Shown: positions 1 through 64,000, counted from the stretch's first letter. The stretch is DNA of 64,000 nt from Nitrospinia bacterium (GCA_029261715.1 JAJDAT010000032.1:10575-74574), one strand, 5' to 3'. Translations and numbers: made by a program. Notes: generated by a model from the letters alone, not told the origin.

Positions 1-75
1 GAAACCTGAAAATCCATAATTGGGAAACTATTGAAGGGGAAAACTAAAAGGAAATTTTGACTAATAAAATCTAAA

Positions 76-188
76 GGCAGAATTGCTGGGGGATCTCACA
101 GCGCACAAAACGTATTGCTGCCGCTGCTTCCTTCCGGACCTGACGGAGTCCACAAAGGTCTCGCCGCGCGAGGCCCAACAAAACTGCC
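76..188 (-). ncRNA. ffs: Signal recognition particle RNA (small bacterial SRP, 4.5S type)
   Basis: Reverse complement contains GUCAGGUCCGGAAGGAAGCAGC, the conserved SRP domain IV core as in E. coli 4.5S RNA. The 5' GGCAGUUUUGUUGGG and 3' CCCAGCAAUUCUGCC ends pair into a terminal helix. About 113 nt. Confidence 0.9.
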
Positions 189-539
189 AAATACAGTCAG
201 TCGATTGAATTAGAGACAAATTATCATATCCCGCATCCACAATCTACATAAAATATTTAGCATTAGAACTAATCAAAAATAAGATCGAACTCATGAGCTT
301 GTACCTTTTTTTATTTTTCAGGTGTCTTATTTGATATTTTTATATGCCAAAATTTTATTGGTGCGTTAAAATTACTTAATAACTTATTTATGAGGTAATA
401 AATGGCCACCTAAGAATTTATAAGAAGTTTTTTAAATGAAGCTGAAGATTATCGCGCAAACCTTAATGTTACAGCACTTACAAAACTTCCTAAAGATTTT
501 CATGAGATAGCTGATCGTGTAAAAATAACCATTTCTCGG

Positions 540-1577
540 TTGGAAGGTTTACCAATAGAAAACCTTACAGACCCAGCAATAGCGGAACTAACAAGTGATC
601 TAGTTGATTGGAAAATAATTACTGATCCACAAAAAATAAATCTAAAGCAAGACCAAATGGGCAGATTAAAAAAAACGGGAAATTTATTTATAAGTAAAGC
701 TTGTATTTTAATTCCCTATTTATTATTTGAAGAATTCAGGGGTGAAATAGACTTCCAATCAAAAAAAAGTTTTAATGAAAAAATGAATTCAATTGTTGAG
801 GGATTAGAAGAAAAAAAAGAACAAACTAAATTTCATTTAAACAATTTAGAAGACGAAACTTCTAATGAGGTAGATTCTTTTAAAAATCAAATTGTAAATT
901 TACACGAAGAGTTAAAAAACAATGCAGAAAACTTTATAAAAGAAACTAATAAAAAAGCAGAAACACTGAGCCTAGTTTTAACTGAAGCAGTAACAGATAA
1001 TGAGAAGTTGAGAAAGAACCTCGATGAGTTTAAACAATACGCGGAATCTCAAAAAGAAGAAGTTAACAGGGCAGTCCAAGCAACTCGCGATGCTGCTGCA
1101 AAAACTGTTGCAGTTAAATTTTCAAAAGATTTTAAAAGACAATCAAAGGAAAATAGCCAAACCGCTATAATTTGGCTTACATTTACAATAGGGTTTTTTA
1201 TTGGTTCATTAGCTTATATGTTTTGGTTATATAACGAGGAACTACAAACAAAAATTGAAACCGCCCAAGTAATCCGAGATTTTGGCCTTAGGTTCATAAC
1301 GCTTAGCCTATTCTTGGGAGCAATGGCATGGTGCGCTAACCAGTTCAAGATTTTAAAAAATCTAGAAACATTAAATAACCATCGGGCATTGAGTTTGGAA
1401 AGTTTAGAAGCATTTTTAGCTGGAGTAGAAGATCCCCAAGCAAAAGATGCGGTGGTAATGGAAACAGCTAGAGCAATTTTTCAAAATGCAAATACCGGCT
1501 ATTTAGATGGCAATCAAACTCCAATTATAACGCCAACACAAGTAATGGAAATTTCTAAAACTTTTAAAAAAACCTAG
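540..1577 (+). CDS. Hypothetical coiled-coil membrane protein
   Basis: 345-aa ORF with a TTG start in the track. Long Lys/Glu-rich coiled-coil-like stretch and two hydrophobic helices (IIWLTFTIGFFIGSLAYMFWLY; FITLSLFLGAMAWCANQF). No family recognised. The frame stays open upstream to 414 (see finding on 392-542). Confidence 0.5.
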   Translation: MEGLPIENLTDPAIAELTSDLVDWKIITDPQKINLKQDQMGRLKKTGNLFISKACILIPYLLFEEFRGEIDFQSKKSFNEKMNSIVEGLEEKKEQTKFHLNNLEDETSNEVDSFKNQIVNLHEELKNNAENFIKETNKKAETLSLVLTEAVTDNEKLRKNLDEFKQYAESQKEEVNRAVQATRDAAAKTVAVKFSKDFKRQSKENSQTAIIWLTFTIGFFIGSLAYMFWLYNEELQTKIETAQVIRDFGLRFITLSLFLGAMAWCANQFKILKNLETLNNHRALSLESLEAFLAGVEDPQAKDAVVMETARAIFQNANTGYLDGNQTPIITPTQVMEISKTFKKT

Positions 1578-1594
1578 TGATAATATATTAAAAA

Positions 1595-1867
1595 CTATTT
1601 CTTGCGCCAACCTTTGCGGTACATGCATTGTTCATAATGACGGGTTTCTTTATCGCCAGGGGTGGTTCCGGTATAAGTTAAATTGTTGAATACTCCAGAA
1701 CGTTTTTTAGCAACTGCATCGCAAGTGGCTTTATCTTTTCGAAACGACGCTGTCCTTTTCTTGGAGCTCGTATTTTTCAAATATTTGTATTCGTAAAAAT
1801 TCGCGCAATTGGCCAAAAATAATACGGCCATGATACATGCAATAATCCATTTTATATTTTTGACCAT
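1595..1867 (-). CDS. Small exported or membrane-anchored protein, unknown function
   Basis: 90-aa ORF with an N-terminal hydrophobic signal-like segment (WIIACIMAVLFLANC) and a basic C-terminal part. The lipobox is imperfect (LANC). Confidence 0.4.
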   Translation of the reverse strand: MVKNIKWIIACIMAVLFLANCANFYEYKYLKNTSSKKRTASFRKDKATCDAVAKKRSGVFNNLTYTGTTPGDKETRHYEQCMYRKGWRKK

Positions 1868-2326
1868 TCTAAATACTCCACAACCTAAAAACGTGATTTC
1901 TGGACAGAATTTATTCTGAGTTCAACCGAAGAACCTGAATAACGGCCACAGAGACAGTTTTAAGCTAATAAAATTTAACTTAACGCGTACCCTTAATAAA
2001 CCTATTTCTCACCCAAATGACACCAATGAGAAACTCGCTTTTAATAGGATATCCGAAAAAAAATTAATCTGATATTTCACACCTTTTTCTACTGAAAGAA
2101 TACCACATCTTCTAAAAAAAGAGCAGGGCTGCCTAAACCCATTTAGTTAAATCACATCTTATTCCCAAATCGGATATTTTAATAAAGGACAACGCTCTTA
2201 ATAATCCACCTGTTTTTCAAAAATTCCGTAAAGTGATACTCAATAATTTATCGCGAGTAAATTTGTTTTAAGCTCGTTATGCTATTATGTATAATAATCT
2301 TAAAGATCACTCATACGGTATTAGCT

Positions 2327-2827
2327 ATGCTAGATAACATTGGAAATCTAAGCAAAATTCTAAATTCGGTTTCTCAACCAAACAAAGCCAAACCGACTTC
2401 GACCACAGAAAACGCTCCGACCAATACAAACGATAACGTTAGCTTATCTTCGGACGCGATTGATTTGGTTAAAAAGCAAGCCGAAACATTACGCACTAAT
2501 TTATCATCGATCATTGCCGGTTTTATTTTGCAACCGGTTTCAGATGGCGTCGCTGCTATCGACCCTACGCAAGCTCTACTGAACCAAGTGACTAATCCTG
2601 GAACAACGATATTGCAAAACTCTCAATTATCCCCAGAACAATTGACTGGATTTAAAGATGAAGTGAAACGGTTGGAAGCGGAGCTACCAAGAATAATTTC
2701 GAGCGATTTACTCGCTCCAATTAACTCGGACTCTACGAAAAGAAACGCTTTAAACGGTATTCTGCAAGATCTATCTTCACAATTGACTGGATTATCCAGC
2801 CTCATAGCGCAAAAAGAAGTCAGCTAA
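2327..2827 (+). CDS. Hypothetical Ser/Thr/Asn-rich protein
   Basis: ORF 2279-2827. The internal ATG at 2327 (MLDNIGNL...) is more plausible than the hydrophobic 16-aa extension. No recognisable domain. Confidence 0.4.
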   Translation: MLDNIGNLSKILNSVSQPNKAKPTSTTENAPTNTNDNVSLSSDAIDLVKKQAETLRTNLSSIIAGFILQPVSDGVAAIDPTQALLNQVTNPGTTILQNSQLSPEQLTGFKDEVKRLEAELPRIISSDLLAPINSDSTKRNALNGILQDLSSQLTGLSSLIAQKEVS

Positions 2828-2878
2828 TCTAAAGCTTTTAAAATTTAACTATACATTATATATAAGCGATAAAATCTC

Positions 2879-3865
2879 ATGGGAATAGGATCCAATCTAA
2901 TTTCGATTGTCGAGCTCGACTCAAATGGTTTTAAACATTCAAGTTTCGAAACCATCCACGCCGCAAAACAACTTTCTAACGCTGGCTGGGGTCCCGTAAC
3001 CGCTATTGCGTTTACAAACAACAATAGTCTAGATACAAAAGAACTATTTCAATATCGGGCGGATAAGGTTTTATTGCTCGTTCATCCCAGTTTCGAAACT
3101 TATAACCGATGGGCCATGACCAAAGCCTTGGAATCCCTTATCGAACCAAACTCGACTATTTTAATGGGGGCCACGATTCACGGAAAAGAATTGGCCGCTA
3201 GCCTATCAGCAACCTTGGACGCTGGGCTGGCCTCCGATTGCATCGCATTGGAGCCCGGAGAAAATGGAGCTTTAACTGCGCGTCGACCCGTTTATGCAGG
3301 AAAAGCTTATTCGTCTTTAACTCTAGAAGGCGATAAACATAAAATTTGCACTCTACGGACTAATGTCTTTCGTCCTGAAGGTCCCGACACATCACTAAGT
3401 GGCGACCCCGAAGTTTTGGAAGTTTCTCCAGCAAGTAATTTAATAGAGAAAATTTTAGAAGTCTCTAAAAGCGGGGCTAAAAAAGATATTACCGAAGCCC
3501 GCATTGTTGTCTCCGGTGGAATGGGCCTTGGCGAACCAGCAAACTTTAAGTTGGTAGAAGATTTAGCCGAAGTTTTAGACGCCGCTGTTGGAGCCAGTCG
3601 AAATGTAGTAGACGAGGGCTGGAGACCTTATTCCAACCAAGTGGGGCAAACTGGAAGAACGGTTTCTCCCGACTTATACATCGCTTGCGGAATTTCTGGA
3701 GCTATTCAGCATATAGCGGGTATGTCTTCGTCTAAATGTATTGTCGCGATCAACAAAGATCCCTACGCACCTATTTTTTCCATAGCCGACTATGGAATCG
3801 TTGGCGACGTATTAGAAATTCTACCCCTCCTTACCGAAGAATTTCGTAGTCTGCTGAAACCCTAA
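2879..3865 (+). CDS. etfA: Electron transfer flavoprotein alpha subunit
   Basis: 328 aa. The C-terminal FAD-binding region VSGGMGLG...VGASRNVVDEGWRPYSNQVGQTGRTVSPDLYIACGISGAIQHIAGM...IVAINKD is typical of EtfA. Confidence 0.85.
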   Translation: MGIGSNLISIVELDSNGFKHSSFETIHAAKQLSNAGWGPVTAIAFTNNNSLDTKELFQYRADKVLLLVHPSFETYNRWAMTKALESLIEPNSTILMGATIHGKELAASLSATLDAGLASDCIALEPGENGALTARRPVYAGKAYSSLTLEGDKHKICTLRTNVFRPEGPDTSLSGDPEVLEVSPASNLIEKILEVSKSGAKKDITEARIVVSGGMGLGEPANFKLVEDLAEVLDAAVGASRNVVDEGWRPYSNQVGQTGRTVSPDLYIACGISGAIQHIAGMSSSKCIVAINKDPYAPIFSIADYGIVGDVLEILPLLTEEFRSLLKP

Positions 3866-3918
3866 AGATTCCAGTTTCAAAGCGTAGTAATCATTAAAAA
3901 TCACAAACGACCTATCTT

Positions 3919-4560
3919 GTGGAAGAAAAAATTCTAAAAATCTTTGAAGAAGCGGGTCTCGCTCTTACTGAAGAAAAGACCAAAAGCTTTGTAGTCGAAA
4001 AAACTCTTATCTTTTTAAAAGAATTAGATAAGTGGAGCGCTCGGATAAGCCTTATTTCTAAGGGCGATCAAGGACATATCCTGGAACGGCACTTTGTTGA
4101 GTCACTACAATACTTAAAAGGAATCAAAAACACTAATCAGTTGATTGACATTGGAAGCGGAGCAGGATTCCCTGGAGTTCCTTTAAAAATATGCTTTCCA
4201 GAAATGAAAATTGTTTTTGTTGAGAGCCAGAGGAAACGCGCAGGATTCCTCGGCTCATTGTTAAGAACAATGAATTTACAGCGCTATGAAGTGATTAATG
4301 AACGAGCCGAAGAATTAAGCGCAAAAAAAGAGTACCAGCAAGCCTTCGACGTGGCAACATTTCGCTCTGTCGCTTCTTTAGAGGAATGTTTGAGTCTGGG
4401 AGCCCCATTTTTGAAAAATGAAGGACATATCCTGGTAAAAAAGGAACCCGACTTTAACTCGCAAGGACTTGACCCCATGTTTTTTTCCGAAGAATTCTAT
4501 TTTGATGCCAATGATCACCGAAAATCAAAGCTGATGGTCTTTCAAAAACGTTCCACGTGA
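3919..4560 (+). CDS. rsmG: 16S rRNA (guanine527-N7)-methyltransferase RsmG/GidB
   Basis: 213 aa with a GTG start. SAM-binding motif IDIGSGAGFPGVPLKI, plus the classical position upstream of parAB. Confidence 0.85.
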   Translation: MEEKILKIFEEAGLALTEEKTKSFVVEKTLIFLKELDKWSARISLISKGDQGHILERHFVESLQYLKGIKNTNQLIDIGSGAGFPGVPLKICFPEMKIVFVESQRKRAGFLGSLLRTMNLQRYEVINERAEELSAKKEYQQAFDVATFRSVASLEECLSLGAPFLKNEGHILVKKEPDFNSQGLDPMFFSEEFYFDANDHRKSKLMVFQKRST

Positions 4561-4564
4561 AACA
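4549..4564. promoter_or_regulatory. parS: parS centromere-like site (15/16 match to TGTTCCACGTGAAACA)
   Basis: CGTTCCACGTGAAACA overlaps the rsmG stop codon, about 135 nt upstream of parA. Confidence 0.8.
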
Positions 4565-4587
4565 TTCACAAGTTTAGTTCTGATATT

Positions 4588-4603
4588 TGTTCCACGTGGA
4601 ACA
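4588..4603. promoter_or_regulatory. parS: parS centromere-like site (perfect palindrome)
   Basis: TGTTCCACGTGGAACA, a perfect 16-bp palindrome of the parS family, 24 nt downstream of the first site. Confidence 0.85.
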
Positions 4604-4698
4604 TTTATTTTAGTTTGATCATCATAAACTGTTGGCCCAGCCGTTATTTTTATATACAATGCGATATACCAAAATTTCACGAAAACAAAAAATAAAAC

Positions 4699-5469
4699 AT
4701 GCCTAAAATAATAGCCGTGGCAAACCAAAAGGGTGGGGTGGGAAAAACCACAACATCAGTCAACTTAGCGGCAGGATTGTCCTGGATTCATAAGAAAAAG
4801 GTTTTATTGATCGATCTTGACCCACAAAGTAATGCTTCTTCTGGGGTTGGAGTCACGATTCAAGATGACGATTCGTCCGTTTATGATGTTTTATTAGGTC
4901 ACGAACCCATCGAAAACGTAATAACAAAGACTGAGATAGAAGGATTATCAGTTTTACCGGCTTCTCCTGACCTAGCTGGCGCTGAAATAGAACTGGTCCC
5001 GTTAGAAAATCGTGAAAAAAGATTGCTCCCCATACTAAACGGAGCATTTGAGAGTTACGACTTCATTGTTATTGATTGCCCGCCTTCTTTAGGCCTTTTA
5101 ACTCTCAACGCACTAACGGTAGCAAACTCAGTCCTCATTCCAATGCAATGCGAGTACTACGCTCTCCAAGGTTTACGCCATCTCTTAAAGACATTAAAAC
5201 TTGTTAAACAATCACTTAATACCGGATTAACGGTTGAAGGGATTTTATTGACAATGTATGATGGTAGAACGCTTTTGACAGCGCAAGTAAAAGACCAAAT
5301 TATGAAGTATTTCAAAGATTACTTATTGAATACCGTTATACCAAGGAACGTGCGCTTGAGCGAAGCTCCTAGTCATGGAAAACCTGTATTTTTATACGCC
5401 GAGAAGTGTAAAGGGGCAGATTGTTACGCTGAATTAGCAAAAGAGATCATTGAAAAAAATGAAAACTAA
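4699..5469 (+). CDS. parA: Chromosome partitioning ATPase ParA/Soj
   Basis: 256 aa. Deviant Walker A NQKGGVGKTT; IDCPPSLG; strong overall ParA/Soj character. Confidence 0.9.
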   Translation: MPKIIAVANQKGGVGKTTTSVNLAAGLSWIHKKKVLLIDLDPQSNASSGVGVTIQDDDSSVYDVLLGHEPIENVITKTEIEGLSVLPASPDLAGAEIELVPLENREKRLLPILNGAFESYDFIVIDCPPSLGLLTLNALTVANSVLIPMQCEYYALQGLRHLLKTLKLVKQSLNTGLTVEGILLTMYDGRTLLTAQVKDQIMKYFKDYLLNTVIPRNVRLSEAPSHGKPVFLYAEKCKGADCYAELAKEIIEKNEN

Positions 5470-5560
5470 AATTGTTTAAGTTTTCATGTCGTAGCTGCCG
5501 ACAAGGTATCTATCTGCAAAACAGTAATAAAAAATAAGCAAACACTAGAGACAAGTTAAT

Positions 5561-6442
5561 ATGGCTAAAAAAGGGTTGGGAGGAAAAGGGTTAAGCGCGT
5601 TAATCCCAGATTTTGAAATGGGGGTTCCCGAAGTTAATTCTAACGAGAGTATGCGAGAATTGTTACTCGATGAAATCGTTCCAAACAAAAACCAACCAAG
5701 AAAATTCTTTGACGACGCTAAACTGCAAGAGCTTGTCGATTCAATCACAGAAAAAGGCGTATTGCAGCCTATTGTGGTCCAAAAAAGCGATGAGGGGTAT
5801 GAAATCATTGTTGGAGAGCGTCGATGGCGGGCTTCAAAAAAAGCGGGACTAAAAAAGATCCCCGCAGTTATAAAAGAGACTACCGATACAGAATCTTTAG
5901 AATTAGCTATTATTGAGAATATTCATCGCCATGATTTAAATCCTATCGAAGAAGGAATGGCTTATTCGCGGTTGGCGGTGGATTTTGGGATGAAACAAGA
6001 GCAAATAGCAAAAAAAGTGGGTAAGAATCGAGCCTCGGTCGCTAACTACATGCGTTTATTAAAATTATCGCGACCTGTGCAGGAAGACATCGTAACGGGC
6101 AAACTCTCCATGGGCCATGCGCGTGCATTACTGGGGCTTGAAAGAGAAAAGGAAATTGAAATTTTACGGCAAAAAATATTAAAAGACGGGTTAAACGTCC
6201 GACAAACTGAAAACTTAGTAAAGCAAACTGAAAATAAAAGCACTTCAAGAACTCCAAAGTCAGGCGAGAGTTCATCAAAATCAAAAAACGTCTTTTTAAA
6301 AACGATGGAAGACAGTTTACAACGCCAGCTTGGAACAAAAGTCGAAATACTTCCTGGTAAAAAAGGGGGCAAGCTCGTCATTTCATATTACTCTAACGAA
6401 GATTTGGAACGACTCCAGGAATGTTTTTTTTCTAAGACTTAA
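5561..6442 (+). CDS. parB: Chromosome partitioning protein ParB/Spo0J
   Basis: 293 aa. ParB box GERRWRA, an HTH region (QEQIAKKVGKNRASVANYMRLL), and a position immediately after parA. Confidence 0.9.
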   Translation: MAKKGLGGKGLSALIPDFEMGVPEVNSNESMRELLLDEIVPNKNQPRKFFDDAKLQELVDSITEKGVLQPIVVQKSDEGYEIIVGERRWRASKKAGLKKIPAVIKETTDTESLELAIIENIHRHDLNPIEEGMAYSRLAVDFGMKQEQIAKKVGKNRASVANYMRLLKLSRPVQEDIVTGKLSMGHARALLGLEREKEIEILRQKILKDGLNVRQTENLVKQTENKSTSRTPKSGESSSKSKNVFLKTMEDSLQRQLGTKVEILPGKKGGKLVISYYSNEDLERLQECFFSKT

Positions 6443-6678
6443 TTTTTGACAAAGTAATTACTCTTAAACTTTTTATCAGTTTAAAGGAGCCTCTAAAGCT
6501 TTTAATAGTTTTTAATTGAATATATTCGTAAACTTTTTATATTCTAGTTTGAATTATTAATTAACTCATTATTATATTTTTGGTTTGCTATCGCCTAGCC
6601 TCTTGGCAAATCTGGATTTTTAGAGACCACCTTAAAATTAAGTTCAAAATTTACCTTTTTATTTAGAAAGCGGGACCC

Positions 6679-7074
6679 ATGAAAAAACAATCAGGCGATT
6701 TAAAAGCCTATCTTGGGGAAGACGCTGCCTTTCAAGGCACTCTCAATTTCGAAGGAGTGGTTCGAATTGATGGAAAATTCGAGGGCAAAGTAATAACCAA
6801 CGATACATTAATTGTCGGAGAAACTGGCCAGTTAATCGCCGAAATAAATGCTGGAACGGTGATCAATAAAGGACGAATCGAAGGAACCATACACGCTTCG
6901 AAACGAATTGAAATTCATTCAAAAAGCCATCTTCTTGGTAATATTAAAACCCCTTCTTTTTTTGTAGAAGTTGGAGCGGTTTTTGACGGAAATTGCGACA
7001 TGACCGGAAAAGAGGACAAGGTTCTGCATTTAGTGCCAAATGAAGAAAACAAGGAAACAGAGACAGCAAGTTGA
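6679..7074 (+). CDS. Bactofilin (polymer-forming cytoskeletal protein)
   Basis: 131 aa. Repetitive beta-helix pattern F.G.L.F.G.V.IDG.F.G...... typical of the bactofilin domain. Confidence 0.85.
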   Translation: MKKQSGDLKAYLGEDAAFQGTLNFEGVVRIDGKFEGKVITNDTLIVGETGQLIAEINAGTVINKGRIEGTIHASKRIEIHSKSHLLGNIKTPSFFVEVGAVFDGNCDMTGKEDKVLHLVPNEENKETETAS

Positions 7075-7126
7075 TTTTTTTAGCTTTAAAACTCCTACTT
7101 TTCGCTGATTTTCGTTGTAAATAAGG

Positions 7127-7840
7127 ATGACCCCGTTTAAAATAAACACCGAGGAAGAAGAAATTACAGTGGGAAAGCTATCTATTGTTGGCACCCCCAT
7201 TGGCAACCTGGGAGACTTCACGTTTCGGGCTGCGGAAATCCTCGGAGGAGCCTATCTAATAGCTGCAGAAGACACGCGTCGCACACGAATTCTACTTAAT
7301 CATTACGATATAAAAACACCGCTTACAAGTTACAATAGTTATAACAAGGAGAAAAAAGGCCGAGAATTACTGAAACTGATGAAAAACGGTCATGAAATCG
7401 CCCTCGTTTCCGATGCTGGAATGCCGGGAATTTCCGACCCTTTATATCATCTAGTAAGAGGAGCCATTGAAGAAGAACTCACTATTCAAACCATTCCCGG
7501 TCCCTCGGCCACATTAGCCGCTTTAGTTGTTTCTGGTCTTCCAATGGACCGATTTTCATTCGAAGGTTTTTTACCAAGAAAGAAAAGAAGAACTCAGACT
7601 CTTAAAAACTTAGCAGAAGACCCAAGGACGGTAATTATATTTGAATCTCCAAAGCGTCTCAACAAAACGCTTAAAGATTTATTAGAAGCTTTTGGCGATC
7701 GAGAAATCGCAATCGCTAGAGAATTGACAAAGATGCATGAAGAAATCATTCGCGGTAAAATATCAGAGATAGCAAACCAAACCGAAAACAAAGTATGGAA
7801 AGGGGAGGTTACCCTTGTTTTGGCTGGCCGACCTAAATAA
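7127..7840 (+). CDS. rsmI: 16S rRNA (cytidine1402-2'-O)-methyltransferase RsmI
   Basis: 237 aa. Tetrapyrrole-methylase-fold motifs IVGTPIGNLGD, AAEDTRRT and VSDAGMPGISDP. Confidence 0.85.
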   Translation: MTPFKINTEEEEITVGKLSIVGTPIGNLGDFTFRAAEILGGAYLIAAEDTRRTRILLNHYDIKTPLTSYNSYNKEKKGRELLKLMKNGHEIALVSDAGMPGISDPLYHLVRGAIEEELTIQTIPGPSATLAALVVSGLPMDRFSFEGFLPRKKRRTQTLKNLAEDPRTVIIFESPKRLNKTLKDLLEAFGDREIAIARELTKMHEEIIRGKISEIANQTENKVWKGEVTLVLAGRPK

Positions 7841-7994
7841 ATATTAACCCTATACTTATATTTCAAAATAACTATCTAAATCATCTCTAACAAGACACAT
7901 ATAAATCAAGGACGATTTAGAAGCGTCATCTTGCATGTTTAATTGTCCTCATAAAATTAAAAGCTTCGCTATTAAATTTAACTAGGAAAATTTC

Positions 7995-9365
7995 ATGGCG
8001 GTAATATCCGTAATTGGCCCCAAAGGTGGCATTGGAAAAACTACTTTATCGATCAACGCCGCTTCCGCGTTGACGAAAGCTTTAGCCGCTAGCGCTGAAA
8101 ATAACCAAGTTTGCTTGGTAGATCTGGACTTACGACTTCCCACCATTTCCAGTTTACTAGACAGTCATCCACCAAAAACATTTTTTGATCTTTTTGAAAC
8201 GCTCGAAAATAAAACGTTTCAAATCGATACGCTCAGGAACTTTTATCAAATCGTCACCTGGTTTCAAGCATATCTGAATAAGGATATTAAGGAAACTGAT
8301 AAAAGCCTAGCAAAATCTTTTTCTATTTTTAAAAATATTAACACCGACTACTTTCGGTTTACGGATTATGAGTTTGGCGGCGCTCTTTACGAATTAATAC
8401 TCAATAGAAGCAAAGTTGTTTTGCCCAAAGACATAAAATCCCAAAAAGAATTAATTATGCAAATAGACGCCAGCTCTATTCGCAAGGTATTAAAGGAATG
8501 TGAAGGAAACTCCAGGCCTTTGCCAGAAGATTATATTAACTACATTGAAGAATACGGCCTTTCCATAATTGGAGGAGAAGTTCCAATTTTGGGCAAAAGA
8601 CAACATCGCAAACGAATTAACGAGCCAGAGTTTCTTCTTTTATTTTTAGATTTTTTGCAAGACATCGTCGGACGTTTTGACAACGTCATATTGGACACTC
8701 CCGCTGGCGGCGTGAATCATTTATCCTCCGTTATGAATTCCATAGACGAAGTCCTATTCGTTTTCGATTTAAGCAATCAAATTGCCATTAACGGTAGCAT
8801 CGATGCGCTACATTCGTTTATCGATTATTACGAAGATTTTTTAGACGATTTTATGAATGGTCGGTTGAAAGGTCTAGATAAAGCTTTTGCCGATAAACTG
8901 GTGGCGGAACGAGGCGAAAAAGCGGTTATAGATTCTCTGCGCAATAAAAAATTTGGAATTGTTTTTAATCGCTTTCAAGATGAAGGGGAAATCATTTCCT
9001 GTCTAACTCAAATGAGAGAATATCTCGATATTCTAGATAAGTTGGACGAATATAAAGACAGAATACATATTATGGGTATGGTCCCATTTTGCAAAATTAT
9101 TAATATCACAAACAATCGTGGCGTGATATTCTACGAAAAGGATCGAGATCTTTCCGGAAAGATGGATTTAATCTCGCGAAATATTCTTTCAAAGAATAAA
9201 TCTTGTCCAACGTTGTCTTGGCGAAACCAAGAAATTTTGCGTTATTTAAATAAAAACGGAAATACCGGCGCTTCCGGAAAAATGAATTGGTTTTCAAAAA
9301 TTGTAACGAACGATACATCAAATGGTAGAGAAAAAACTAAAAAACCTTACTTTGAGCGAATATAA
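7995..9365 (+). CDS. Orphan ParA/MinD-like P-loop ATPase with a large insertion
   Basis: 456 aa. Deviant Walker A GPKGGIGKTT and Walker B-like NVILDTPAGG. Much longer than canonical ParA/MinD. Confidence 0.75.
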   Translation: MAVISVIGPKGGIGKTTLSINAASALTKALAASAENNQVCLVDLDLRLPTISSLLDSHPPKTFFDLFETLENKTFQIDTLRNFYQIVTWFQAYLNKDIKETDKSLAKSFSIFKNINTDYFRFTDYEFGGALYELILNRSKVVLPKDIKSQKELIMQIDASSIRKVLKECEGNSRPLPEDYINYIEEYGLSIIGGEVPILGKRQHRKRINEPEFLLLFLDFLQDIVGRFDNVILDTPAGGVNHLSSVMNSIDEVLFVFDLSNQIAINGSIDALHSFIDYYEDFLDDFMNGRLKGLDKAFADKLVAERGEKAVIDSLRNKKFGIVFNRFQDEGEIISCLTQMREYLDILDKLDEYKDRIHIMGMVPFCKIINITNNRGVIFYEKDRDLSGKMDLISRNILSKNKSCPTLSWRNQEILRYLNKNGNTGASGKMNWFSKIVTNDTSNGREKTKKPYFERI

Positions 9366-9882
9366 TTTCCTAGAAGGTAAAGACCCCAAGGGTATTTACG
9401 ATAGGGAAACGCGAGAAAGGTTATACTGGATTATCGCCAAGCTGGAAAAAGATAATGGCCGTAAATCCAGTATCGAGAAAAAAATACTAAAAAAGTTTAA
9501 AAAAGCCGATTTTGGTTTTTTAATACCTAAGGATTCAGAATCGAACGGCATTCTTAATTTTGATTCCGTATTAAAAATCGAAGGAAAATTCCAAGGCGAG
9601 ATTCGAGGACCCCGGGTTTTAATTGTTGGACCCGAAGCCACTATTGAAGCAAGAATTACCGCCGAAAATATTATTTGCCATGGTTCAATAATCGGGGATA
9701 TTATCGGTCTTGATAAAGTTGAAATTTTAAAGACTGGCCGTTTGATAGGCGACGTAAAATCGCCTTCTCTCCATATCGAACAAGGAGCGCTATTCAAGGG
9801 AAAGTGCCACATGCCAATCAATATTGAAAAAATGAATAGCAGTCCCCAAAAAAGAAAAAGGCTATTTTTTTTAGCGGGTTAA
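9322..9882 (+). CDS. Bactofilin with an N-terminal extension domain
   Basis: 186 aa. The C-terminal bactofilin repeat runs LKIEGKFQGEIRG...GDVKSPSLHIEQGALFKGKCHM. The roughly 65-aa N-terminal domain is shared with the next gene. The 5' end overlaps the ParA-like gene by 44 nt. Confidence 0.8.
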   Translation: MVEKKLKNLTLSEYNFLEGKDPKGIYDRETRERLYWIIAKLEKDNGRKSSIEKKILKKFKKADFGFLIPKDSESNGILNFDSVLKIEGKFQGEIRGPRVLIVGPEATIEARITAENIICHGSIIGDIIGLDKVEILKTGRLIGDVKSPSLHIEQGALFKGKCHMPINIEKMNSSPQKRKRLFFLAG

Positions 9883-9894
9883 TAAATATCGCTT

Positions 9895-11040
9895 ATGGAA
9901 CGAAGCAAGCTCGAAATATTAAACGTCACTGAATACAATTTACTAGCCACAAAAGACCCCAACGGTAGCTACGACCGAAAAACCCGAGAAAATTTATATT
10001 GGGTAATCGAAAAACTCCGCCAAAACGCTTCAAATCTTTCCCCTCTAGAAAATAAAATTTTTTTCAAATTCAAGAACGCTCAGTTCGAAGCGCTTGGAGA
10101 AAAAGAAAAAAAAGTAAAAATTGAAATCGCTCGATATCGTTTTTCCAATAACTTCAAACAAACTCTCAAAGTAGTCGGCGCAGGGCTTGGAGCCTTTATA
10201 TTGATCGCGGGATTTGTTTACCAATTCATTTTAGACGACGCAACCCAACAAAAAGTCGAAGTCGCTTACTATCAAGGGTTGAATGAAGTTGGCTTAGTTT
10301 CCAAAGAAGATTTTGAACAAATTCGGGCCGATCTAGACTTAACGTTTACCGAACTAGAAAAAGCAAAAAAACAATCGAAAGAATTAAATCAAACTGTCGA
10401 AAGGATGATAGCCAATAATAAGGTTACTGAAAACCTCAGATACATCGTTAAGCAGATCTATAGGAACCCCAGAGCAAAATACATAAAAAGCGAAAAAGAA
10501 GTCGCTTTAAATTTTGATGGAAAACCTATCGCTAAATATCTAAGAGATCCTAGCCTCTGGTATATCATTGGAGTCATCGAAACAGGGGTAATTCGTTTGT
10601 ATTATGACAACGAAGAAGTTTTAGAATTCCGCACAATTTTCGGACGAAAAGGCGAAGAAACCCCTTTAGGGGAATACAAAATTAAAAATAGAGTGTATAA
10701 ACCCACGTGGTATAAAAAAGAAATAAAAGAAGGTAAAACTCGCGTTCGAGCCATTCCATTTGGTCACCCGGAACATGAAATTGGTTTTTGGTGGTTAGGA
10801 TTAAAAAGGTTGGGCGATCCCGTTCCCGGGAGTTATGGAATCCATGGAGTTAACGTAACAAAAGTTAATGAATTTTATAAAAAGAACTTCGACTGGCGGA
10901 ATGGAAGCGCTGGTTGTCCTAATGTTCAAGATTGGCATTTAAATTTTATCGCGGAAGTTGTGCCCGTCGGAACCAATGTAAATATTGTCCTTAAAGACAA
11001 ATGGGCAAATGAAAGAAACACTCCTCCTTCAGCAGCATAA
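9895..11040 (+). CDS. Membrane-anchored L,D-transpeptidase (YkuD-domain) protein
   Basis: 381 aa. N-terminal domain homologous to that of the preceding bactofilin, a TM helix (VVGAGLGAFILIAGFVYQFIL), and a C-terminal YkuD signature YGIHGVN...GSAGCPNV. Confidence 0.8.
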   Translation: MERSKLEILNVTEYNLLATKDPNGSYDRKTRENLYWVIEKLRQNASNLSPLENKIFFKFKNAQFEALGEKEKKVKIEIARYRFSNNFKQTLKVVGAGLGAFILIAGFVYQFILDDATQQKVEVAYYQGLNEVGLVSKEDFEQIRADLDLTFTELEKAKKQSKELNQTVERMIANNKVTENLRYIVKQIYRNPRAKYIKSEKEVALNFDGKPIAKYLRDPSLWYIIGVIETGVIRLYYDNEEVLEFRTIFGRKGEETPLGEYKIKNRVYKPTWYKKEIKEGKTRVRAIPFGHPEHEIGFWWLGLKRLGDPVPGSYGIHGVNVTKVNEFYKKNFDWRNGSAGCPNVQDWHLNFIAEVVPVGTNVNIVLKDKWANERNTPPSAA

Positions 11041-11103
11041 TTCCCAACAGTTTGAATATATATCAGATCATAAGTCCATGACTCTAAAGGCTAGGGTCTT
11101 CAG

Positions 11104-11136
11104 AACTTTAAATTTTTAGAAGTTCCCTTAATTTAG
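11104..11136 (+). repeat. 33-nt upstream motif, copy 1
   Basis: AACTTTAAATTTTTAGAAGTTCCCTTAATTTAG lies 22 nt upstream of argH. 30/33 identical to 16232-16264. Confidence 0.6.
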
Positions 11137-11157
11137 AAAATTTGAAAGGAATATTAA

Positions 11158-12540
11158 ATGAAAAAGCCTTGGGGCGGAAGATTTAAGGAATCGACCGATC
11201 AACTAATGGAACGGTTCAATGCCTCTATCGGCTTTGACAAAAAGCTATACGCTTATGATATTCAGGGAAGTATCGCTCATTGTAAAATGTTAGCGAAATG
11301 CAAAATCATTTCTGTACCGGAATCAAAAAAGATCATTTCAGGTTTACAACAAATATTGGGGGAATTTGAATCCGGAAAATTTCAGTGTAGCGACGCATTA
11401 GAAGACATACACATGAATATCGAACGGAGACTATTAGATATAATCGGTCCCGTAGGCGGAAAACTTCACACGGCTAGAAGCCGTAACGATCAAGTCTGTT
11501 TAGACGTTCGCCTTTATTTACGGGCCGAAGCGAAAGAAATATTGAGCCGCTTGCACGAAGTGGAGAAAACATTACTTGCAGTGGCCAAAGACACCATAGA
11601 TTTTATTATGCCTGGCTACACTCATTTACAACGCGCGCAACCCATTTCATTATCTCACCACATATTGGCCTACCTTGAAATGTTGCATCGAGATCGAGAT
11701 CGAATTTCCGATAATTTAAAAAGAATCGATATCATGCCCTTAGGTTCCGCCGCCTTAGCCGGCACCAATTTTCCCATAGACAGAAGCTACGTCGCCAAAT
11801 TATTAAATTTCTCCGTCGTTTCCAATAACAGTATGGATTCTGTCGCCGATCGTGATTTTATGATCGAGTTTTGTTCCGCCGCGTCAATTTTAATGATGCA
11901 TTTGAGTCGGTTTTGCGAAGAGATAGTCTTATGGTCTTCCAGCGAATTTGACTTTATAGAATTGTCAGACGCATTTTCTACGGGTAGCAGCATTATGCCG
12001 CAGAAAAAAAACCCAGACGCCGCTGAACTAATCAGAGGTAAATCCGGAAGAATATACGGTAATTTAATGGCGTTACTGACTTTGATGAAATCTTTACCCA
12101 TGGCATACAACAAAGATCTTCAGGAAGATAAAGAACCTCTATTTGACACTGTCGATACCGTAAAAATCTGCTTAGATGTTTTTAACGGGATGATTAAAAC
12201 CGCAACATTTAAAAAAATTCCCGAAAAAAATATGAAATCATCAGGATTTCTTACCGCTACCGATTTAGCCGATTATCTTGTATTACGAGACGTTCCATTC
12301 CGTGAGGCTCATGAGATTACTGGAAAAACGGTAGCTTATTGTTTGGATAAAGGAAAAAATTTAGAGGAACTCAAACTCAAAGAGTTATCAAAAATTTCTT
12401 CAAAATTTGACTCAAAAGTTTTTGAGTATATTTCTCTGGAAAATTCAGTCGATAGAAAAAATGTATACGGTGGAACCGCTAGGAACCAAATTAAAAAACA
12501 AATGCGTCGATGGCAAAAAATCTTAAAGGAAGAAAAATGA
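11158..12540 (+). CDS. argH: Argininosuccinate lyase
   Basis: 460 aa. The fumarate-lyase signature GSSIMPQKKNPD and the N-terminus KPWGGRF are typical of ArgH. Confidence 0.93.
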   Translation: MKKPWGGRFKESTDQLMERFNASIGFDKKLYAYDIQGSIAHCKMLAKCKIISVPESKKIISGLQQILGEFESGKFQCSDALEDIHMNIERRLLDIIGPVGGKLHTARSRNDQVCLDVRLYLRAEAKEILSRLHEVEKTLLAVAKDTIDFIMPGYTHLQRAQPISLSHHILAYLEMLHRDRDRISDNLKRIDIMPLGSAALAGTNFPIDRSYVAKLLNFSVVSNNSMDSVADRDFMIEFCSAASILMMHLSRFCEEIVLWSSSEFDFIELSDAFSTGSSIMPQKKNPDAAELIRGKSGRIYGNLMALLTLMKSLPMAYNKDLQEDKEPLFDTVDTVKICLDVFNGMIKTATFKKIPEKNMKSSGFLTATDLADYLVLRDVPFREAHEITGKTVAYCLDKGKNLEELKLKELSKISSKFDSKVFEYISLENSVDRKNVYGGTARNQIKKQMRRWQKILKEEK

Positions 12541-12665
12541 AAATTCAACAATACGTAGTTTTAGTTTTATTTTTTTGCATCTTAACAGTCAGTTTAGGTT
12601 GCGGAAAAAAGGCTCCCCCAAAACCTCCAGAAGAGATATTGAATCTCAGTCCTCTTTTCAAATAA
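12537..12665 (+). CDS. Small lipoprotein (LptM/YifL-like candidate)
   Basis: 42-aa ORF not in the track (MKIQQYVVLVLFFCILTVSLGCGKKAPPKPPEEILNLSPLFK). ATGA overlap with the argH stop, lipobox SLGC followed by GKK. Similar tiny lipoprotein genes commonly follow argH. Confidence 0.5.
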   Translation: MKIQQYVVLVLFFCILTVSLGCGKKAPPKPPEEILNLSPLFK

Positions 12666-13090
12666 TCCTCTCAAGGAACTAAAAAAATCTTATCTATAAT
12701 CTTTGTCTTCTCAATAGAATTCCTCCAGAAAAATTCGTGAATAATTTAACAATAAAAAATTGGGTTTCGGTTTTCTAAATAACCATTATTGTCAAATAAC
12801 GCGTAAAGAGAACTCTGGGTTCACAATAAGTTTACGATATTAGTTCAACGCCGAACAAACTTCTCAAAAGCGACTCAAAGATCTAATTTTCTGTTTAAAT
12901 TATTGATTTTTAATGATATATTTGAATTCGTTGCAAGCTCTAAACGCTCTAAATCACCAGAGTTTTTTCTACCCAAGCTTAATAGACGTCTCAAAATTTG
13001 ATGTTTTTGCGATGCCCCGTCAGTCAAACTAGAAACTCGAGTTTTTGAGATTTTCCATCAATTTCGATCTATCTAAACTATTCCTAGGCT

Positions 13091-14353
13091 ATGGAACCCA
13101 AGTATTTTAAAGAAAAAGTCGCTATATTTTTAAATGATCACCCAGAGTTTTTCAATTTTTACCCTGATCTTTTAAAAAAAATCAAAACCATCGAAGTTGA
13201 CGATCTTCCTTTAGCTCCAGCTCATTCAATGAGTGTTGCTAACAAGATAATCCAAACTGTTCGCGACGACCGCGAACATTACAAAGGCAAACTTGAATGG
13301 TTTCTTGAAATCGCTAATAAAAACGAGATTATTCATAATCATCTATATGAAATCGAGAGATTGACTTTATCCAATTCAGATCTTCCGACCATGTTAACCC
13401 AGCTCAAAAGGGAAATCGTGAACCGTTTTGATATTCAATTTGTTGCGGTTTGGTTAGCGGACGATCTAGGGGATTCATCAAATTTAGGCGTTGAAGACAG
13501 GTATCCAGAACCTATCGACGGTAGTTTCCGTTTCGTCGATAGAGATATTCTTGAAGCCTGGTTTGGAGACAATTGTGAACCACAATTGAGAAGCGAAATT
13601 ACAGAGGATTCTAGAGGGTTTTATTCTCCCCGCGATCGTGATCGGGTTCAATCAGAAGCTTTAATTCCAATTATGATGCGCAATGAACTCTCAGGGTTTT
13701 TAGCTCTCGGTAGCGAAAACCCGTTTCACTTTTATGAAGAATTGGATTCTAGCTTTTTAACAAAAATGGCCGGTAAACTTGCTATATCGCTTGAAAACAT
13801 TTTTTTATGGGACCGTCTCAAAGAATTATCTTATACAAACCCAATAACCGGCTTCTATGACAGAACTTATTTAGAAATAGCTCTTTCAAGGGAGTTTGAA
13901 CGAAGTAAACGATATCGAAATTTTTTAACCTGCGCCATTATGTGCATTGACTATTTTGATAATCTCGATAATACTGAAGATATCTCAAGGGAATTATTCG
14001 AAGAACTAACGCCTATTTTGAACGAAGCGTGCCGGTCCATGGATATAGTCTTGCACTATGACGAACGGAAATTCTTTTTTATATTTCCTGAAGCATCGTT
14101 GGAAAGCGGAAATCAAATAGCCGAACGGATCAGAAACCGCATTGAAAATGCCAAACTGGAGATACCGGGATTAGAATCGGTAACTGCTAGCTTAGGAGTT
14201 TCTTCTTTCCCAAATGCCGCAGTAAAAAGTTGGAAAGATCTCATTCAAAATGCTCTTAAAGGGTTAACAAAAGCCAATGAAAATGGCGGAAATCAAGCGG
14301 TTGCTTATTCCCGGTTTTTTAACGGCAAGCTTGTTTCAGAATCTCATATTTAA
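13091..14353 (+). CDS. DUF484/GAF-like sensor protein with a degenerate GGDEF domain
   Basis: 420 aa. The N-terminus FLNDHPEFFNFYPDLL is DUF484-like. The C-terminal GGDEF fold has the signature replaced by DERKF (VLHYDERKFFFIFPE). Confidence 0.7.
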   Translation: MEPKYFKEKVAIFLNDHPEFFNFYPDLLKKIKTIEVDDLPLAPAHSMSVANKIIQTVRDDREHYKGKLEWFLEIANKNEIIHNHLYEIERLTLSNSDLPTMLTQLKREIVNRFDIQFVAVWLADDLGDSSNLGVEDRYPEPIDGSFRFVDRDILEAWFGDNCEPQLRSEITEDSRGFYSPRDRDRVQSEALIPIMMRNELSGFLALGSENPFHFYEELDSSFLTKMAGKLAISLENIFLWDRLKELSYTNPITGFYDRTYLEIALSREFERSKRYRNFLTCAIMCIDYFDNLDNTEDISRELFEELTPILNEACRSMDIVLHYDERKFFFIFPEASLESGNQIAERIRNRIENAKLEIPGLESVTASLGVSSFPNAAVKSWKDLIQNALKGLTKANENGGNQAVAYSRFFNGKLVSESHI

Positions 14354-14364
14354 AATAGATTAAA

Positions 14365-14883
14365 ATGTTTCGCAAAGCGCACGAAAAAGATATCGACGCC
14401 GTTTTCGGTTTAATCGATCAGTACGCTCAACAAATGTTAATGTTGCCAAGATCCCGATTAGATATTCGAGAGAATATCAACGAGTTCTTTGTCTTCGAAG
14501 AGGCGGGAGAAATAGTTGGAACGGCAGCGTTAAAATTTGGCTGGGACTTATTAGCCGAAGTTCGGTCTCTAGCAGTTCGTTCAGACAAATATCGAAACCG
14601 AATAGGACTCCAGTTAGTAATCGGTTGCATTGAACAAGCAAAAACCGCCCAAATGGAGAAAATTTTCGTATTAACTTACGTAAGTCCTTTTTTCGAAAAA
14701 CTAGGATTCGAAGTTATAAATAAAAGCGCATTACCTCTAAAAGTTTGGGAAGATTGCATGGGTTGCACCCATCGACATGCTTGTGATGAAATAGCATTGA
14801 TTAGGGAACTAAAATCGGTAGAATTGTCTCCTTTAGTTTCCACCGGAACCCCTGGACATCCCGAGAAACCCATCGAATATTAG
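14365..14883 (+). CDS. GNAT N-acetyltransferase, short ArgA-like (N-acetylglutamate synthase-like)
   Basis: 172 aa. FVFEEAGEIVGTAAL...EVRSLAVRSDKYRNRIGLQLV...FVLTY...FFEKLGF resembles the acetyltransferase domain of ArgA. Confidence 0.6.
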   Translation: MFRKAHEKDIDAVFGLIDQYAQQMLMLPRSRLDIRENINEFFVFEEAGEIVGTAALKFGWDLLAEVRSLAVRSDKYRNRIGLQLVIGCIEQAKTAQMEKIFVLTYVSPFFEKLGFEVINKSALPLKVWEDCMGCTHRHACDEIALIRELKSVELSPLVSTGTPGHPEKPIEY

Positions 14884-14887
14884 TATA

Positions 14888-14974
14888 ATTAACCCGACAC
14901 TTAAATAGATGACATCAATCTAGACACATCATACGGAAATAAGGCTTTAAATGGATGTATTTTGATTGCTTCAT
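14888..14974. repeat. Intergenic repeat, copy 1 of 2 (about 87 nt)
   Basis: ATTAACCCGACACTTAAATAGATGACA... aligns without gaps to 17584-17670. About 68 of 87 positions match by manual alignment, and the first 27 nt differ at one base. Confidence 0.7.
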
Positions 14975-15432
14975 GTCAGGTATTTAATCCTCCCCGTAAT
15001 ACCCACCAACTTAGATTTCTAAAAAATCTTCTATAAGAACTGGCTTGACGGTTAATTGAAAAGCGAGACTTATCCTTGATCCGCCAGTTCAAACCAGAGG
15101 AGGTAGGGATTATTTTAAATCGAGGTGAGATATAACTCCTTAATTTAGGCTTAGCGTCTTCAAATAGGAGTCGCTAGATACAACAATTTAATCTTGCACT
15201 AGAATCGTTACCCTCGCTTCGCTCCTCAAAAAGACACACGAGAGGGACTTTCTTAAATTTAGTCAACTTCAACTTAACGCTTCTCTTAGAAACTAATTCC
15301 TCAATCAACGCGCAAAACCAATCTGCTACCCCTAATTTAGTCTATACCTCATGTCGCAATCACAAAAAAAATAATGCCAATTATTCTTTAAAGCGTTAAA
15401 ATAGGGTATTAATAGTTTACATGTGAGTCAAC

Positions 15433-16146
15433 ATGATTAACGGTTTATCCAACGCATTATCGGGACTGAAAACAGCTTCAAAAAAGTTAGCCAATAGCGC
15501 TAACAATGTGGCTAATGTTCGAACTCCTGGGTTTAAAGCGTCGCGCGCCGATTCTGTTTCTATAGAATCCGGCGGCTCAAAGGTTTCTTCGATCTCTCGT
15601 TCCAACACTCAAGGATCAGTGATCCCCACCTCCAATCCACTAGACTTAGCTATCGCAGGAAACGGATTATTCCAAATAACTAACTCTGGAGGCGGAACTT
15701 CTTTCACTAGAGGGGGAAGCTTCAAAACTGACGGTAATGGACGATTAACCTCAAGTAACGGGGAACCGTTAACCCCAGAGATCCAGATACCTGAAAATGC
15801 CACTAATATTTCAATTTCTCAAACGGGAGAAGTCTCAGCCCAAATAGATGGTCAAAGCCAAAATCTAGGGCAAATACAATTGGCCTCTTTTGCAAATCCC
15901 GCTGGATTGACTGCTGAAGGTAATGGTTCATTTAACGAATCTGCCAGCTCCGGCGCTGCGGTTACAGGCAACCCAGGAAATGGCGAATTAGGAAGTGTAT
16001 TATCTGGTTTTTTAGAAGAATCCAACGTCGATATCGCTAGCGAAGTGGTGGGGCAAATTGCCGATGTTGCCGCATTCAAAGCCAACGCCGTAGTTATAAA
16101 AGCAATTGACGAAGCAACCGGCTCTATCCTTGACATCAAAGCCTAG
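15433..16146 (+). CDS. Flagellar basal-body rod/hook family protein (FlgF/FlgG-like), orphan
   Basis: 237 aa. N-terminal rod motif SANNVANVRTPGFK and C-terminal LEESNVDIASEVVGQIADVAAFKANAVVIKAIDE. No other flagellar genes in the window. Confidence 0.7.
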   Translation: MINGLSNALSGLKTASKKLANSANNVANVRTPGFKASRADSVSIESGGSKVSSISRSNTQGSVIPTSNPLDLAIAGNGLFQITNSGGGTSFTRGGSFKTDGNGRLTSSNGEPLTPEIQIPENATNISISQTGEVSAQIDGQSQNLGQIQLASFANPAGLTAEGNGSFNESASSGAAVTGNPGNGELGSVLSGFLEESNVDIASEVVGQIADVAAFKANAVVIKAIDEATGSILDIKA

Positions 16147-16231
16147 CTCGTAAGTTTTTAAGTTCTCTTTCTTTTTATTTTTCTCGATTCTCTCCTTCCT
16201 AATCATTGGTTCTAGCCATTAAATCCCTGGT

Positions 16232-16264
16232 AACTTTAAATTTTTAGAAATTCCCTTAATTAAA
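16232..16264 (+). repeat. 33-nt upstream motif, copy 2
   Basis: AACTTTAAATTTTTAGAAATTCCCTTAATTAAA lies 85 nt upstream of the DnaD-like ORF. Confidence 0.6.
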
Positions 16265-16348
16265 CGCTTCCCTCATTGTAATATTCCATTTATTATTGGA
16301 CAACAAACCGTCAATCGATTTTTAAATCTCTAACTTAAGTTTTAATAA

Positions 16349-16609
16349 ATGAGTTTCATCGAAGAAAGCAATTTAAATTATCTTGCCCAGGTTGAGCAAT
16401 TTTTTCTTTCATTAAAAGATTCCGGGCTTTCGCTTTCCGCCGTCGATTATCATTTAATTTCCGACTGGGAGGACCGAGGGATACCCGTAGAAGCTCTCTG
16501 CTTGGCCATTGAAAAAGGAACTCGCCAATTCTATAAATCGTCTAAATTTGGCAGAATATCTCTATCGTACCTAAAGGAATTTATCGAGGAGGAAATAGGT
16601 TCTCGATGA
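16349..16609 (+). CDS. DnaD/DnaB_2-domain-like small protein (putative helicase-loading accessory)
   Basis: 86 aa. LSAVDYHLISDWEDRGIPVEALCLAIEKG resembles the DnaD C-terminal repeat. Its stop overlaps the start of the DnaC-like gene by 4 nt. Confidence 0.45.
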   Translation: MSFIEESNLNYLAQVEQFFLSLKDSGLSLSAVDYHLISDWEDRGIPVEALCLAIEKGTRQFYKSSKFGRISLSYLKEFIEEEIGSR

Positions 16610-17460
16610 CAATAAAAGAAAAAAATGACGCTGAAGATCGACCCTATTTATTAAAAAACGTTCGCGGCATTGTGCAGGCAAAATTAGCCAAAAGCGATGA
16701 CTGTGAATTGTGCGGAGGCGAGGGTCGCATATATCGAGACGACGAACAAGGGCGTTCGTTTGTCAATATTTGCGAATGTATCCAAAATCAAAAACGGTTA
16801 GAAATTTTGAATGGAGCGGGAATTCCAGGCAAATTTCTAGACGCCACTTTTGCCACCTTTGAGACGGGCAATCGACAAAACGCATCCGTATTCGCAAAAG
16901 CTGTCGCAGAAGATTTTGTCAAAGACTTTGGGAAAACTAATAAGGGATTGTTATTTTATGGAAATCCCGGTTTAGGAAAAACTCACCTTGCCATATCCAT
17001 CCTTAAAGAACTAATTTTACGAAAAAGTATCGATTGTAAGTTCGTGGACTTTTTTCAATTATTGTCGGATGTTCGTCACGGCTATTCCGAAGAACGATCC
17101 GATAGAGAAATGATCGATCCCTATATCAAAGCTAAAGTTTTGGTCATTGACGAGCTGGCCAAAGGACGTAATACAGAATGGGAATTAAATGTTCTTGATC
17201 AATTTATCTCATGCCGGTATAACGACGCCAACAAAGTGACCATCATCACAACCAATTTTCGCCCTCCCGCCAAAAACGAAAACAGAAAATCAGGCTCTAA
17301 AAAAATGGATACCTCTGTACGAAGTTATCGAGACATGCTAACGGAAGAAACCTTGAGCGACAGAGTAGGCCCAAGAATTTATTCGCGTTTGCTAGAAATG
17401 TGCGCCCTTGTAGAACTTGAGGGAGATGATCACCGTGGGCAAAACGCCGTTATCTATTAA
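16606..17460 (+). CDS. DnaC/DnaI/IstB-like AAA+ ATPase (putative helicase loader)
   Basis: 284 aa. N-terminal Cys cluster (CELCGGEG...CEC), Walker A GNPGLGKTHLA and Walker B VLVIDELAKG. Confidence 0.7.
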   Translation: MTIKEKNDAEDRPYLLKNVRGIVQAKLAKSDDCELCGGEGRIYRDDEQGRSFVNICECIQNQKRLEILNGAGIPGKFLDATFATFETGNRQNASVFAKAVAEDFVKDFGKTNKGLLFYGNPGLGKTHLAISILKELILRKSIDCKFVDFFQLLSDVRHGYSEERSDREMIDPYIKAKVLVIDELAKGRNTEWELNVLDQFISCRYNDANKVTIITTNFRPPAKNENRKSGSKKMDTSVRSYRDMLTEETLSDRVGPRIYSRLLEMCALVELEGDDHRGQNAVIY

Positions 17461-17583
17461 TTGATAATGGCGCTTCAGTTTCGCTAATCTGCGTAGACTC
17501 TAAGTTAAATTTTTGTTTTATAACTAAATTTTCCTTTCTGATTAACTCCAACACAAGTTTAAAAATTAGACCTCTCATTAATT

Positions 17584-17670
17584 ATTAACCCGTCACTTAA
17601 ATAGATGACAACTGTATAGAGACATCCTACGAGGAAAAGGCTTCAAATAAATATGTTTTGATCGCTTATT
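17584..17670. repeat. Intergenic repeat, copy 2 of 2 (about 87 nt)
   Basis: ATTAACCCGTCACTTAAATAGATGACA... matches 14888-14974. It overlaps the TTG-start extension of ORF 17658. Confidence 0.7.
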
Positions 17671-17708
17671 CTCGCCTATTTAGTCATCCGCTTAATAATA
17701 ATTGCTTC

Positions 17709-18887
17709 ATGGCGCCTTCTAATAAAAATCGCTTTTTTAACTCAAAAAAATTATTTGGAAGTGTAATTATCTTTTTGGGGTCTGTTCTTTTTTCAATCGT
17801 ACTGGTTGAATTTATTCTTGGATTTTTAAAAACAAGCGGAGGCAAATCTTTTCCTCAAACTCCAGAATTTTTAAAATTCTATAAAAACAATCCTCATCGC
17901 CTAATAAATGGAAATATCTTTTACGTTGCTCCGGCTAAAAAAGAATTTCGAAATTTTGGGTACAAATTTAGCACAAACAGTTGGGGGTTTAGGGAAAGAG
18001 AATTTACAGAAGAAAAAAAGAAAGACGTATTTAGAATTCTAGTTTTTGGAGATAGTTTTACTTTTGGCGTTGGTATCGATAACGATCACAGATACACCAA
18101 CGTATTAGAAGAAACGTTAAAGATTGAGAATATAAACTCTGAAGTATTAAACTTTGGAATGGGAGGATACTCCACAGATCAAGAGCATGATTTAATGAAA
18201 TTAGTATTAAAAACTGTTGAATGCGACCTAATCATAATTGGGTTTTGTTGCGACGATCTAAAAATGACCACAAAAAAAACGTTATTGGACTACACCAATA
18301 TAGGCAGAATCGAAAAAGATTATAAAAATAGTGAATTAAGCCAAAATAAAAAATTTGCTTTAAACCATCTCAGAAACTTTACAAATATTCCCCATAACGA
18401 ACCCAAAGAATTTCTAAACATTAAGAAATGGTATCAAAATACAAATCTATACAAATTTTTTGAGCTTAGAACCAACCTTAATATAGAAGGAATATTGCCA
18501 AATTCAGCTCGCTGGAAAAATTCTTTGAACGAGTTTAGAGGCATTAAAACATTAACTCAAAAATACAATCTACCTCCTCCCTTAGGCCTTCTTCTTCATT
18601 ATGGATCTGTAGACCCTAAAAAAAATAACTTCAATAATCCCAAAGGACAGCTCGCTCAAAATATCCATTTATATAAATTTGTTGGGAGGGAGCTAAAAAA
18701 AGAAGGTTTTCATATAGTGGATACTTTACCTCTATTTAAGAAATATAGCGGAATGACAATGGCCACTTCAGAATGGGAACACCATCCTAATTACCTGGGA
18801 CATTATATTTATGCAAAATCCATTAAGGACTACTTATTGGCTAACAATTTGATTCCAAATCGTTTTAAAAAAAATAAATCAAACTAA
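17709..18887 (+). CDS. Membrane-anchored SGNH/GDSL-like hydrolase
   Basis: Track ORF is 17658-18887. ATG 17709 (MAPSNKNRFF) is preferred because the upstream extension lies in the intergenic repeat. N-terminal TM helix, then FRILVFGDSFTFGVG (SGNH block I). Confidence 0.6.
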   Translation: MAPSNKNRFFNSKKLFGSVIIFLGSVLFSIVLVEFILGFLKTSGGKSFPQTPEFLKFYKNNPHRLINGNIFYVAPAKKEFRNFGYKFSTNSWGFREREFTEEKKKDVFRILVFGDSFTFGVGIDNDHRYTNVLEETLKIENINSEVLNFGMGGYSTDQEHDLMKLVLKTVECDLIIIGFCCDDLKMTTKKTLLDYTNIGRIEKDYKNSELSQNKKFALNHLRNFTNIPHNEPKEFLNIKKWYQNTNLYKFFELRTNLNIEGILPNSARWKNSLNEFRGIKTLTQKYNLPPPLGLLLHYGSVDPKKNNFNNPKGQLAQNIHLYKFVGRELKKEGFHIVDTLPLFKKYSGMTMATSEWEHHPNYLGHYIYAKSIKDYLLANNLIPNRFKKNKSN

Positions 18888-18896
18888 TTTTTTTAC

Positions 18897-19976
18897 GTGT
18901 CGCTAAAAAAAATAATCCTATTTTCAACTTTATTATTGTTTGTTCTCTTTTCTGATATTGCTCTAGTTTTTAGTTTTACTCAGCAAACGATAAAACATCC
19001 AATAATTTTCTCCAACATCCACAGCGATGACCGTATGCTGATAGTAATATCGGCTCCAACGGCAGATAATGAATATTACGCGAATGTGTACGACGATATA
19101 ATCGCATTTGATATTGCATACGCAAAAGCTGTTATGGGAAACGATAACATTATTATCTTGGGCGATAATAAGGCGCTGGAAAAACTCAAAAAAGAACTTC
19201 CGGAAGATATTTTATTACATGCTTCAATGCGCGATATATGGATGCGCGACTTTACTACAATCCACCCTTATAGACCGATTCAGTTTCGCTATTCCGCAGC
19301 GGCACAATCTGGAAACCAAGGAAACGCTGACTGGGTCCAAGACAGATTCAACACTTTTACAGAAAAAAACGGTATTGATTATCCATACACAGATCTAATT
19401 TTAGATGGCGGAAACGTGGTGGATAATCATAAAGGTAAAGTCGTGATTACAGACCGTTTTCTAATAGATAACAATTTAAATAAAAACCAAGCCAAACAAA
19501 TTCTCAATAAGACGCTTCATGCACAAGAAATCGCTATTATTCCCGCAGACGATCCTAAAGGTCTAGCTCATGCCGATGGCATGGTAATGTTTATCGATGA
19601 AAATACTCTTGTGTTAAATCAATATGAGGAACCATTCCGGACGGACATCATTCAAGAATTAAAAACATCCTTCCCGTCTATCACCATTATTGAAATAAAC
19701 GCAGAATGGAACGATTCAATTTGGGATAAAAAGTTTAGCTCTGCATGCGGTGTTTATGTCAATTCTCTAATGACTAAACGAAATATCTATTTGCCAACCT
19801 TTGGAAACAATTTAGACCATGCAATCCGTGAACAAATAATCCCTTACACGTCTAAAAAAATCATTTCTATACCCTCAGAACGAGTGTGTTTTATGGGAGG
19901 TAACGTTCGGTGTTTAGGTTGGCAACTTCATGGCAACCGAGCTAAAATTTTAATTGAAGCTGCGCGTAATCAATAA
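18897..19976 (+). CDS. Exported agmatine deiminase / Porphyromonas-type peptidylarginine deiminase family protein
   Basis: 359 aa with a GTG start and an N-terminal signal/TM segment. Motifs MRDFTT, LDGGNV, HADGMVMF and the catalytic-Cys region GGNVRCLGWQ. Confidence 0.7.
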   Translation: MSLKKIILFSTLLLFVLFSDIALVFSFTQQTIKHPIIFSNIHSDDRMLIVISAPTADNEYYANVYDDIIAFDIAYAKAVMGNDNIIILGDNKALEKLKKELPEDILLHASMRDIWMRDFTTIHPYRPIQFRYSAAAQSGNQGNADWVQDRFNTFTEKNGIDYPYTDLILDGGNVVDNHKGKVVITDRFLIDNNLNKNQAKQILNKTLHAQEIAIIPADDPKGLAHADGMVMFIDENTLVLNQYEEPFRTDIIQELKTSFPSITIIEINAEWNDSIWDKKFSSACGVYVNSLMTKRNIYLPTFGNNLDHAIREQIIPYTSKKIISIPSERVCFMGGNVRCLGWQLHGNRAKILIEAARNQ

Positions 19977-20228
19977 AACTTAAACATTCCAGCTCATCAA
20001 AGAAATTAAAAGAAGATTTTATTTTTAAATAGGAGTTGGTGGAGAAGCTAGAGAAACTAGAGGAATTTGAAGTTTACGATTTAGCGCTATGGAAACTATT
20101 ATGGTGCGGATCGCAGGAGACTCTGCAAATCAGCTTTTCAAGACATTAGAGGAATGGAACGCCATACTCAAGGACTCTTCCATTGATAGCACCTCTTCAA
20201 CATAACCCATAATATCACAACAAAAATC

Positions 20229-20266
20229 AGCCTTCGAAGGTTTTCCTTCGGAGGCTTTTCTTTTTT
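20229..20266 (+). terminator. Rho-independent terminator
   Basis: AGCCTTCGAAGG-TTTT-CCTTCGGAGGCT stem-loop followed by TTTCTTTTTT. Confidence 0.6.
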
Positions 20267-20295
20267 GAACTCACAAAATTTTTAACGCTTCCGTT

Positions 20296-20310
20296 TCCCG
20301 GATATCGGGA
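20296..20310. promoter_or_regulatory. Inverted repeat upstream of mobC (candidate oriT-associated hairpin)
   Basis: TCCCG-GATAT-CGGGA lies 30 nt upstream of mobC. oriT commonly sits upstream of mob genes, but I identified no nic-site consensus. Confidence 0.25.
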
Positions 20311-20340
20311 GATGAGGACGTATCCTATGGAACAGATAAA

Positions 20341-20793
20341 ATGAAAAATCCTACTAAAAATAAAACACCGCCATTTTCTTTGCGTTTAACGGAAGAAGAA
20401 CGGGCGCAACTGGATATTGATGCTGCTGGAATGTCTTTAGGGGCCTATATCCGCTCGCGCCTGTTTGATGCCTCCTTGCAGAAACGCAAAACGCGCGGGA
20501 AGTTTCCTGTTAAAGACCATATAGCTCTGGCAAAAATTCTCAGTGAGCTGGGACGCTCAAACATATCTGAAAATTTAAACCACCTCGCCAAGGCCGTGAA
20601 AACAGGTTCTCTCCCTGTCTCGCCCGAAACGGAACAGAAAATTTCCGATTGTTGCCGCGACATTAAACACATCCGCTTCATCTTGATTTCTGCCCTCGGT
20701 CTAACCCCGGAGAATGACTATGATACTGAAAGCCTCTCAACGCTCCGGGGCGTTGAGGCTGGCAAACCATTTGCTGAATACGGAAGACAATGA
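20341..20793 (+). CDS. mobC: MobC-like relaxosome accessory protein
   Basis: 150 aa. FSLRLTEEERAQLDIDAAGMSLGAYIRSRLF is typical of the MobC family. Directly precedes and overlaps the relaxase gene. Confidence 0.7.
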   Translation: MKNPTKNKTPPFSLRLTEEERAQLDIDAAGMSLGAYIRSRLFDASLQKRKTRGKFPVKDHIALAKILSELGRSNISENLNHLAKAVKTGSLPVSPETEQKISDCCRDIKHIRFILISALGLTPENDYDTESLSTLRGVEAGKPFAEYGRQ

Positions 20794-21913
20794 CCATGTG
20801 GAAGTTCACGAAATAAAGGGATTTTTGTCCGATACCGTGCATGGTGCTTTAAAAGAAATTGAGGCAGTTAGCCATGGAACACGCTGCAAACAATATTTAT
20901 TTTCCCTAAACTTAAGCCCTCCCGCACAAAAAATTGCTCCTGTGGAGTATTTCGAAAATGCGCTTTCAAAAATTGAAAAAGAATTGAATTTGGAAGGCCA
21001 ACCACGCGTGGTTGTATTTCACGAAAAGGGTGGGCGCAGACATGCACATTGTGTGTGGTCACGGATCAGGTCGAAAGAAATGAAGGCAATTAATTTGCCT
21101 TTTTATAAAAAAGCTTGCAAAAAAATTGGAAAGGAACTTTATTTAAAATATGGCTGGGAACCGCCCCCCGGCTTGATAGATAGTAAAAAAAGTTCCCCTC
21201 TAAACTTCACTCTTTCAGAGTGGCAACAATCCGAACGCATAAAGGAAAATCCGCAAACCCTCAAAGTCTTATTTCAGGATTGTTGGGCCATATCGGCCAA
21301 TAAAAACACCTTTGAGAAGGCTCTAAAAGACCAAGGTTTTATACTCGCACAAGGCAAGAAACGCGGTTTTGTCGCTGTGGATTATAGTGGAGAAATTTTT
21401 TCTTTAAGCCGCTGGTTGAACGTTAAAAGCAAAGATTTAAAAACCCGTCTGGGCGATCCCGAAGAATTGCCAAGTGTAGAAGAAGTTAAAGCCGATATTA
21501 CCGAACGGAATAATAAAAAACCCAAAGAAATTATTCGGCAAACTGAAATCAAAGCAGGAAAGGAAAAAGAACTTTTAATCCGCAAAAGACAAGCTCTTCG
21601 AAACCTTCACCATAAACAAAGAAAGGTTTTGAAAGAACGACAGGAAAACCGATGGAAGTATGAAGAAATTTTCCGTTCCGAGCGATTACCAACGGGACTA
21701 AAAGCTGTCTGGTACCGGATCACAGGTCAGTACCAGAAAATCCGAAAACAAAATGAACGTGAAACGAAAGTATGCCGCATACGAGATAGAGGCGAAAAAC
21801 AAACTCTTGTCAATCATCAGCTAGAAAAATGGTTGCAATTACAAACCTTTATAGAAGATTTTGAAGGATACTATAATGAACCACTCTCCACCGAAAGTAT
21901 TAGGGTATTATGA
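20720..21913 (+). CDS. MobA/VirD2-family relaxase (mobilization nuclease)
   Basis: The N-terminus MILKASQRSGALRLANHLLNTEDNDHVEVHEIKGF...GTRCKQYLFSLNLSP and the histidine motif RRHAHCVWSRI match the relaxase/mobilization nuclease domain. Track start is 20714; ATG 20720 fits the family N-terminus. Confidence 0.8.
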   Translation: MILKASQRSGALRLANHLLNTEDNDHVEVHEIKGFLSDTVHGALKEIEAVSHGTRCKQYLFSLNLSPPAQKIAPVEYFENALSKIEKELNLEGQPRVVVFHEKGGRRHAHCVWSRIRSKEMKAINLPFYKKACKKIGKELYLKYGWEPPPGLIDSKKSSPLNFTLSEWQQSERIKENPQTLKVLFQDCWAISANKNTFEKALKDQGFILAQGKKRGFVAVDYSGEIFSLSRWLNVKSKDLKTRLGDPEELPSVEEVKADITERNNKKPKEIIRQTEIKAGKEKELLIRKRQALRNLHHKQRKVLKERQENRWKYEEIFRSERLPTGLKAVWYRITGQYQKIRKQNERETKVCRIRDRGEKQTLVNHQLEKWLQLQTFIEDFEGYYNEPLSTESIRVL

Positions 21914-22112
21914 GTCGGCGAATAACTTCCCAAGGAGCGGGGAATTTGTATCTTGAGAGATTAAAAACTAGGATTTAAACAGGATAAGGCATATAATATG
22001 GATACAAACTGTAAATCTTAAAACTAAATATAAATGGGCTATTTAGCCTCTGAGGGCTGTTGATTCTTTAAATTGACAGTGCCTATAAATTTGGTATAAT
22101 TATTCTCACTTT

Positions 22113-23015
22113 TTGAATGCGAAAAATTTATCAAATTCTCTTGAGGCCACAGTGCCAGTTAATTTTATTCCCAAAAATGATCGTCGGTTGAAAGTAAGAA
22201 GAGTAAATAATGAAGGTTCTTCTAATGATCAAAGGCTCTCAGACCGAAGAGACCTTAATAATGAAAAGTTTGCTAAATTAAAAAGTGGGTTAAATATCAA
22301 TGGGATTAATTTAATACCTTACTTTAATGAAATTCCACAATCTGCTCAGTCTATATATGAAAAGGATTGGCAATTTCATTGTGAAAGCTTACTCTCAGCT
22401 AGTGTTGCTGATACCCAACGGGAGGGTGATAACGTTCTACAGCAACCGCTAAAGCGTTTCTGGAAAATGAAATTTGACGAAAGCGCGTTATTAAGTGGGC
22501 ATAGCTCATTTGAATTAAAAAGTGCTAGCTCCAAGATTTTTGTATTAGCTAAATCCGAAAAAACTAAAGAACCGGTTGGTATTATGAATCTCGGCCTCAA
22601 CAAAGAGTGGAGCAGATTATCTAAAGATAATAATGAAAATAGAAATCCTGCACTTTTACTTGAATTAGTTGAATCAAACCCAATGTTAAGCTATTTTTCT
22701 CGGTCACTACCTCAAATTGGAAAATTTAAGCCAATTGAACCTTTTGTTAAAAGTAGTATTGGAACAACTTTATTAAGTTACGCTATATTTCTGAGCTTTC
22801 GACTCGGTTACTTTGGGCGAGTTATTCTTTTTCCGTTAAGAGCAAATGAGATTGATGATTCATCCTTTCAATCGCCCTTAATTCCACAAAGCTATGTAAA
22901 TAAACTGTTGTCTTTTTATAAAAAATTTGGTTTTATTGAGGTCGACGATAATATTTTCGAAATTCCTGAAAAGAATTCCCTAGACCACGTGCTTAACTTA
23001 GCTTACTTTAATTAA
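22113..23015 (+). CDS. Hypothetical protein with a GNAT-like C-terminal region
   Basis: 300 aa with a TTG start. The C-terminus TTLLSYAIFLSFRLGYFGRVILFPL...LLSFYKKFGFIEV resembles an acetyltransferase core. AT-rich cargo. Confidence 0.4.
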   Translation: MNAKNLSNSLEATVPVNFIPKNDRRLKVRRVNNEGSSNDQRLSDRRDLNNEKFAKLKSGLNINGINLIPYFNEIPQSAQSIYEKDWQFHCESLLSASVADTQREGDNVLQQPLKRFWKMKFDESALLSGHSSFELKSASSKIFVLAKSEKTKEPVGIMNLGLNKEWSRLSKDNNENRNPALLLELVESNPMLSYFSRSLPQIGKFKPIEPFVKSSIGTTLLSYAIFLSFRLGYFGRVILFPLRANEIDDSSFQSPLIPQSYVNKLLSFYKKFGFIEVDDNIFEIPEKNSLDHVLNLAYFN

Positions 23016-23039
23016 GTTTTATAGAGAATAAACATTACG

Positions 23040-23510
23040 ATGCCAAAGAACAAAGTACAATTCTATCCAGGAGAAACCACCTCTTTAAATAACTTTTTAG
23101 GGCAAGCTTTAGAATATATTCGTGTTAAAGAAAATATAGACAAGAACATTTTGGCAAAAAAGCTTCATCTAAAACACGAAGATTTAGATATAGTTTTTTA
23201 TAAGCATACCAACGAACACCCTAAAGCCCCTGAGGCGGTACAAGAAAAAGTCATAGCTTTCATTGCTAAATACAAAAATAAAGAGGGCACAATAAATTTA
23301 GAGGGTAAAAAAGATTGCATAGAGCAAATATGCAAAAATAAAAAGAACATCGGTTGTGAGATCCCTAAAGAACTTTTAAAAGAAACTTTTCAAAAATTTC
23401 AGCATGATGAAAATTCTAAAACGGCTGTAGAAGAAACCTTAAAAGAAATAACCACCAGTTCTCGCTGCAGAGTGATTAGTAATTGTGATCTAGAGCCATC
23501 CATCGATTAA
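23040..23510 (+). CDS. Hypothetical protein with a possible N-terminal HTH
   Basis: 156 aa. LGQALEYIRVKENIDKNILAKKLHLKHEDL is Xre-like. Confidence 0.4.
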   Translation: MPKNKVQFYPGETTSLNNFLGQALEYIRVKENIDKNILAKKLHLKHEDLDIVFYKHTNEHPKAPEAVQEKVIAFIAKYKNKEGTINLEGKKDCIEQICKNKKNIGCEIPKELLKETFQKFQHDENSKTAVEETLKEITTSSRCRVISNCDLEPSID

Positions 23511-23530
23511 TTAATTTGTACCCTCCTAAG

Positions 23531-24661
23531 TCAAACCAAAATCTTTAAAACGCTTTTATAGTTTTTTATTCCTTCAAAAATTTCGGCATCAAAAGTTCCA
23601 ATTTCTTTGAATTTAAATTTTTTATGCAACTTTAAAGATGGGATATTGTTAAAAGGGGCAATAGTTATAAATGAAGAAAAAGTACTTCCTTTATAAAATG
23701 CAAAAAGCTCTTTGAATACTTCTTCGCCAACTCCTCTCCTTTCAAATTTTTTTCTTAATACCAAGCATCCAATATACCAATGATTTGAATTATCTAATAA
23801 ATCTGGTTTTTCTGTTTTCCACTTAGTTTTTTCTAAAACGTTTGCATCTATTTTCTTTGCTAACTTTATAAAAGCTATAATGTTATCTTGGTAAATAGCT
23901 TTAAAAAACTTATTGTTTTCATTTAGATATTCAGCTTTTAAATTTTGTAGAGTTGTTCCTTTTAAAAGAAATCCATTTTTTATATTACCTTCTAGATTAG
24001 TTAGAGCTTGTTGGTTATGAATTACCACTAACTCTTCTAAATCATCAGCTTCCACTTCTTTAAAAGAAATCCCCCTTATTCTTCTAATATCAACAAAACA
24101 AAACCTGCGAACAAATAAATAAGCAAAAATCAAAACCAAAATTTGCCAAAGTTCGGCAAAAATAGGGGAAGAGAAAATAGGGGATTGGTATAGTATTTCA
24201 AAAAAAAATTTTATTGAATCTTTTTCCTCTAAGACTTGCCATAAAATTGGACCAAACAAAACTGCAACAAAAAAGTAAACAGCAATAGCTGATACTTTTT
24301 CAAAAAGCCAAAAAAACCTTCTCTTATGACAGCGGCCTTTTTCCTTTCGATAATCCCAGCTATGATTAATTACCCAGAGCAAGTCACAGACACCTAGGTA
24401 AAAAAAGAACCAGGGTAACAATTCTAAATCTTTATAATGAGCAAGTAAAAAAGTCAGATTTAGTATAATCAAAAGATCAAAAACCAATTCAGAAAATGTT
24501 GGAGTAATTACTTCCTCAACCCCTTCGGCCCAATTCCACCAATAGTCAACTACGACTCCAACAACAAATAAACTCGATAAAATCTCCTTGTAATCTGTAA
24601 GCTTTAACTCATTTTCAAAAATTACTTTTCCAATTCCTAAAGCTAATAGGATTACATACAT
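23531..24661 (-). CDS. Polytopic membrane domain fused to a GNAT acetyltransferase domain
   Basis: 376 aa. About 190 aa of hydrophobic helices, then a GNAT core (WYIGCLVLRKKFERRGVGEEVFKELFAF...LHKKFKFKEIG). Confidence 0.55.
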   Translation of the reverse strand: MYVILLALGIGKVIFENELKLTDYKEILSSLFVVGVVVDYWWNWAEGVEEVITPTFSELVFDLLIILNLTFLLAHYKDLELLPWFFFYLGVCDLLWVINHSWDYRKEKGRCHKRRFFWLFEKVSAIAVYFFVAVLFGPILWQVLEEKDSIKFFFEILYQSPIFSSPIFAELWQILVLIFAYLFVRRFCFVDIRRIRGISFKEVEADDLEELVVIHNQQALTNLEGNIKNGFLLKGTTLQNLKAEYLNENNKFFKAIYQDNIIAFIKLAKKIDANVLEKTKWKTEKPDLLDNSNHWYIGCLVLRKKFERRGVGEEVFKELFAFYKGSTFSSFITIAPFNNIPSLKLHKKFKFKEIGTFDAEIFEGIKNYKSVLKILV

Positions 24662-24899
24662 TTCAGTTACAAAACGAGGGATAAAACTAATTTCTCTTTT
24701 TTCGCCTAGTACAGAAATAATGAATCCCTCCTAATTAATGTTTTGCTTTTGAAAAAGAAAAACCTATAAATAAGTATAATAAAGTTATTATGAATATCCT
24801 TATTATACTTGATTTTTTTGGCTATGGAATTTCAGAAATAAATATATTTCTTTACAAAAAACTCATAACAGATTGCTCCTATAGCCCTGCTGCTGCTCT

Positions 24900-25540
24900 A
24901 AGTTAGCAAGAAAAAAGAAGCTTCGTATACTCAAATTCCTTTGGAAGACAGGAAGAGAGACATTCCTTCGGAGCCGACACTTTCAGAATATCGGCGGGGG
25001 AAAGCGACAGGCAAAAATGCTTTTGAGCAGGACCGGAGCCACGCGCAGTTTTTGAAAAAAACGAGCATGGCGAGGACCCGCTTTTTGCCGACAGCGCGCC
25101 CGTTGATATAATCAAGTCGGTTAAAGAGGAAAAAATAAAACATACCGGGTCCAGCGTTACGCTGGCCGTGATCCAACGGCGGGACGTTTGGTCGAAGGGT
25201 CGCGGGGGTAATGAAATACCCCTGTGCTGAAGGGGTGGGGGGAAACAGAGTTTCCCCACTCGTGATGAAACGGCGAAACGTTTCACTGGCGTGTTTGGCT
25301 CGATGCCAAAATGCGCCACAGCCCAGAGGGATACAACGGGAGAGCGGCAGCGTCTCCCTTGTCAAGATCGTGGTGTAGTACACCACACATCTTGCGGTCA
25401 GTCTTAAGTCTTTAGTATTTTCATATCTACATTAGACCGGATTACTGGTTCATTAATGCGTCACGTGAACCGTATGTGATACGCCATTGTTTCCACGTAA
25501 AAATATTAATGTTTCAGTTCAAAACATTAAGCGCGGTTTA
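24900..25540. other. ORF-poor, G+C-rich, hairpin-dense segment (structured RNA, origin-like region or decayed gene)
   Basis: No credible ORF. Many perfect short hairpins, for example CCAGCG-TTA-CGCTGG, GGGGAAAC-AGA-GTTTCCCC, TGAAACG-GCGAAA-CGTTTCA, GGGAGA-N9-TCTCCC and TTAATGTTT-N7-AAACATTAA. Confidence 0.3.
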
Positions 25541-25653
25541 ATTTTTCATTTTGGACGCAAAGCAAAATCACTTCACGATAGTTTTGAAATAAAGCCAACG
25601 CCCTGACTTTGCCAAATTTGCGCAATGATTCCGGTTTCTGATACGGTGGGAAC

Positions 25654-25950
25654 ATGGACAAAGAAACCGACCCTGCCAACCAGAATATTTCCTTTACGCA
25701 GATGACGCGCAATCCTCAGCGTGAGCTGGCCAATCATATTTTAGCCGTTACGTTGGAAGAACTGGAAGCGGAAGGCGTACATCACCAATTACTGGCCGAA
25801 GTGCTTTTTGATTTTACGATGATAGAAATGGAGCCGGATTCTCCGGTTACAACAGAAACGGGTATGACTTGGATGTCTCAACTTCACCGCTTTCGAGATC
25901 GGCTGCAATCGCAAATTGATGATATAAAGGCTGTGTACAGCGAAGTTTAA
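25654..25950 (+). CDS. Hypothetical acidic protein
   Basis: 98-aa ORF with no recognised family. Confidence 0.4.
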   Translation: MDKETDPANQNISFTQMTRNPQRELANHILAVTLEELEAEGVHHQLLAEVLFDFTMIEMEPDSPVTTETGMTWMSQLHRFRDRLQSQIDDIKAVYSEV

Positions 25951-25973
25951 AATTAAAACCGGAGAAAACATTT

Positions 25974-26129
25974 ATGAGCGATCCAGCTAAAAACAACCAT
26001 AAGAAAATGGAAAGTAAAGAGCAGGAAGCCAAGCTACAAAACTTAAAAAACCATATTGATGAAGCTATTGACCGTGGCGGTTCTCACAGTGATGAGGAAA
26101 TAGCGGAGCTTCTCGAACCCCATAAATAG
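25974..26129 (+). CDS. Small hypothetical protein
   Basis: 51-aa ORF not in the track (MSDPAKNNHKKMESKEQEAKLQNLKNHIDEAIDRGGSHSDEEIAELLEPHK). GGAGA lies 9 nt upstream of the ATG. Confidence 0.3.
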   Translation: MSDPAKNNHKKMESKEQEAKLQNLKNHIDEAIDRGGSHSDEEIAELLEPHK

Positions 26130-26162
26130 AAAGTTTTTTGATTAAGCCGGACTGCCAGACAT

Positions 26163-26453
26163 TCAAAAATGCTGTTTATGGTCCATGCTTTTGTGAAGGA
26201 TATGGGCAACAAAGATTCCCGGTGTTCTGATGACATAGAAAATCGTATGGCTGGCATATTCATATCTAAACATGCCTTCTTCAATCTCATTGGCCATGCG
26301 GCCTTGTAAAGAATGATTAGCAAGACTTTCTAAACACCGCTCAAGGTCTTGAAAATACTTATCCGCTTGATTCTCTCCAAAAGTCTTATACGAATATCGG
26401 TAAATATTCGCTAAATCCTGATCGGCCTTTTGGGATAATTCATAACTCGCCAT
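26163..26453 (-). CDS. parE: Type II toxin ParE/RelE family
   Basis: 96 aa. YELSQKADQDLANIYRYSYKTFGENQADKY...SHTIFYV...ILHKSMD is typical of ParE. Overlaps the upstream antitoxin gene. Confidence 0.8.
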   Translation of the reverse strand: MASYELSQKADQDLANIYRYSYKTFGENQADKYFQDLERCLESLANHSLQGRMANEIEEGMFRYEYASHTIFYVIRTPGIFVAHILHKSMDHKQHF

Positions 26454-26679
26454 TTTTAATCTTGGCTTTTGTGTCTTTTACGATGTCCTGAACCGTCCGA
26501 GGGCTGGTCCCACTGTGTAAGCCTTCTAATACGGCGGCCTTCAAACTTTCGCGCTTTCTTTGGTCCATACGGATCAGATCACGAATATAATCGCTTGCGT
26601 TAGCAAACTCACCGCCCTTAACCTGCATATCAACCCATTGCCGGATGGAATCAGGTAAGGAAACATTCAAACTAGGCAT
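26440..26679 (-). CDS. parD: Type II antitoxin ParD (ribbon-helix-helix)
   Basis: MPSLNVSLPDSIRQWVDMQVKGGEFANASDYIRDLIRMDQ is a ParD/CopG-like N-terminus. The internal ATG at 26679 is preferred over the track start at 26712. Confidence 0.75.
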   Translation of the reverse strand: MPSLNVSLPDSIRQWVDMQVKGGEFANASDYIRDLIRMDQRKRESLKAAVLEGLHSGTSPRTVQDIVKDTKAKIKNGEL

Positions 26680-26760
26680 ATCAAAATCTCCAAAAACAAC
26701 AATATATGCCATTATATGCCAATATTCGCATCTTGTGCAAGTTAAGGCGCTCTCTTTTGG

Positions 26761-27321
26761 TCAGCGTTCCAATCCCAACCGCCTGAATGATTCCGTTAAA
26801 GTTGAGGGGGCACAATTCATTTTTTGGGCTAGTTTTGAGAGGGTGATTTTTCCCTGTGCAAGTTCAGCGTGGGCGTTTCTGATTTCTTCGTCCGAGAATT
26901 TTAAAGGCCGGCCGACATGCACACCACGCCGCCTTGCGGCTTCCATACCTTCTTTCGTGCGTTTGATGAGGTTCTTCCGCTCGAACTGCGCGAACGCGGC
27001 CATGACGGTATAGAGCAATTCTCCTGCCGGGGTGGCGGTATCCACATTAAGGGTCACGATTTGAAAATTTACGCCGCGTTCGCGTAATTTTTCTGCCTCT
27101 AATAACGCATCTAATGTAGAGCGGAAGGCGCGGTCTAAATCCCACACCACCAGAGTATCGCCCCGTTTTAGCTTCCTGATAATCTTTTGAAAGACGGGCT
27201 TTTTTTTGGCCGTCGCAGAAAGCCTCTCTATATGAATTTCATCACAGAGAGATTTTAAACCGTCAATTTGACGGTCCGGCTTTTGTTCTTCGGTCGATAC
27301 GCGCAAATACCCTATTTTCAT
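26761..27321 (-). CDS. Small serine recombinase (resolvase/invertase family)
   Basis: 186 aa. MKIGYLRVSTEEQKPDRQ contains the catalytic Ser motif. C-terminal HTH. Confidence 0.88.
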   Translation of the reverse strand: MKIGYLRVSTEEQKPDRQIDGLKSLCDEIHIERLSATAKKKPVFQKIIRKLKRGDTLVVWDLDRAFRSTLDALLEAEKLRERGVNFQIVTLNVDTATPAGELLYTVMAAFAQFERKNLIKRTKEGMEAARRRGVHVGRPLKFSDEEIRNAHAELAQGKITLSKLAQKMNCAPSTLTESFRRLGLER

Positions 27322-27381
27322 CGAACCCCCTTTTTAAACACCAACAGCTTTTTTCAAGAAAAAAGCCGCCAAAATGATAAA

Positions 27382-27395
27382 AAAGGGAGCCCTTT
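27382..27395. repeat. Palindromic recombinase-type site, left (AAAGGG-AG-CCCTTT)
   Basis: Inverted half-sites flank a central AG, 61 nt upstream of the serine recombinase start. Confidence 0.5.
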
Positions 27396-27500
27396 AAAAA
27401 AGGCTCAAAATTATTAAAAAATCCTCAATCCCAACACTATAATGACGTGAAAACATTAGTATTTCCTTAATTAACCATATTATTATGGGAATAACAAGAG

Positions 27501-27512
27501 AAGGGCTCCCTT
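27501..27512. repeat. Palindromic recombinase-type site, right (AAGGG-CT-CCCTT)
   Basis: Exact reverse complement of the 12-nt core at 27383-27394, with the central dinucleotide inverted (CT versus AG). About 20 nt upstream of ATG 27532. Confidence 0.5.
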
Positions 27513-27531
27513 GTCCGTAGGGGGTTTTCTC

Positions 27532-27909
27532 ATGTTCAACAAAGTTTTAACACCGTTTGTTTCCTACTTTTGTAGCGCAGTATTGAGCTTGTGTTTTATT
27601 GTCTTTCCTCTATCCGCTCATGCGGAAAATCAACCTCAAAATTTTCATACCGACTGGTTTTTAAAAAGCTCAGAGTCTGCCAGAACATGGTGGTATATGG
27701 GCGCGTTTTCTCTCATGGGTTTCATTGTTTCCCAAAGCGATGAGAAACGCGGGGCGTGTATTTTGGATTGGTATTTCAAGGAGCCGCAGAAAAAAGAAAA
27801 AATCCTTTTAAAGGCCATGAAAGATAATCCCCGCTTTCCTCCTCCAGCCATTATTACGGGTTTACTTTTTAAAGACTGTGGGAAATTTTCATTGCATGCA
27901 GGGGGTTAG
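27532..27909 (+). CDS. Small secreted hypothetical protein
   Basis: ATG 27532 follows a GGGGG SD-like run. Signal peptide MFNKVLTPFVSYFCSAVLSLCFIVFPLSAHA. Confidence 0.5.
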   Translation: MFNKVLTPFVSYFCSAVLSLCFIVFPLSAHAENQPQNFHTDWFLKSSESARTWWYMGAFSLMGFIVSQSDEKRGACILDWYFKEPQKKEKILLKAMKDNPRFPPPAIITGLLFKDCGKFSLHAGG

Positions 27910-27912
27910 ATT

Positions 27913-28728
27913 TTGAGCAAAGATAAAGAATCCAAAAGACAAACAGATTTTAACCATCTGCAACGCGAGCTTTCGGGGGATGAGGTAAGCCACATTCGCC
28001 GTTTTTTGCCTGAATCAACAACGAAGAAAATGAAACAAAAAAAGAAGCGCGAAGAAGAACGCCGCCTTAGCTTGCTCCGAGCCATGTTGATGAATGATCC
28101 CGAGTATGCCGCGCTGTATTATCAGGTTCAGGACGCTATCATCAAAGCTGAACAAATTGTAAATGAAGCTCTCGCCGATATCGAAAACCGGATTGAAGCG
28201 GCTGAAAATCATCTTGAAAAACTTAAAAGTAAAGCGTCCGTTTTACCCGATGGAAGCCAAGCCTTTCTCTCAAAAGATGGAAAGACAGCCTTCAGAGAAA
28301 ACGGATATCCTCTATCTCAGGAAGAAATCTTATCGGTTCAATGGAACGAAAACAGCCCTGCATGGGAAGACTATAAACAGGCAAATGATGATGTAAACAC
28401 AGCGCATCAAGACAAAATAGCGGCAGAAGATTACCGCGACAACGTTTTGAAACCTATAAAACAAAAGACCAATGATGAAGAAAATCCACCAACAAAAGAG
28501 GAGTTATCGGGGTTTCTTGATGCCTTAAAAATAGATAGAAATTTCTTTAAGAATAAAGCCGATCATGCAAAAACGCCTGAAATACCTTTAAAAACATCGG
28601 CGGCGCAAGAGAGTATGAACGATAGAGATAAAAACACGCTGAATATGACAGCGCATTTTAATATCGCACGAATAGACACGGTAAAACCAACGGGGGATTT
28701 GAACGCTATTCCAAAGCTCGAAGGATAA
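27913..28728 (+). CDS. Hypothetical charged/coiled-coil protein
   Basis: 271-aa ORF with a TTG start. No family recognised. Confidence 0.45.
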   Translation: MSKDKESKRQTDFNHLQRELSGDEVSHIRRFLPESTTKKMKQKKKREEERRLSLLRAMLMNDPEYAALYYQVQDAIIKAEQIVNEALADIENRIEAAENHLEKLKSKASVLPDGSQAFLSKDGKTAFRENGYPLSQEEILSVQWNENSPAWEDYKQANDDVNTAHQDKIAAEDYRDNVLKPIKQKTNDEENPPTKEELSGFLDALKIDRNFFKNKADHAKTPEIPLKTSAAQESMNDRDKNTLNMTAHFNIARIDTVKPTGDLNAIPKLEG

Positions 28729-28955
28729 ATTTTAAATTAAGACTCCACAAAAGGATAGTAATCCTATATGGTGCGTTGAAACTCTCCCCATCTATACCGA
28801 TATTTAATTATTACGAAAACAAATGCAAGGCTTACGTCTTACATTTCTTCACGCTTGTTTCCCGGAATGGAAACGCGCGGGTGATATATATAAGGAAAGT
28901 TTTTATCGCAATTCAAAACGTCCGTGATTATTCACGGCGAGAAAGAAACACGCCT

Positions 28956-29225
28956 ATGCGCTTAGACATTGAAAAATACCGCAAATATGTTGAGGGGTTT
29001 GACCTCACGGAAGAACAAAAAACAGAATTGATAAAATCTGTTTGGACCATCATGGAAAGTTTTGTAGACCGGGCCTTTGGTTTGCACCCGGCGCAACAAT
29101 GCCGGGAGTATTCCCAGCGCGATACTTTACACGCTCGCCGTAAAGCGCCAGAATCAAAGAAGTACCGCGCCCGTCATTCTTTTGAAATCAAAATCGTGCC
29201 TGACGATAAAGAACGGATTCATTAG
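28956..29225 (+). CDS. Small protein immediately upstream of the large serine recombinase (possible regulator/RDF)
   Basis: Track ORF is 28776-29225. ATG 28956 (MRLDIEKYRKYVEGFDLTEEQK...) is preferred. The palindrome CCGTGA-TTAT-TCACGG at 28922-28937 lies just upstream. Confidence 0.4.
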   Translation: MRLDIEKYRKYVEGFDLTEEQKTELIKSVWTIMESFVDRAFGLHPAQQCREYSQRDTLHARRKAPESKKYRARHSFEIKIVPDDKERIH

Positions 29226-29250
29226 CCAAAGCGGCAGGAAGGAAAAAACC

Positions 29251-30864
29251 ATGACAGATACTACACAACAAAGGGCCGTGATTTACTGCCGTGTTTCCAG
29301 CCCATCCCAAGTAGAAAAAGGGGACGGGTTAGGCTCGCAAGAAACGCGGTGTAGAGAATTTGCGAAGCATAAAGGCCACGATATCGTGGAAGTCTTCCGC
29401 GATGAAGGGGCCAGCGGCGGGATGATTGACCGCCCTGCCATGCAGGACATGTTACGGTTTCTTAAAAAGAAAAATCACGAACAAACCGTTGTTATCATCG
29501 ATGATATCAGCCGCCTTGCGCGGGGGTTGGAGGCGCATATACAATTGCGCTATGCCATTAATGATGCGGGAGGTAAGCTGGAATCGCCTTCTATTGAGTT
29601 TGGCGAAGACTCCGACAGTCAGCTCGTAGAAAATTTACTCGCCAGTGTCTCCCAGCATCAACGCCAGAAAAACGCCGAGCAAACAAAGAACCGTATGCGC
29701 TCGCGTATGTTAAATGGCTACTGGGTCTTTCATCCTCCTTTAGGCTATCACTATAAAGACAAGGTGGAAGGGCATGTGGGTAAGCTTCTAGTGAAGAAAG
29801 AGCCTGTGGCCTCGATTGTTCAGGAAGCCTTGGAAGGCTTCGCCTCGGGCCGTTTCGAAAGTCAAAGTGAAGTGGTGCGTTTTCTGGAATCGCAAGCCGC
29901 TTATCCTAAAAACCCTAAAGGCGGCGTTTATATACAGCGTATTATTGAACTCTTCTCACAGCCTTTATACGCTGGTTATATAGATGTTCCCGGTTGGGGC
30001 ATTAATTTCCAGCCCGGCAAGCATGAACCGCTTATCAGCTTTGAAACATGGACTGCGCTGCAAGAACGGCTTAAAACAAAAGCCAAAGCCCCTACACGCA
30101 AAGACATCCATGAAGACTTTCCTTTGCGCGGCTTTGTGACCTGTGTGTGCTGCGATACCCCTATGACCGCTAATTGGTCCACGGGGCGTAAAGTCAAATA
30201 TCCGTATTATCTGTGCCGCACAAGGGACTGCCCCGAAAACGGCAAGTCCATACGCAAAGAAAAGATAGAAGCTGACTTTGAGGCGTTATTAATGCAATTG
30301 CGCCCTTCGCAAAATTTGTTCTTCCTTGCGCTCGAAATGTTTCGGGAGCTATGGGATTCGCGTGCGCAAGGGTCCAAACAAAATACTTTGGCGGCCAAAA
30401 ACAAAATCGTACAAATAGAAAAGAAAGTCGGGCAATTTCTTGATAGGCTTGTCGATACCCAAAGCACGACTTTGGTAAACACGTACGAGAATAAAATCAG
30501 AACGCTGGAAGAAGAAAAAGCGCTTTTGCAGGAAAAAGTAAGGAATTGTGGGCGGCCACTGGATCGTTTTGACGAGACGTTTCGAACCGCTATAACATTC
30601 CTTGCAAACCCGCATCAGCTTTGGGTTTCTGATAGAATGGAAGATAAGCGAGCGGCGTTGAAACTGGTTTTTGCAACCAAATTACCCTATGATCGGAATC
30701 AGGGTTTTCGAACCGCCCAAACCTCGCTCCCCTTCTCACTTTTAAGCGACTTAGAGGGGGGCAAGTCCGAAATGGTGCCGAAGAGAGGACTCGAACCTCC
30801 ACAGGATTGCTCCCACATGAACCTGAATCATGCGCGTCTACCAATTCCGCCACTTCGGCAATAA
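29251..30864 (+). CDS. Large serine recombinase (integrase)
   Basis: ATG 29251 follows AGGAAGGA. Catalytic N-terminus AVIYCRVSSPSQ, recombinase domain, zinc-ribbon CVCCDTPM...YYLCRTRDC, and a coiled-coil-like region. The last roughly 31 codons are antisense to tRNA-Leu. Confidence 0.85.
   Translation: MTDTTQQRAVIYCRVSSPSQVEKGDGLGSQETRCREFAKHKGHDIVEVFRDEGASGGMIDRPAMQDMLRFLKKKNHEQTVVIIDDISRLARGLEAHIQLRYAINDAGGKLESPSIEFGEDSDSQLVENLLASVSQHQRQKNAEQTKNRMRSRMLNGYWVFHPPLGYHYKDKVEGHVGKLLVKKEPVASIVQEALEGFASGRFESQSEVVRFLESQAAYPKNPKGGVYIQRIIELFSQPLYAGYIDVPGWGINFQPGKHEPLISFETWTALQERLKTKAKAPTRKDIHEDFPLRGFVTCVCCDTPMTANWSTGRKVKYPYYLCRTRDCPENGKSIRKEKIEADFEALLMQLRPSQNLFFLALEMFRELWDSRAQGSKQNTLAAKNKIVQIEKKVGQFLDRLVDTQSTTLVNTYENKIRTLEEEKALLQEKVRNCGRPLDRFDETFRTAITFLANPHQLWVSDRMEDKRAALKLVFATKLPYDRNQGFRTAQTSLPFSLLSDLEGGKSEMVPKRGLEPPQDCSHMNLNHARLPIPPLRQ
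30773..30859 (-). tRNA. tRNA-Leu (anticodon CAG), CCA encoded
   Basis: Reverse complement is GCCGAAGTGGCGGAATTGGTAGACGCGCATGATTCAGGTTCATGTGGGAGCAATCCTGTGGAGGTTCGAGTCCTCTCTTCGGCACCA. It has a 7-bp acceptor stem, anticodon loop TTCAGGT, a long variable arm and a T-loop TTCGAGT. Confidence 0.93.
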
Positions 30865-31174
30865 CAATTTCTACAAAAAATTCAAAAAGAATAGGGATTT
30901 TAAACTATTTAGGTCATTTGAAAAAATTAATCTATAATTTTTCAGAATAGTAATTAAAATTTAATATTTTTTCAACCGCTTAAAATGTCTAAGCGCTCTA
31001 CCAATAATTATTACAATATATACCAAAAACGTTTCTGATCTATTTTCTATTCTTAACCAATTTAAATTCCTTCTAAATAATTTAGAAAAATTCAAAACTA
31101 CAACCCAATACAGGGTTAAAAATCCAAAAATATATACATAGTTATTTTCCTCTCGCTGATTTGAAAGCGCTTCT

Positions 31175-33115
31175 ATGTTTGAACTAAAAAATATTTTCAG
31201 ATTCTTAAAATTATCAATTGGTAGTTTTATACTTTCATTTCTATTTTTTGAGATATTTGTCAGAATTTTTTTACCACAAAAAATTGAACCCAGTTTATAT
31301 ACTTATAAATTTGGGACTTTCATTAATCAACATAAAGCAAATATTCAGGAAAAATTATTTTATGAAGGTGTTCCTTATCATTTAAAAATTGATGAACATC
31401 ATTTAAGAAACTTTAAAAAAATTCCATACAAAAAACCTAAGAACACTTTCCGTATTTTATCTCTGGGAGACTCAATATTAAAAGGACCTGGATTAGAAGT
31501 TGAGGAAACTTTTGCATTTTATTTAGACAAAACCCTTAATAGCCAAGAATCCAAGATAAAATATGACGTCGTTAACGCCGCGATGGGGGGAGCAAATTTC
31601 TTAGACTATATTTTGTTTTTGAAAAACGAAGGCTATAAATACTCGCCCGACCTTATTCTACTGACTCTTTCAAATTATGATTTTGGCCCTGGGAATTGGG
31701 ATAGCTTTGAGTTTGAAACCATTTCGGCAAAAAAAATACCTCCTAAGGAAATACAAATTACGCTGACTAATCCAAAAATCATCGTTCCCAGGCATTTTTT
31801 TAATAAGCTCATGTTATCGGTTGGTGAAATTTCTTTCTATACTGAGCTCTCTAAAGTTTCACACTTTTTAAATCTAATTCGATTAAAGGCAAACTTTCTA
31901 TCATTAAAAAAGAAAAAAAAACCGTTAGACGATCTGGATCAATTTTTAACAAATTACAACCTATTAAAGGAAGGAGAAAAAGTAAAAGACTTTCGATTAA
32001 AGTGGGTATTTGAGGATCATCAATTTTATGAAAATCATCTTCGTTCTAAACCTTTAACTTCGGCCCTATTTTCCAAAGCAGCGACAATCTTATCCGAAAC
32101 GGCAAATCAAACTGGAGCAAAATTAGCGATACTGGATTTACCAGAGGACGAGGAGGTTTTTGGGGAACCTAGTCTAACAACAACTATTAAATTTCCAAAT
32201 AAATTAAGTAATAATCAGTTAAATCTCCTAGATCCCATACGAAGGTTTTTGACAAAAAACCAGTTTCCTTTAAATATTCCAAACGACCCGCATTGGAGTC
32301 CAGCAGGGCATTATCTAGCGGCATTGTTAACTTATAATTTTCTTTTAGAAAACAAACTCATTCCTGAAGAAGATTTATTACAAAAAACAAAGATAGATTT
32401 AAACGATCCTAAAATCATTGAACGAATTGAAAATTCAAACAAGCGAGTAGATCCCTATGTTAATAATCTTAAAGATCAATTTTATCTAAAGGGATTTATA
32501 GCCAAAAACCAAGGTCTAACGGAATCCGCTATACAAAATTTTAAGCGGTATCTGGAGCTTAAAAACGATGAACAAATTGAATATTTACTAGCAACCTTAT
32601 ATTTAAAAAAAGGCGAACCAAATAACGCTTACCTTCATTTTAAAAAAATGGAACAGTCAAATAATCCCTCGCACCTTGAGAAATTAGGATTAACCTTTTA
32701 TGCATTAAAAAATTACAAAAAAGCTATACAAGTTCTTCAAAGAGCACAAAGTATGGGAAATACATCTACGGAAGTAATTAACATGATTGGTCTTTGCTTT
32801 TATTATCTCAAGAATTTTTTGGAATCGGAGAGGTACTTATTAGAGGCGGTAAGAAAAGACCCTTTTTATTCGGGAAATTTAGCTAGTCTTTACTTCGACA
32901 ACGGATATTTTGAAAAGGCAATCAATCAATATAAACAGGCGCTAATCCAAAATCCCAATAGCTTTAAAATGCATTATGTAGCTGGACTTGCTTATTTAAA
33001 ATTAGATGATTTGGAACGAGCGGAGAAAATGTTTTTAAACGCCCAACAAATTCAACCAGAAAATAAAGACGCCCAATCAATTCTGGATCAACTACAAGCT
33101 CGGAAAAAGAAATAA
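31175..33115 (+). CDS. Membrane-anchored SGNH-like hydrolase fused to TPR repeats
   Basis: 646 aa. N-terminal TM helix, FRILSLGDSILKG (SGNH block I), and C-terminal TPR-like repeats (YLKGFIAKNQG...AINQYKQALIQNPN...). Confidence 0.6.
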   Translation: MFELKNIFRFLKLSIGSFILSFLFFEIFVRIFLPQKIEPSLYTYKFGTFINQHKANIQEKLFYEGVPYHLKIDEHHLRNFKKIPYKKPKNTFRILSLGDSILKGPGLEVEETFAFYLDKTLNSQESKIKYDVVNAAMGGANFLDYILFLKNEGYKYSPDLILLTLSNYDFGPGNWDSFEFETISAKKIPPKEIQITLTNPKIIVPRHFFNKLMLSVGEISFYTELSKVSHFLNLIRLKANFLSLKKKKKPLDDLDQFLTNYNLLKEGEKVKDFRLKWVFEDHQFYENHLRSKPLTSALFSKAATILSETANQTGAKLAILDLPEDEEVFGEPSLTTTIKFPNKLSNNQLNLLDPIRRFLTKNQFPLNIPNDPHWSPAGHYLAALLTYNFLLENKLIPEEDLLQKTKIDLNDPKIIERIENSNKRVDPYVNNLKDQFYLKGFIAKNQGLTESAIQNFKRYLELKNDEQIEYLLATLYLKKGEPNNAYLHFKKMEQSNNPSHLEKLGLTFYALKNYKKAIQVLQRAQSMGNTSTEVINMIGLCFYYLKNFLESERYLLEAVRKDPFYSGNLASLYFDNGYFEKAINQYKQALIQNPNSFKMHYVAGLAYLKLDDLERAEKMFLNAQQIQPENKDAQSILDQLQARKKK

Positions 33116-33142
33116 AATATTGAGTTTCAATTTTTTATCGAA

Positions 33143-35980
33143 TCAACAATTTGGTTTATTAAATCCGCCATTATCCAGAAAATCGCCTAAAACTGACGCC
33201 TGATTTCCTTGATCGCGATTTACAGCTATTCTAACTAGCTCTAAAGGAGTAGCATCCGGAAAAGCGCCGGGAAGTGCCCTATTCCTTGGAAGATCGGGTA
33301 ATTCATCAGGAAGCTCTCCAGGTTCCTCTTGTTCTGGAACACCTGGAAGATCGTCATTAAAAAGCTTTGGAAACAAAGTCTCAAGTAATTCTTCTAAACT
33401 AGTGAAGGTTGTTGTTCGAGTAGTGGGATTATAATTTCCACCATTGGTAATAATATTACTTGGACTGGCGCCTGAGGGAGAAATAGTATTTCCTGTTATA
33501 TTTACGTTACCACCTTGCGTTCTAATAAAACTATCAGAGCTTAAATTAAACCCTCCGCCATTAAGTCGATCAGAGTCGGCGAGAGCGGTAAATGTTGCAT
33601 TAAATCCAGAAACGTGGGCTTCTATACTGGAACCTGAAGTGAGACTGATATTTTCTTTTGCCGCTAATGAAAAATCATTATGAAAAACAATATTGGAGCC
33701 AATACCGAAGATATCGTCGCCGGACACAAAATTAGTTTTTTTATGTCCTAAATCAAGGTCGCCAAATTTAATGAAACCCGAGTTGAGAGCTCCCACATTT
33801 AACATTTTTCCCTTTAATGAAATAATTTCAGCTTGAGAGAGATTAATGTTACATCCTGGGGTCGCTATACATATCGTTTTGCCAGGAGTTTTTGGCAATA
33901 AAGAAATCGTTCCGCCACTTGGACCGTTTATGAAAGAAAAAGTACCAGTCACAATGGAAGTCGGAACGCCAAAAATATTACCGCCACTAGGAGTAAAACC
34001 AAATAATAAATTAAAACCATCAGCCGTAACCGTAGCGTTGCCGCCTGCGGTTGCTACGGTAACATTTGAACTTTGGTTGTAAGTTCCCGTTCCTGCATCG
34101 GCCGAAAATTTCTTGCCGCCAGTTGCGATATCTCCAAGAACGTTTATTCCAACACCTGTCAAACTAATTGCGGCGCCTCCTGAATTCATAGGACCCGTGG
34201 ACAAAGTACTTCCCGCAGCAAAGCTAATCGTCCCGCCTCTCGACATAATCTGTTGAGATGCAGTGAGAGTGGAACCTGCCGTTAAGCTAATATTACCGCC
34301 ATTAGAATCCAGTTTACCTAAGGTCAAAGCGCCGCCAGCAATAAAATTAATCGCCCCGCCCTGAGTTCGAAGCAGGTCGTTGGTGTCGTTAAAAGTAATG
34401 GCTCCATTTGTTGTTCGAAAGGTAGCTGAATTATTCGAAGTTGTTTGTAGATCAAATACATTGTCGGCTAAATCTTGAAAGGTGATTGTATTATTAGCTT
34501 GCAATACAATGTCATTAGTTGCATTCAATGCTTCTAAGGCCGCTACGGATATATTAAAAGTTCCCGATCCATCGGCAAAAAGAATCACATGATCTCCGGA
34601 AATTTGGGTATCTCCGGGATCTGACAGTGCATCTTTAATGACGATATTGTCCGGATCTAGAAGCAAAGTTCCCGTTTTACCATTAACGGCAGTGGTTATA
34701 ACCTCACCGTTAAAATCTAAAAATTGTTTACCAGATACTTCTACAAAACCTCCGTCTCCAGAATTGGCGCCGCCTTTCGCTTCGATAGCTCCAAAAAATC
34801 GTGTTGTATCGTCGGCCCAGTAAATTACCCGACCGCCATTGCCGCTGGTAATAGCGTTAGCTTTAACGATTGTGCCTGAACCAGCAGCCGTAATCGAAGC
34901 ATTTTGAACCGATCCTTTTCCCTGATAATCTCCGCCGATCAAAACCTCGCCACCACCTTGATCGCCAGAAACATCTATCATAGCGGTTCCAAATTGCCCT
35001 ACCTTATCGCCTAAGATATGAACGGTACCTCCGGTTTCTCCTGAGTCAGTTCCTGAAGCGTCTAAAGTTCCTTCGTTAGTCGCGGTTCCATTCGGTCCTG
35101 CTTCCAAATAAATAGCGCCATTTCTTTTAGAAACCGATTGCGCTCGAATAACACCCGTATTATTAACCACCGACCGAATCATTTTTTGCGCCGTATGCGC
35201 AGTCAACAGAACCTTTCCGCCATCTGCTTGGATTGTTCCGGAATTGAAAGCGCCATTCTCTATAGTATTTCCATCCTTATCCACAAACGAACCATCCACC
35301 GATTCCGTGATTGCAAAGTTGATCAAACCGTCACCTGAGAAATCCATGGTCGCCGCTTTACCTGAACCCAATGCAATCGATCCTAGGTTTGCCATCAACA
35401 TGCCTCGGTTTTCGGCGCGTGGCCCTAACAACCCGATATAACCGGAAGCGTTTATTTGTCCTTCGTTTATCACAGAAGCTAAAGGTTTAGACGGGTCTTG
35501 AGTAAAGCGATAATTACGATTCAAAAAATCTTGATCGGAAATTTGCAACGACGTTGCCATCAAGCTGCCAACATTAATGATAGAGTTTGGACCAAAAAAC
35601 ACTCCCGAGGGATTGGTTATAAAAATTTGTCCGTTGGCATTGAGCTTCCCTAAGATCGCTGTCGGGTCTTGACCAATCACTCTATTCAACGCAACCGAAT
35701 TAGAATTTGGTTGATTGAACTGCACCGATTCAGATTGACCAATATTAAACCCCTGCCAATTGGTTATCATTTGATTCGACGATTGATTTATCACCATATT
35801 TTGGGCGTTTGGTTGTTGGATATTTCCATTTCCCGCTACGATTTGGCCGTCTTGCGGCAACGCAAACAGCAAAGCTGGAAAATAACTCATCAAGAAAATC
35901 AAAAACCCAACCCAAAATGGAACCAAATAAGTTGGTAATGGCTTAATAAATTTAGAATCGTTTTTAATATTCATAGTCAA
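33143..35980 (-). CDS. TpsA-like exoprotein (filamentous haemagglutinin N-terminal/TPS domain), 945 aa
   Basis: Extended signal peptide. TPS domain NQMITNWQGFNIGQSESVQFNQPNSNSVALNRVIG...NGQIFITNPSGVFFG, a beta-helical Gly/Asn/Thr-rich body, and a GDGGFVEVSGK module. Confidence 0.9.
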   Translation of the reverse strand: MTMNIKNDSKFIKPLPTYLVPFWVGFLIFLMSYFPALLFALPQDGQIVAGNGNIQQPNAQNMVINQSSNQMITNWQGFNIGQSESVQFNQPNSNSVALNRVIGQDPTAILGKLNANGQIFITNPSGVFFGPNSIINVGSLMATSLQISDQDFLNRNYRFTQDPSKPLASVINEGQINASGYIGLLGPRAENRGMLMANLGSIALGSGKAATMDFSGDGLINFAITESVDGSFVDKDGNTIENGAFNSGTIQADGGKVLLTAHTAQKMIRSVVNNTGVIRAQSVSKRNGAIYLEAGPNGTATNEGTLDASGTDSGETGGTVHILGDKVGQFGTAMIDVSGDQGGGEVLIGGDYQGKGSVQNASITAAGSGTIVKANAITSGNGGRVIYWADDTTRFFGAIEAKGGANSGDGGFVEVSGKQFLDFNGEVITTAVNGKTGTLLLDPDNIVIKDALSDPGDTQISGDHVILFADGSGTFNISVAALEALNATNDIVLQANNTITFQDLADNVFDLQTTSNNSATFRTTNGAITFNDTNDLLRTQGGAINFIAGGALTLGKLDSNGGNISLTAGSTLTASQQIMSRGGTISFAAGSTLSTGPMNSGGAAISLTGVGINVLGDIATGGKKFSADAGTGTYNQSSNVTVATAGGNATVTADGFNLLFGFTPSGGNIFGVPTSIVTGTFSFINGPSGGTISLLPKTPGKTICIATPGCNINLSQAEIISLKGKMLNVGALNSGFIKFGDLDLGHKKTNFVSGDDIFGIGSNIVFHNDFSLAAKENISLTSGSSIEAHVSGFNATFTALADSDRLNGGGFNLSSDSFIRTQGGNVNITGNTISPSGASPSNIITNGGNYNPTTRTTTFTSLEELLETLFPKLFNDDLPGVPEQEEPGELPDELPDLPRNRALPGAFPDATPLELVRIAVNRDQGNQASVLGDFLDNGGFNKPNC

Positions 35981-36007
35981 AACCCAAAGGGTTAAAGTTT
36001 TTATTTT

Positions 36008-38935
36008 TTAACATCCTGTCTCAGAACTCCCATTATCCAGAAAATCTCCCAAAACAGTCGATTGAATCGCATTCTCTTTATCTTCAATTCTATCTATAAT
36101 TTGCTCCACTGTATCATCGGGAAATTCACGAAAAAAATCTACGTTTGTATCTCCTGGACCACTCGGAATATCGAAGTCTTCTTCTAATTGATCAACTAAT
36201 ATTTCGAATAAAGCAGGCTCTAAAGTCTGAGCTAACGGACCAAATTGAGTCTCTGGCGTTACTCCCAATAGAATGACATCATTATTTATAAATATAAATG
36301 AATCCAATGCTGCGTCACTTGTAGAACCCAATAAAGGATCAAAAAATGGATCTCCTATAGAATCTAAAAACGGATCAAAAAACGGGTCAAAAAATGGATC
36401 ATCTGCAGCGTCACTTGTAGGTTCGGTGGCGCTTGTTGAATTCCCACCATTTGTATTAACTTGCCCAAAAGTATTTACAGTGTTGCCAACTAATGTCACA
36501 GCGCCGCCTCTTGTCGTGATGGAACTGTCTGTGCTCAATGTAAAATCCCCGCCATCAAATTGATCAAAGTCAGCCGTTGCGGTAAGAGTCTTACCAAAAC
36601 CCGAGATATGAGCTTCAATCCTTGTACCCGAAGTAAAACTAACATCGCCTAGAGCCTTAAAGCTAATATCCTCGTGAAATACAATCTTGGACGCGATACC
36701 TTCTATATTTTTACGAGAAATAAAATTAGTCTTCTTATGCCCTAAATCAATTTCTCCAAATGAAATAGTTCCCGAAAAAATATCGCCAATATTTAACGTA
36801 GTAGTTCTTAACGAATTTATCTCGTTTTGGCTTAAATCGATTGTACATCCCGTTGTTCCTACGCAAATCGTTTCGTCAACAACCGATGAAGCGATAGTAA
36901 TGCTATCGCTAGACCCAGATCCATTTATAAGCGAAAGTGGATTGGTAACTATGGAAGAAGGAAGTCCAAAAATATCTTCTCTATTGCCAGTAAGGCCGCT
37001 TTGAAATTCAAAACCAGAAGCAAATAAAGCCGCAGGCCCACCGCTGGTAGTGATTACAAAAGGGGCAAATTGAGTATAAGTTCCGCTACGATTGAGATCG
37101 AAATCGGCATTAGCAAAAAACGCCCCACCCCCTGTCATGATATTTCCTTTCACGTTTATTCCAGAGTGGGCATTTAAACTAACAGAACCTCCTGATGAAT
37201 TTATTGTACCGTGCGTACTAATAGAGGAACCGGCAACTAAATCAATATCGCCGCCATTAGACTCAATTTTTCCGACCGTCAATGTGAGTCCTGCTATGAG
37301 GTTAATAAAGCCACCCTGTGTCCGAATCATATCGTTGGTGTCATTAAAGGTAATGGGTCCACTGAATGTTTGAAATATAACTGAATTGTTTGAGGTTGTT
37401 TGTAAATCTAATACGTTGTCGCTTAAATCATTAATCGTAATTGATGTATTAGCTTCTAAAATAATATTATTAACTGCATTTAAATCTTCTAAGGCTTTCT
37501 CTGAAATAGTAAAAGTCCCAGATCCATCGGTAAAAAGGACCTCATGGTCCCCAGAAATTTCAGGATCAAAGTCGCTAGATAATTTATCCTCAATAACAAT
37601 ATCGTCAGGATCTAAAAGTAACGTACCAGTTTTGCCATTAGCCGCAGTAGTTACGACCTCGCCATTGAAATCCAAAAATTGTTTACCCGATACTTCCACA
37701 AAACCGCCGTCGCCTGAGTTGGTTCCACCTTTGGCTTCAATCGCTCCATAAAATCGAGTGGTGTCGTCGGCCCAGTAAATAACTCTACCACCGTTACCAT
37801 TGTTTATTGCGTTAGCTTTTACCGTGGTGTTAGAACCGCCAAAAGTCACCGCAGCATTTTGTACTGATCCTTTGCCTTGGTAATCGCCGCCAATTAAAAC
37901 TTCACCACCACCTTGATCACCGGAAACATCGACGATTGCTGTGCCTAATTGACCTACCTTATGACCTAAAATTCGAACGCTACCGCCGATCTCTCCAGAG
38001 CCGGTTCCTGAAGCGTCAAGCGTACCTTCGTTTGTCGCGGTTCCATTTGGTCCCGCTTCTAAATAGATGGCTCCATTTCTTTTAGAAACTGATTGCGCTC
38101 GAATAACCCCCGTATTATTAACCACCGAACGAACCATCTTTTGCGCGGTATGCGCGGTTAACAAAACTTTGCCACCATCGGCTTGGATTGTTCCTGAATT
38201 GAAGACTCCGTTGTCTACAGTCTTTCCGTCTTTATCCACAAACGAACCATCCACCGGTTCGGTGATTGCAAAGTTAATCAACCCGTCGCCGGAAAAATCC
38301 ATGGTTGCCGCTTTGCCCGAACCCAATGCAATCGAACCCAAATTTGCCATTAACATGCCGCGGTTTTCGGCGCGTGGTCCTAACAACCCGATATAACCAG
38401 AAGCGTTTATTTGACCTTCATTTATAACAGCGGCTAAAGGTTTTGATGGATCTTGCGTAAAGCGATAATTACGATTTAAAAAATCTTGATTGGAAATTTG
38501 CAACGACGTCGCCATCAAACTAGCTACATTGATTATTGAGTTCGGACCAAAAAACACTCCCGACGGATTGGTAATAAAAATTTGTCCGTTAGCGTTAAGC
38601 TTTCCTAAGATAGCTGTTGGGTCTTGCCCAATCACTCTATTCAGCGCAACTGAATTAGAATTTGGTTGATTGAACTGCACAGATTCGGATTGACCAATAT
38701 CAAACCCCTGCCAATTAGTAATCATCTGATTCGACGATTGGTTGATCACCATATTTTGGGCGTTTGGTTGTTGGATATTTCCGTTTCCCGCTACTATTTG
38801 GCCGTCTTGCGGCAACGCAAACAGTAGAGCGGGAAAATAACTCATCAAGAAAATCAAAAACCCGACCCAAAAAGGAACCAAATAATAGGGCAATAGTTTC
38901 ACCGGTTTAATATCGTTTTTTCTATTCACAGTCAA
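36008..38935 (-). CDS. TpsA-like exoprotein (TPS domain), 975 aa, tandem paralog
   Basis: The N-terminal roughly 445 aa are near-identical to the 945-aa paralog and the rest is collinear but diverged. Acidic DPFF repeats lie near the C-terminus. Confidence 0.9.
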   Translation of the reverse strand: MTVNRKNDIKPVKLLPYYLVPFWVGFLIFLMSYFPALLFALPQDGQIVAGNGNIQQPNAQNMVINQSSNQMITNWQGFDIGQSESVQFNQPNSNSVALNRVIGQDPTAILGKLNANGQIFITNPSGVFFGPNSIINVASLMATSLQISNQDFLNRNYRFTQDPSKPLAAVINEGQINASGYIGLLGPRAENRGMLMANLGSIALGSGKAATMDFSGDGLINFAITEPVDGSFVDKDGKTVDNGVFNSGTIQADGGKVLLTAHTAQKMVRSVVNNTGVIRAQSVSKRNGAIYLEAGPNGTATNEGTLDASGTGSGEIGGSVRILGHKVGQLGTAIVDVSGDQGGGEVLIGGDYQGKGSVQNAAVTFGGSNTTVKANAINNGNGGRVIYWADDTTRFYGAIEAKGGTNSGDGGFVEVSGKQFLDFNGEVVTTAANGKTGTLLLDPDDIVIEDKLSSDFDPEISGDHEVLFTDGSGTFTISEKALEDLNAVNNIILEANTSITINDLSDNVLDLQTTSNNSVIFQTFSGPITFNDTNDMIRTQGGFINLIAGLTLTVGKIESNGGDIDLVAGSSISTHGTINSSGGSVSLNAHSGINVKGNIMTGGGAFFANADFDLNRSGTYTQFAPFVITTSGGPAALFASGFEFQSGLTGNREDIFGLPSSIVTNPLSLINGSGSSDSITIASSVVDETICVGTTGCTIDLSQNEINSLRTTTLNIGDIFSGTISFGEIDLGHKKTNFISRKNIEGIASKIVFHEDISFKALGDVSFTSGTRIEAHISGFGKTLTATADFDQFDGGDFTLSTDSSITTRGGAVTLVGNTVNTFGQVNTNGGNSTSATEPTSDAADDPFFDPFFDPFLDSIGDPFFDPLLGSTSDAALDSFIFINNDVILLGVTPETQFGPLAQTLEPALFEILVDQLEEDFDIPSGPGDTNVDFFREFPDDTVEQIIDRIEDKENAIQSTVLGDFLDNGSSETGC

Positions 38936-38952
38936 AAGCTATAAAGATAAGT

Positions 38953-40026
38953 TTAAGGAGTGCATCCTTGCGCTACTGCAGCAAAAGGAACATTAACAGG
39001 AGTATTAAACGCAACTGCTATATCTGGTCCTGCTGCGCTTACGAAATCGGATACGATAGAATCTCCTCCTCCCACATTGGAGTTTGATGCAGGTTGGGAA
39101 TCTTGTGAACTTGAAGTAGAGTCACCACTATCAGAAGAACTCGTGTCTCCAGAACTGGTACTCGAACTTGAATCAGAATCGGAACTACTGTCAGACTGTG
39201 AAGTCGATTGTTGAGTTGAGCCTGAGTCTTGTTTAAACATGGACGAAGGCAAACTGGTTCCAATCCGTCCCAGAACAACAGTACTGATGGAATTAAAATT
39301 ACTATTAGACATGGTCTGAGGAACTGATGGGGCTTGTCCCTGCGGAATTGTGCTCACGCTATTGGCTCCCACCAACTGGCTACCCGCAACATTAGGATCG
39401 ACATTGGAAGCGCTCATAGCTCCTGTTTTATTAGCCACAATCGTTTTTGTTGGAGAGGAGCTAATAAACCCAAAGGTACCTCTGGACGATAAGTTTGCAG
39501 TTGGCGTAACGACGCGAAAATTAGAATCTTTATTTTTTTGGCTTTTGTTAATGATGTACATAGAAAGACCACTAGCTACATTGATCAATCCTTGTCTTAG
39601 TTTTTTCCCCTTATTAACCTTGTAGGAACCAATTGACATTTTAGAATTTGGACCCAAAGCCAAAAGACTATTGTCTTTAAATTTTATTTTTAGCCGGCTC
39701 CCTCTTTTTGTGCGGAATCGGTCGGATGCATAAACTTCTTGTTTGAATTTGGCGCTTTTCCAGACAGCATTTGGATCGAATGAAACTGGTTTTATACTTA
39801 ATTTACCTGGAGTGGACTTGGCTACTGGTTCCGAACCTCCCGCCATCATTTCTACAGTTCCAATTATTCCAATAATCGTCCCAACCGGTTTTTCCTCAGC
39901 GGCCCAAGCAACAGATCCGAAATGTGAAGCTACAGACCCAAAATGTGAAATAACAAGCACAAAAATTGCCGACCAAAAAATACCGGGACCAGGGTTTGGA
40001 CGCGAAAAATTTATAGAGTCCGCCAT
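38953..40026 (-). CDS. Secreted FecR-domain protein (357 aa)
   Basis: Signal peptide, FecR-like core (DRFRTKRGSRLKIKFKDNSLLALGPNSKMSI...RGTFGF), and a Ser/Asp-rich tail ending AVAQGCTP. It is the first gene of the minus-strand operon, with a 17-nt gap to the tpsA gene. Confidence 0.75.
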   Translation of the reverse strand: MADSINFSRPNPGPGIFWSAIFVLVISHFGSVASHFGSVAWAAEEKPVGTIIGIIGTVEMMAGGSEPVAKSTPGKLSIKPVSFDPNAVWKSAKFKQEVYASDRFRTKRGSRLKIKFKDNSLLALGPNSKMSIGSYKVNKGKKLRQGLINVASGLSMYIINKSQKNKDSNFRVVTPTANLSSRGTFGFISSSPTKTIVANKTGAMSASNVDPNVAGSQLVGANSVSTIPQGQAPSVPQTMSNSNFNSISTVVLGRIGTSLPSSMFKQDSGSTQQSTSQSDSSSDSDSSSSTSSGDTSSSDSGDSTSSSQDSQPASNSNVGGGDSIVSDFVSAAGPDIAVAFNTPVNVPFAAVAQGCTP

Positions 40027-40175
40027 TTTTCTCCCTCTTTTAAAGAATAATGTCCAATATGAATATTTATTTAATTAAATTATTGTAAATTTAAACAAAA
40101 AAATCAAACTTATTATTTACGGATAAACCGCTTTTATAGTTTTATATTCATTAATGATACCATTTCCTCCAAAAA

Positions 40176-40193
40176 GTAAGGAGATGGGTCACA
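40176..40193 (-). promoter_or_regulatory. Conserved 18-nt motif TGTGACCCATCTCCTTAC (copy c)
   Basis: Third copy of the TGTGA-N6-TCCTT motif, about 150 nt upstream of the FecR-like gene start (40026) on the minus strand. Confidence 0.55.
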
Positions 40194-40392
40194 TTTCTAA
40201 AGATTTGTCTTAATAAATTTCAATTCCTAAGTGATTTTCAGGTTTATTTCTGCCCCGTGGAGAAGGGGATCTCAAAGAATTTTCGTCTAAGTCCCGCAAC
40301 TAAAATCAGAAATAAAGAAAGAGCTTGAAAAAGACCCGTTCTATATGCTAATTTCTCCCTCTTTATCCATATTTTATAATGGGTTTCAGGTT

Positions 40393-40407
40393 TGTGACAA
40401 TTTCACA
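40393..40407. promoter_or_regulatory. Palindrome TGTGA-CAATT-TCACA upstream of the KAS gene
   Basis: CRP/FNR-family-like half-sites with a 5-nt rather than 6-nt spacer, 45 nt upstream of ATG 40452. Confidence 0.35.
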
Positions 40408-40451
40408 CTTGTTTCCTAATGGGACGTTTGGCATTTTTACTTCGAAACTGA

Positions 40452-41702
40452 ATGGTTGACCAAAAAAACCCAGACTGGCGGATTGTCATCACGGGTGTTG
40501 GGCTGACCTCTCCCAATGGCAATAATCTAGCGGAATACCGAGAGAATCTGCTTCAAGGAAAATCGGGTATTGAAAAAATTGATATCCGATACATGGGAGA
40601 AGTTTTAGCCGGAGTTTGCAATTTTGACGAATTCAAATACCAGAAAAAGAAAGAACGAAGAAGAGGAACCCGGGCAGGTTCGGTTGGTATTTATTGCGCT
40701 CATGAAGCTATTACCGATTGCGGAATAGAATTAGACTCCTTCGATAAATCCAGAATAGGTATTTATTGTGGCGTTACGGAGCACGGCAACGTTGAAACGG
40801 AAAACGAAGTTTTCAACATAAGCCAATATGGTTACGACGTTAAATATTGGTCGCATCATCACAACCCGCGAACGGTAGCCAATAATCCTGCGGGAGAAAT
40901 TTCTCTCAATTTAAAAATTACCGGTCCACATTATTCAATTGGGGCGGCTTGTGCAGCCGGTAATTTAGGAGTGATTCAGGGATGCCAAATGTTGAGGCTA
41001 AAAGAAGTCGATATGGCTTTAGCCGGGGGTATTTCAGAAAGTATCCACACATTCGGTATTTTTGCTAGTTTTAAAAGCCAAGGGGCTTTGGCCTGGCACG
41101 AAGATCCAGAAAAAGCCAGCCGTCCTTTTGATTCAAGCCGAAATGGCATTGTTTGTTCCGAGGGTGGTTGTTTATATACATTAGAAAGATTATCAGACGC
41201 TCAAAAAAGAGGAGCCAAAATTTACGGGGAAATTGTTGGATACGGTGTTAACTCCGACGCTTTTGATTTTGTACTACCTCAACCCAAAGGCCAAACAGAC
41301 TGTTTAAATATGGCTTTGAATAATGCGGGTTTGAAAGCGGACGACATTGACATAGTAAATACCCATGCAACTTCAACCCCACAGGGCGACATCCAAGAAT
41401 GCATCGCAATTCGCAACGTTTTTGGTAATAGTAAAAATACTTGGATTAATAACACAAAAAGCTATATAGGACATGCAATGGGCGCTGCAGGAGCGCTAGA
41501 ATTAGCGGGAAATTTACCGGCATTTGACGATAAAATCGTCCATCCCACTATAAATATTGATCAGTTGGACCCAGAATGCGCTTTAGACAACTTGGTAATT
41601 AACCAACCGAAGCCGGTTGACCAGGTAAATTACATATTAAATAACTCATTTGGCATGCTTGGCATCAATTCCGCTTTGATCGTGAAACGGTTTGAAATAT
41701 AA
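40452..41702 (+). CDS. Beta-ketoacyl-ACP synthase (FabF/FabB-type KAS)
   Basis: 416 aa. Active-site Cys in YSIGAACAAG, and His motifs NTHATSTPQGD and SYIGHAMGAAG. Confidence 0.88.
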   Translation: MVDQKNPDWRIVITGVGLTSPNGNNLAEYRENLLQGKSGIEKIDIRYMGEVLAGVCNFDEFKYQKKKERRRGTRAGSVGIYCAHEAITDCGIELDSFDKSRIGIYCGVTEHGNVETENEVFNISQYGYDVKYWSHHHNPRTVANNPAGEISLNLKITGPHYSIGAACAAGNLGVIQGCQMLRLKEVDMALAGGISESIHTFGIFASFKSQGALAWHEDPEKASRPFDSSRNGIVCSEGGCLYTLERLSDAQKRGAKIYGEIVGYGVNSDAFDFVLPQPKGQTDCLNMALNNAGLKADDIDIVNTHATSTPQGDIQECIAIRNVFGNSKNTWINNTKSYIGHAMGAAGALELAGNLPAFDDKIVHPTINIDQLDPECALDNLVINQPKPVDQVNYILNNSFGMLGINSALIVKRFEI

Positions 41703-41752
41703 TAGGCGGTAGACTTAGGTAGGGAATCATAGAGGAGAGGAGTATTACTATA

Positions 41753-42016
41753 ATGACGAGAGACGACGTTAGAAATGCGGTTATTGGAATTTTGACCGAT
41801 ATTGCGCCGGACGAAGATTTTGATGCATTGAAGGACGAAGAGAAGTTGCGAGACCAGTTTGATTTAGATTCGATGGATTTTCTAGATATCGTTATGGAAT
41901 TGAGGAAGCGATACAACATCGAGGTTCCAGAAGCTGATTACGAACAACTCGTTACTATGACAAGCTGTATCGATTATTTGCAGCCTCTTTTAAAAAACCA
42001 GCAAATGGCTAGTTAA
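41753..42016 (+). CDS. Acyl carrier protein
   Basis: 87 aa. The phosphopantetheine attachment motif is FDLDSMDFLDIVMEL. Confidence 0.8.
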   Translation: MTRDDVRNAVIGILTDIAPDEDFDALKDEEKLRDQFDLDSMDFLDIVMELRKRYNIEVPEADYEQLVTMTSCIDYLQPLLKNQQMAS

Positions 42017-42141
42017 GCAAGGTTAAATACTCGGCTGTTCTTTCCCCCTATTAGAACAGCCTCGTCACAATAGACTCAATACCTAGCCAGTATAATTTTA
42101 CCCCTCCTCAAAGAATTATTACTGAAAGTTCATACCAAAAT

Positions 42142-43527
42142 ATGAAATACGACGCCATTATTCTAGGCGCCGGACTATCCGGCTTAGCTGCTGGAATTCG
42201 ACTTGCCTGCTTCGATAAGAAAGTATGCATCGTAGAAAAACATGTCGAAATTGGCGGATTAAACTCTTTCTACCAAATGAAAGACCGATGGTTTGACGTT
42301 GGACTTCACGCCATGACAAACTATTCACCGAAGGGAGTCCGCTCTTCTCCACTTGGAAAACTTTTAAAGCAACTTCGGTTCAAACATGAAGATTTTCAAC
42401 TATGCCAGCAAAAAGAATCAGAAATCAGCTTTCCTGGAGTTTCCCTAAGGTTTTCTAATGATTTTGAACTTTTTAGGCAAGAAATATCAGAAAAGTTTCC
42501 AAACCAAATCGATGGTTTTGACCAATTAACTCAAAGAATTCGCGACCATGACGATCTATCGCTTAAAAGCGGTTTCCTATCGTCTCGATCTGTTTTGGCG
42601 GAATACCTCACGGAGCCCAAACTTGCGGAAATGTTATTTTGTCCCCTGATGTTTTATGGCAATCCCCAAGCGGACGATATGGATTTCACTCAATTCACCA
42701 TCATGTTTAAAGCTATATTTCTTGAAGGCTTCGCTAAACCTTTGGGGGGAATGCGTCACATTCTTAAACTGATGGTGGACAAATATAAAAGCTATGGAGG
42801 CGAACTGAGGCTAGGACGAGCCGTAAAATCCCTTAATTTATCAAGCGAAGAAGTTAACTCCGTAACGTTGTCTAAGGGTGAAGAGCTACAAGCGGAAACT
42901 GTAATTTCGTCAATCGGATATGCAGAAACTATGCGACTTTGCGCGCCTGAAAAATTTCCCGAGGACTCTCTACAAGATGGGGAAATTTCTTTTGTAGAAT
43001 CTCAATATGTTTTAAACGTCCAACCTTCCGAAATTGGATACGACAAAAGTATCGTTTTTTTTAATACCAAGGACGAATTTAGTTATCGTAAACCCAAAGA
43101 AATGGTAGATTTAGCTTCAGGAATAGTTTGCTGCGCTAATAATTTCGATTACCCTAAAGAACAAGAAGGCCTCATTCGATTTACTTTTTTGGCTAATCCA
43201 GACCTTTGGTTTGGGCTTTCACGAACAGAATATAAGGAAGCAAAGTCTTATTGGCAGAAAAAAACTTTGGAAGCGGTAGTCGGTTTTTTGCCCGATTTTC
43301 GCGATTCTGTGGTATTTTTAGATACTTTCACCCCAAAAACTATTAAAAAATTTACCGGTCACGCAAACGGAGCCGTTTATGGATCGCCTGTTAAAATCCG
43401 TGATGGAAAAACTCCGGTAAAAAATCTATTTATTTGTGGCACCGATCAGGGTTTTTTAGGTATTATTGGAGCCACTTTAAGCGGCGTTACAGTTGCGAAT
43501 ATTTACGGGTTAAAAGCATCTTATTAA
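42142..43527 (+). CDS. FAD/NAD(P)-dependent oxidoreductase, phytoene-desaturase (CrtI)-like family
   Basis: 461 aa. N-terminal dinucleotide fold YDAIILGAGLSGLAAGIRLA...VEKHVEIGG, and a C-terminal FICGTDQGFLGIIGATLSG. Confidence 0.7.
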   Translation: MKYDAIILGAGLSGLAAGIRLACFDKKVCIVEKHVEIGGLNSFYQMKDRWFDVGLHAMTNYSPKGVRSSPLGKLLKQLRFKHEDFQLCQQKESEISFPGVSLRFSNDFELFRQEISEKFPNQIDGFDQLTQRIRDHDDLSLKSGFLSSRSVLAEYLTEPKLAEMLFCPLMFYGNPQADDMDFTQFTIMFKAIFLEGFAKPLGGMRHILKLMVDKYKSYGGELRLGRAVKSLNLSSEEVNSVTLSKGEELQAETVISSIGYAETMRLCAPEKFPEDSLQDGEISFVESQYVLNVQPSEIGYDKSIVFFNTKDEFSYRKPKEMVDLASGIVCCANNFDYPKEQEGLIRFTFLANPDLWFGLSRTEYKEAKSYWQKKTLEAVVGFLPDFRDSVVFLDTFTPKTIKKFTGHANGAVYGSPVKIRDGKTPVKNLFICGTDQGFLGIIGATLSGVTVANIYGLKASY

Positions 43528-43596
43528 AGAATACCTTTAGATAAGTCGAAATAATAAAATAAAATTAGCTTTTAAAAATTTACTGTTGGAAAAATT

Positions 43597-45039
43597 ATGG
43601 CAAGGAATTGGTTAAAAGGAGCACAAACTCGTTACGATAGCGTTGTAATAGGCAGTGGCCTGGCAGGGATGACGGCTGCAAATATGCTCGCTAAAGCCGG
43701 TCATTCGGTTTTACTGCTAGAGCAGCATTACAATTTTGGCGGACTAGCTACCTGGTTTAAACGCAAAGGTGGGCACATCCTAGATATTTCTCTTCACGGA
43801 TTTCCTATCGGGATGATAAAAACCTGCCGAAAATACTGGAGCAAAGAGATCGCCGATTCCATTGTTAGACTCCAAGGAGTTCGCTTCGACAATCCCCAAT
43901 TCACTTTTTCCACCACCTTTGACAAAATTGATTTTACTAATATCATGCGCGAAAGATTTGGCGTCTTGAAGGAAGTGATTGACGACTTTTTTGTGACAGC
44001 CCGAGAAATGAATTTCTACGATAATCTTTCCATGACCACCCGGGATTTATTCGAAAAGTTTTTCCCTGGAAGAACCGATATTCACCGGCTCTTAATGGAA
44101 CCAATCACTTATGCAAATGGTTCTACTTTGGACGATCCAGCCGTAACCTACGGCATTGTATTTTCTAACTTCATGGACAAAGGAGTTTATACCTTTAAAG
44201 GCGGCACTGACGCGCTGGTCAAAAAAATGAAAAAAGAAATGCTAAAAAATGGCGTGGATATCCGGAACCATTGCTTGGTCGATAAAATTTTAGTAGAAGA
44301 TAAAAAAACCCGAGGAGTTCGCGTCAATGGTCGCGAAATTGAATCAGATGTTGTGCTCTCGAACTCTAGCTTACCGGCTACAATTCACAAATTAACCGGC
44401 GATGAACATTTTTCTCCAGAATTTTTAGAAGAAGCGAGAAAAGTGAGAATGAATAACAGCAGTTGCCAGGTTTATATGGGAATAAAAAAAGGCGAAAAGA
44501 TCGATTACACTGGGGACTTGTTGTTTACCTCCGTAACCGACGAGTTTAGCGCAAAAAAGTTATGCGATAAAAATGTTACCAGCAGAACATTTTCATTTTA
44601 TTATCCAGAAATCAGGCCAGGTACTAACCAATACTCAATAGTTTCTTCTACAAACGCTAATTTTGAAGACTGGGCGAATCTAACTGAAGAAGAATACCTC
44701 AAAGAAAAAGATAAGTTGATCGAATCCACCTTAACTGCGCTTGAAAAGTACGTTCCCGATATTCGCAGTAAAGTCGACCATGTGGAAGCCTCAACTCCGA
44801 AAACGTTTAAGCGTTACACTATGCATACACGCGGTTCTTCGTTCGGCACTAAATTTGAGGGACTGAAAATTAGCAAAGAATTGCCCGAACAAATTGCGGG
44901 CTTATTTCATACGGGATCGGTCGGCATCATAATGTCGGGTTGGCTCGGAGCCGCCAACTACGGAGTTATCGTTTCAAATGAAGTGGATCGCTTTCTTAGA
45001 AAAGTAAAATCCGAAAGATTAGAAACGGTAAGCGTCTAA
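43597..45039 (+). CDS. FAD/NAD(P)-dependent oxidoreductase, phytoene-desaturase (CrtI)-like family (second copy)
   Basis: 480 aa. [20 protein letters not shown]...LEQHYNFGG, and a C-terminal [21 protein letters not shown]. Confidence 0.7.
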
Positions 45040-45098
45040 TACTTCAGCGAAAGATCTTGTTTTGAGCAGAACTTTTTTCCTTCCTTTTAGTTATCCTT

Positions 45099-45842
45099 AT
45101 GCAATTTGATTTTTCCGACCAAACCGCTATCGTCACTGGAGGAACCCGAGGCATTGGTAGAAGCGTTTCAGAAGCTTTTTTAAAAGCGGGCGCTAAAGTC
45201 GTGGCAACTTATAAAAGCAACCACGATGCCGCCGAATCTTTTTGCAAAGACAACTCTCAATACAATTCCCAAATACAACTTGCACAGTTTGACGTATCCG
45301 ATAGCGAAGGAGTCGAAGGATTCTACAAACTTGTAGAAGAACGATATGGACCATTCCAAATTTTGGTTAATAATTCGGGAATTCGCAAAGATTCCGTTGT
45401 GGGAATGATGAAGGAAGAAGATTGGCGAGACGTTATTGACGCAAATTTGACCGGAACTTTTTTAATGAGCAAATTGGCGGTTCATCATCTCATGCGCCAA
45501 AGGTATGGCCGAATCATAACCATCACCTCCCCTATTGGCCGGATGGGTTTTGCCGGGCAATCTAATTACGCCGCTTCCAAAGCTGCGCAAGTCGCTTTCA
45601 CTCAATCGTTAGCAAAAGAAGTCGCCAGCCGCGGAATCACCGCTAATTGTATTTCGCCGGGTTTTATCGAAACGGATTTCATATCCGATCTATCCGACAA
45701 ACAGCGGGATGGCTATAAAGCTTTAGTTCCACTCAAACGATTTGGCAAACCTGAAGAAGTCGCCAATGCGGTATTGTTTCTCGCCTCCAAAGAAACCGCT
45801 TATATTACGGGAACCACCCTAGAAATTTCCGGCGGACTTTAA
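45099..45842 (+). CDS. fabG: 3-oxoacyl-ACP reductase (SDR family, FabG-like)
   Basis: 247 aa. TGGTRGIGRS, NNSGI and the YAASKAA (YxxxK) motif. Confidence 0.85.
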   Translation: MQFDFSDQTAIVTGGTRGIGRSVSEAFLKAGAKVVATYKSNHDAAESFCKDNSQYNSQIQLAQFDVSDSEGVEGFYKLVEERYGPFQILVNNSGIRKDSVVGMMKEEDWRDVIDANLTGTFLMSKLAVHHLMRQRYGRIITITSPIGRMGFAGQSNYAASKAAQVAFTQSLAKEVASRGITANCISPGFIETDFISDLSDKQRDGYKALVPLKRFGKPEEVANAVLFLASKETAYITGTTLEISGGL

Positions 45843-45850
45843 AAAACCAA

Positions 45851-46609
45851 TCAAATAATCAACGAAAGACAGGTTACGCCGCCATCGGCTTTTTCAAATT
45901 CACTCATTGGAATTTGAATAACTTGAAAACCGCATTCGCGTATCTTAGCAGCTAGCTTTGGGTATCCTTGTGGAGCAATCACATAACTACCCACTACCAA
46001 ACAATTAGCGGAATAACTTTCCTTCGTGGATACCTCAATAATTTGAAATTTTTTAAACGCTGTTGCCTCTATTTTGGAACAGTCCAAAATAATTCTTCCG
46101 TCTCCCAGATAAGTCGCCGCGCTTTTCAAATGAAGCCCATCCAAAACAGGGACAACAGTAATTGGTTTTTTGGTAAAGGTCTTTAAAAACTCAACGCCTT
46201 CCAAATTCGTGCGCGTAGATTCTCCAATAAAAATTTCATCTTCCGTTTGCAACACGTCTCCGCCATCCAGTGTCGCCGGAGGCAACATGTAAATAATGGA
46301 AGTGTAGCGTTCAAGCTCGGAAACAATAGATTCGCCTTCACCGCGACGAGTTTCAGCCTTCATAGAACAAAGAACCGCTTTATCTTCTAACATGACAACG
46401 GGATCTTCGACAAAAGGAGCGTCTGGAAAATTTTCCTGGGGATCTAGGTGGATTACCGAAAGACCGGCGCGCGTCAAAGCGTTTGCGTACTGACGGTGTT
46501 GATTAAGGGCTTTGCCAAAATCAATAGAATCGCTCTGGGGATGATTAGAAATAGCGTCTGCAAAACCGGGGGTGGGTTCGCGCACTAAAGCCATCGAACG
46601 ATTCATCAA
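45851..46609 (-). CDS. Dimethylarginine dimethylaminohydrolase (DDAH)/amidinotransferase-fold protein
   Basis: 252 aa. DDAH-like N-terminus (ALVREPTPGFADAIS...QHRQYANAL) and a C-terminal catalytic-Cys region ADGGVTCLSLI. Confidence 0.7.
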   Translation of the reverse strand: MMNRSMALVREPTPGFADAISNHPQSDSIDFGKALNQHRQYANALTRAGLSVIHLDPQENFPDAPFVEDPVVMLEDKAVLCSMKAETRRGEGESIVSELERYTSIIYMLPPATLDGGDVLQTEDEIFIGESTRTNLEGVEFLKTFTKKPITVVPVLDGLHLKSAATYLGDGRIILDCSKIEATAFKKFQIIEVSTKESYSANCLVVGSYVIAPQGYPKLAAKIRECGFQVIQIPMSEFEKADGGVTCLSLII

Positions 46610-46635
46610 TAACCCCCATTCCGTTTTACAAAAAC

Positions 46636-47109
46636 CTAATCAATGGTGGGAGTATTCATAAGCCGGGAGAAATTCAACATTTGAAAATGTTTCTTGGCGC
46701 CGCGATATTTTTTCATCATCGCTTTGGATGGTTTAAGACCTTCTTCGACTTTGTTCTTCTGAGCGATATAAATATAACCCTTTGTTTCAGAAAAGTCGTG
46801 GCGCGTTAGAGACATGATTTTTCTATCGTATTCATCCGGATATTGATAATGACGATCAAGCCCTGCAAGCTTTTCTTCTTCCATTTCATAAATCATCCCG
46901 ATCATCATTCCCAAATTATCGTGTGTGGGCTCAATATTAGCGTGACCCAGCCCTTCAATTCCTTCATTATCCACCGGGACTTTATTAAAAACGCGCTTCC
47001 AGGCAGAAAGAGTAACTGAATACTTGGTTGTAAAAGAAAATCCCAGCTCTTTATAAACCTTTTCGTTGATCAACTCATCATAAATAAATACACGGACAAT
47101 ATTTGACAT
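46636..47109 (-). CDS. Gamma-glutamylcyclotransferase-like (AIG2/GGCT fold) protein
   Basis: 157 aa. The N-terminal VFIYDELINEKVYKELG resembles the GGCT YGTL-type start. This is a weak assignment. Confidence 0.4.
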   Translation of the reverse strand: MSNIVRVFIYDELINEKVYKELGFSFTTKYSVTLSAWKRVFNKVPVDNEGIEGLGHANIEPTHDNLGMMIGMIYEMEEEKLAGLDRHYQYPDEYDRKIMSLTRHDFSETKGYIYIAQKNKVEEGLKPSKAMMKKYRGAKKHFQMLNFSRLMNTPTID

Positions 47110-47285
47110 TCTAGTCTCTATAGAAAGTAATTTAAAAATACAAAAAATTACGAGGTTATTTTAATCTGTGTTAGGATGCTATATTAGCAAAATAACGCGA
47201 TCAAAGCTGTTTATATTTGCGTTTATAAAGGATTTATACATCCTTTTTTCAATAAAGTTAAAGTTACCTGGAAAGGAGTGAACTC

Positions 47286-47612
47286 ATGGCCGGCAATGTA
47301 GTTGAAATCTCCGACGCCGAATTTGAATCGTCAATTATTCAAAGTGATAAGCCCGCTTTAGTGGATTTCTGGGCAGAATGGTGTCAACCCTGTAAAATGC
47401 TTGCCCCTACTGTGGAAGAAATCGCAGGCGAGTACATCGATAAAGTCAAAGTCGCCAAAGTTAATGTAGACGACAACCCAGCAATCGCTACCAAGTTTGG
47501 TATTCGCGGTATCCCTACTCTTTTGCTTTTTAAAGAAGGAAAAGTAGTTCAGCAAATGGTAGGCGTTAAGCCTAAGAGTGATATCACAAAAGCTATCGAA
47601 GAAGTTCTATGA
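47286..47612 (+). CDS. trxA: Thioredoxin
   Basis: 108 aa. LVDFWAEWCQPCKMLAP...GIRGIPTLLLFKEG. The active site reads CQPC rather than CGPC. Confidence 0.88.
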   Translation: MAGNVVEISDAEFESSIIQSDKPALVDFWAEWCQPCKMLAPTVEEIAGEYIDKVKVAKVNVDDNPAIATKFGIRGIPTLLLFKEGKVVQQMVGVKPKSDITKAIEEVL

Positions 47613-47623
47613 AATTGGTTTCC

Positions 47624-47653
47624 CCGGCTTAATGGCCAGTAGCCTTAAGCCGG
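47624..47653 (+). terminator. Candidate terminator hairpin after trxA
   Basis: CCGGCTTAA-N11-TTAAGCCGG, a 9-bp stem, followed by a weak T-tract. Confidence 0.4.
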
Positions 47654-47726
47654 TTGATTCAATTCGTTAGTCTTCAATAATCTGACCACTCTGGTCCTCA
47701 AAGGCCTTCATCCTCTGGAGCTTGCG

Positions 47727-48431
47727 ATGTCGAAAAAACTGGAATGCCTCAAAAACGTTTCTATTTTTTCGGGAATGAACGACACCCACCTTGAAGAAAT
47801 CGCCTCGATCACCATAGAGAATAAGTTCAAAAAAAATAAAGTCATTTTTAGTAAAGGCGACCGAGGAAACGTTTTATTCATTCTCACCTCAGGTACCGTA
47901 AAATTATCTCTTTTTGACCAATCCGGTAAAGAAATGATTTTAAAAATGCTTTATAAAAACGACTTCTTTGGTGAAATGTCGTTACTAGACGAATTCTTTC
48001 GTTCCGCAACCGTTACTGCCGTTGAAGATTCACAAGCTCTTCTTATTTATAGAAACGAATTTATGCGATTAATTCACCAATTTCCAGGAATCGCTTTGGA
48101 AATGTTGAAAGTCTTCATACACCGTTTAAAAACGAGCGACAAAAAAATCGTTAGTCTTACTTTTTTCGACGCGTTCCGAAAAGTAAGTTCTACTGTCATC
48201 GATTTAGCGGAGAAAACCGGACGTCAGGAAGGAAAATACACCGCTATCGACTTAACGTTAACCCGCCAGGACCTAGCCAATATGATCGGCATGAGCCGAG
48301 AAACGTTAACTCGCATTTTGCAAGAATTACACTTTCGAGAAATTTTAAACGTTAGTAGAAAAAAAATAATCATTCTCGATCAAAAAGCTCTGGAAAATGA
48401 AATTGAAAACGCGCGAGTCCCAAAACTTTAG
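47727..48431 (+). CDS. Crp/Fnr-family transcriptional regulator
   Basis: 234 aa. cNMP-binding domain (FGEMSLLDEFFRSATVTA) and C-terminal HTH (RQDLANMIGMSRETLTRIL). No N-terminal Cys cluster. Confidence 0.8.
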   Translation: MSKKLECLKNVSIFSGMNDTHLEEIASITIENKFKKNKVIFSKGDRGNVLFILTSGTVKLSLFDQSGKEMILKMLYKNDFFGEMSLLDEFFRSATVTAVEDSQALLIYRNEFMRLIHQFPGIALEMLKVFIHRLKTSDKKIVSLTFFDAFRKVSSTVIDLAEKTGRQEGKYTAIDLTLTRQDLANMIGMSRETLTRILQELHFREILNVSRKKIIILDQKALENEIENARVPKL

Positions 48432-48496
48432 CGCTTTTTTAAAATACCGTCTAACCTGCCCTTTTTGAACAAATTCCATCCTTCAGTTTTAAAAAA

Positions 48497-48514
48497 TGTG
48501 ATCTACTTCCTTTT
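48497..48514 (+). promoter_or_regulatory. Conserved 18-nt motif TGTGATCTACTTCCTTTT (copy a)
   Basis: Lies 64 nt upstream of the FecR-like ATG 48578. A TATATT -10-like hexamer at 48535-48540 places the motif centre near -42. Confidence 0.55.
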
Positions 48515-48577
48515 CTTATATAGCCATCTTGTCGTATATTAAAATAAGAGAACAAAAAAAATCATTCATAAGGCGAT

Positions 48578-49675
48578 ATGTTTTCAAATATTTCCCGGAC
48601 CTTAAATTCAAATAAATATAAAAAGTGGACTTTGCTTTCCTTTTGGATGTTAGTTCTTTCGCTCAGTTGGCTAGTTGAAGCAAAGGCGGAAGAAGAACCC
48701 GTGGGAACAATCATTGGCGTGTCTGGGGAAATTTTATACAGAACTGCGGGTGACGATCCCGTCGCAAGTAAGGATAAACCTGGCGAGACTAAACTTGCTT
48801 CTTTTACGCCCTGGGAGAAAGTTAAGTTTAAACAACCTGTCTACGCTAAAGACGAATTCAAAACCTCAAAACGCAGTCGGCTCAAAATAAAATTTAACGA
48901 CAATAGCCTCATGGCGCTAGGCCCAAACTCAAAAATGCAAGTGGGCTCATATGTTTTCAGTAAAAAAAAGAAGCTGCGTCAGGGAGTGATGAAGATTTCG
49001 TATGGGTTATCTATGTACATCGTCAACAAAACCCAACGTAATAAAAATTCCAGTTTTAGAATCGTTTCGCCTACCGCAAATTTAGCGGCGCGCGGTACCC
49101 AGGGATATGTAAGTTCTTCCGATAAGATTACTTACCTGGCAAACCAAGCCGGAGCAATGGACTCCTCCAGCAGCGATCCAAATATCAAAGGGAATCAACT
49201 GGTCGGCGCGATGAAAAAAAATTCAATTCCGGCAGGACAACCGCCAACCCCCCCGACAAACTTGACAAATAACGACCTAAGCGCCGTTAGAAACGTTGTG
49301 ATGGGACCGATAGGTATTAATCCTAACAACCCAATAATTAAAGATTTAACTCAAACTGCCCCGGTTCAAAAGAAAAAAGCTGCAAAATCCAAAACAAGCG
49401 ATAAAAGCGGAGGTACAAAAGGCGACTCCAGCGAAGAAGGCGATAGCGAGAGTTCAGAATCTAGCGAAGGTGGGGATAGCGGTGATTCCGGTGGCGATAG
49501 CGCAGATTCTGGAGGCGACTCTGGAGGCGGAGATAGCGGCGGCGGAGATGGCGGAGGCTTTGCCGACAGTTTTACATCCACCGGTAGTTCCGGAGGCGGT
49601 GGTAGTGGCGGTGGCGACTTTGCTCCTGTTAACAATCCTTTTTCACCGGCTGCTCTAAGTTCCTGTTCCGGCTAA
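48578..49675 (+). CDS. Secreted FecR-domain protein (365 aa)
   Basis: Paralog of 38953-40026, with the same core (KRSRLKIKFNDNSLMALGPNSKMQV...RGTQGY). Gly/Ser/Asp-rich tail ending ALSSCSG. Confidence 0.75.
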   Translation: MFSNISRTLNSNKYKKWTLLSFWMLVLSLSWLVEAKAEEEPVGTIIGVSGEILYRTAGDDPVASKDKPGETKLASFTPWEKVKFKQPVYAKDEFKTSKRSRLKIKFNDNSLMALGPNSKMQVGSYVFSKKKKLRQGVMKISYGLSMYIVNKTQRNKNSSFRIVSPTANLAARGTQGYVSSSDKITYLANQAGAMDSSSSDPNIKGNQLVGAMKKNSIPAGQPPTPPTNLTNNDLSAVRNVVMGPIGINPNNPIIKDLTQTAPVQKKKAAKSKTSDKSGGTKGDSSEEGDSESSESSEGGDSGDSGGDSADSGGDSGGGDSGGGDGGGFADSFTSTGSSGGGGSGGGDFAPVNNPFSPAALSSCSG

Positions 49676-50013
49676 TGGGCTCTAAAATGCTACACATGTT
49701 AAAAAAACTCACATTACTTATCGTTTTTTCGGCCCTTTTTGCGCTAAATTTTGCTTCCGCTCAAACAAAGATTCCTCCTGCCGCCGAATCGGGCCTTGCG
49801 CTCAAAATGCTTAAAAAATCGCAACCCGGCCGTTGGGACCCTCCCCCACAGGCTATACCAGAAGATCTGATCGTTCGGGAAGATGAAATTCCTGCAAAAC
49901 CCCCTACCTCGTCCGAAATTAATAAAACTATCGAGCTAGAAGTAACCTCTCCAGACAAAAACCCTACCAAAATCTCACCCGTAGAAATATTAAGAGATAA
50001 TATTCCTCACTGA
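49675..50013 (+). CDS. Small secreted Pro-rich protein
   Basis: 112 aa. TAATG overlap with the preceding stop. Signal peptide LTLLIVFSALFALNFASA. Confidence 0.5.
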   Translation: MGSKMLHMLKKLTLLIVFSALFALNFASAQTKIPPAAESGLALKMLKKSQPGRWDPPPQAIPEDLIVREDEIPAKPPTSSEINKTIELEVTSPDKNPTKISPVEILRDNIPH

Positions 50014-50070
50014 ATTTATTAAAAAAAAACAGCCAAGCTATTGAAATTACCTAAGAAAAATTATTAATTT

Positions 50071-50088
50071 TGTGATGTAGCTCCTTAC
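50071..50088 (+). promoter_or_regulatory. Conserved 18-nt motif TGTGATGTAGCTCCTTAC (copy b)
   Basis: Upstream of the giant tpsA. A TACAAT -10-like hexamer at 50108-50113 places the motif centre near -41.5. Confidence 0.55.
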
Positions 50089-50175
50089 CTTTTTCCAAAA
50101 AAAATCGTACAATTACATATAAGATCAATCTTTTCTCAAATTGAGATTTACTAATCAGTTTCAGAGGAAACGCTT

Positions 50176-53100
50176 TTGCAACGCCAACCCAACAATTTAT
50201 CCGTAAGCCGTGTTTTGAAAAACCGTTTTAATAAAATTTTAGCGGTTTTCCTTATTTATATGATCGGCGGATTTCCGACGTTAGTGTTTGCCCTACCGCA
50301 AGACGGGCAAATTGTTTCGGGACAAGGAACCATTGGTCTGCCTTCTTCAAACCAAATGGTTATCAACCAAAATACTAACCAGTTGATAACCAACTGGAAC
50401 AGTTTCAATATAGGTCAATCCGAACACGTTCAGTTTAACCAACCCAATGCAAATTCGACGGCTCTCAATCGAGTTATGGGACAAGACCCCAGCTCTATCA
50501 TGGGTAGGCTGTCAGCTAACGGTCAGGTCTTTTTATCCAATTCGTCTGGAATCATTTTTGGGCAAAACTCTAGGGTGAATGTTGGCGGCTTGATGGCCAC
50601 AACCTTAGGGATATCTAACGAAGATTTCCTCAATCGCAATTATCACTTCACACAAGACGAATCGAAACCGCTCGCGGCCATCCTCAATCAAGGAATTATC
50701 GAAGCAGGTCAAGTGGGACTGCTCGCTCCTAGAGTCGAAAACCAAGGAAAAATAATCGCCAGCTTAGGCAATGTCGCTCTGTCTTCCGGAGAAGCGGCTA
50801 TTCTCGATTTTGACGGCAGCGGATTGATCAATTTCGAAATCACCGAACCGGTTAACGGCGAAGTAAAAGACACGGATGGCAACGTTGTCGAAAGCGGCGT
50901 GATCAACTCAGGATTTGTTAAAGCGCATAACGGTAACGTAATCCTATCGGCGCATCAAGCGCGCGGTATGGTAAGAAGCGTTGTCAATAATACGGGAATC
51001 ATTGAAGCAAATAACGTCGTCAAAAAAGGCGGTCGGGTTTTTCTAATAGGCGACCGCGTTAAAAACTCCGGAAGCATAAACGTTACCGGAACGGAATCCG
51101 GACAAACCGGCGGTACCGTTCATATATTAGGAAACGAAGTCAATATTTCTGGCGGAACCATTGACGCATCCGGCGAGGCTGGCGGCGGAACGATTTTAAT
51201 TGGCGGCGACAAACAAGGTCAAAATCCAAATATACAAAACGCAACTAACACGACTGTTAGCGAGTCTGCGGTCATTAAAGCTGACGCCATCAATAATGGC
51301 GATGGCGGTAAAGTCATCATTTGGGCAGAAAACTCAACCAAAGTTTACGCGGTAATCTCCGCACGCGGCGGCGCCAACGGCGGCGATGGCGGATTTGTAG
51401 AGACTTCCGGTAAAAAGTTTCTAGACGTCACCAAAGCGGCAGACGTTTCCTCTCCTAAAGGAAAAGCCGGAACCTGGTTACTCGATCCGACCAATATAGA
51501 AATCGTCAGCGGTCCCGGTAACGGCGACGGCTCGCAAGTATCCGTAACGACTATCGAGACAGCGCTCAACGCAGGCACCAGCGTTCACATCGTTACCAGC
51601 GGCCAAGGATTGGAAGAAGGAAGCATCACCGTTTCGACAGCCATCTTGAAATCGTCTGGCGGTAACACGTCATTAACTATGACAGCGCATGGCGATATCA
51701 TCGTCAATCAATCGATCACTTCCACAAACGGAACATTAGACGTCAACCTCATCGCGGGATCAAATGTTCTCATCAACGCAGCTATTGCCACAAACGGCGG
51801 TAACTTATTAGCCGATGCAGGAGCGACCAATCTCCCGGCAAATATCTCGGGATCTTACACACCAGCGGCGCGTATTAGTGGAGCGGCAGTTGAATTACCT
51901 AAAATTGAAGTTAAGGCCGATATCACTACAGGGGGGGGCGACGTAACCCTTGGACAGTTTAAAACAAAAAGTCATTCTTTAATCGGCGGCGGAACTTATA
52001 CAAAAGAAAACGTGGCGAAAGCCGATATCCTTATTGAAAACGCATCCATCAGCACTGGTGGTGGAGATTTCAAAACCAACGGCGCTACCGTTAATTTAAA
52101 TCAAACGGTTATCAATACAGACGTGGGAAATATTAACCTGGATTCCAACATCGGTACTCCAACGTTAACATTATCTGCGAATCCTGATTTTAATCCGATT
52201 TTACTTTCAATTCCATCCATTAATATTGGTTCGAATTCTTCTCTCACCTCTCTTGGCGGGGACATTACCCTCTCCTCCAATGCAGCGGAACTCATAATTG
52301 TCGAAGAGCCTGTTTTAACCATTAATATTGAAGGCAATGCCTCCATCACAACAGAAGGCGGAAATATTCTTATTGACGGCGGCGATAACTCTATTGTCCT
52401 TGTAGCTGGAAACTTGAGCGTAGCCAATCCAAATGGAGTGGGCGGAACCATTCAAGTTCTAGGAACCTACGTAGGGATTACGGGTGATGCTGAACTCGAC
52501 GCTTCCGGCGACGAAGGCGGTGGAATCATTTTGGTTGGTGGCGATTATCAAGGCAAAAACGAAGACGTTCGCAACGCAGATAGAGCCTTCATAGCAAGTA
52601 ACGCTTCCCTGAAAGCCGACGCTTTAAGAATCGGAAACGGCGGTAAGGTCATTTTATGGGCCAACGACGTGGCGCGTTTCTATGGTTCCATTTCAGCAAA
52701 GGGCGGCGCCACTTCCGGCGACGGAGGATTTGTCGAAACATCCGGTAAAAACACCTTAGAGTTTCGTGGTGACGTAGATATCACGGCGGCGAACGGAGAT
52801 TTAGGAACCCTGGTTTTAGACCCACAAGACATCACCATCGCCGACGGATCTGGCGGCGCGGACGACACGCAAGTATCGGGCGATTCCACAGCCCTATTTG
52901 CGGATGGGGGAGCGGTTACTTTCACTATCTCAGAGCAAACTTTGGAAGGGTTAACCGGAAACATCATCCTGCAAGCAACCCAAGACATTATCATCAACGA
53001 CCTGACAACCGATGGCGTTTTAAATTTATCCAATCTGACGTCGGGCGAGTCCTTTGTCTTACAAGCCGGACGGCATATAACATTTAATAACACGGCCAAC

Positions 53101-56100
53101 ACTATTTCCACTAGTGGCGGCAACATTCATTTAGAAGCGGATTCGGTACACAGTTCAGCGGGAGCCGCAGACGGAACCGGAGCTCTCACTACGGGGATTT
53201 TATCCACCAGCGGCGGCGCGATAACCTTGATCGGAACCGGTTTTACTCTGGGCGGAGCTATCAATTCCGGAAGCGGCAATATCAATATTGCCGAAGCCGT
53301 CAATGGAGGAGCCTTTAGCTTGGGTTCCCTGGATCTTAGCGACGCTGAGGCGGATTTAATCACCACTACGGGTACTTTAACAATTGGTCAAGCCACAACA
53401 GCAGGAACCGATGGAGCCGGAACGGGCGCAACAACCCTCAATGCTTCGGTAGTTACCATAAACACTATTTCCAATACTACGGCAAGCAATGTTGCCATTT
53501 CAGCCACAAGCAACATCACTTTTACGGGCGGGGCATCTACCTTCACCGGGAACCTTACCGTAAGTACCACCACCGGCGCCATCGCGGTTAATGTCGATGC
53601 CCGGTCAAATGGCGCCGTGACCATGACCTCTACGAGTTCAACTATAACCGTGGCAGCCGACGCTCAAATCGTTGCCGAAGACGACGCTACCGGATCAAGC
53701 GCATTGACTCTTACCGCTTCAGGCGCGGTAACACTGGGCGGAACCACCGGCGGTAATGGTACGGAGAACCTTGAAAATGAAGGAACCGGCAACGTTTCGG
53801 TGACGTCAGGCGGTCTTGTTCTTAGTGGAGTAAAAACCATCGGTACCGGAACTGGATCAATTATTATCGATGTTGGTAGTAACGACATCACCGACAACGA
53901 CTCCGCAGATAACGATTTCTTTTCAAATGGGGACGTTACCCTTACCATGGGCAATGTCGGCGCCAACACTGGCAACAACGCGCTCCGCTTAGCAAGCTCC
54001 GGTGGCGAATTAGGCAATACTTTGACCGTCAATATTAACGGAACCGGAAAAACCGCGTATATTTCGACGCACTCTACCGATGATCCGTTTAATACTATCA
54101 ACGTCACTTTGGCTGACGATCAAAGTGGTTTTAACTATGTCACCAGTCCAGCTGTGGGAACCGACACAATTAGCGGCGCGGCAGGAGCAAGTAAACACGA
54201 CCTTTCCTTTGATCTGAGCGATACCAACACGACCCTAAATTACACAATCACTGAAGCGGCCGCCAAAATGGATATCGTGTTGGGGTCCGGGGCCGGGACA
54301 GGAGCGATTACTCTCACCGCCGACGATATAGACATTAACGCCGTTTTGGGCGTTTCGGGCGGGTCTGTGACTCTTAAACCTAACGACACCACAAGAACCA
54401 TTGGTCTCGGCGGTGGAACCGGAGACTTCAATTTGTCCGACGCCGACATTGCCAACATTACCGACGGTCAAACCTCTATCACAATTGGCGCGGTCGGTGG
54501 CACTGGCGCGGTAGGTATCACTTCAGCTACATTCACCGATCCTATTACCATTCGTGGCGGGGCAATGACGGTCGAAGGTATCAGCGCGGCAGCTAATAAC
54601 GTCACATTAACCTCAACCAGTACCATTGCCGATACAGCAGGCGACGACACAACTGTCGACATCACAACCTCGGGAACATTAACGCTGACCAGTTCTGGAG
54701 CGATCGGGTCCACTGCTTCGAATTCGCTCAATCTTGATATAGGCAATTTGGCGATTACTTCCACGGGAGGAAGTGGGGCCGTTTTCATAACAGAAGCGGA
54801 CGCGCTCACCTTGGGAACAGTCAACGCCGGAACCGGCGCCATAACCCTATCAGCTGGAGGAAGTATTACCGATAACACCTCAGCAATCACTGCGGGGAAC
54901 CTAACTATCACGACGACAGCTTCTGGTGGCGCCATTGGCGCATCGGGAACAGCGCTTAATACGACGCTTTCGGGAACCTTGACGGCAACGGCGTCAACAG
55001 GTACAGGCGGCGGAATCTTTATAAGCAATACAGGTAATCTACTCATCGGGGCCGTCAACGCAGGCTCAACTTCCGGCGATACGGTAGAATTAATCTCAAC
55101 CACTGGTATGACCAACTCCAGTTCTGCGATCACGGCAGAAGATTTAACCTTAACGGTTTCCGGAGCAGGCGCTGCTATCGGCGCTTCCGGAACTAGCAAC
55201 GATATCAACATAACGTTGACCGGAACTTTAACGGCAACCGCTTCAAATGGAGCAGGAGGAATCTTCGTTGGCGAAACCGGAGCCATGCTGGTAGGAGCCG
55301 TTAACTCCGGTACCGGCAATATGGAGTTCACCACGACTACTACCTGGGACAACACATCCGGTCTCACTGTAACGGGCGCGGCGTTAACCATCACCGCCGA
55401 TACTGGCGTTGGTCTTAACGAGAGCATAACAACTACCGGAGCGGTTATCATCGACGCTGACTCAGGCGGCGAGGGGGACGGCAATTTCGATATTGCTACT
55501 ACCAAGACATTAAACAGTGGTGGTAATACCATGTCGATTACATCCGCCAACATCATCCTGACTGGTAATCTTAATTCCGGAGCGGCCGCTACAACCTTGT
55601 TAGTTTCCGATGGGGGAACCATGGGGCTAGGCGGAGGCGCAGGCACTTGGTCCTTAGATGATGCAGAGCTTGGACGAATCACCGCCACAGGTTTAACTAT
55701 AGGTGACGCCACCAACGGCAACATAACAGTAGACGGTATCACTACCGGCAATAGCGACCAAATTACCGGAACGGTAACTTTAAATGCTACAACGGCTGCA
55801 GGGACGATCACGTTCAACGGGGGCACTTCAACATTTAATGCCTTAACCGCCAATGCCGGAAATGGGATTAACGTTAATATCGACCTTGATACCATTGTCG
55901 GAGCTCTCACCTTCGACGCCGATAGCGATAACAACCAGAGCGGAGCTTTTTCAGTCGCTACATTGACAACGGTCGCCACTAACAATAGCGCTATCAATGT
56001 CACGGCTCACACCTTTGATCTTAGCACTGCAACCTCCACTCTTGACGCCGGGTCGGGCGATGTTACCCTATTACAATCTTTGGGAGGGAATACCATTAGC

Positions 56101-59100
56101 GTAGGTTCCGCTGCTGGAACTTTTAACGTAGACGATACGGAATTAGGCGCTATTACCACTACCGGAACCTTAATCATTGGCGACTCAAGTTTATCCAGTG
56201 CGATTACCGTGGATACGGTAGCCGGCGGGGCCAAAAACTTCTCTTTGCGAACCGCCAGTACGATTGATGACGCTGGCGATGCTGGGTCACATTTAACAAC
56301 TACTGGAACATTGTCATTGACTTCTAGCGGAGTGATTGGTTCTTCGGGGCAGGGATTGAACATCGATGTCGCTTCGGTCACGGTGACGCGTACCGGAGGC
56401 AATCACGTAACCTTAAGAGACGCTGGAACCAGCGACACGACTTATAACATAACAACCGACGGCGCAGGAAATATTTCCGTAACCCAAACCGCTAACAACA
56501 TGATCCTCGCCGGGTTATCTACTACTGGAACTTTTTCAAGTATTGCCAATACTGGATCAATTTCTGAGACGGCAACTTTAACTGTTGGCGGTCAAGCGAC
56601 TTTCAATACTACCACTGTGGGCCAGTCGACTACACTCAACACCAGTACTCATGCGTTTACCGGAACCATAATATTTAACACTACAAACGCGGCGATTGAC
56701 AATGGAACAAACGCCATTAGCTTTGGAACGTCCTCTATCGGCGGAACTTTAACTGCAACCACGGGTGGAACCATAAGTCAATCTGGCGCGTTAACCGTTT
56801 CAGGAACGAGTTCGTTCATTACCGACGTTGACGATCAAGCAATTACTTTAAGCAACACATCCAATGCTCTCACGGGAGCGGTTAGCTTTACCACTCAAAC
56901 AGCGGGCGGCAGTACCGGAAACGTTACTATCGATAACGGAACGACTAATTTAATTTTAGGCGCTTCTACGGTTCGTGGAACGTTGACAACCACTTCGGGC
57001 GGAACGATTACCCAATCGGGAGCTTTGACCGTCGACTCCACGTCTTCTTTCACCACCGACGTTGCAGGTCAATCAATCACTTTAAGCAATACGTCTAATG
57101 CCCTAGCTGGCGCAGTGAGTCTTTCCACCACCGGAGTGGGCGACGCGACACTGGATAATGGAACAACGGCATTAATATTAGGAACCCTGGGAATCGGTCA
57201 AAACTTAGCGGTCACGGCGGGTAACGCTATTACCGACACAGGCATTATAACGGTTGGCGGCACAGCCAGTTTTACAACAGACGTCGCAGGTAATAACATC
57301 ACTCTCGATTCCGGCAACCTCGTTACCGGAGCGGTTAGTTTTACCACAACAGGAGCGGGTACTGCCTCGTTTACGAGCAATACCACTCTCAATTTAGGTA
57401 CTGTTAGCACGGGAAGTTCTTTCACCGCCACTTCAGTTTCTGTCATTAATACCACAGCCGATATTAATACCGGAGGAGCATTGACATTAAACGCTTCTAC
57501 AGGAGTCAATCTAAGCAATAACGCCACTGCGGCTGGAACAATTACTATCGACACGGATACCGATAATAATGGCAATGGAGATTTTACGATAAGTTCATCA
57601 GCGGCTCTTTCTTCCGGCGGTAACACGATCTCAATTACGGCAAATGATATTGATTTAAGTACCTCGGCAAGCGCTGCAATCAACAGCGGAGCAGCCGCGA
57701 CAACCTTATTAGTGTCCGATGGAGGAACGATTGGATTAGGTGGTACTGCGGGCGACTGGACGTTAAGCGGCTCAGAATTAGAAAAAATTACTGCGACTGG
57801 TTTGACCATTGGCGGAACCACGAATGGCGACATCACGATCAACGGCATCACTGCGGCTAATAGCAATAATATTTCGGGAACGTTGACATTAAACGCAACT
57901 GGAGGCGCTGGCAGCGCCACGTTCGACACAACCGCTTCGACTTTTAACGCCTTAGCGGTCAATACCACCGACGAAATAGTAAACAATGTAGCCGTAACCA
58001 CCGATACAGGCGATCTCTCTTTAATCTCCACCGGGCAAGTTTTTGATGTATTTATTCAAGGAGCCTTGACTTCTGCTGGAGCCACAACGATCAGCGCTGC
58101 GGAAGCGGTCTTTTTCTCGGCTGCGGGGAGCATTACTGGAACGGGTTCCGGGGCAGTATCGCTTACTGCAAATAGCGATAATTTGAACGGCGATGGCACT
58201 CCTGGCGCCGGAGATACGGTCTTTATGACGTCGGGTTCTTCCATCAACGCTGGCAGCGGAACCATTACCATAACCGCGACGGGAGCCAACGCTGACGCGA
58301 TGACCCTCGATACTATTACGACTACCAATTCAAGCGGGTCGGCGATCACAATCAACAGTCGCACCAGTGTGACCTTAAACGGCAACGTTACTGCATCTGG
58401 CGGAGTAACCATAGATACCGACGTTAACGCCAATGGAGTCGGAGATTTCACAATTGCCTCTGGTCAAACTCTTAACACCAACGGCGGCGCTCTATCTATC
58501 ACTGCCAACGACGTAACGATCACCGGTAATTTGAATTCTGGTTCCGGCGCAACAACTTTCTTAGTATCTGATAGCGGAACTATAGGATTAGGCGGCACAG
58601 CCGGAAATTGGACGTTAGACGCCGCCGAGTTGGGAAGGATAACGGCAACAGGACTCAACATTGGCGACAACAACGACGGTGATATTACTGTTAATGGTAT
58701 TACAGCAACCAACAGCAACGGTATTTCCGGAACTCTTTCGCTAACAACGGGTGGATCGACTACCTTTGCGACAGGCGAATCCATATTCAATGCGCTTTCG
58801 GTCAGCGCTGTAAACGGAATCAATATAAATATCGATGTCGGGGCAGATACCGGAGCCATCACGTTGAACGCAGATAGCGACAACGATGGAACTGGCGCCT
58901 TCACAATGACGGCTAATACCGACTTAGAAACGATCAATCAAAATATTTCTATCACATCCTCAACATTCGTCATCGATACAACAGGAACCGACGCTTCTAT
59001 AATAGCCGGTAGCGGCACAGTTTCAATTAAAGCCAGTAATTCGAGAACTATCGGTTTAGGCAGTGGGTCCGGCAATTTAAGAGTCGACCAATTAGAATTA

Positions 59101-61533
59101 CAAAAAATCAACGCATCGGCTTTAACAATTGGAGACGCAACTTCCGGAGGTAACGTTAGAGTAAACGGTATCACTGCTACAAACAGCGATACCATTGCGG
59201 GCGATATCACTTTATTGTCCAACGGATCTATTACTTTTGCGGGGACAAGCGAGTTTTATAACAACGTAATCGCACAAGGCGATTCTGTAATCGTTGACGG
59301 TAGTTTAACCACCACTCAAAAATCTGGAAATTTAATATTAGGCGTTTCTGAACTTGCTGGCACCTTTGGCGACAACTCAGGAAGCTTCACCGTCGATATC
59401 ACAGTCAACGGAGTTTTAGTGTCCAACGATTTCTCAGTTTCGTCGACTACGGCTTGGGTTGATACAGGAATCACGATCAATGCAGGGGATTCAATTGTAA
59501 TCACCGCTACGGGTACGGTCGATTTAGGTGGAGGCAACATTCTTCCCAACGGTCCTGATGGCAGCCAACAGGGAGAAGATTTAATTGACGCCCTCAATGA
59601 TGCAGCATCTGTTCAAGCTGACTACACGACTCTTGGAGCATTGGTCGGTAAAATCGGCGGCACCGGCACTACAGCCGACGGCACCGGATTTTACATAGGT
59701 TCCAGTTACAGTTCGACTGGAAATATCAGCTTGAGCGGTAAAACTGGAGTGACTTTGAACGAAAGCGTTACCGCAAACGGCGCCGCATCTATTGACGCCG
59801 ATTCCGACAATAGTGGAGCAGGAACCTTTACGATTGCAGACAGTAAATCATTATCGACCGTTAACGACACTATCGGCATCGTAGCAGCCGATATAGATTT
59901 ATCAACCAGCGGAACCATCAGCGCTGGCACCTCTTCGGTAAGCATCGACACATCTACCGTTACAACCTTAGGACTCGGCGATACGGCCGGAGTCATGACC
60001 ATTTCTGGATCGGAACTTGGAAGAATCACTGCCAACACCATGACCATCGGCACAACGACAACATTGGGAGCCGTAACCGTTGACAATATTACAGCCGCTA
60101 ACAGTAATAATATTGCAAGCACGTTATTAATCAATTCTAGCAGCTCAGTAACCTTTGATACCGCCGCCTCTACATTTAATGTTTTATCTGTAGACGCACT
60201 CGGGGGCATCACGGTCAATCAAGCATTGACATCCGATACCGGCGATTTAACCTTAGACGCCAATACCGGAACGTTAACTACAAACGCAAGCGGAACACTG
60301 AGCGCAACTGGAGCATCGACCAACGTAACTTTGACCGCTGACGCAATCGTTTTGGGAGCGGCAATAACCGGTTCAGATACTTTTACGCTTCAAGCTTCGA
60401 CAGCAGGCAGGACTATTGGTATTGGCGCTGGCGCCACAGGACTGGTGAACTTGGACGCAACAGAGTTCGCTTTTGTTACTGCGGCTAGTTTTACTTCCGT
60501 AGTAATTGGAGCCAGTGGAGCTACTGGAGATATCGATTTTAATACCACAACAATTTCCAAAAACCTGACGGTACGCGGCGGGGCTTTTGACAACAGTAGC
60601 GGATTGAGCAACGTTACGGGAACTTTTTCGGCAGAATTGACCGCTACTTCGACGATTAGCGCTTTAACTTCTTCCTCAACTATTTCCATCGACATGGCGG
60701 GTAACGCGCAAGTACTGAATATCGGCGGCGCATTAATGGCTTCCGCCGCTATTAACATAGCTTCCGACGACGACATTATTTTTACTGTCGTCACAGCAGA
60801 TATCACTTCCACGACTGGAGGCATCAATTTAACGGCAGACAGCGACTCCAATTCCGATGCTGGAAGCGGCGGAGCCATCACTTTAATTGATAACGGAACC
60901 GACGGCATCATCATCGACGCTGGCGATGGTGACATTGCATTGAAGGCTGATGAGGATATCCGTTTGGGAAGATTGGTCACAACCAGTAGCACCGACACAG
61001 CGGTTGTATTGACCTCGGCGAGTGGAAGCATCATTGATGACGGCGACTCCGGTAGTCCAGATATTGAAGCTAAAACCGGACGATTGGTGATCGACGCAGC
61101 AACCGGTATCGGTTCCTCAGGAACCAAAGGGGCCAATGCTCTTGAAGACGGCATCGACATAGAAGTCGCTTCTCTAGATGTTGATAACACGACATCTGGT
61201 GATATCCTTTTAAATGAAACCGACGACGTGTTTCAATTCAATCTAACCAATTCTGGGGGTGGAAGCACTACACTAAATACCGATGGCATTATAACGGTGC
61301 CAACTACAACCACCGAAACCACGACTACTACGGAAACGACGACTGAAACAACTACAACTGAAACTACAACAACGACTACTACGGAAACTACAACAACGAC
61401 TACTGGAACTCAAATTGACCCAGCAGTATTGACTTCTTTAGGCGTAACTCAAGACACGGTAAACAATGCCGTTCAAAGTACCTTTGTGACCAGTTTTGGA
61501 GACAATGGCGGAGCTGGTGGTGGTGGTTGTTAG
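50176..61533 (+). CDS. Giant TpsA-like exoprotein/adhesin (3785 aa)
   Basis: TTG start after AGAGGA. Extended signal peptide, TPS domain (NQLITNWNSFNIGQSEHVQFNQPNANSTALNRVMG), two GDGGFVETSGK modules, a long Gly/Thr/Asn/Ala-rich repetitive body, a LecA-like insert, a Thr/Glu tract and a terminal Cys. Confidence 0.92.
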   Translation: MQRQPNNLSVSRVLKNRFNKILAVFLIYMIGGFPTLVFALPQDGQIVSGQGTIGLPSSNQMVINQNTNQLITNWNSFNIGQSEHVQFNQPNANSTALNRVMGQDPSSIMGRLSANGQVFLSNSSGIIFGQNSRVNVGGLMATTLGISNEDFLNRNYHFTQDESKPLAAILNQGIIEAGQVGLLAPRVENQGKIIASLGNVALSSGEAAILDFDGSGLINFEITEPVNGEVKDTDGNVVESGVINSGFVKAHNGNVILSAHQARGMVRSVVNNTGIIEANNVVKKGGRVFLIGDRVKNSGSINVTGTESGQTGGTVHILGNEVNISGGTIDASGEAGGGTILIGGDKQGQNPNIQNATNTTVSESAVIKADAINNGDGGKVIIWAENSTKVYAVISARGGANGGDGGFVETSGKKFLDVTKAADVSSPKGKAGTWLLDPTNIEIVSGPGNGDGSQVSVTTIETALNAGTSVHIVTSGQGLEEGSITVSTAILKSSGGNTSLTMTAHGDIIVNQSITSTNGTLDVNLIAGSNVLINAAIATNGGNLLADAGATNLPANISGSYTPAARISGAAVELPKIEVKADITTGGGDVTLGQFKTKSHSLIGGGTYTKENVAKADILIENASISTGGGDFKTNGATVNLNQTVINTDVGNINLDSNIGTPTLTLSANPDFNPILLSIPSINIGSNSSLTSLGGDITLSSNAAELIIVEEPVLTINIEGNASITTEGGNILIDGGDNSIVLVAGNLSVANPNGVGGTIQVLGTYVGITGDAELDASGDEGGGIILVGGDYQGKNEDVRNADRAFIASNASLKADALRIGNGGKVILWANDVARFYGSISAKGGATSGDGGFVETSGKNTLEFRGDVDITAANGDLGTLVLDPQDITIADGSGGADDTQVSGDSTALFADGGAVTFTISEQTLEGLTGNIILQATQDIIINDLTTDGVLNLSNLTSGESFVLQAGRHITFNNTANTISTSGGNIHLEADSVHSSAGAADGTGALTTGILSTSGGAITLIGTGFTLGGAINSGSGNINIAEAVNGGAFSLGSLDLSDAEADLITTTGTLTIGQATTAGTDGAGTGATTLNASVVTINTISNTTASNVAISATSNITFTGGASTFTGNLTVSTTTGAIAVNVDARSNGAVTMTSTSSTITVAADAQIVAEDDATGSSALTLTASGAVTLGGTTGGNGTENLENEGTGNVSVTSGGLVLSGVKTIGTGTGSIIIDVGSNDITDNDSADNDFFSNGDVTLTMGNVGANTGNNALRLASSGGELGNTLTVNINGTGKTAYISTHSTDDPFNTINVTLADDQSGFNYVTSPAVGTDTISGAAGASKHDLSFDLSDTNTTLNYTITEAAAKMDIVLGSGAGTGAITLTADDIDINAVLGVSGGSVTLKPNDTTRTIGLGGGTGDFNLSDADIANITDGQTSITIGAVGGTGAVGITSATFTDPITIRGGAMTVEGISAAANNVTLTSTSTIADTAGDDTTVDITTSGTLTLTSSGAIGSTASNSLNLDIGNLAITSTGGSGAVFITEADALTLGTVNAGTGAITLSAGGSITDNTSAITAGNLTITTTASGGAIGASGTALNTTLSGTLTATASTGTGGGIFISNTGNLLIGAVNAGSTSGDTVELISTTGMTNSSSAITAEDLTLTVSGAGAAIGASGTSNDINITLTGTLTATASNGAGGIFVGETGAMLVGAVNSGTGNMEFTTTTTWDNTSGLTVTGAALTITADTGVGLNESITTTGAVIIDADSGGEGDGNFDIATTKTLNSGGNTMSITSANIILTGNLNSGAAATTLLVSDGGTMGLGGGAGTWSLDDAELGRITATGLTIGDATNGNITVDGITTGNSDQITGTVTLNATTAAGTITFNGGTSTFNALTANAGNGINVNIDLDTIVGALTFDADSDNNQSGAFSVATLTTVATNNSAINVTAHTFDLSTATSTLDAGSGDVTLLQSLGGNTISVGSAAGTFNVDDTELGAITTTGTLIIGDSSLSSAITVDTVAGGAKNFSLRTASTIDDAGDAGSHLTTTGTLSLTSSGVIGSSGQGLNIDVASVTVTRTGGNHVTLRDAGTSDTTYNITTDGAGNISVTQTANNMILAGLSTTGTFSSIANTGSISETATLTVGGQATFNTTTVGQSTTLNTSTHAFTGTIIFNTTNAAIDNGTNAISFGTSSIGGTLTATTGGTISQSGALTVSGTSSFITDVDDQAITLSNTSNALTGAVSFTTQTAGGSTGNVTIDNGTTNLILGASTVRGTLTTTSGGTITQSGALTVDSTSSFTTDVAGQSITLSNTSNALAGAVSLSTTGVGDATLDNGTTALILGTLGIGQNLAVTAGNAITDTGIITVGGTASFTTDVAGNNITLDSGNLVTGAVSFTTTGAGTASFTSNTTLNLGTVSTGSSFTATSVSVINTTADINTGGALTLNASTGVNLSNNATAAGTITIDTDTDNNGNGDFTISSSAALSSGGNTISITANDIDLSTSASAAINSGAAATTLLVSDGGTIGLGGTAGDWTLSGSELEKITATGLTIGGTTNGDITINGITAANSNNISGTLTLNATGGAGSATFDTTASTFNALAVNTTDEIVNNVAVTTDTGDLSLISTGQVFDVFIQGALTSAGATTISAAEAVFFSAAGSITGTGSGAVSLTANSDNLNGDGTPGAGDTVFMTSGSSINAGSGTITITATGANADAMTLDTITTTNSSGSAITINSRTSVTLNGNVTASGGVTIDTDVNANGVGDFTIASGQTLNTNGGALSITANDVTITGNLNSGSGATTFLVSDSGTIGLGGTAGNWTLDAAELGRITATGLNIGDNNDGDITVNGITATNSNGISGTLSLTTGGSTTFATGESIFNALSVSAVNGININIDVGADTGAITLNADSDNDGTGAFTMTANTDLETINQNISITSSTFVIDTTGTDASIIAGSGTVSIKASNSRTIGLGSGSGNLRVDQLELQKINASALTIGDATSGGNVRVNGITATNSDTIAGDITLLSNGSITFAGTSEFYNNVIAQGDSVIVDGSLTTTQKSGNLILGVSELAGTFGDNSGSFTVDITVNGVLVSNDFSVSSTTAWVDTGITINAGDSIVITATGTVDLGGGNILPNGPDGSQQGEDLIDALNDAASVQADYTTLGALVGKIGGTGTTADGTGFYIGSSYSSTGNISLSGKTGVTLNESVTANGAASIDADSDNSGAGTFTIADSKSLSTVNDTIGIVAADIDLSTSGTISAGTSSVSIDTSTVTTLGLGDTAGVMTISGSELGRITANTMTIGTTTTLGAVTVDNITAANSNNIASTLLINSSSSVTFDTAASTFNVLSVDALGGITVNQALTSDTGDLTLDANTGTLTTNASGTLSATGASTNVTLTADAIVLGAAITGSDTFTLQASTAGRTIGIGAGATGLVNLDATEFAFVTAASFTSVVIGASGATGDIDFNTTTISKNLTVRGGAFDNSSGLSNVTGTFSAELTATSTISALTSSSTISIDMAGNAQVLNIGGALMASAAINIASDDDIIFTVVTADITSTTGGINLTADSDSNSDAGSGGAITLIDNGTDGIIIDAGDGDIALKADEDIRLGRLVTTSSTDTAVVLTSASGSIIDDGDSGSPDIEAKTGRLVIDAATGIGSSGTKGANALEDGIDIEVASLDVDNTTSGDILLNETDDVFQFNLTNSGGGSTTLNTDGIITVPTTTTETTTTTETTTETTTTETTTTTTTETTTTTTGTQIDPAVLTSLGVTQDTVNNAVQSTFVTSFGDNGGAGGGGC

Positions 61534-61566
61534 AGGTGGTCGTGCTTCGAGAGCCTCAGCATGACA
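61534..61566 (+). repeat. 33-nt hairpin-forming repeat, copy A
   Basis: AGGTGGTCGTGCTTCGAGAGCCTCAGCATGACA starts immediately after the giant-gene stop. 27/33 identical to copy C by manual count. Confidence 0.7.
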
Positions 61567-61636
61567 TTTTTATTAAATCTCAAAACCCTTATCCCGCACA
61601 CTTCATATCCTTCAGCCTGCGATTATTTTATATAAT

Positions 61637-61669
61637 TGTCACCCTGAGGTTCTCGAAGGGCGACTACCT
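61637..61669 (-). repeat. 33-nt hairpin-forming repeat, copy B (inverted)
   Basis: TGTCACCCTGAGGTTCTCGAAGGGCGACTACCT is the reverse complement of copy C with 2 mismatches over the 31-nt core. It abuts the GIY-YIG stop codon. Confidence 0.75.
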
Positions 61670-61974
61670 TATTCTTTAATTTTATTTGGTGTATATCTAA
61701 GAGAAAGCTTTGGCAAATCTTTATAAAGCTTTTTTATCAGCGCTTCTTTTTTATCTCGTTTCCATCCTTTGATTTGTTTTTCCCTAGCAATGGCGTCACG
61801 GATATCGAGAAAGTTTTCGATACAAACTAACTTTACTGGCCTGCGACCGTGCGTGTAACAATTATCAACCAAACCGTTTTGATGCTCATAAAATCTCTTT
61901 TCGACGCTATTGGTAACGCCAGTGTAGTAGCTATCGTCATTACACTGTAAAATGTAAACATAGTAGTTTTTCAT
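61669..61974 (-). CDS. GIY-YIG nuclease family protein (small, URI-domain only)
   Basis: 101 aa. YYVYILQCNDDSYYTGVTNSVEKRFYEHQNG is a classic GIY-YIG N-terminus. Confidence 0.85.
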   Translation of the reverse strand: MKNYYVYILQCNDDSYYTGVTNSVEKRFYEHQNGLVDNCYTHGRRPVKLVCIENFLDIRDAIAREKQIKGWKRDKKEALIKKLYKDLPKLSLRYTPNKIKE

Positions 61975-62054
61975 AAGAAACTCTAATAGTTTATAAAATT
62001 ATCATTTTAGGGTAATTTGAAAACAAAATTTAGCGTCTACGCTGAATTATTGAA

Positions 62055-62087
62055 AGGTGGTCGCCCTTCGAGAACTTCAGGGTGACA
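62055..62087 (+). repeat. 33-nt hairpin-forming repeat, copy C
   Basis: AGGTGGTCGCCCTTCGAGAACTTCAGGGTGACA lies 80 nt upstream of the GIY-YIG start. Together with copy B it forms inverted repeats bracketing the gene. Confidence 0.75.
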
Positions 62088-62515
62088 TTTTTTATTTTTT
62101 TGATTTTAGTTCCTTGTTCAATCAACAGAGACACCCCGTCTAGGTCTGACGCTCACCATGACAATTTTTTAATTCGACTTTGACCTTTCTTTCTTTGCGC
62201 TCTCTGCGTTCTTCTCGGTAAATAGGGTTTGCCATACAAAATTAGATTAACACCTACCAAGTATTTGTTGTATATATCCTTCAGGAATGTTATTAAATAG
62301 ACGGTCTTGTTCTTTTCCTTTGAACCCCCTCAAAAGGATTCCCCATCTTGAAACCTGTCTTTTTTCTTTTAAATAACAAACCCTCTTCTGACCCTCCTTC
62401 GTAAGAAAAACCCTAGCGAAATTTATTCATACCTCTAAAATATTTCGCTTTATTTTTTACCCTCAAATTTAACTCGTTTCTTCCAAAACCATCGCTCATT
62501 TACTGCTTGTAAAAG

Positions 62516-62524
62516 TGGTATACT
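62516..62524 (+). promoter_or_regulatory. Extended -10-like element TGGTATACT upstream of tpsB
   Basis: TGnTATACT lies 50 nt upstream of ATG 62574. No clear -35. Confidence 0.3.
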
Positions 62525-62573
62525 GTGTAGATTTGCTAAATTGGCCAATCTATGTCCATATTTTGAGTGATTG

Positions 62574-64000
62574 ATGATACTTTTCGTTTTAACATTTTTG
62601 CTTTTCTTCGGATGGAGCCCTCTCAGCGAGGCTCAGATCACCATTCCGCCCGCCGGAGAAGCCGGTATTGCCGAAAAATCTTTGCGGCAATCTCAACAAA
62701 AACCATTCAATCCTCTGCTGCAAGAAAAAGCGGAAATCATCACCATTGAAGACAGTAGAGAATTAGTCGATCCCGGCGCCGGTCCTTCGTTTTTTGTGAA
62801 AGAAGTAAAAATCGAAGGGAACACTTTATTCGATAACGAGATCTTAGATCCCATTGTCGATTTAGGCGGCGAGGGATTAGAATTAACTTTGGGTATCCTG
62901 TCTCTAATGGCGCAAGAGGTTTCCGCCCACTATTCACAAGCGGGTTATTTTTTAGCCAAAGCCTATATCCCAGAACAAGAGTTGATCGACGATACCGTCG
63001 TTATGAAAATCGATGAAGGAAAAGTTGGCAAAATCTCGGTCGAAAAAAACAAAAGAACCAATGCAAAAGATCTATTAAAACGAATGCAACCGGTTGCGGA
63101 CGAAGATATTCTTAGAGAAGAAACTTTGGAACGCACTCTTCTGGAAATCAATAGCTTAGCCGGTATCAAAGCGCGATCAATTTTACGCCCTGGGAAATTG
63201 CCTGGCACGTCGGACTTGGTTCTTGAAGTTACCGAAACAAGCCCTTATTCATTCAGCTTTGACGTGGATAACTTTGGTTCCGCATTTACCGGTGAAAACC
63301 GAGCGGGAATTACAGCCACGGCTGGCAGTACTTTAGTTTTGGGCGACTTTTTCCTTTTCCGAGGCGTGGCTTCTGAATTGGATCAACAATCATATACTGT
63401 TTCTTATCAATATCCACTGACCGATTTGGGAAGAAAAACCCTCAAATTTTCTTATACCTACTCAGAACAAACGTTGGGAGCCAGTTTGGTCGCGTTAAGA
63501 GGCGGTGGTCGCACACGACTTTTCAATATGGAATATGGTCAAACTTTATTTCGAGACAAATCTTCGGGACTCAATTTTCGAATGGGTTTCGATCATAAAA
63601 AGTTCGTTAACTTTGCATTGGGTAGCACCACTAGTAACGACGTTATTCGCGACGTTTATGCCGGGATTAGCGGTAATTTTAGCGACTCTTTTTTAGGGAA
63701 TAATATTTTCGATTGGAAAGTTCAATATGGAATTTTTGCAAACGATAGCGCATCTCTTCCTTCTCGCGTTGACGGTAATGCCGATATCTTTTTAACTTCG
63801 TTAAATCTAACTAGATACCAGGGAACGCCATTTTTAAACAGTTACTTTATTTGGAAAGCAAATACACAACTCGTCAGTAGCCGCACTCTATCTCCCGATC
63901 AATACGCAGTCGGCGGTTATGGCACGGTGCGTGGATTCCCATTAGCGGAACAATCTGGCGACTGGGGATATAATCTAGCCAGTGAATACGTATTGCCCTT
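62574..64000 (+). CDS. TpsB transporter (ShlB/FhaC/HecB family, POTRA + beta-barrel), 3'-truncated by the window end
   Basis: Not in the track because no stop codon is reached. Manual translation from ATG 62574 gives MILFVLTFLLFFGWSPLSEAQ...FFVKEVKIEGNTLF...VVMKIDEGKVGKISVEKN...LERTLLEINSLAGIKARSILRPGKLPGTSDLVLEV...QYAVGGYGTVRGFPL, which stays open to 64000. Confidence 0.88.
   Translation, partial: MILFVLTFLLFFGWSPLSEAQITIPPAGEAGIAEKSLRQSQQKPFNPLLQEKAEIITIEDSRELVDPGAGPSFFVKEVKIEGNTLFDNEILDPIVDLGGEGLELTLGILSLMAQEVSAHYSQAGYFLAKAYIPEQELIDDTVVMKIDEGKVGKISVEKNKRTNAKDLLKRMQPVADEDILREETLERTLLEINSLAGIKARSILRPGKLPGTSDLVLEVTETSPYSFSFDVDNFGSAFTGENRAGITATAGSTLVLGDFFLFRGVASELDQQSYTVSYQYPLTDLGRKTLKFSYTYSEQTLGASLVALRGGGRTRLFNMEYGQTLFRDKSSGLNFRMGFDHKKFVNFALGSTTSNDVIRDVYAGISGNFSDSFLGNNIFDWKVQYGIFANDSASLPSRVDGNADIFLTSLNLTRYQGTPFLNSYFIWKANTQLVSSRTLSPDQYAVGGYGTVRGFPLAEQSGDWGYNLASEYVLP

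Follow-up and report, generated by a model that had tools for sequence, protein, structure and literature searches.

The five genes at positions 40452-45842 of the window (the whole 64,000-nucleotide stretch of Nitrospinia bacterium DNA analyzed here) are the first five of an ancestral seven-gene module, KAS, ACP, Ox1, Ox2, FabG2, FabZ2, and FabI, which we read as an additional type II fatty-acyl synthase, self-contained and equipped with a carrier protein of its own. By a modest margin over even odds, we believe that this module is a flavoenzyme-based type II acyl-ACP line that takes the role of the Pfa synthase and supplies OleA with unusual chains.

ORF calling on the window places all five genes on the + strand, with coordinates and domains that agree with the first-pass annotation, which had described co-oriented genes for a ketosynthase, an ACP, two flavoenzymes, and a FabG-type reductase; as it also stated, the ORFs and domain scan reveal no dehydratase, enoyl reductase, or acyltransferase within the window's cassette. 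The KAS gene (40452..41702, +; PF00109 and PF02801) is predicted to encode an elongating beta-ketoacyl-ACP synthase of the KAS I/II type, as its product carries the Cys-His-His triad claimed earlier plus the Lys expected of such enzymes, with Cys167, His305, His341, and Lys336 invariant in an alignment with the genome's canonical FabF (alignment A1). Its best solved relatives are FabF structures (5e-69), and it scores 334.5 bits against the fabF model TIGR03150, below the cut-off of 493.75. The gate Phe of the usual KAS GFGG loop is substituted in the cassette KAS (NSFGMLGIN), which also has a family-specific WSHHHNPRTVANN segment. It is 34-35% identical to the canonical FabF, and its orthologs, found throughout Nitrospinota and in metagenome loci, are 62-75% identical to it. 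The dedicated ACP (41753..42016, +; PF00550 at 1.4e-6) has its phosphopantetheine serine, Ser40 in DLDSMD, invariant in an alignment with the genome's AcpP (alignment A2), to which it is 25% identical, and it scores below the cut-off of every NCBIfam ACP model, e.g., 33.5 bits against 70.45 for TIGR00517. FabG2 (45099..45842, +; PF13561 and PF00106) is a FabG-type 3-oxoacyl-ACP reductase, 39% identical to the canonical FabG, which falls below the cut-off of TIGR01830 (280.6 versus 297.75 bits) and above that of NF009466 (254.8 versus 222). It is present in only 13 of 31 metagenome loci holding Ox2 and is therefore an optional member of the set.

We rejected the possibility of the cassette being the housekeeping type II system, given that KAS, ACP, and FabG2 are below the FabF, AcpP, and FabG equivalog cut-offs, with only the subfamily model NF009466 passed. 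The genome's canonical genes pass the same models (fabF at 651.7, acpP at 119.7, and fabG at 347.9 bits) and form a plsX-fabH-fabD-fabG-acpP-fabF cluster elsewhere in the same genome, which upholds the earlier remark that the cassette does not have the core fab operon layout.

The two flavoenzymes, Ox1 (42142..43527, +; PF01593 and PF13450) and Ox2 (43597..45039, +; PF01593, PF13450, and PF00890), had been described as paralogs of the phytoene desaturase family, and this description stands, with both proteins matching the Amino_oxidase and NAD_binding_8 domains and sharing 26% identity in the genome search and 23% by tblastn. Among NCBIfam models, the best matches are those for carotenoid isomerase, CrtD, and the crtI family, none of which comes near its cut-off. 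For instance, Ox2 reaches 97.4 bits against the CrtD model TIGR02733, whose cut-off is 549.7. Ox1 has a CrtI/CrtD fold with an FAD-binding Rossmann N-terminus: its profile search against solved structures retrieved 4rep (1.4e-23) and 4dgk (3.2e-23), and its AlphaFold2 model (pLDDT 94.1) retrieved 4rep, 4dgk, 3ka7, and 5mog as the top-ranked Foldseek matches. The fold and FAD-binding N-terminus of Ox1 and Ox2 thus resemble those of CrtI, CrtD, and CRTISO, with 4rep and 4dgk as the best structural matches, but identity in the structural alignments to carotenoid enzymes is only 17-18%, every curated cut-off is missed, and the genomic partners are acyl-ACP enzymes. Membership in the CrtI family proper (TIGR02734, cut-off 238.1 bits) was rejected as well, with Ox1 at 57 and Ox2 at 83 bits, though the fold is common to both. 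Ox1 belongs to a different subfamily from those that the curated carotenoid enzyme families cover. Ox2 is the best-conserved protein of the cassette, with 77% mean column identity among 22 orthologs (alignment A4).

A search of 120 Nitrospinota genomes found a single-copy Ox1 ortholog in 95 of them, including 53 of the 57 high-quality ones, and the carriers extend to many other lineages. In a synteny sample of the Ox1 neighborhood in 20 Nitrospinota genomes, FabG2-FabZ2-FabI follow directly in 17 and KAS adjoins in 14; all five of the genomes checked among those with no adjacent KAS hold a KAS ortholog elsewhere, 69-75% identical. The parts can also be dispersed outside the phylum, as in a Victivallales genome where KAS and ACP are at one site, Ox2 is at a second, and an Ox1-like gene is at a third. 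In most Nitrospinota, the cassette lies downstream of tsf-pyrH-frr-uppS-cdsA-dxr-ispF. The genome of the window has its FabZ-like and FabI genes on a different contig from the cassette (G000:C14:262588-263832). The cassette is not the orphan that it was first called, because these two genes exist in the genome and are contiguous with the cassette in 17/20 sampled relatives. The first-pass annotation overlooked that these partners, the dehydratase and the enoyl reductase, are encoded at another site of the genome.

The connection to olefin synthesis comes from 80 metagenome loci fetched with an Ox1 profile. At least one Ole gene lies beside the cassette in 23 of the 80 (OleA in 18, OleB in 8, OleC in 5, and OleD in 8), and the other 57 show no Ole gene, many of them because the locus is short. 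Among the 17 well-flanked loci, i.e., those with at least 4 kb upstream and at least 7 kb downstream of Ox1, ten have an Ole gene and seven have none. A complete oleABCD set is beside the cassette in two loci, with the order OleA-KAS-ACP-Ox1-Ox2-FabG2-FabZ2-FabI-OleBC-OleD in L149 and KAS-ACP-Ox1-OleA-OleB-OleC-OleD in L151, while several loci have OleA-OleB alone, an incomplete olefin pathway.

The genome of the window also has candidates for all four Ole genes. An OleA-like gene (G000:C5:321288-322331) scores 441 bits against NF006720 (cut-off 285), and the solved structures that match it best are 3row, 3s21, and 4ku2 (3.5e-64), which we take to be Xanthomonas OleA, versus about 1e-16 for FabH; it is therefore predicted to encode an OleA-type thiolase distinct from FabH. 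The OleB candidate, a haloalkane-dehalogenase-like hydrolase, overlaps the end of this gene. An OleC-like AMP-ligase on contig C15 shows 39% identity to the OleC portion of an OleBC fusion, with the next best AMP-ligase in the OleC search (query L151 OleC) at 22%. On contig C8, an OleD-like SDR matches the 3Beta_HSD genes located after OleC in L149 and L151 at 41-45% identity. The parts are thus scattered over the window's cassette, FabZ2-FabI on C14, oleA-oleB on C5, and the oleC-like and oleD-like genes on C15 and C8, and no ole genes linked to the cassette were found in this genome or in the Nitrospinota genomes inspected.

Within the phylum, OleA and the cassette have a common distribution. 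OleA and Ox1 are each found in 5/5 genomes of family f1, 5/5 of f2, and 19/21 of f3; f4 has OleA in 54/70 and Ox1 in 61/70, and f5 has OleA in 3/4 and Ox1 in 4/4. Neither gene is found in f6 (0/2), f7 (0/3), or f9 (0/8). The exception is the single genome of f8 (G111; OleA 1/1, Ox1 0/1), which is also the only one of the 120 with PfaA (TIGR02813); the genome of the window has no match to this model. At the level of individual genomes, there are 15 with Ox1 and no OleA match and seven with OleA and no Ox1, most of them incomplete assemblies; these mismatches include G032 (97% complete), which has no Ox1, and G039 (91%) and G049 (90%), which have no OleA. The phyletic match comes down to a single clade set against all others, plus a lone exception, and as such it represents few independent events.

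In the working that we propose, KAS would elongate a chain held by the dedicated ACP, FabG2, FabZ2, and FabI would carry out the reduction cycle, and Ox1 and Ox2 would introduce or isomerize double bonds on the ACP-bound chain without molecular oxygen. With double bonds set or isomerized by CrtI-fold flavoenzymes, some cycles would therefore stop short of full saturation. OleA would receive the acyl-ACP made in this way, unusual and probably polyunsaturated, and would condense two chains head to head, and OleD, OleC, and OleB would convert the OleA product to a long-chain olefin; OleA alone would yield a ketone. The module would then have the role that the Pfa polyketide-type synthase has for OleABCD in Shewanella. 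With the canonical type II system located elsewhere, we still favor the first-pass proposal of an accessory route in which a chain is elongated on an ACP and altered by CrtI-like enzymes. CrtI-type enzymes normally act beside double bonds that are already present, and we know of no precedent for the initial desaturation of a saturated chain by the CrtI fold.

Several described systems resemble parts of this arrangement. Pfa (pfaABCDE) with OleABCD in Shewanella is, in the accounts given by PMC6463001 and PMC3098273, likewise a dedicated acyl-ACP line apart from the housekeeping type II system and adjoins or accompanies ole genes, the latter source describing ole genes co-occurring with pfa-like synthases. 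Pfa differs in being a polyketide-like synthase of type I with multiple domains, whose cis double bonds are made by FabA-like dehydratase domains, whereas the module consists of discrete type II proteins and two CrtI-fold flavoenzymes. Amine-oxidase/CrtI-like flavoenzymes in FAS II-like clusters, as seen here, are described for Desulfotalea psychrophila (DP2405/DP2406, DP1860), Geobacter, Pelobacter, and Kuenenia by Rattray et al. 2009, who proposed an anaerobic desaturation extension of FAS II (PMC2649909). In Desulfotalea, the phytoene-dehydrogenase-like DP2405 and DP2406 are an adjacent pair like Ox1-Ox2, a likeness drawn from the description in that source, which also reports C31:8 and C31:9 hydrocarbons in this organism and presents it as having no known PUFA pathway (PMC2649909). 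The radical SAM enzymes, methylases, and phenylacetyl-CoA ligase that the source describes in those clusters are absent from the window's cassette. Anammox cluster I (amxACP, amxFabZ, FabF2/FabF-mut, PDH, and a B12 radical SAM enzyme) shares with the module a private ACP and FabF, FabZ, and phytoene-dehydrogenase homologs (PMC10139942, PMC4790861, bioRxiv 10.64898/2026.05.19.726425). As these sources describe it, the anammox cluster has one flavoenzyme where the window's cassette has two, and it is limited to ladderane producers; its radical SAM enzyme and its paired KS/CLF-like FabF proteins have no counterpart in the window's cassette.

The alternative that survives best, though we consider it unlikely, is that the module makes the ordinary monounsaturated fatty acids of the membrane by a route that needs no oxygen. 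Helicobacter FabX is a flavoenzyme that forms a double bond on acyl-ACP without a membrane desaturase, and Ox1 and Ox2 could similarly dehydrogenate and isomerize a medium-chain acyl-ACP. From there, the cis chain would be taken further by the special KAS, FabZ2, and FabI, as in Enterococcus fabI-fabN-fabO, an operon described in PMC9671860. Like the module, this E. faecalis operon groups an accessory KAS, a FabZ-like protein, and FabI; unlike the module, neither it nor FabX comes with CrtI-fold enzymes, a private ACP, or an ole link. FabA was not found in the genome of the window and is above cut-off in only 1/120 Nitrospinota genomes, with none in f1-f5, and f5 has the cassette in 4/4 genomes and a PF00487 desaturase in 0/3. 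The only FabI that tblastn found in the genome belongs to the ancestral operon, and the operon's position in many genomes amid uppS, cdsA, dxr, and ispF places it among membrane-lipid and isoprenoid housekeeping genes. However, membrane desaturases are also present in 50 of 58 high-quality Nitrospinota genomes of the order, and monounsaturated chains could therefore otherwise be made when oxygen is present. Families f6-f9 lack the cassette and desaturases, and FabA is missing in all but one of their genomes, so the expected complementary pattern is not seen. Bulk membrane fatty acids also need no private ACP, and this route leaves the recurrent ole adjacency (23/80 loci) unexplained.

Considerably less probable is a genuine isoprenoid function, with Ox1 and Ox2 acting on squalene or carotenoids as desaturases or isomerases and merely sharing an operon with KAS, ACP, and FabG. 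Their fold and best family matches are those of carotenoid enzymes, they are the only CrtI-family genes that tblastn found in the genome, the genome has one SQS_PSY gene, and in many relatives the operon adjoins dxr and ispF. Nevertheless, the curated carotenoid models are all missed by wide margins, and the SQS_PSY gene resembles squalene synthase, with 150 bits against TIGR01559 and about 55 bits against CrtB models. In distant lineages, Ox1 and Ox2 are linked to KAS, ACP, FabZ2, and FabI, with isoprenoid genes not nearby. The CrtI homologs in anammox FAS clusters, as reported in PMC4790861, made no lycopene in heterologous tests.

The cassette was originally placed exactly between two FecR/TpsA arms, which does not hold. 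On the left, the FecR gene (38953-40026, - strand) is the cassette's immediate neighbor, with a 425 bp divergent intergenic region (40027..40451) between it and the KAS gene, but on the right, four unrelated genes, encoding dimethylargininase-like, GGACT-like, thioredoxin, and Crp-family regulator proteins (45851-48431), separate the cassette from the FecR gene (48578-49675). The intergenic region contains a palindrome, TGTGACAATTTCACA, at 40393-40407; it is absent from the matching place in the close relatives L003 and L005, which makes a regulatory role doubtful. We find it very improbable that the cassette makes an unusual acyl chain for modification of the neighboring TPS exoproteins, or of the envelope together with these proteins. 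The sole support for this idea is position, since the window and its close relatives L003, L005, and L040 have FecR/TpsA genes beside the cassette. TPS/FecR homologs flank the cassette in only one of the 20 sampled Nitrospinota genomes, that of the window's own genus, and in none of the 80 metagenome loci, and the link to exoprotein acylation is therefore unsupported. The cassette is also much older and wider spread than the TPS neighborhood, and the domain scan of the locus found no acyltransferase. The comparison across genomes that had been suggested for this link goes against it, as the cassette is widespread without TPS genes, and its tie to a known pathway, Ole, is one of context only. 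The flanking TPS/FecR genes look like a genus-specific neighborhood of no functional meaning, and the position like a local accident. We give least credence of all, close to none, to a ladderane-type pathway like anammox cluster I, which shares the clustering of a dedicated ACP, a FabF homolog, and a phytoene-dehydrogenase homolog, since none of the 12 ORFs scanned at 36008-49675 encodes a radical SAM enzyme or a second (inactive) FabF/KAS, carriers are found in Nitrospinota and in many further lineages outside the anammox group, and an experiment linking the cluster to ladderanes is lacking even in anammox, going by the accounts in PMC10139942 and bioRxiv 10.64898/2026.05.19.726425.

The acyl-ACP line feeding OleA may be given a more specific form, which we advance only tentatively: the module could be a hitherto uncharacterized, oxygen-independent type II polyunsaturated fatty-acyl synthase in which the two CrtI-fold enzymes set the double bonds on the ACP-bound chain, an alternative to Pfa that feeds OleABCD. 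If this is true, the Nitrospinales, the ocean's dominant nitrite oxidizers, along with many PVC bacteria and other lineages, would make polyunsaturated long-chain hydrocarbons or ketones, by a chemistry that would be new to fatty-acid biosynthesis.

The ORF listing and family scans bore out the five co-oriented genes of the first-pass annotation at the coordinates it had given, namely a KAS I/II-type ketosynthase (KAS, 40452-41702), a small PP-binding carrier protein (ACP, 41753-42016), two Amino_oxidase/NAD_binding_8 flavoenzymes (Ox1, 42142-43527, and Ox2, 43597-45039), and a FabG-type reductase (FabG2, 45099-45842). The intergenic gaps within the cassette are 50-125 bp, and the unit is closed by a convergent dimethylargininase-like gene. 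This gene and a GGACT-like gene, at 45851-47109 on the minus strand, are kept only in the closest relatives (loci L003-L005). When aligned with canonical FabF, the KAS retains Cys167, His305, His341, and Lys336, with GMLG at the gate instead of the usual GFGG and a WSHHHNPRTVANN segment replacing the canonical loop. The serine of the ACP sits in DLDSMD by alignment. None of KAS, ACP, Ox1, and Ox2 reaches a curated NCBIfam cut-off, and FabG2 passes one FabG subfamily model only. A perfect palindrome, TGTGACAATTTCACA, lies at 40393-40407, 45 bp 5' of the KAS start, and is the sole such site in the window; a Crp-family regulator gene is located nearby (47727-48431). We set aside this CRP-type palindrome as a conserved operator, as it is absent from the equivalent place in L003 and L005, two loci of the window's own genus. 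A single RNA library (run X1, word share 0.07) contains contigs from a 90-95% identical relative that span parts of KAS, the junctions KAS/ACP and Ox1/Ox2, Ox2, and FabG. This is a hint of expression at most because DNA carry-over is possible and contigs cannot show transcripts.

Single-sequence searches with the flavoenzymes, which are 26% identical to each other, gave weak CrtI matches. A profile of the Ox1 family (59 sequences) searched against solved structures matched the CrtD-like desaturase 4rep (1.4e-23) and CrtI 4dgk (3.2e-23). Ox1 folded from its single sequence was unusable (pLDDT 32), and the model was rebuilt with AlphaFold2 on the 59-sequence alignment, which yielded a confident prediction (pLDDT 94.1) for which Foldseek ranked 4rep, 4dgk, 3ka7, and plant PDS at the top, at 14-18% identity. 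The profile matches, the predicted structure, and the Foldseek ranking show Ox1 to be a flavoprotein with the CrtI fold that belongs to a separate subfamily. The substrate of Ox1 cannot be read from this fold.

We compared gene order across approximately 19.5 kb around Ox1 (less at contig ends) in five Nitrospinota families, represented by 20 genomes. FabG2, FabZ2 (a FabZ-like gene), and FabI directly follow Ox2 in 17 of the 20, and the KAS is adjacent to the Ox1 set in 14; all five of the checked genomes with no adjacent KAS carry an ortholog elsewhere, 69-75% identical. Because of this gene order and the KAS orthologs kept elsewhere, we conclude that the ancestral unit is KAS-ACP-Ox1-Ox2-FabG2-FabZ2-FabI, often preceded upstream by tsf-pyrH-frr-uppS-cdsA-dxr-ispF. 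In the window's family, FabZ2 and FabI have been relocated away from the cassette, and in the window's genome both, including the only FabI of the genome, lie together on contig C14. The cassette is thus not the orphan that it had been taken for, its missing partners being contiguous with it in those 17 genomes. The view that it is not the core fab operon held, as the canonical cluster plsX-fabH-fabD-fabG-acpP-fabF-rnc is found elsewhere in the genome, and the canonical fabZ adjoins lpxA and bamA. The genome has no FabA and no convincing match to FabK. A second FabF-like gene on C14 (L027:7910-9232, 440 aa, with an N-terminal extension) adjoins rplQ and rpoA and scores 467 bits on the fabF model, just below the cut-off. 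A separate aryl-polyene/flexirubin-like cluster (L028, G000:C25:99000-118000) comprises a CoA ligase, a LolA2-like protein, an RND transporter, a KAS (PRK09185, 521 bits), a FabG, and a glycosyltransferase.

In one further Nitrospinota genome, G090, the Ox2 ORF is 781 aa long and continues into a SprT-like domain (L054:10478-12820), and FabG2-FabZ2-FabI are not beside it. We rejected this long ORF as an informative fusion given the SprT-like extension and the rearranged locus; an assembly fault may account for it, as may decay or rearrangement of the copy. The genome, a single contig, yielded no OleA hit.

Of 120 Nitrospinota genomes, 95 carry a single-copy Ox1 ortholog (54-95% identity); among the 57 high-quality genomes, 53 do. 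The family counts are 94/105 in f1-f5 and 0/14 in f6-f9. Ox2 is the most conserved member of the cassette (mean column identity of 77% in an alignment of 22 orthologs). Beyond the phylum, KAS-ACP-Ox1(-Ox2) occurs in Planctomycetia and Phycisphaerae contigs, and a Victivallales chromosome keeps all parts of the module in scattered positions. An exhaustive representative search returned 250 clusters at E<=1e-30, and the protein atlas hints at carriers among Planctomycetota, Verrucomicrobiota, Bdellovibrionota, and Acidobacteriota. The module is widespread and biochemically uncharacterised.

The window's genome also encodes an OleA-type thiolase (NF006720, 441 bits against a cut-off of 285), OleA being one of the head-to-head hydrocarbon enzymes OleA to OleD. 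Among solved structures it is closest to 3row, 3s21, and 4ku2 (3.5e-64), with FabH at about 1e-16. A haloalkane-dehalogenase-like hydrolase (OleB-like) lies directly 3' and an MsbA-like ABC transporter 5' (L075:6203-10207, G000:C5:319202-323206). A gene for a Usp/PCP_red-domain protein stands ahead of these three, and the order of all four recurs in genome G019 (L077). Such a row could mean that the product of OleA/OleB is exported. The OleC portion of an OleBC fusion shares 39% identity with an AMP-ligase on contig C15 (next-best ligase 22%, with the OleC of L151 as query), and an SDR on contig C8 is 41-45% identical to 3Beta_HSD-family genes 3' of OleC in two loci. Among Nitrospinota, OleA follows the family pattern of Ox1 save in f8, whose single genome, G111, has OleA-OleB and lacks Ox1. 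This genome is also the only one of the 120 to bear PfaA, the mark of a polyketide-type polyunsaturated fatty-acid synthase. For G111 (loci L161/L162, L061, and L079), the Pfa-type synthase is represented by a match to PfaA together with a FabA-domain ORF, the latter having an open frame of 1038 aa. The Ox1/OleA/Pfa pattern is suggestive rather than statistical, because it involves only one clade and one exception.

To the Ox1 profile we owe a further 80 metagenome loci, in 76 of which an Ox1 ORF was called. Because many of these loci are short, the gene counts are lower bounds: KAS in 52, ACP in 62, Ox2 in 31, FabZ2 in 24, FabI in 18, and FabG2 in 13, together with OleA in 18, OleB in 8, OleC in 5, OleD in 8, and any Ole gene in 23. 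Seventeen loci extend 4 kb or more upstream and 7 kb or more downstream of Ox1; an Ole gene was present in 10 of them and none was seen in 7. Two of the 80 loci carry a complete Ole set, arranged as OleA-KAS-ACP-Ox1-Ox2-FabG2-FabZ2-FabI-OleBC-OleD in L149 and as KAS-ACP-Ox1-OleA-OleB-OleC-OleD in L151. Two loci (L088 and L089) show a tandem duplication of OleA-KAS ahead of the flavoenzymes (OleA-KAS-ACP-OleA-KAS-Ox1...), and in one locus a 1415-aa BcrAD_BadFG + DUF2229 activase-type fusion lies just 5' of OleA and the cassette (L086:2272-6519).

Our literature search found no paper that gives the cassette a function or mentions it in Nitrospina, and the terms phytoene, carotenoid, and desaturase do not appear in the genome paper of N. 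gracilis. PMC3098273 describes the co-occurrence of ole genes with pfa-like synthases. Rattray et al. (PMC2649909) describe C31:8 and C31:9 hydrocarbons in Desulfotalea psychrophila, which has no known PUFA pathway there, and place its phytoene-dehydrogenase-like genes DP2405/DP2406 in FASII clusters. According to a 2023 and a 2026 paper (PMC10139942; bioRxiv 10.64898/2026.05.19.726425), such homologs in FAS-like clusters still await a functional test. Taking the ole adjacency, the phyletic pattern, the PfaA of G111, and these published facts together, we consider the cassette best explained as the type II equivalent of Pfa, which would supply OleA with acyl chains. The tie to the Ole pathway is by context only, and we infer the chemistry of Ox1 and Ox2, the oxygen independence, and the product. 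A private KAS/ACP/KR/DH/ER line would build the acyl chain, the two flavoenzymes would set or shift double bonds, and the unusual acyl-ACP would be passed to OleA. A private ACP would then be understandable, as the handle recognised by OleA.

Oxygen-independent synthesis of ordinary monoenes fits in part, in that FabA is lacking and family f5 has the cassette with no membrane desaturase. However, it leaves both the ole adjacency and the private ACP unexplained, and the Nitrospinota genomes show no complementary distribution of the cassette with FabA or desaturases. A true isoprenoid substrate for Ox1 and Ox2 is unlikely, because the acyl-ACP partners are constant and the lone SQS_PSY gene of the genome is squalene-synthase-like. 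A ladderane-type pathway finds no support, and synthesis of the biotin precursor pimeloyl-ACP was dropped because the genome has a full-length BioC-like gene (169 bits against a cut-off of 185; other methyltransferases <=62 bits).

Modification of TPS exoproteins by the cassette's acyl chain likewise finds no support. The first-pass annotation had placed the cassette exactly between two FecR/TpsA arms, but four unrelated genes lie between it and the FecR gene on the right. Flanking TPS and FecR homologs are confined to loci of the window's own genus (L003, L005, and L040); 1 of the 20 sampled Nitrospinota genomes and 0 of the 80 metagenome loci show them, and the cassette thus occurs widely with no TPS genes beside it. 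The first-pass observation is largely correct, the proposed accessory lipid role stands in outline, and its link to secretion falls. For the window, this removes the TPS secretion genes as a false lead for cassette function.

Should this Pfa-like reading of the cassette be correct, bacteria would have a second route to highly unsaturated acyl chains, besides Pfa synthases and membrane desaturases, and a flavoenzyme fold familiar until now from carotenoids would be used on acyl chains. The reading would explain C31:9 hydrocarbons in pfa-less organisms such as Desulfotalea, a question open since 2009, and would give phytoene-dehydrogenase homologs in FAS-like clusters, anammox ones included, a testable role. 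It would also predict new Nitrospina lipid biomarkers in oxygen-minimum zones.
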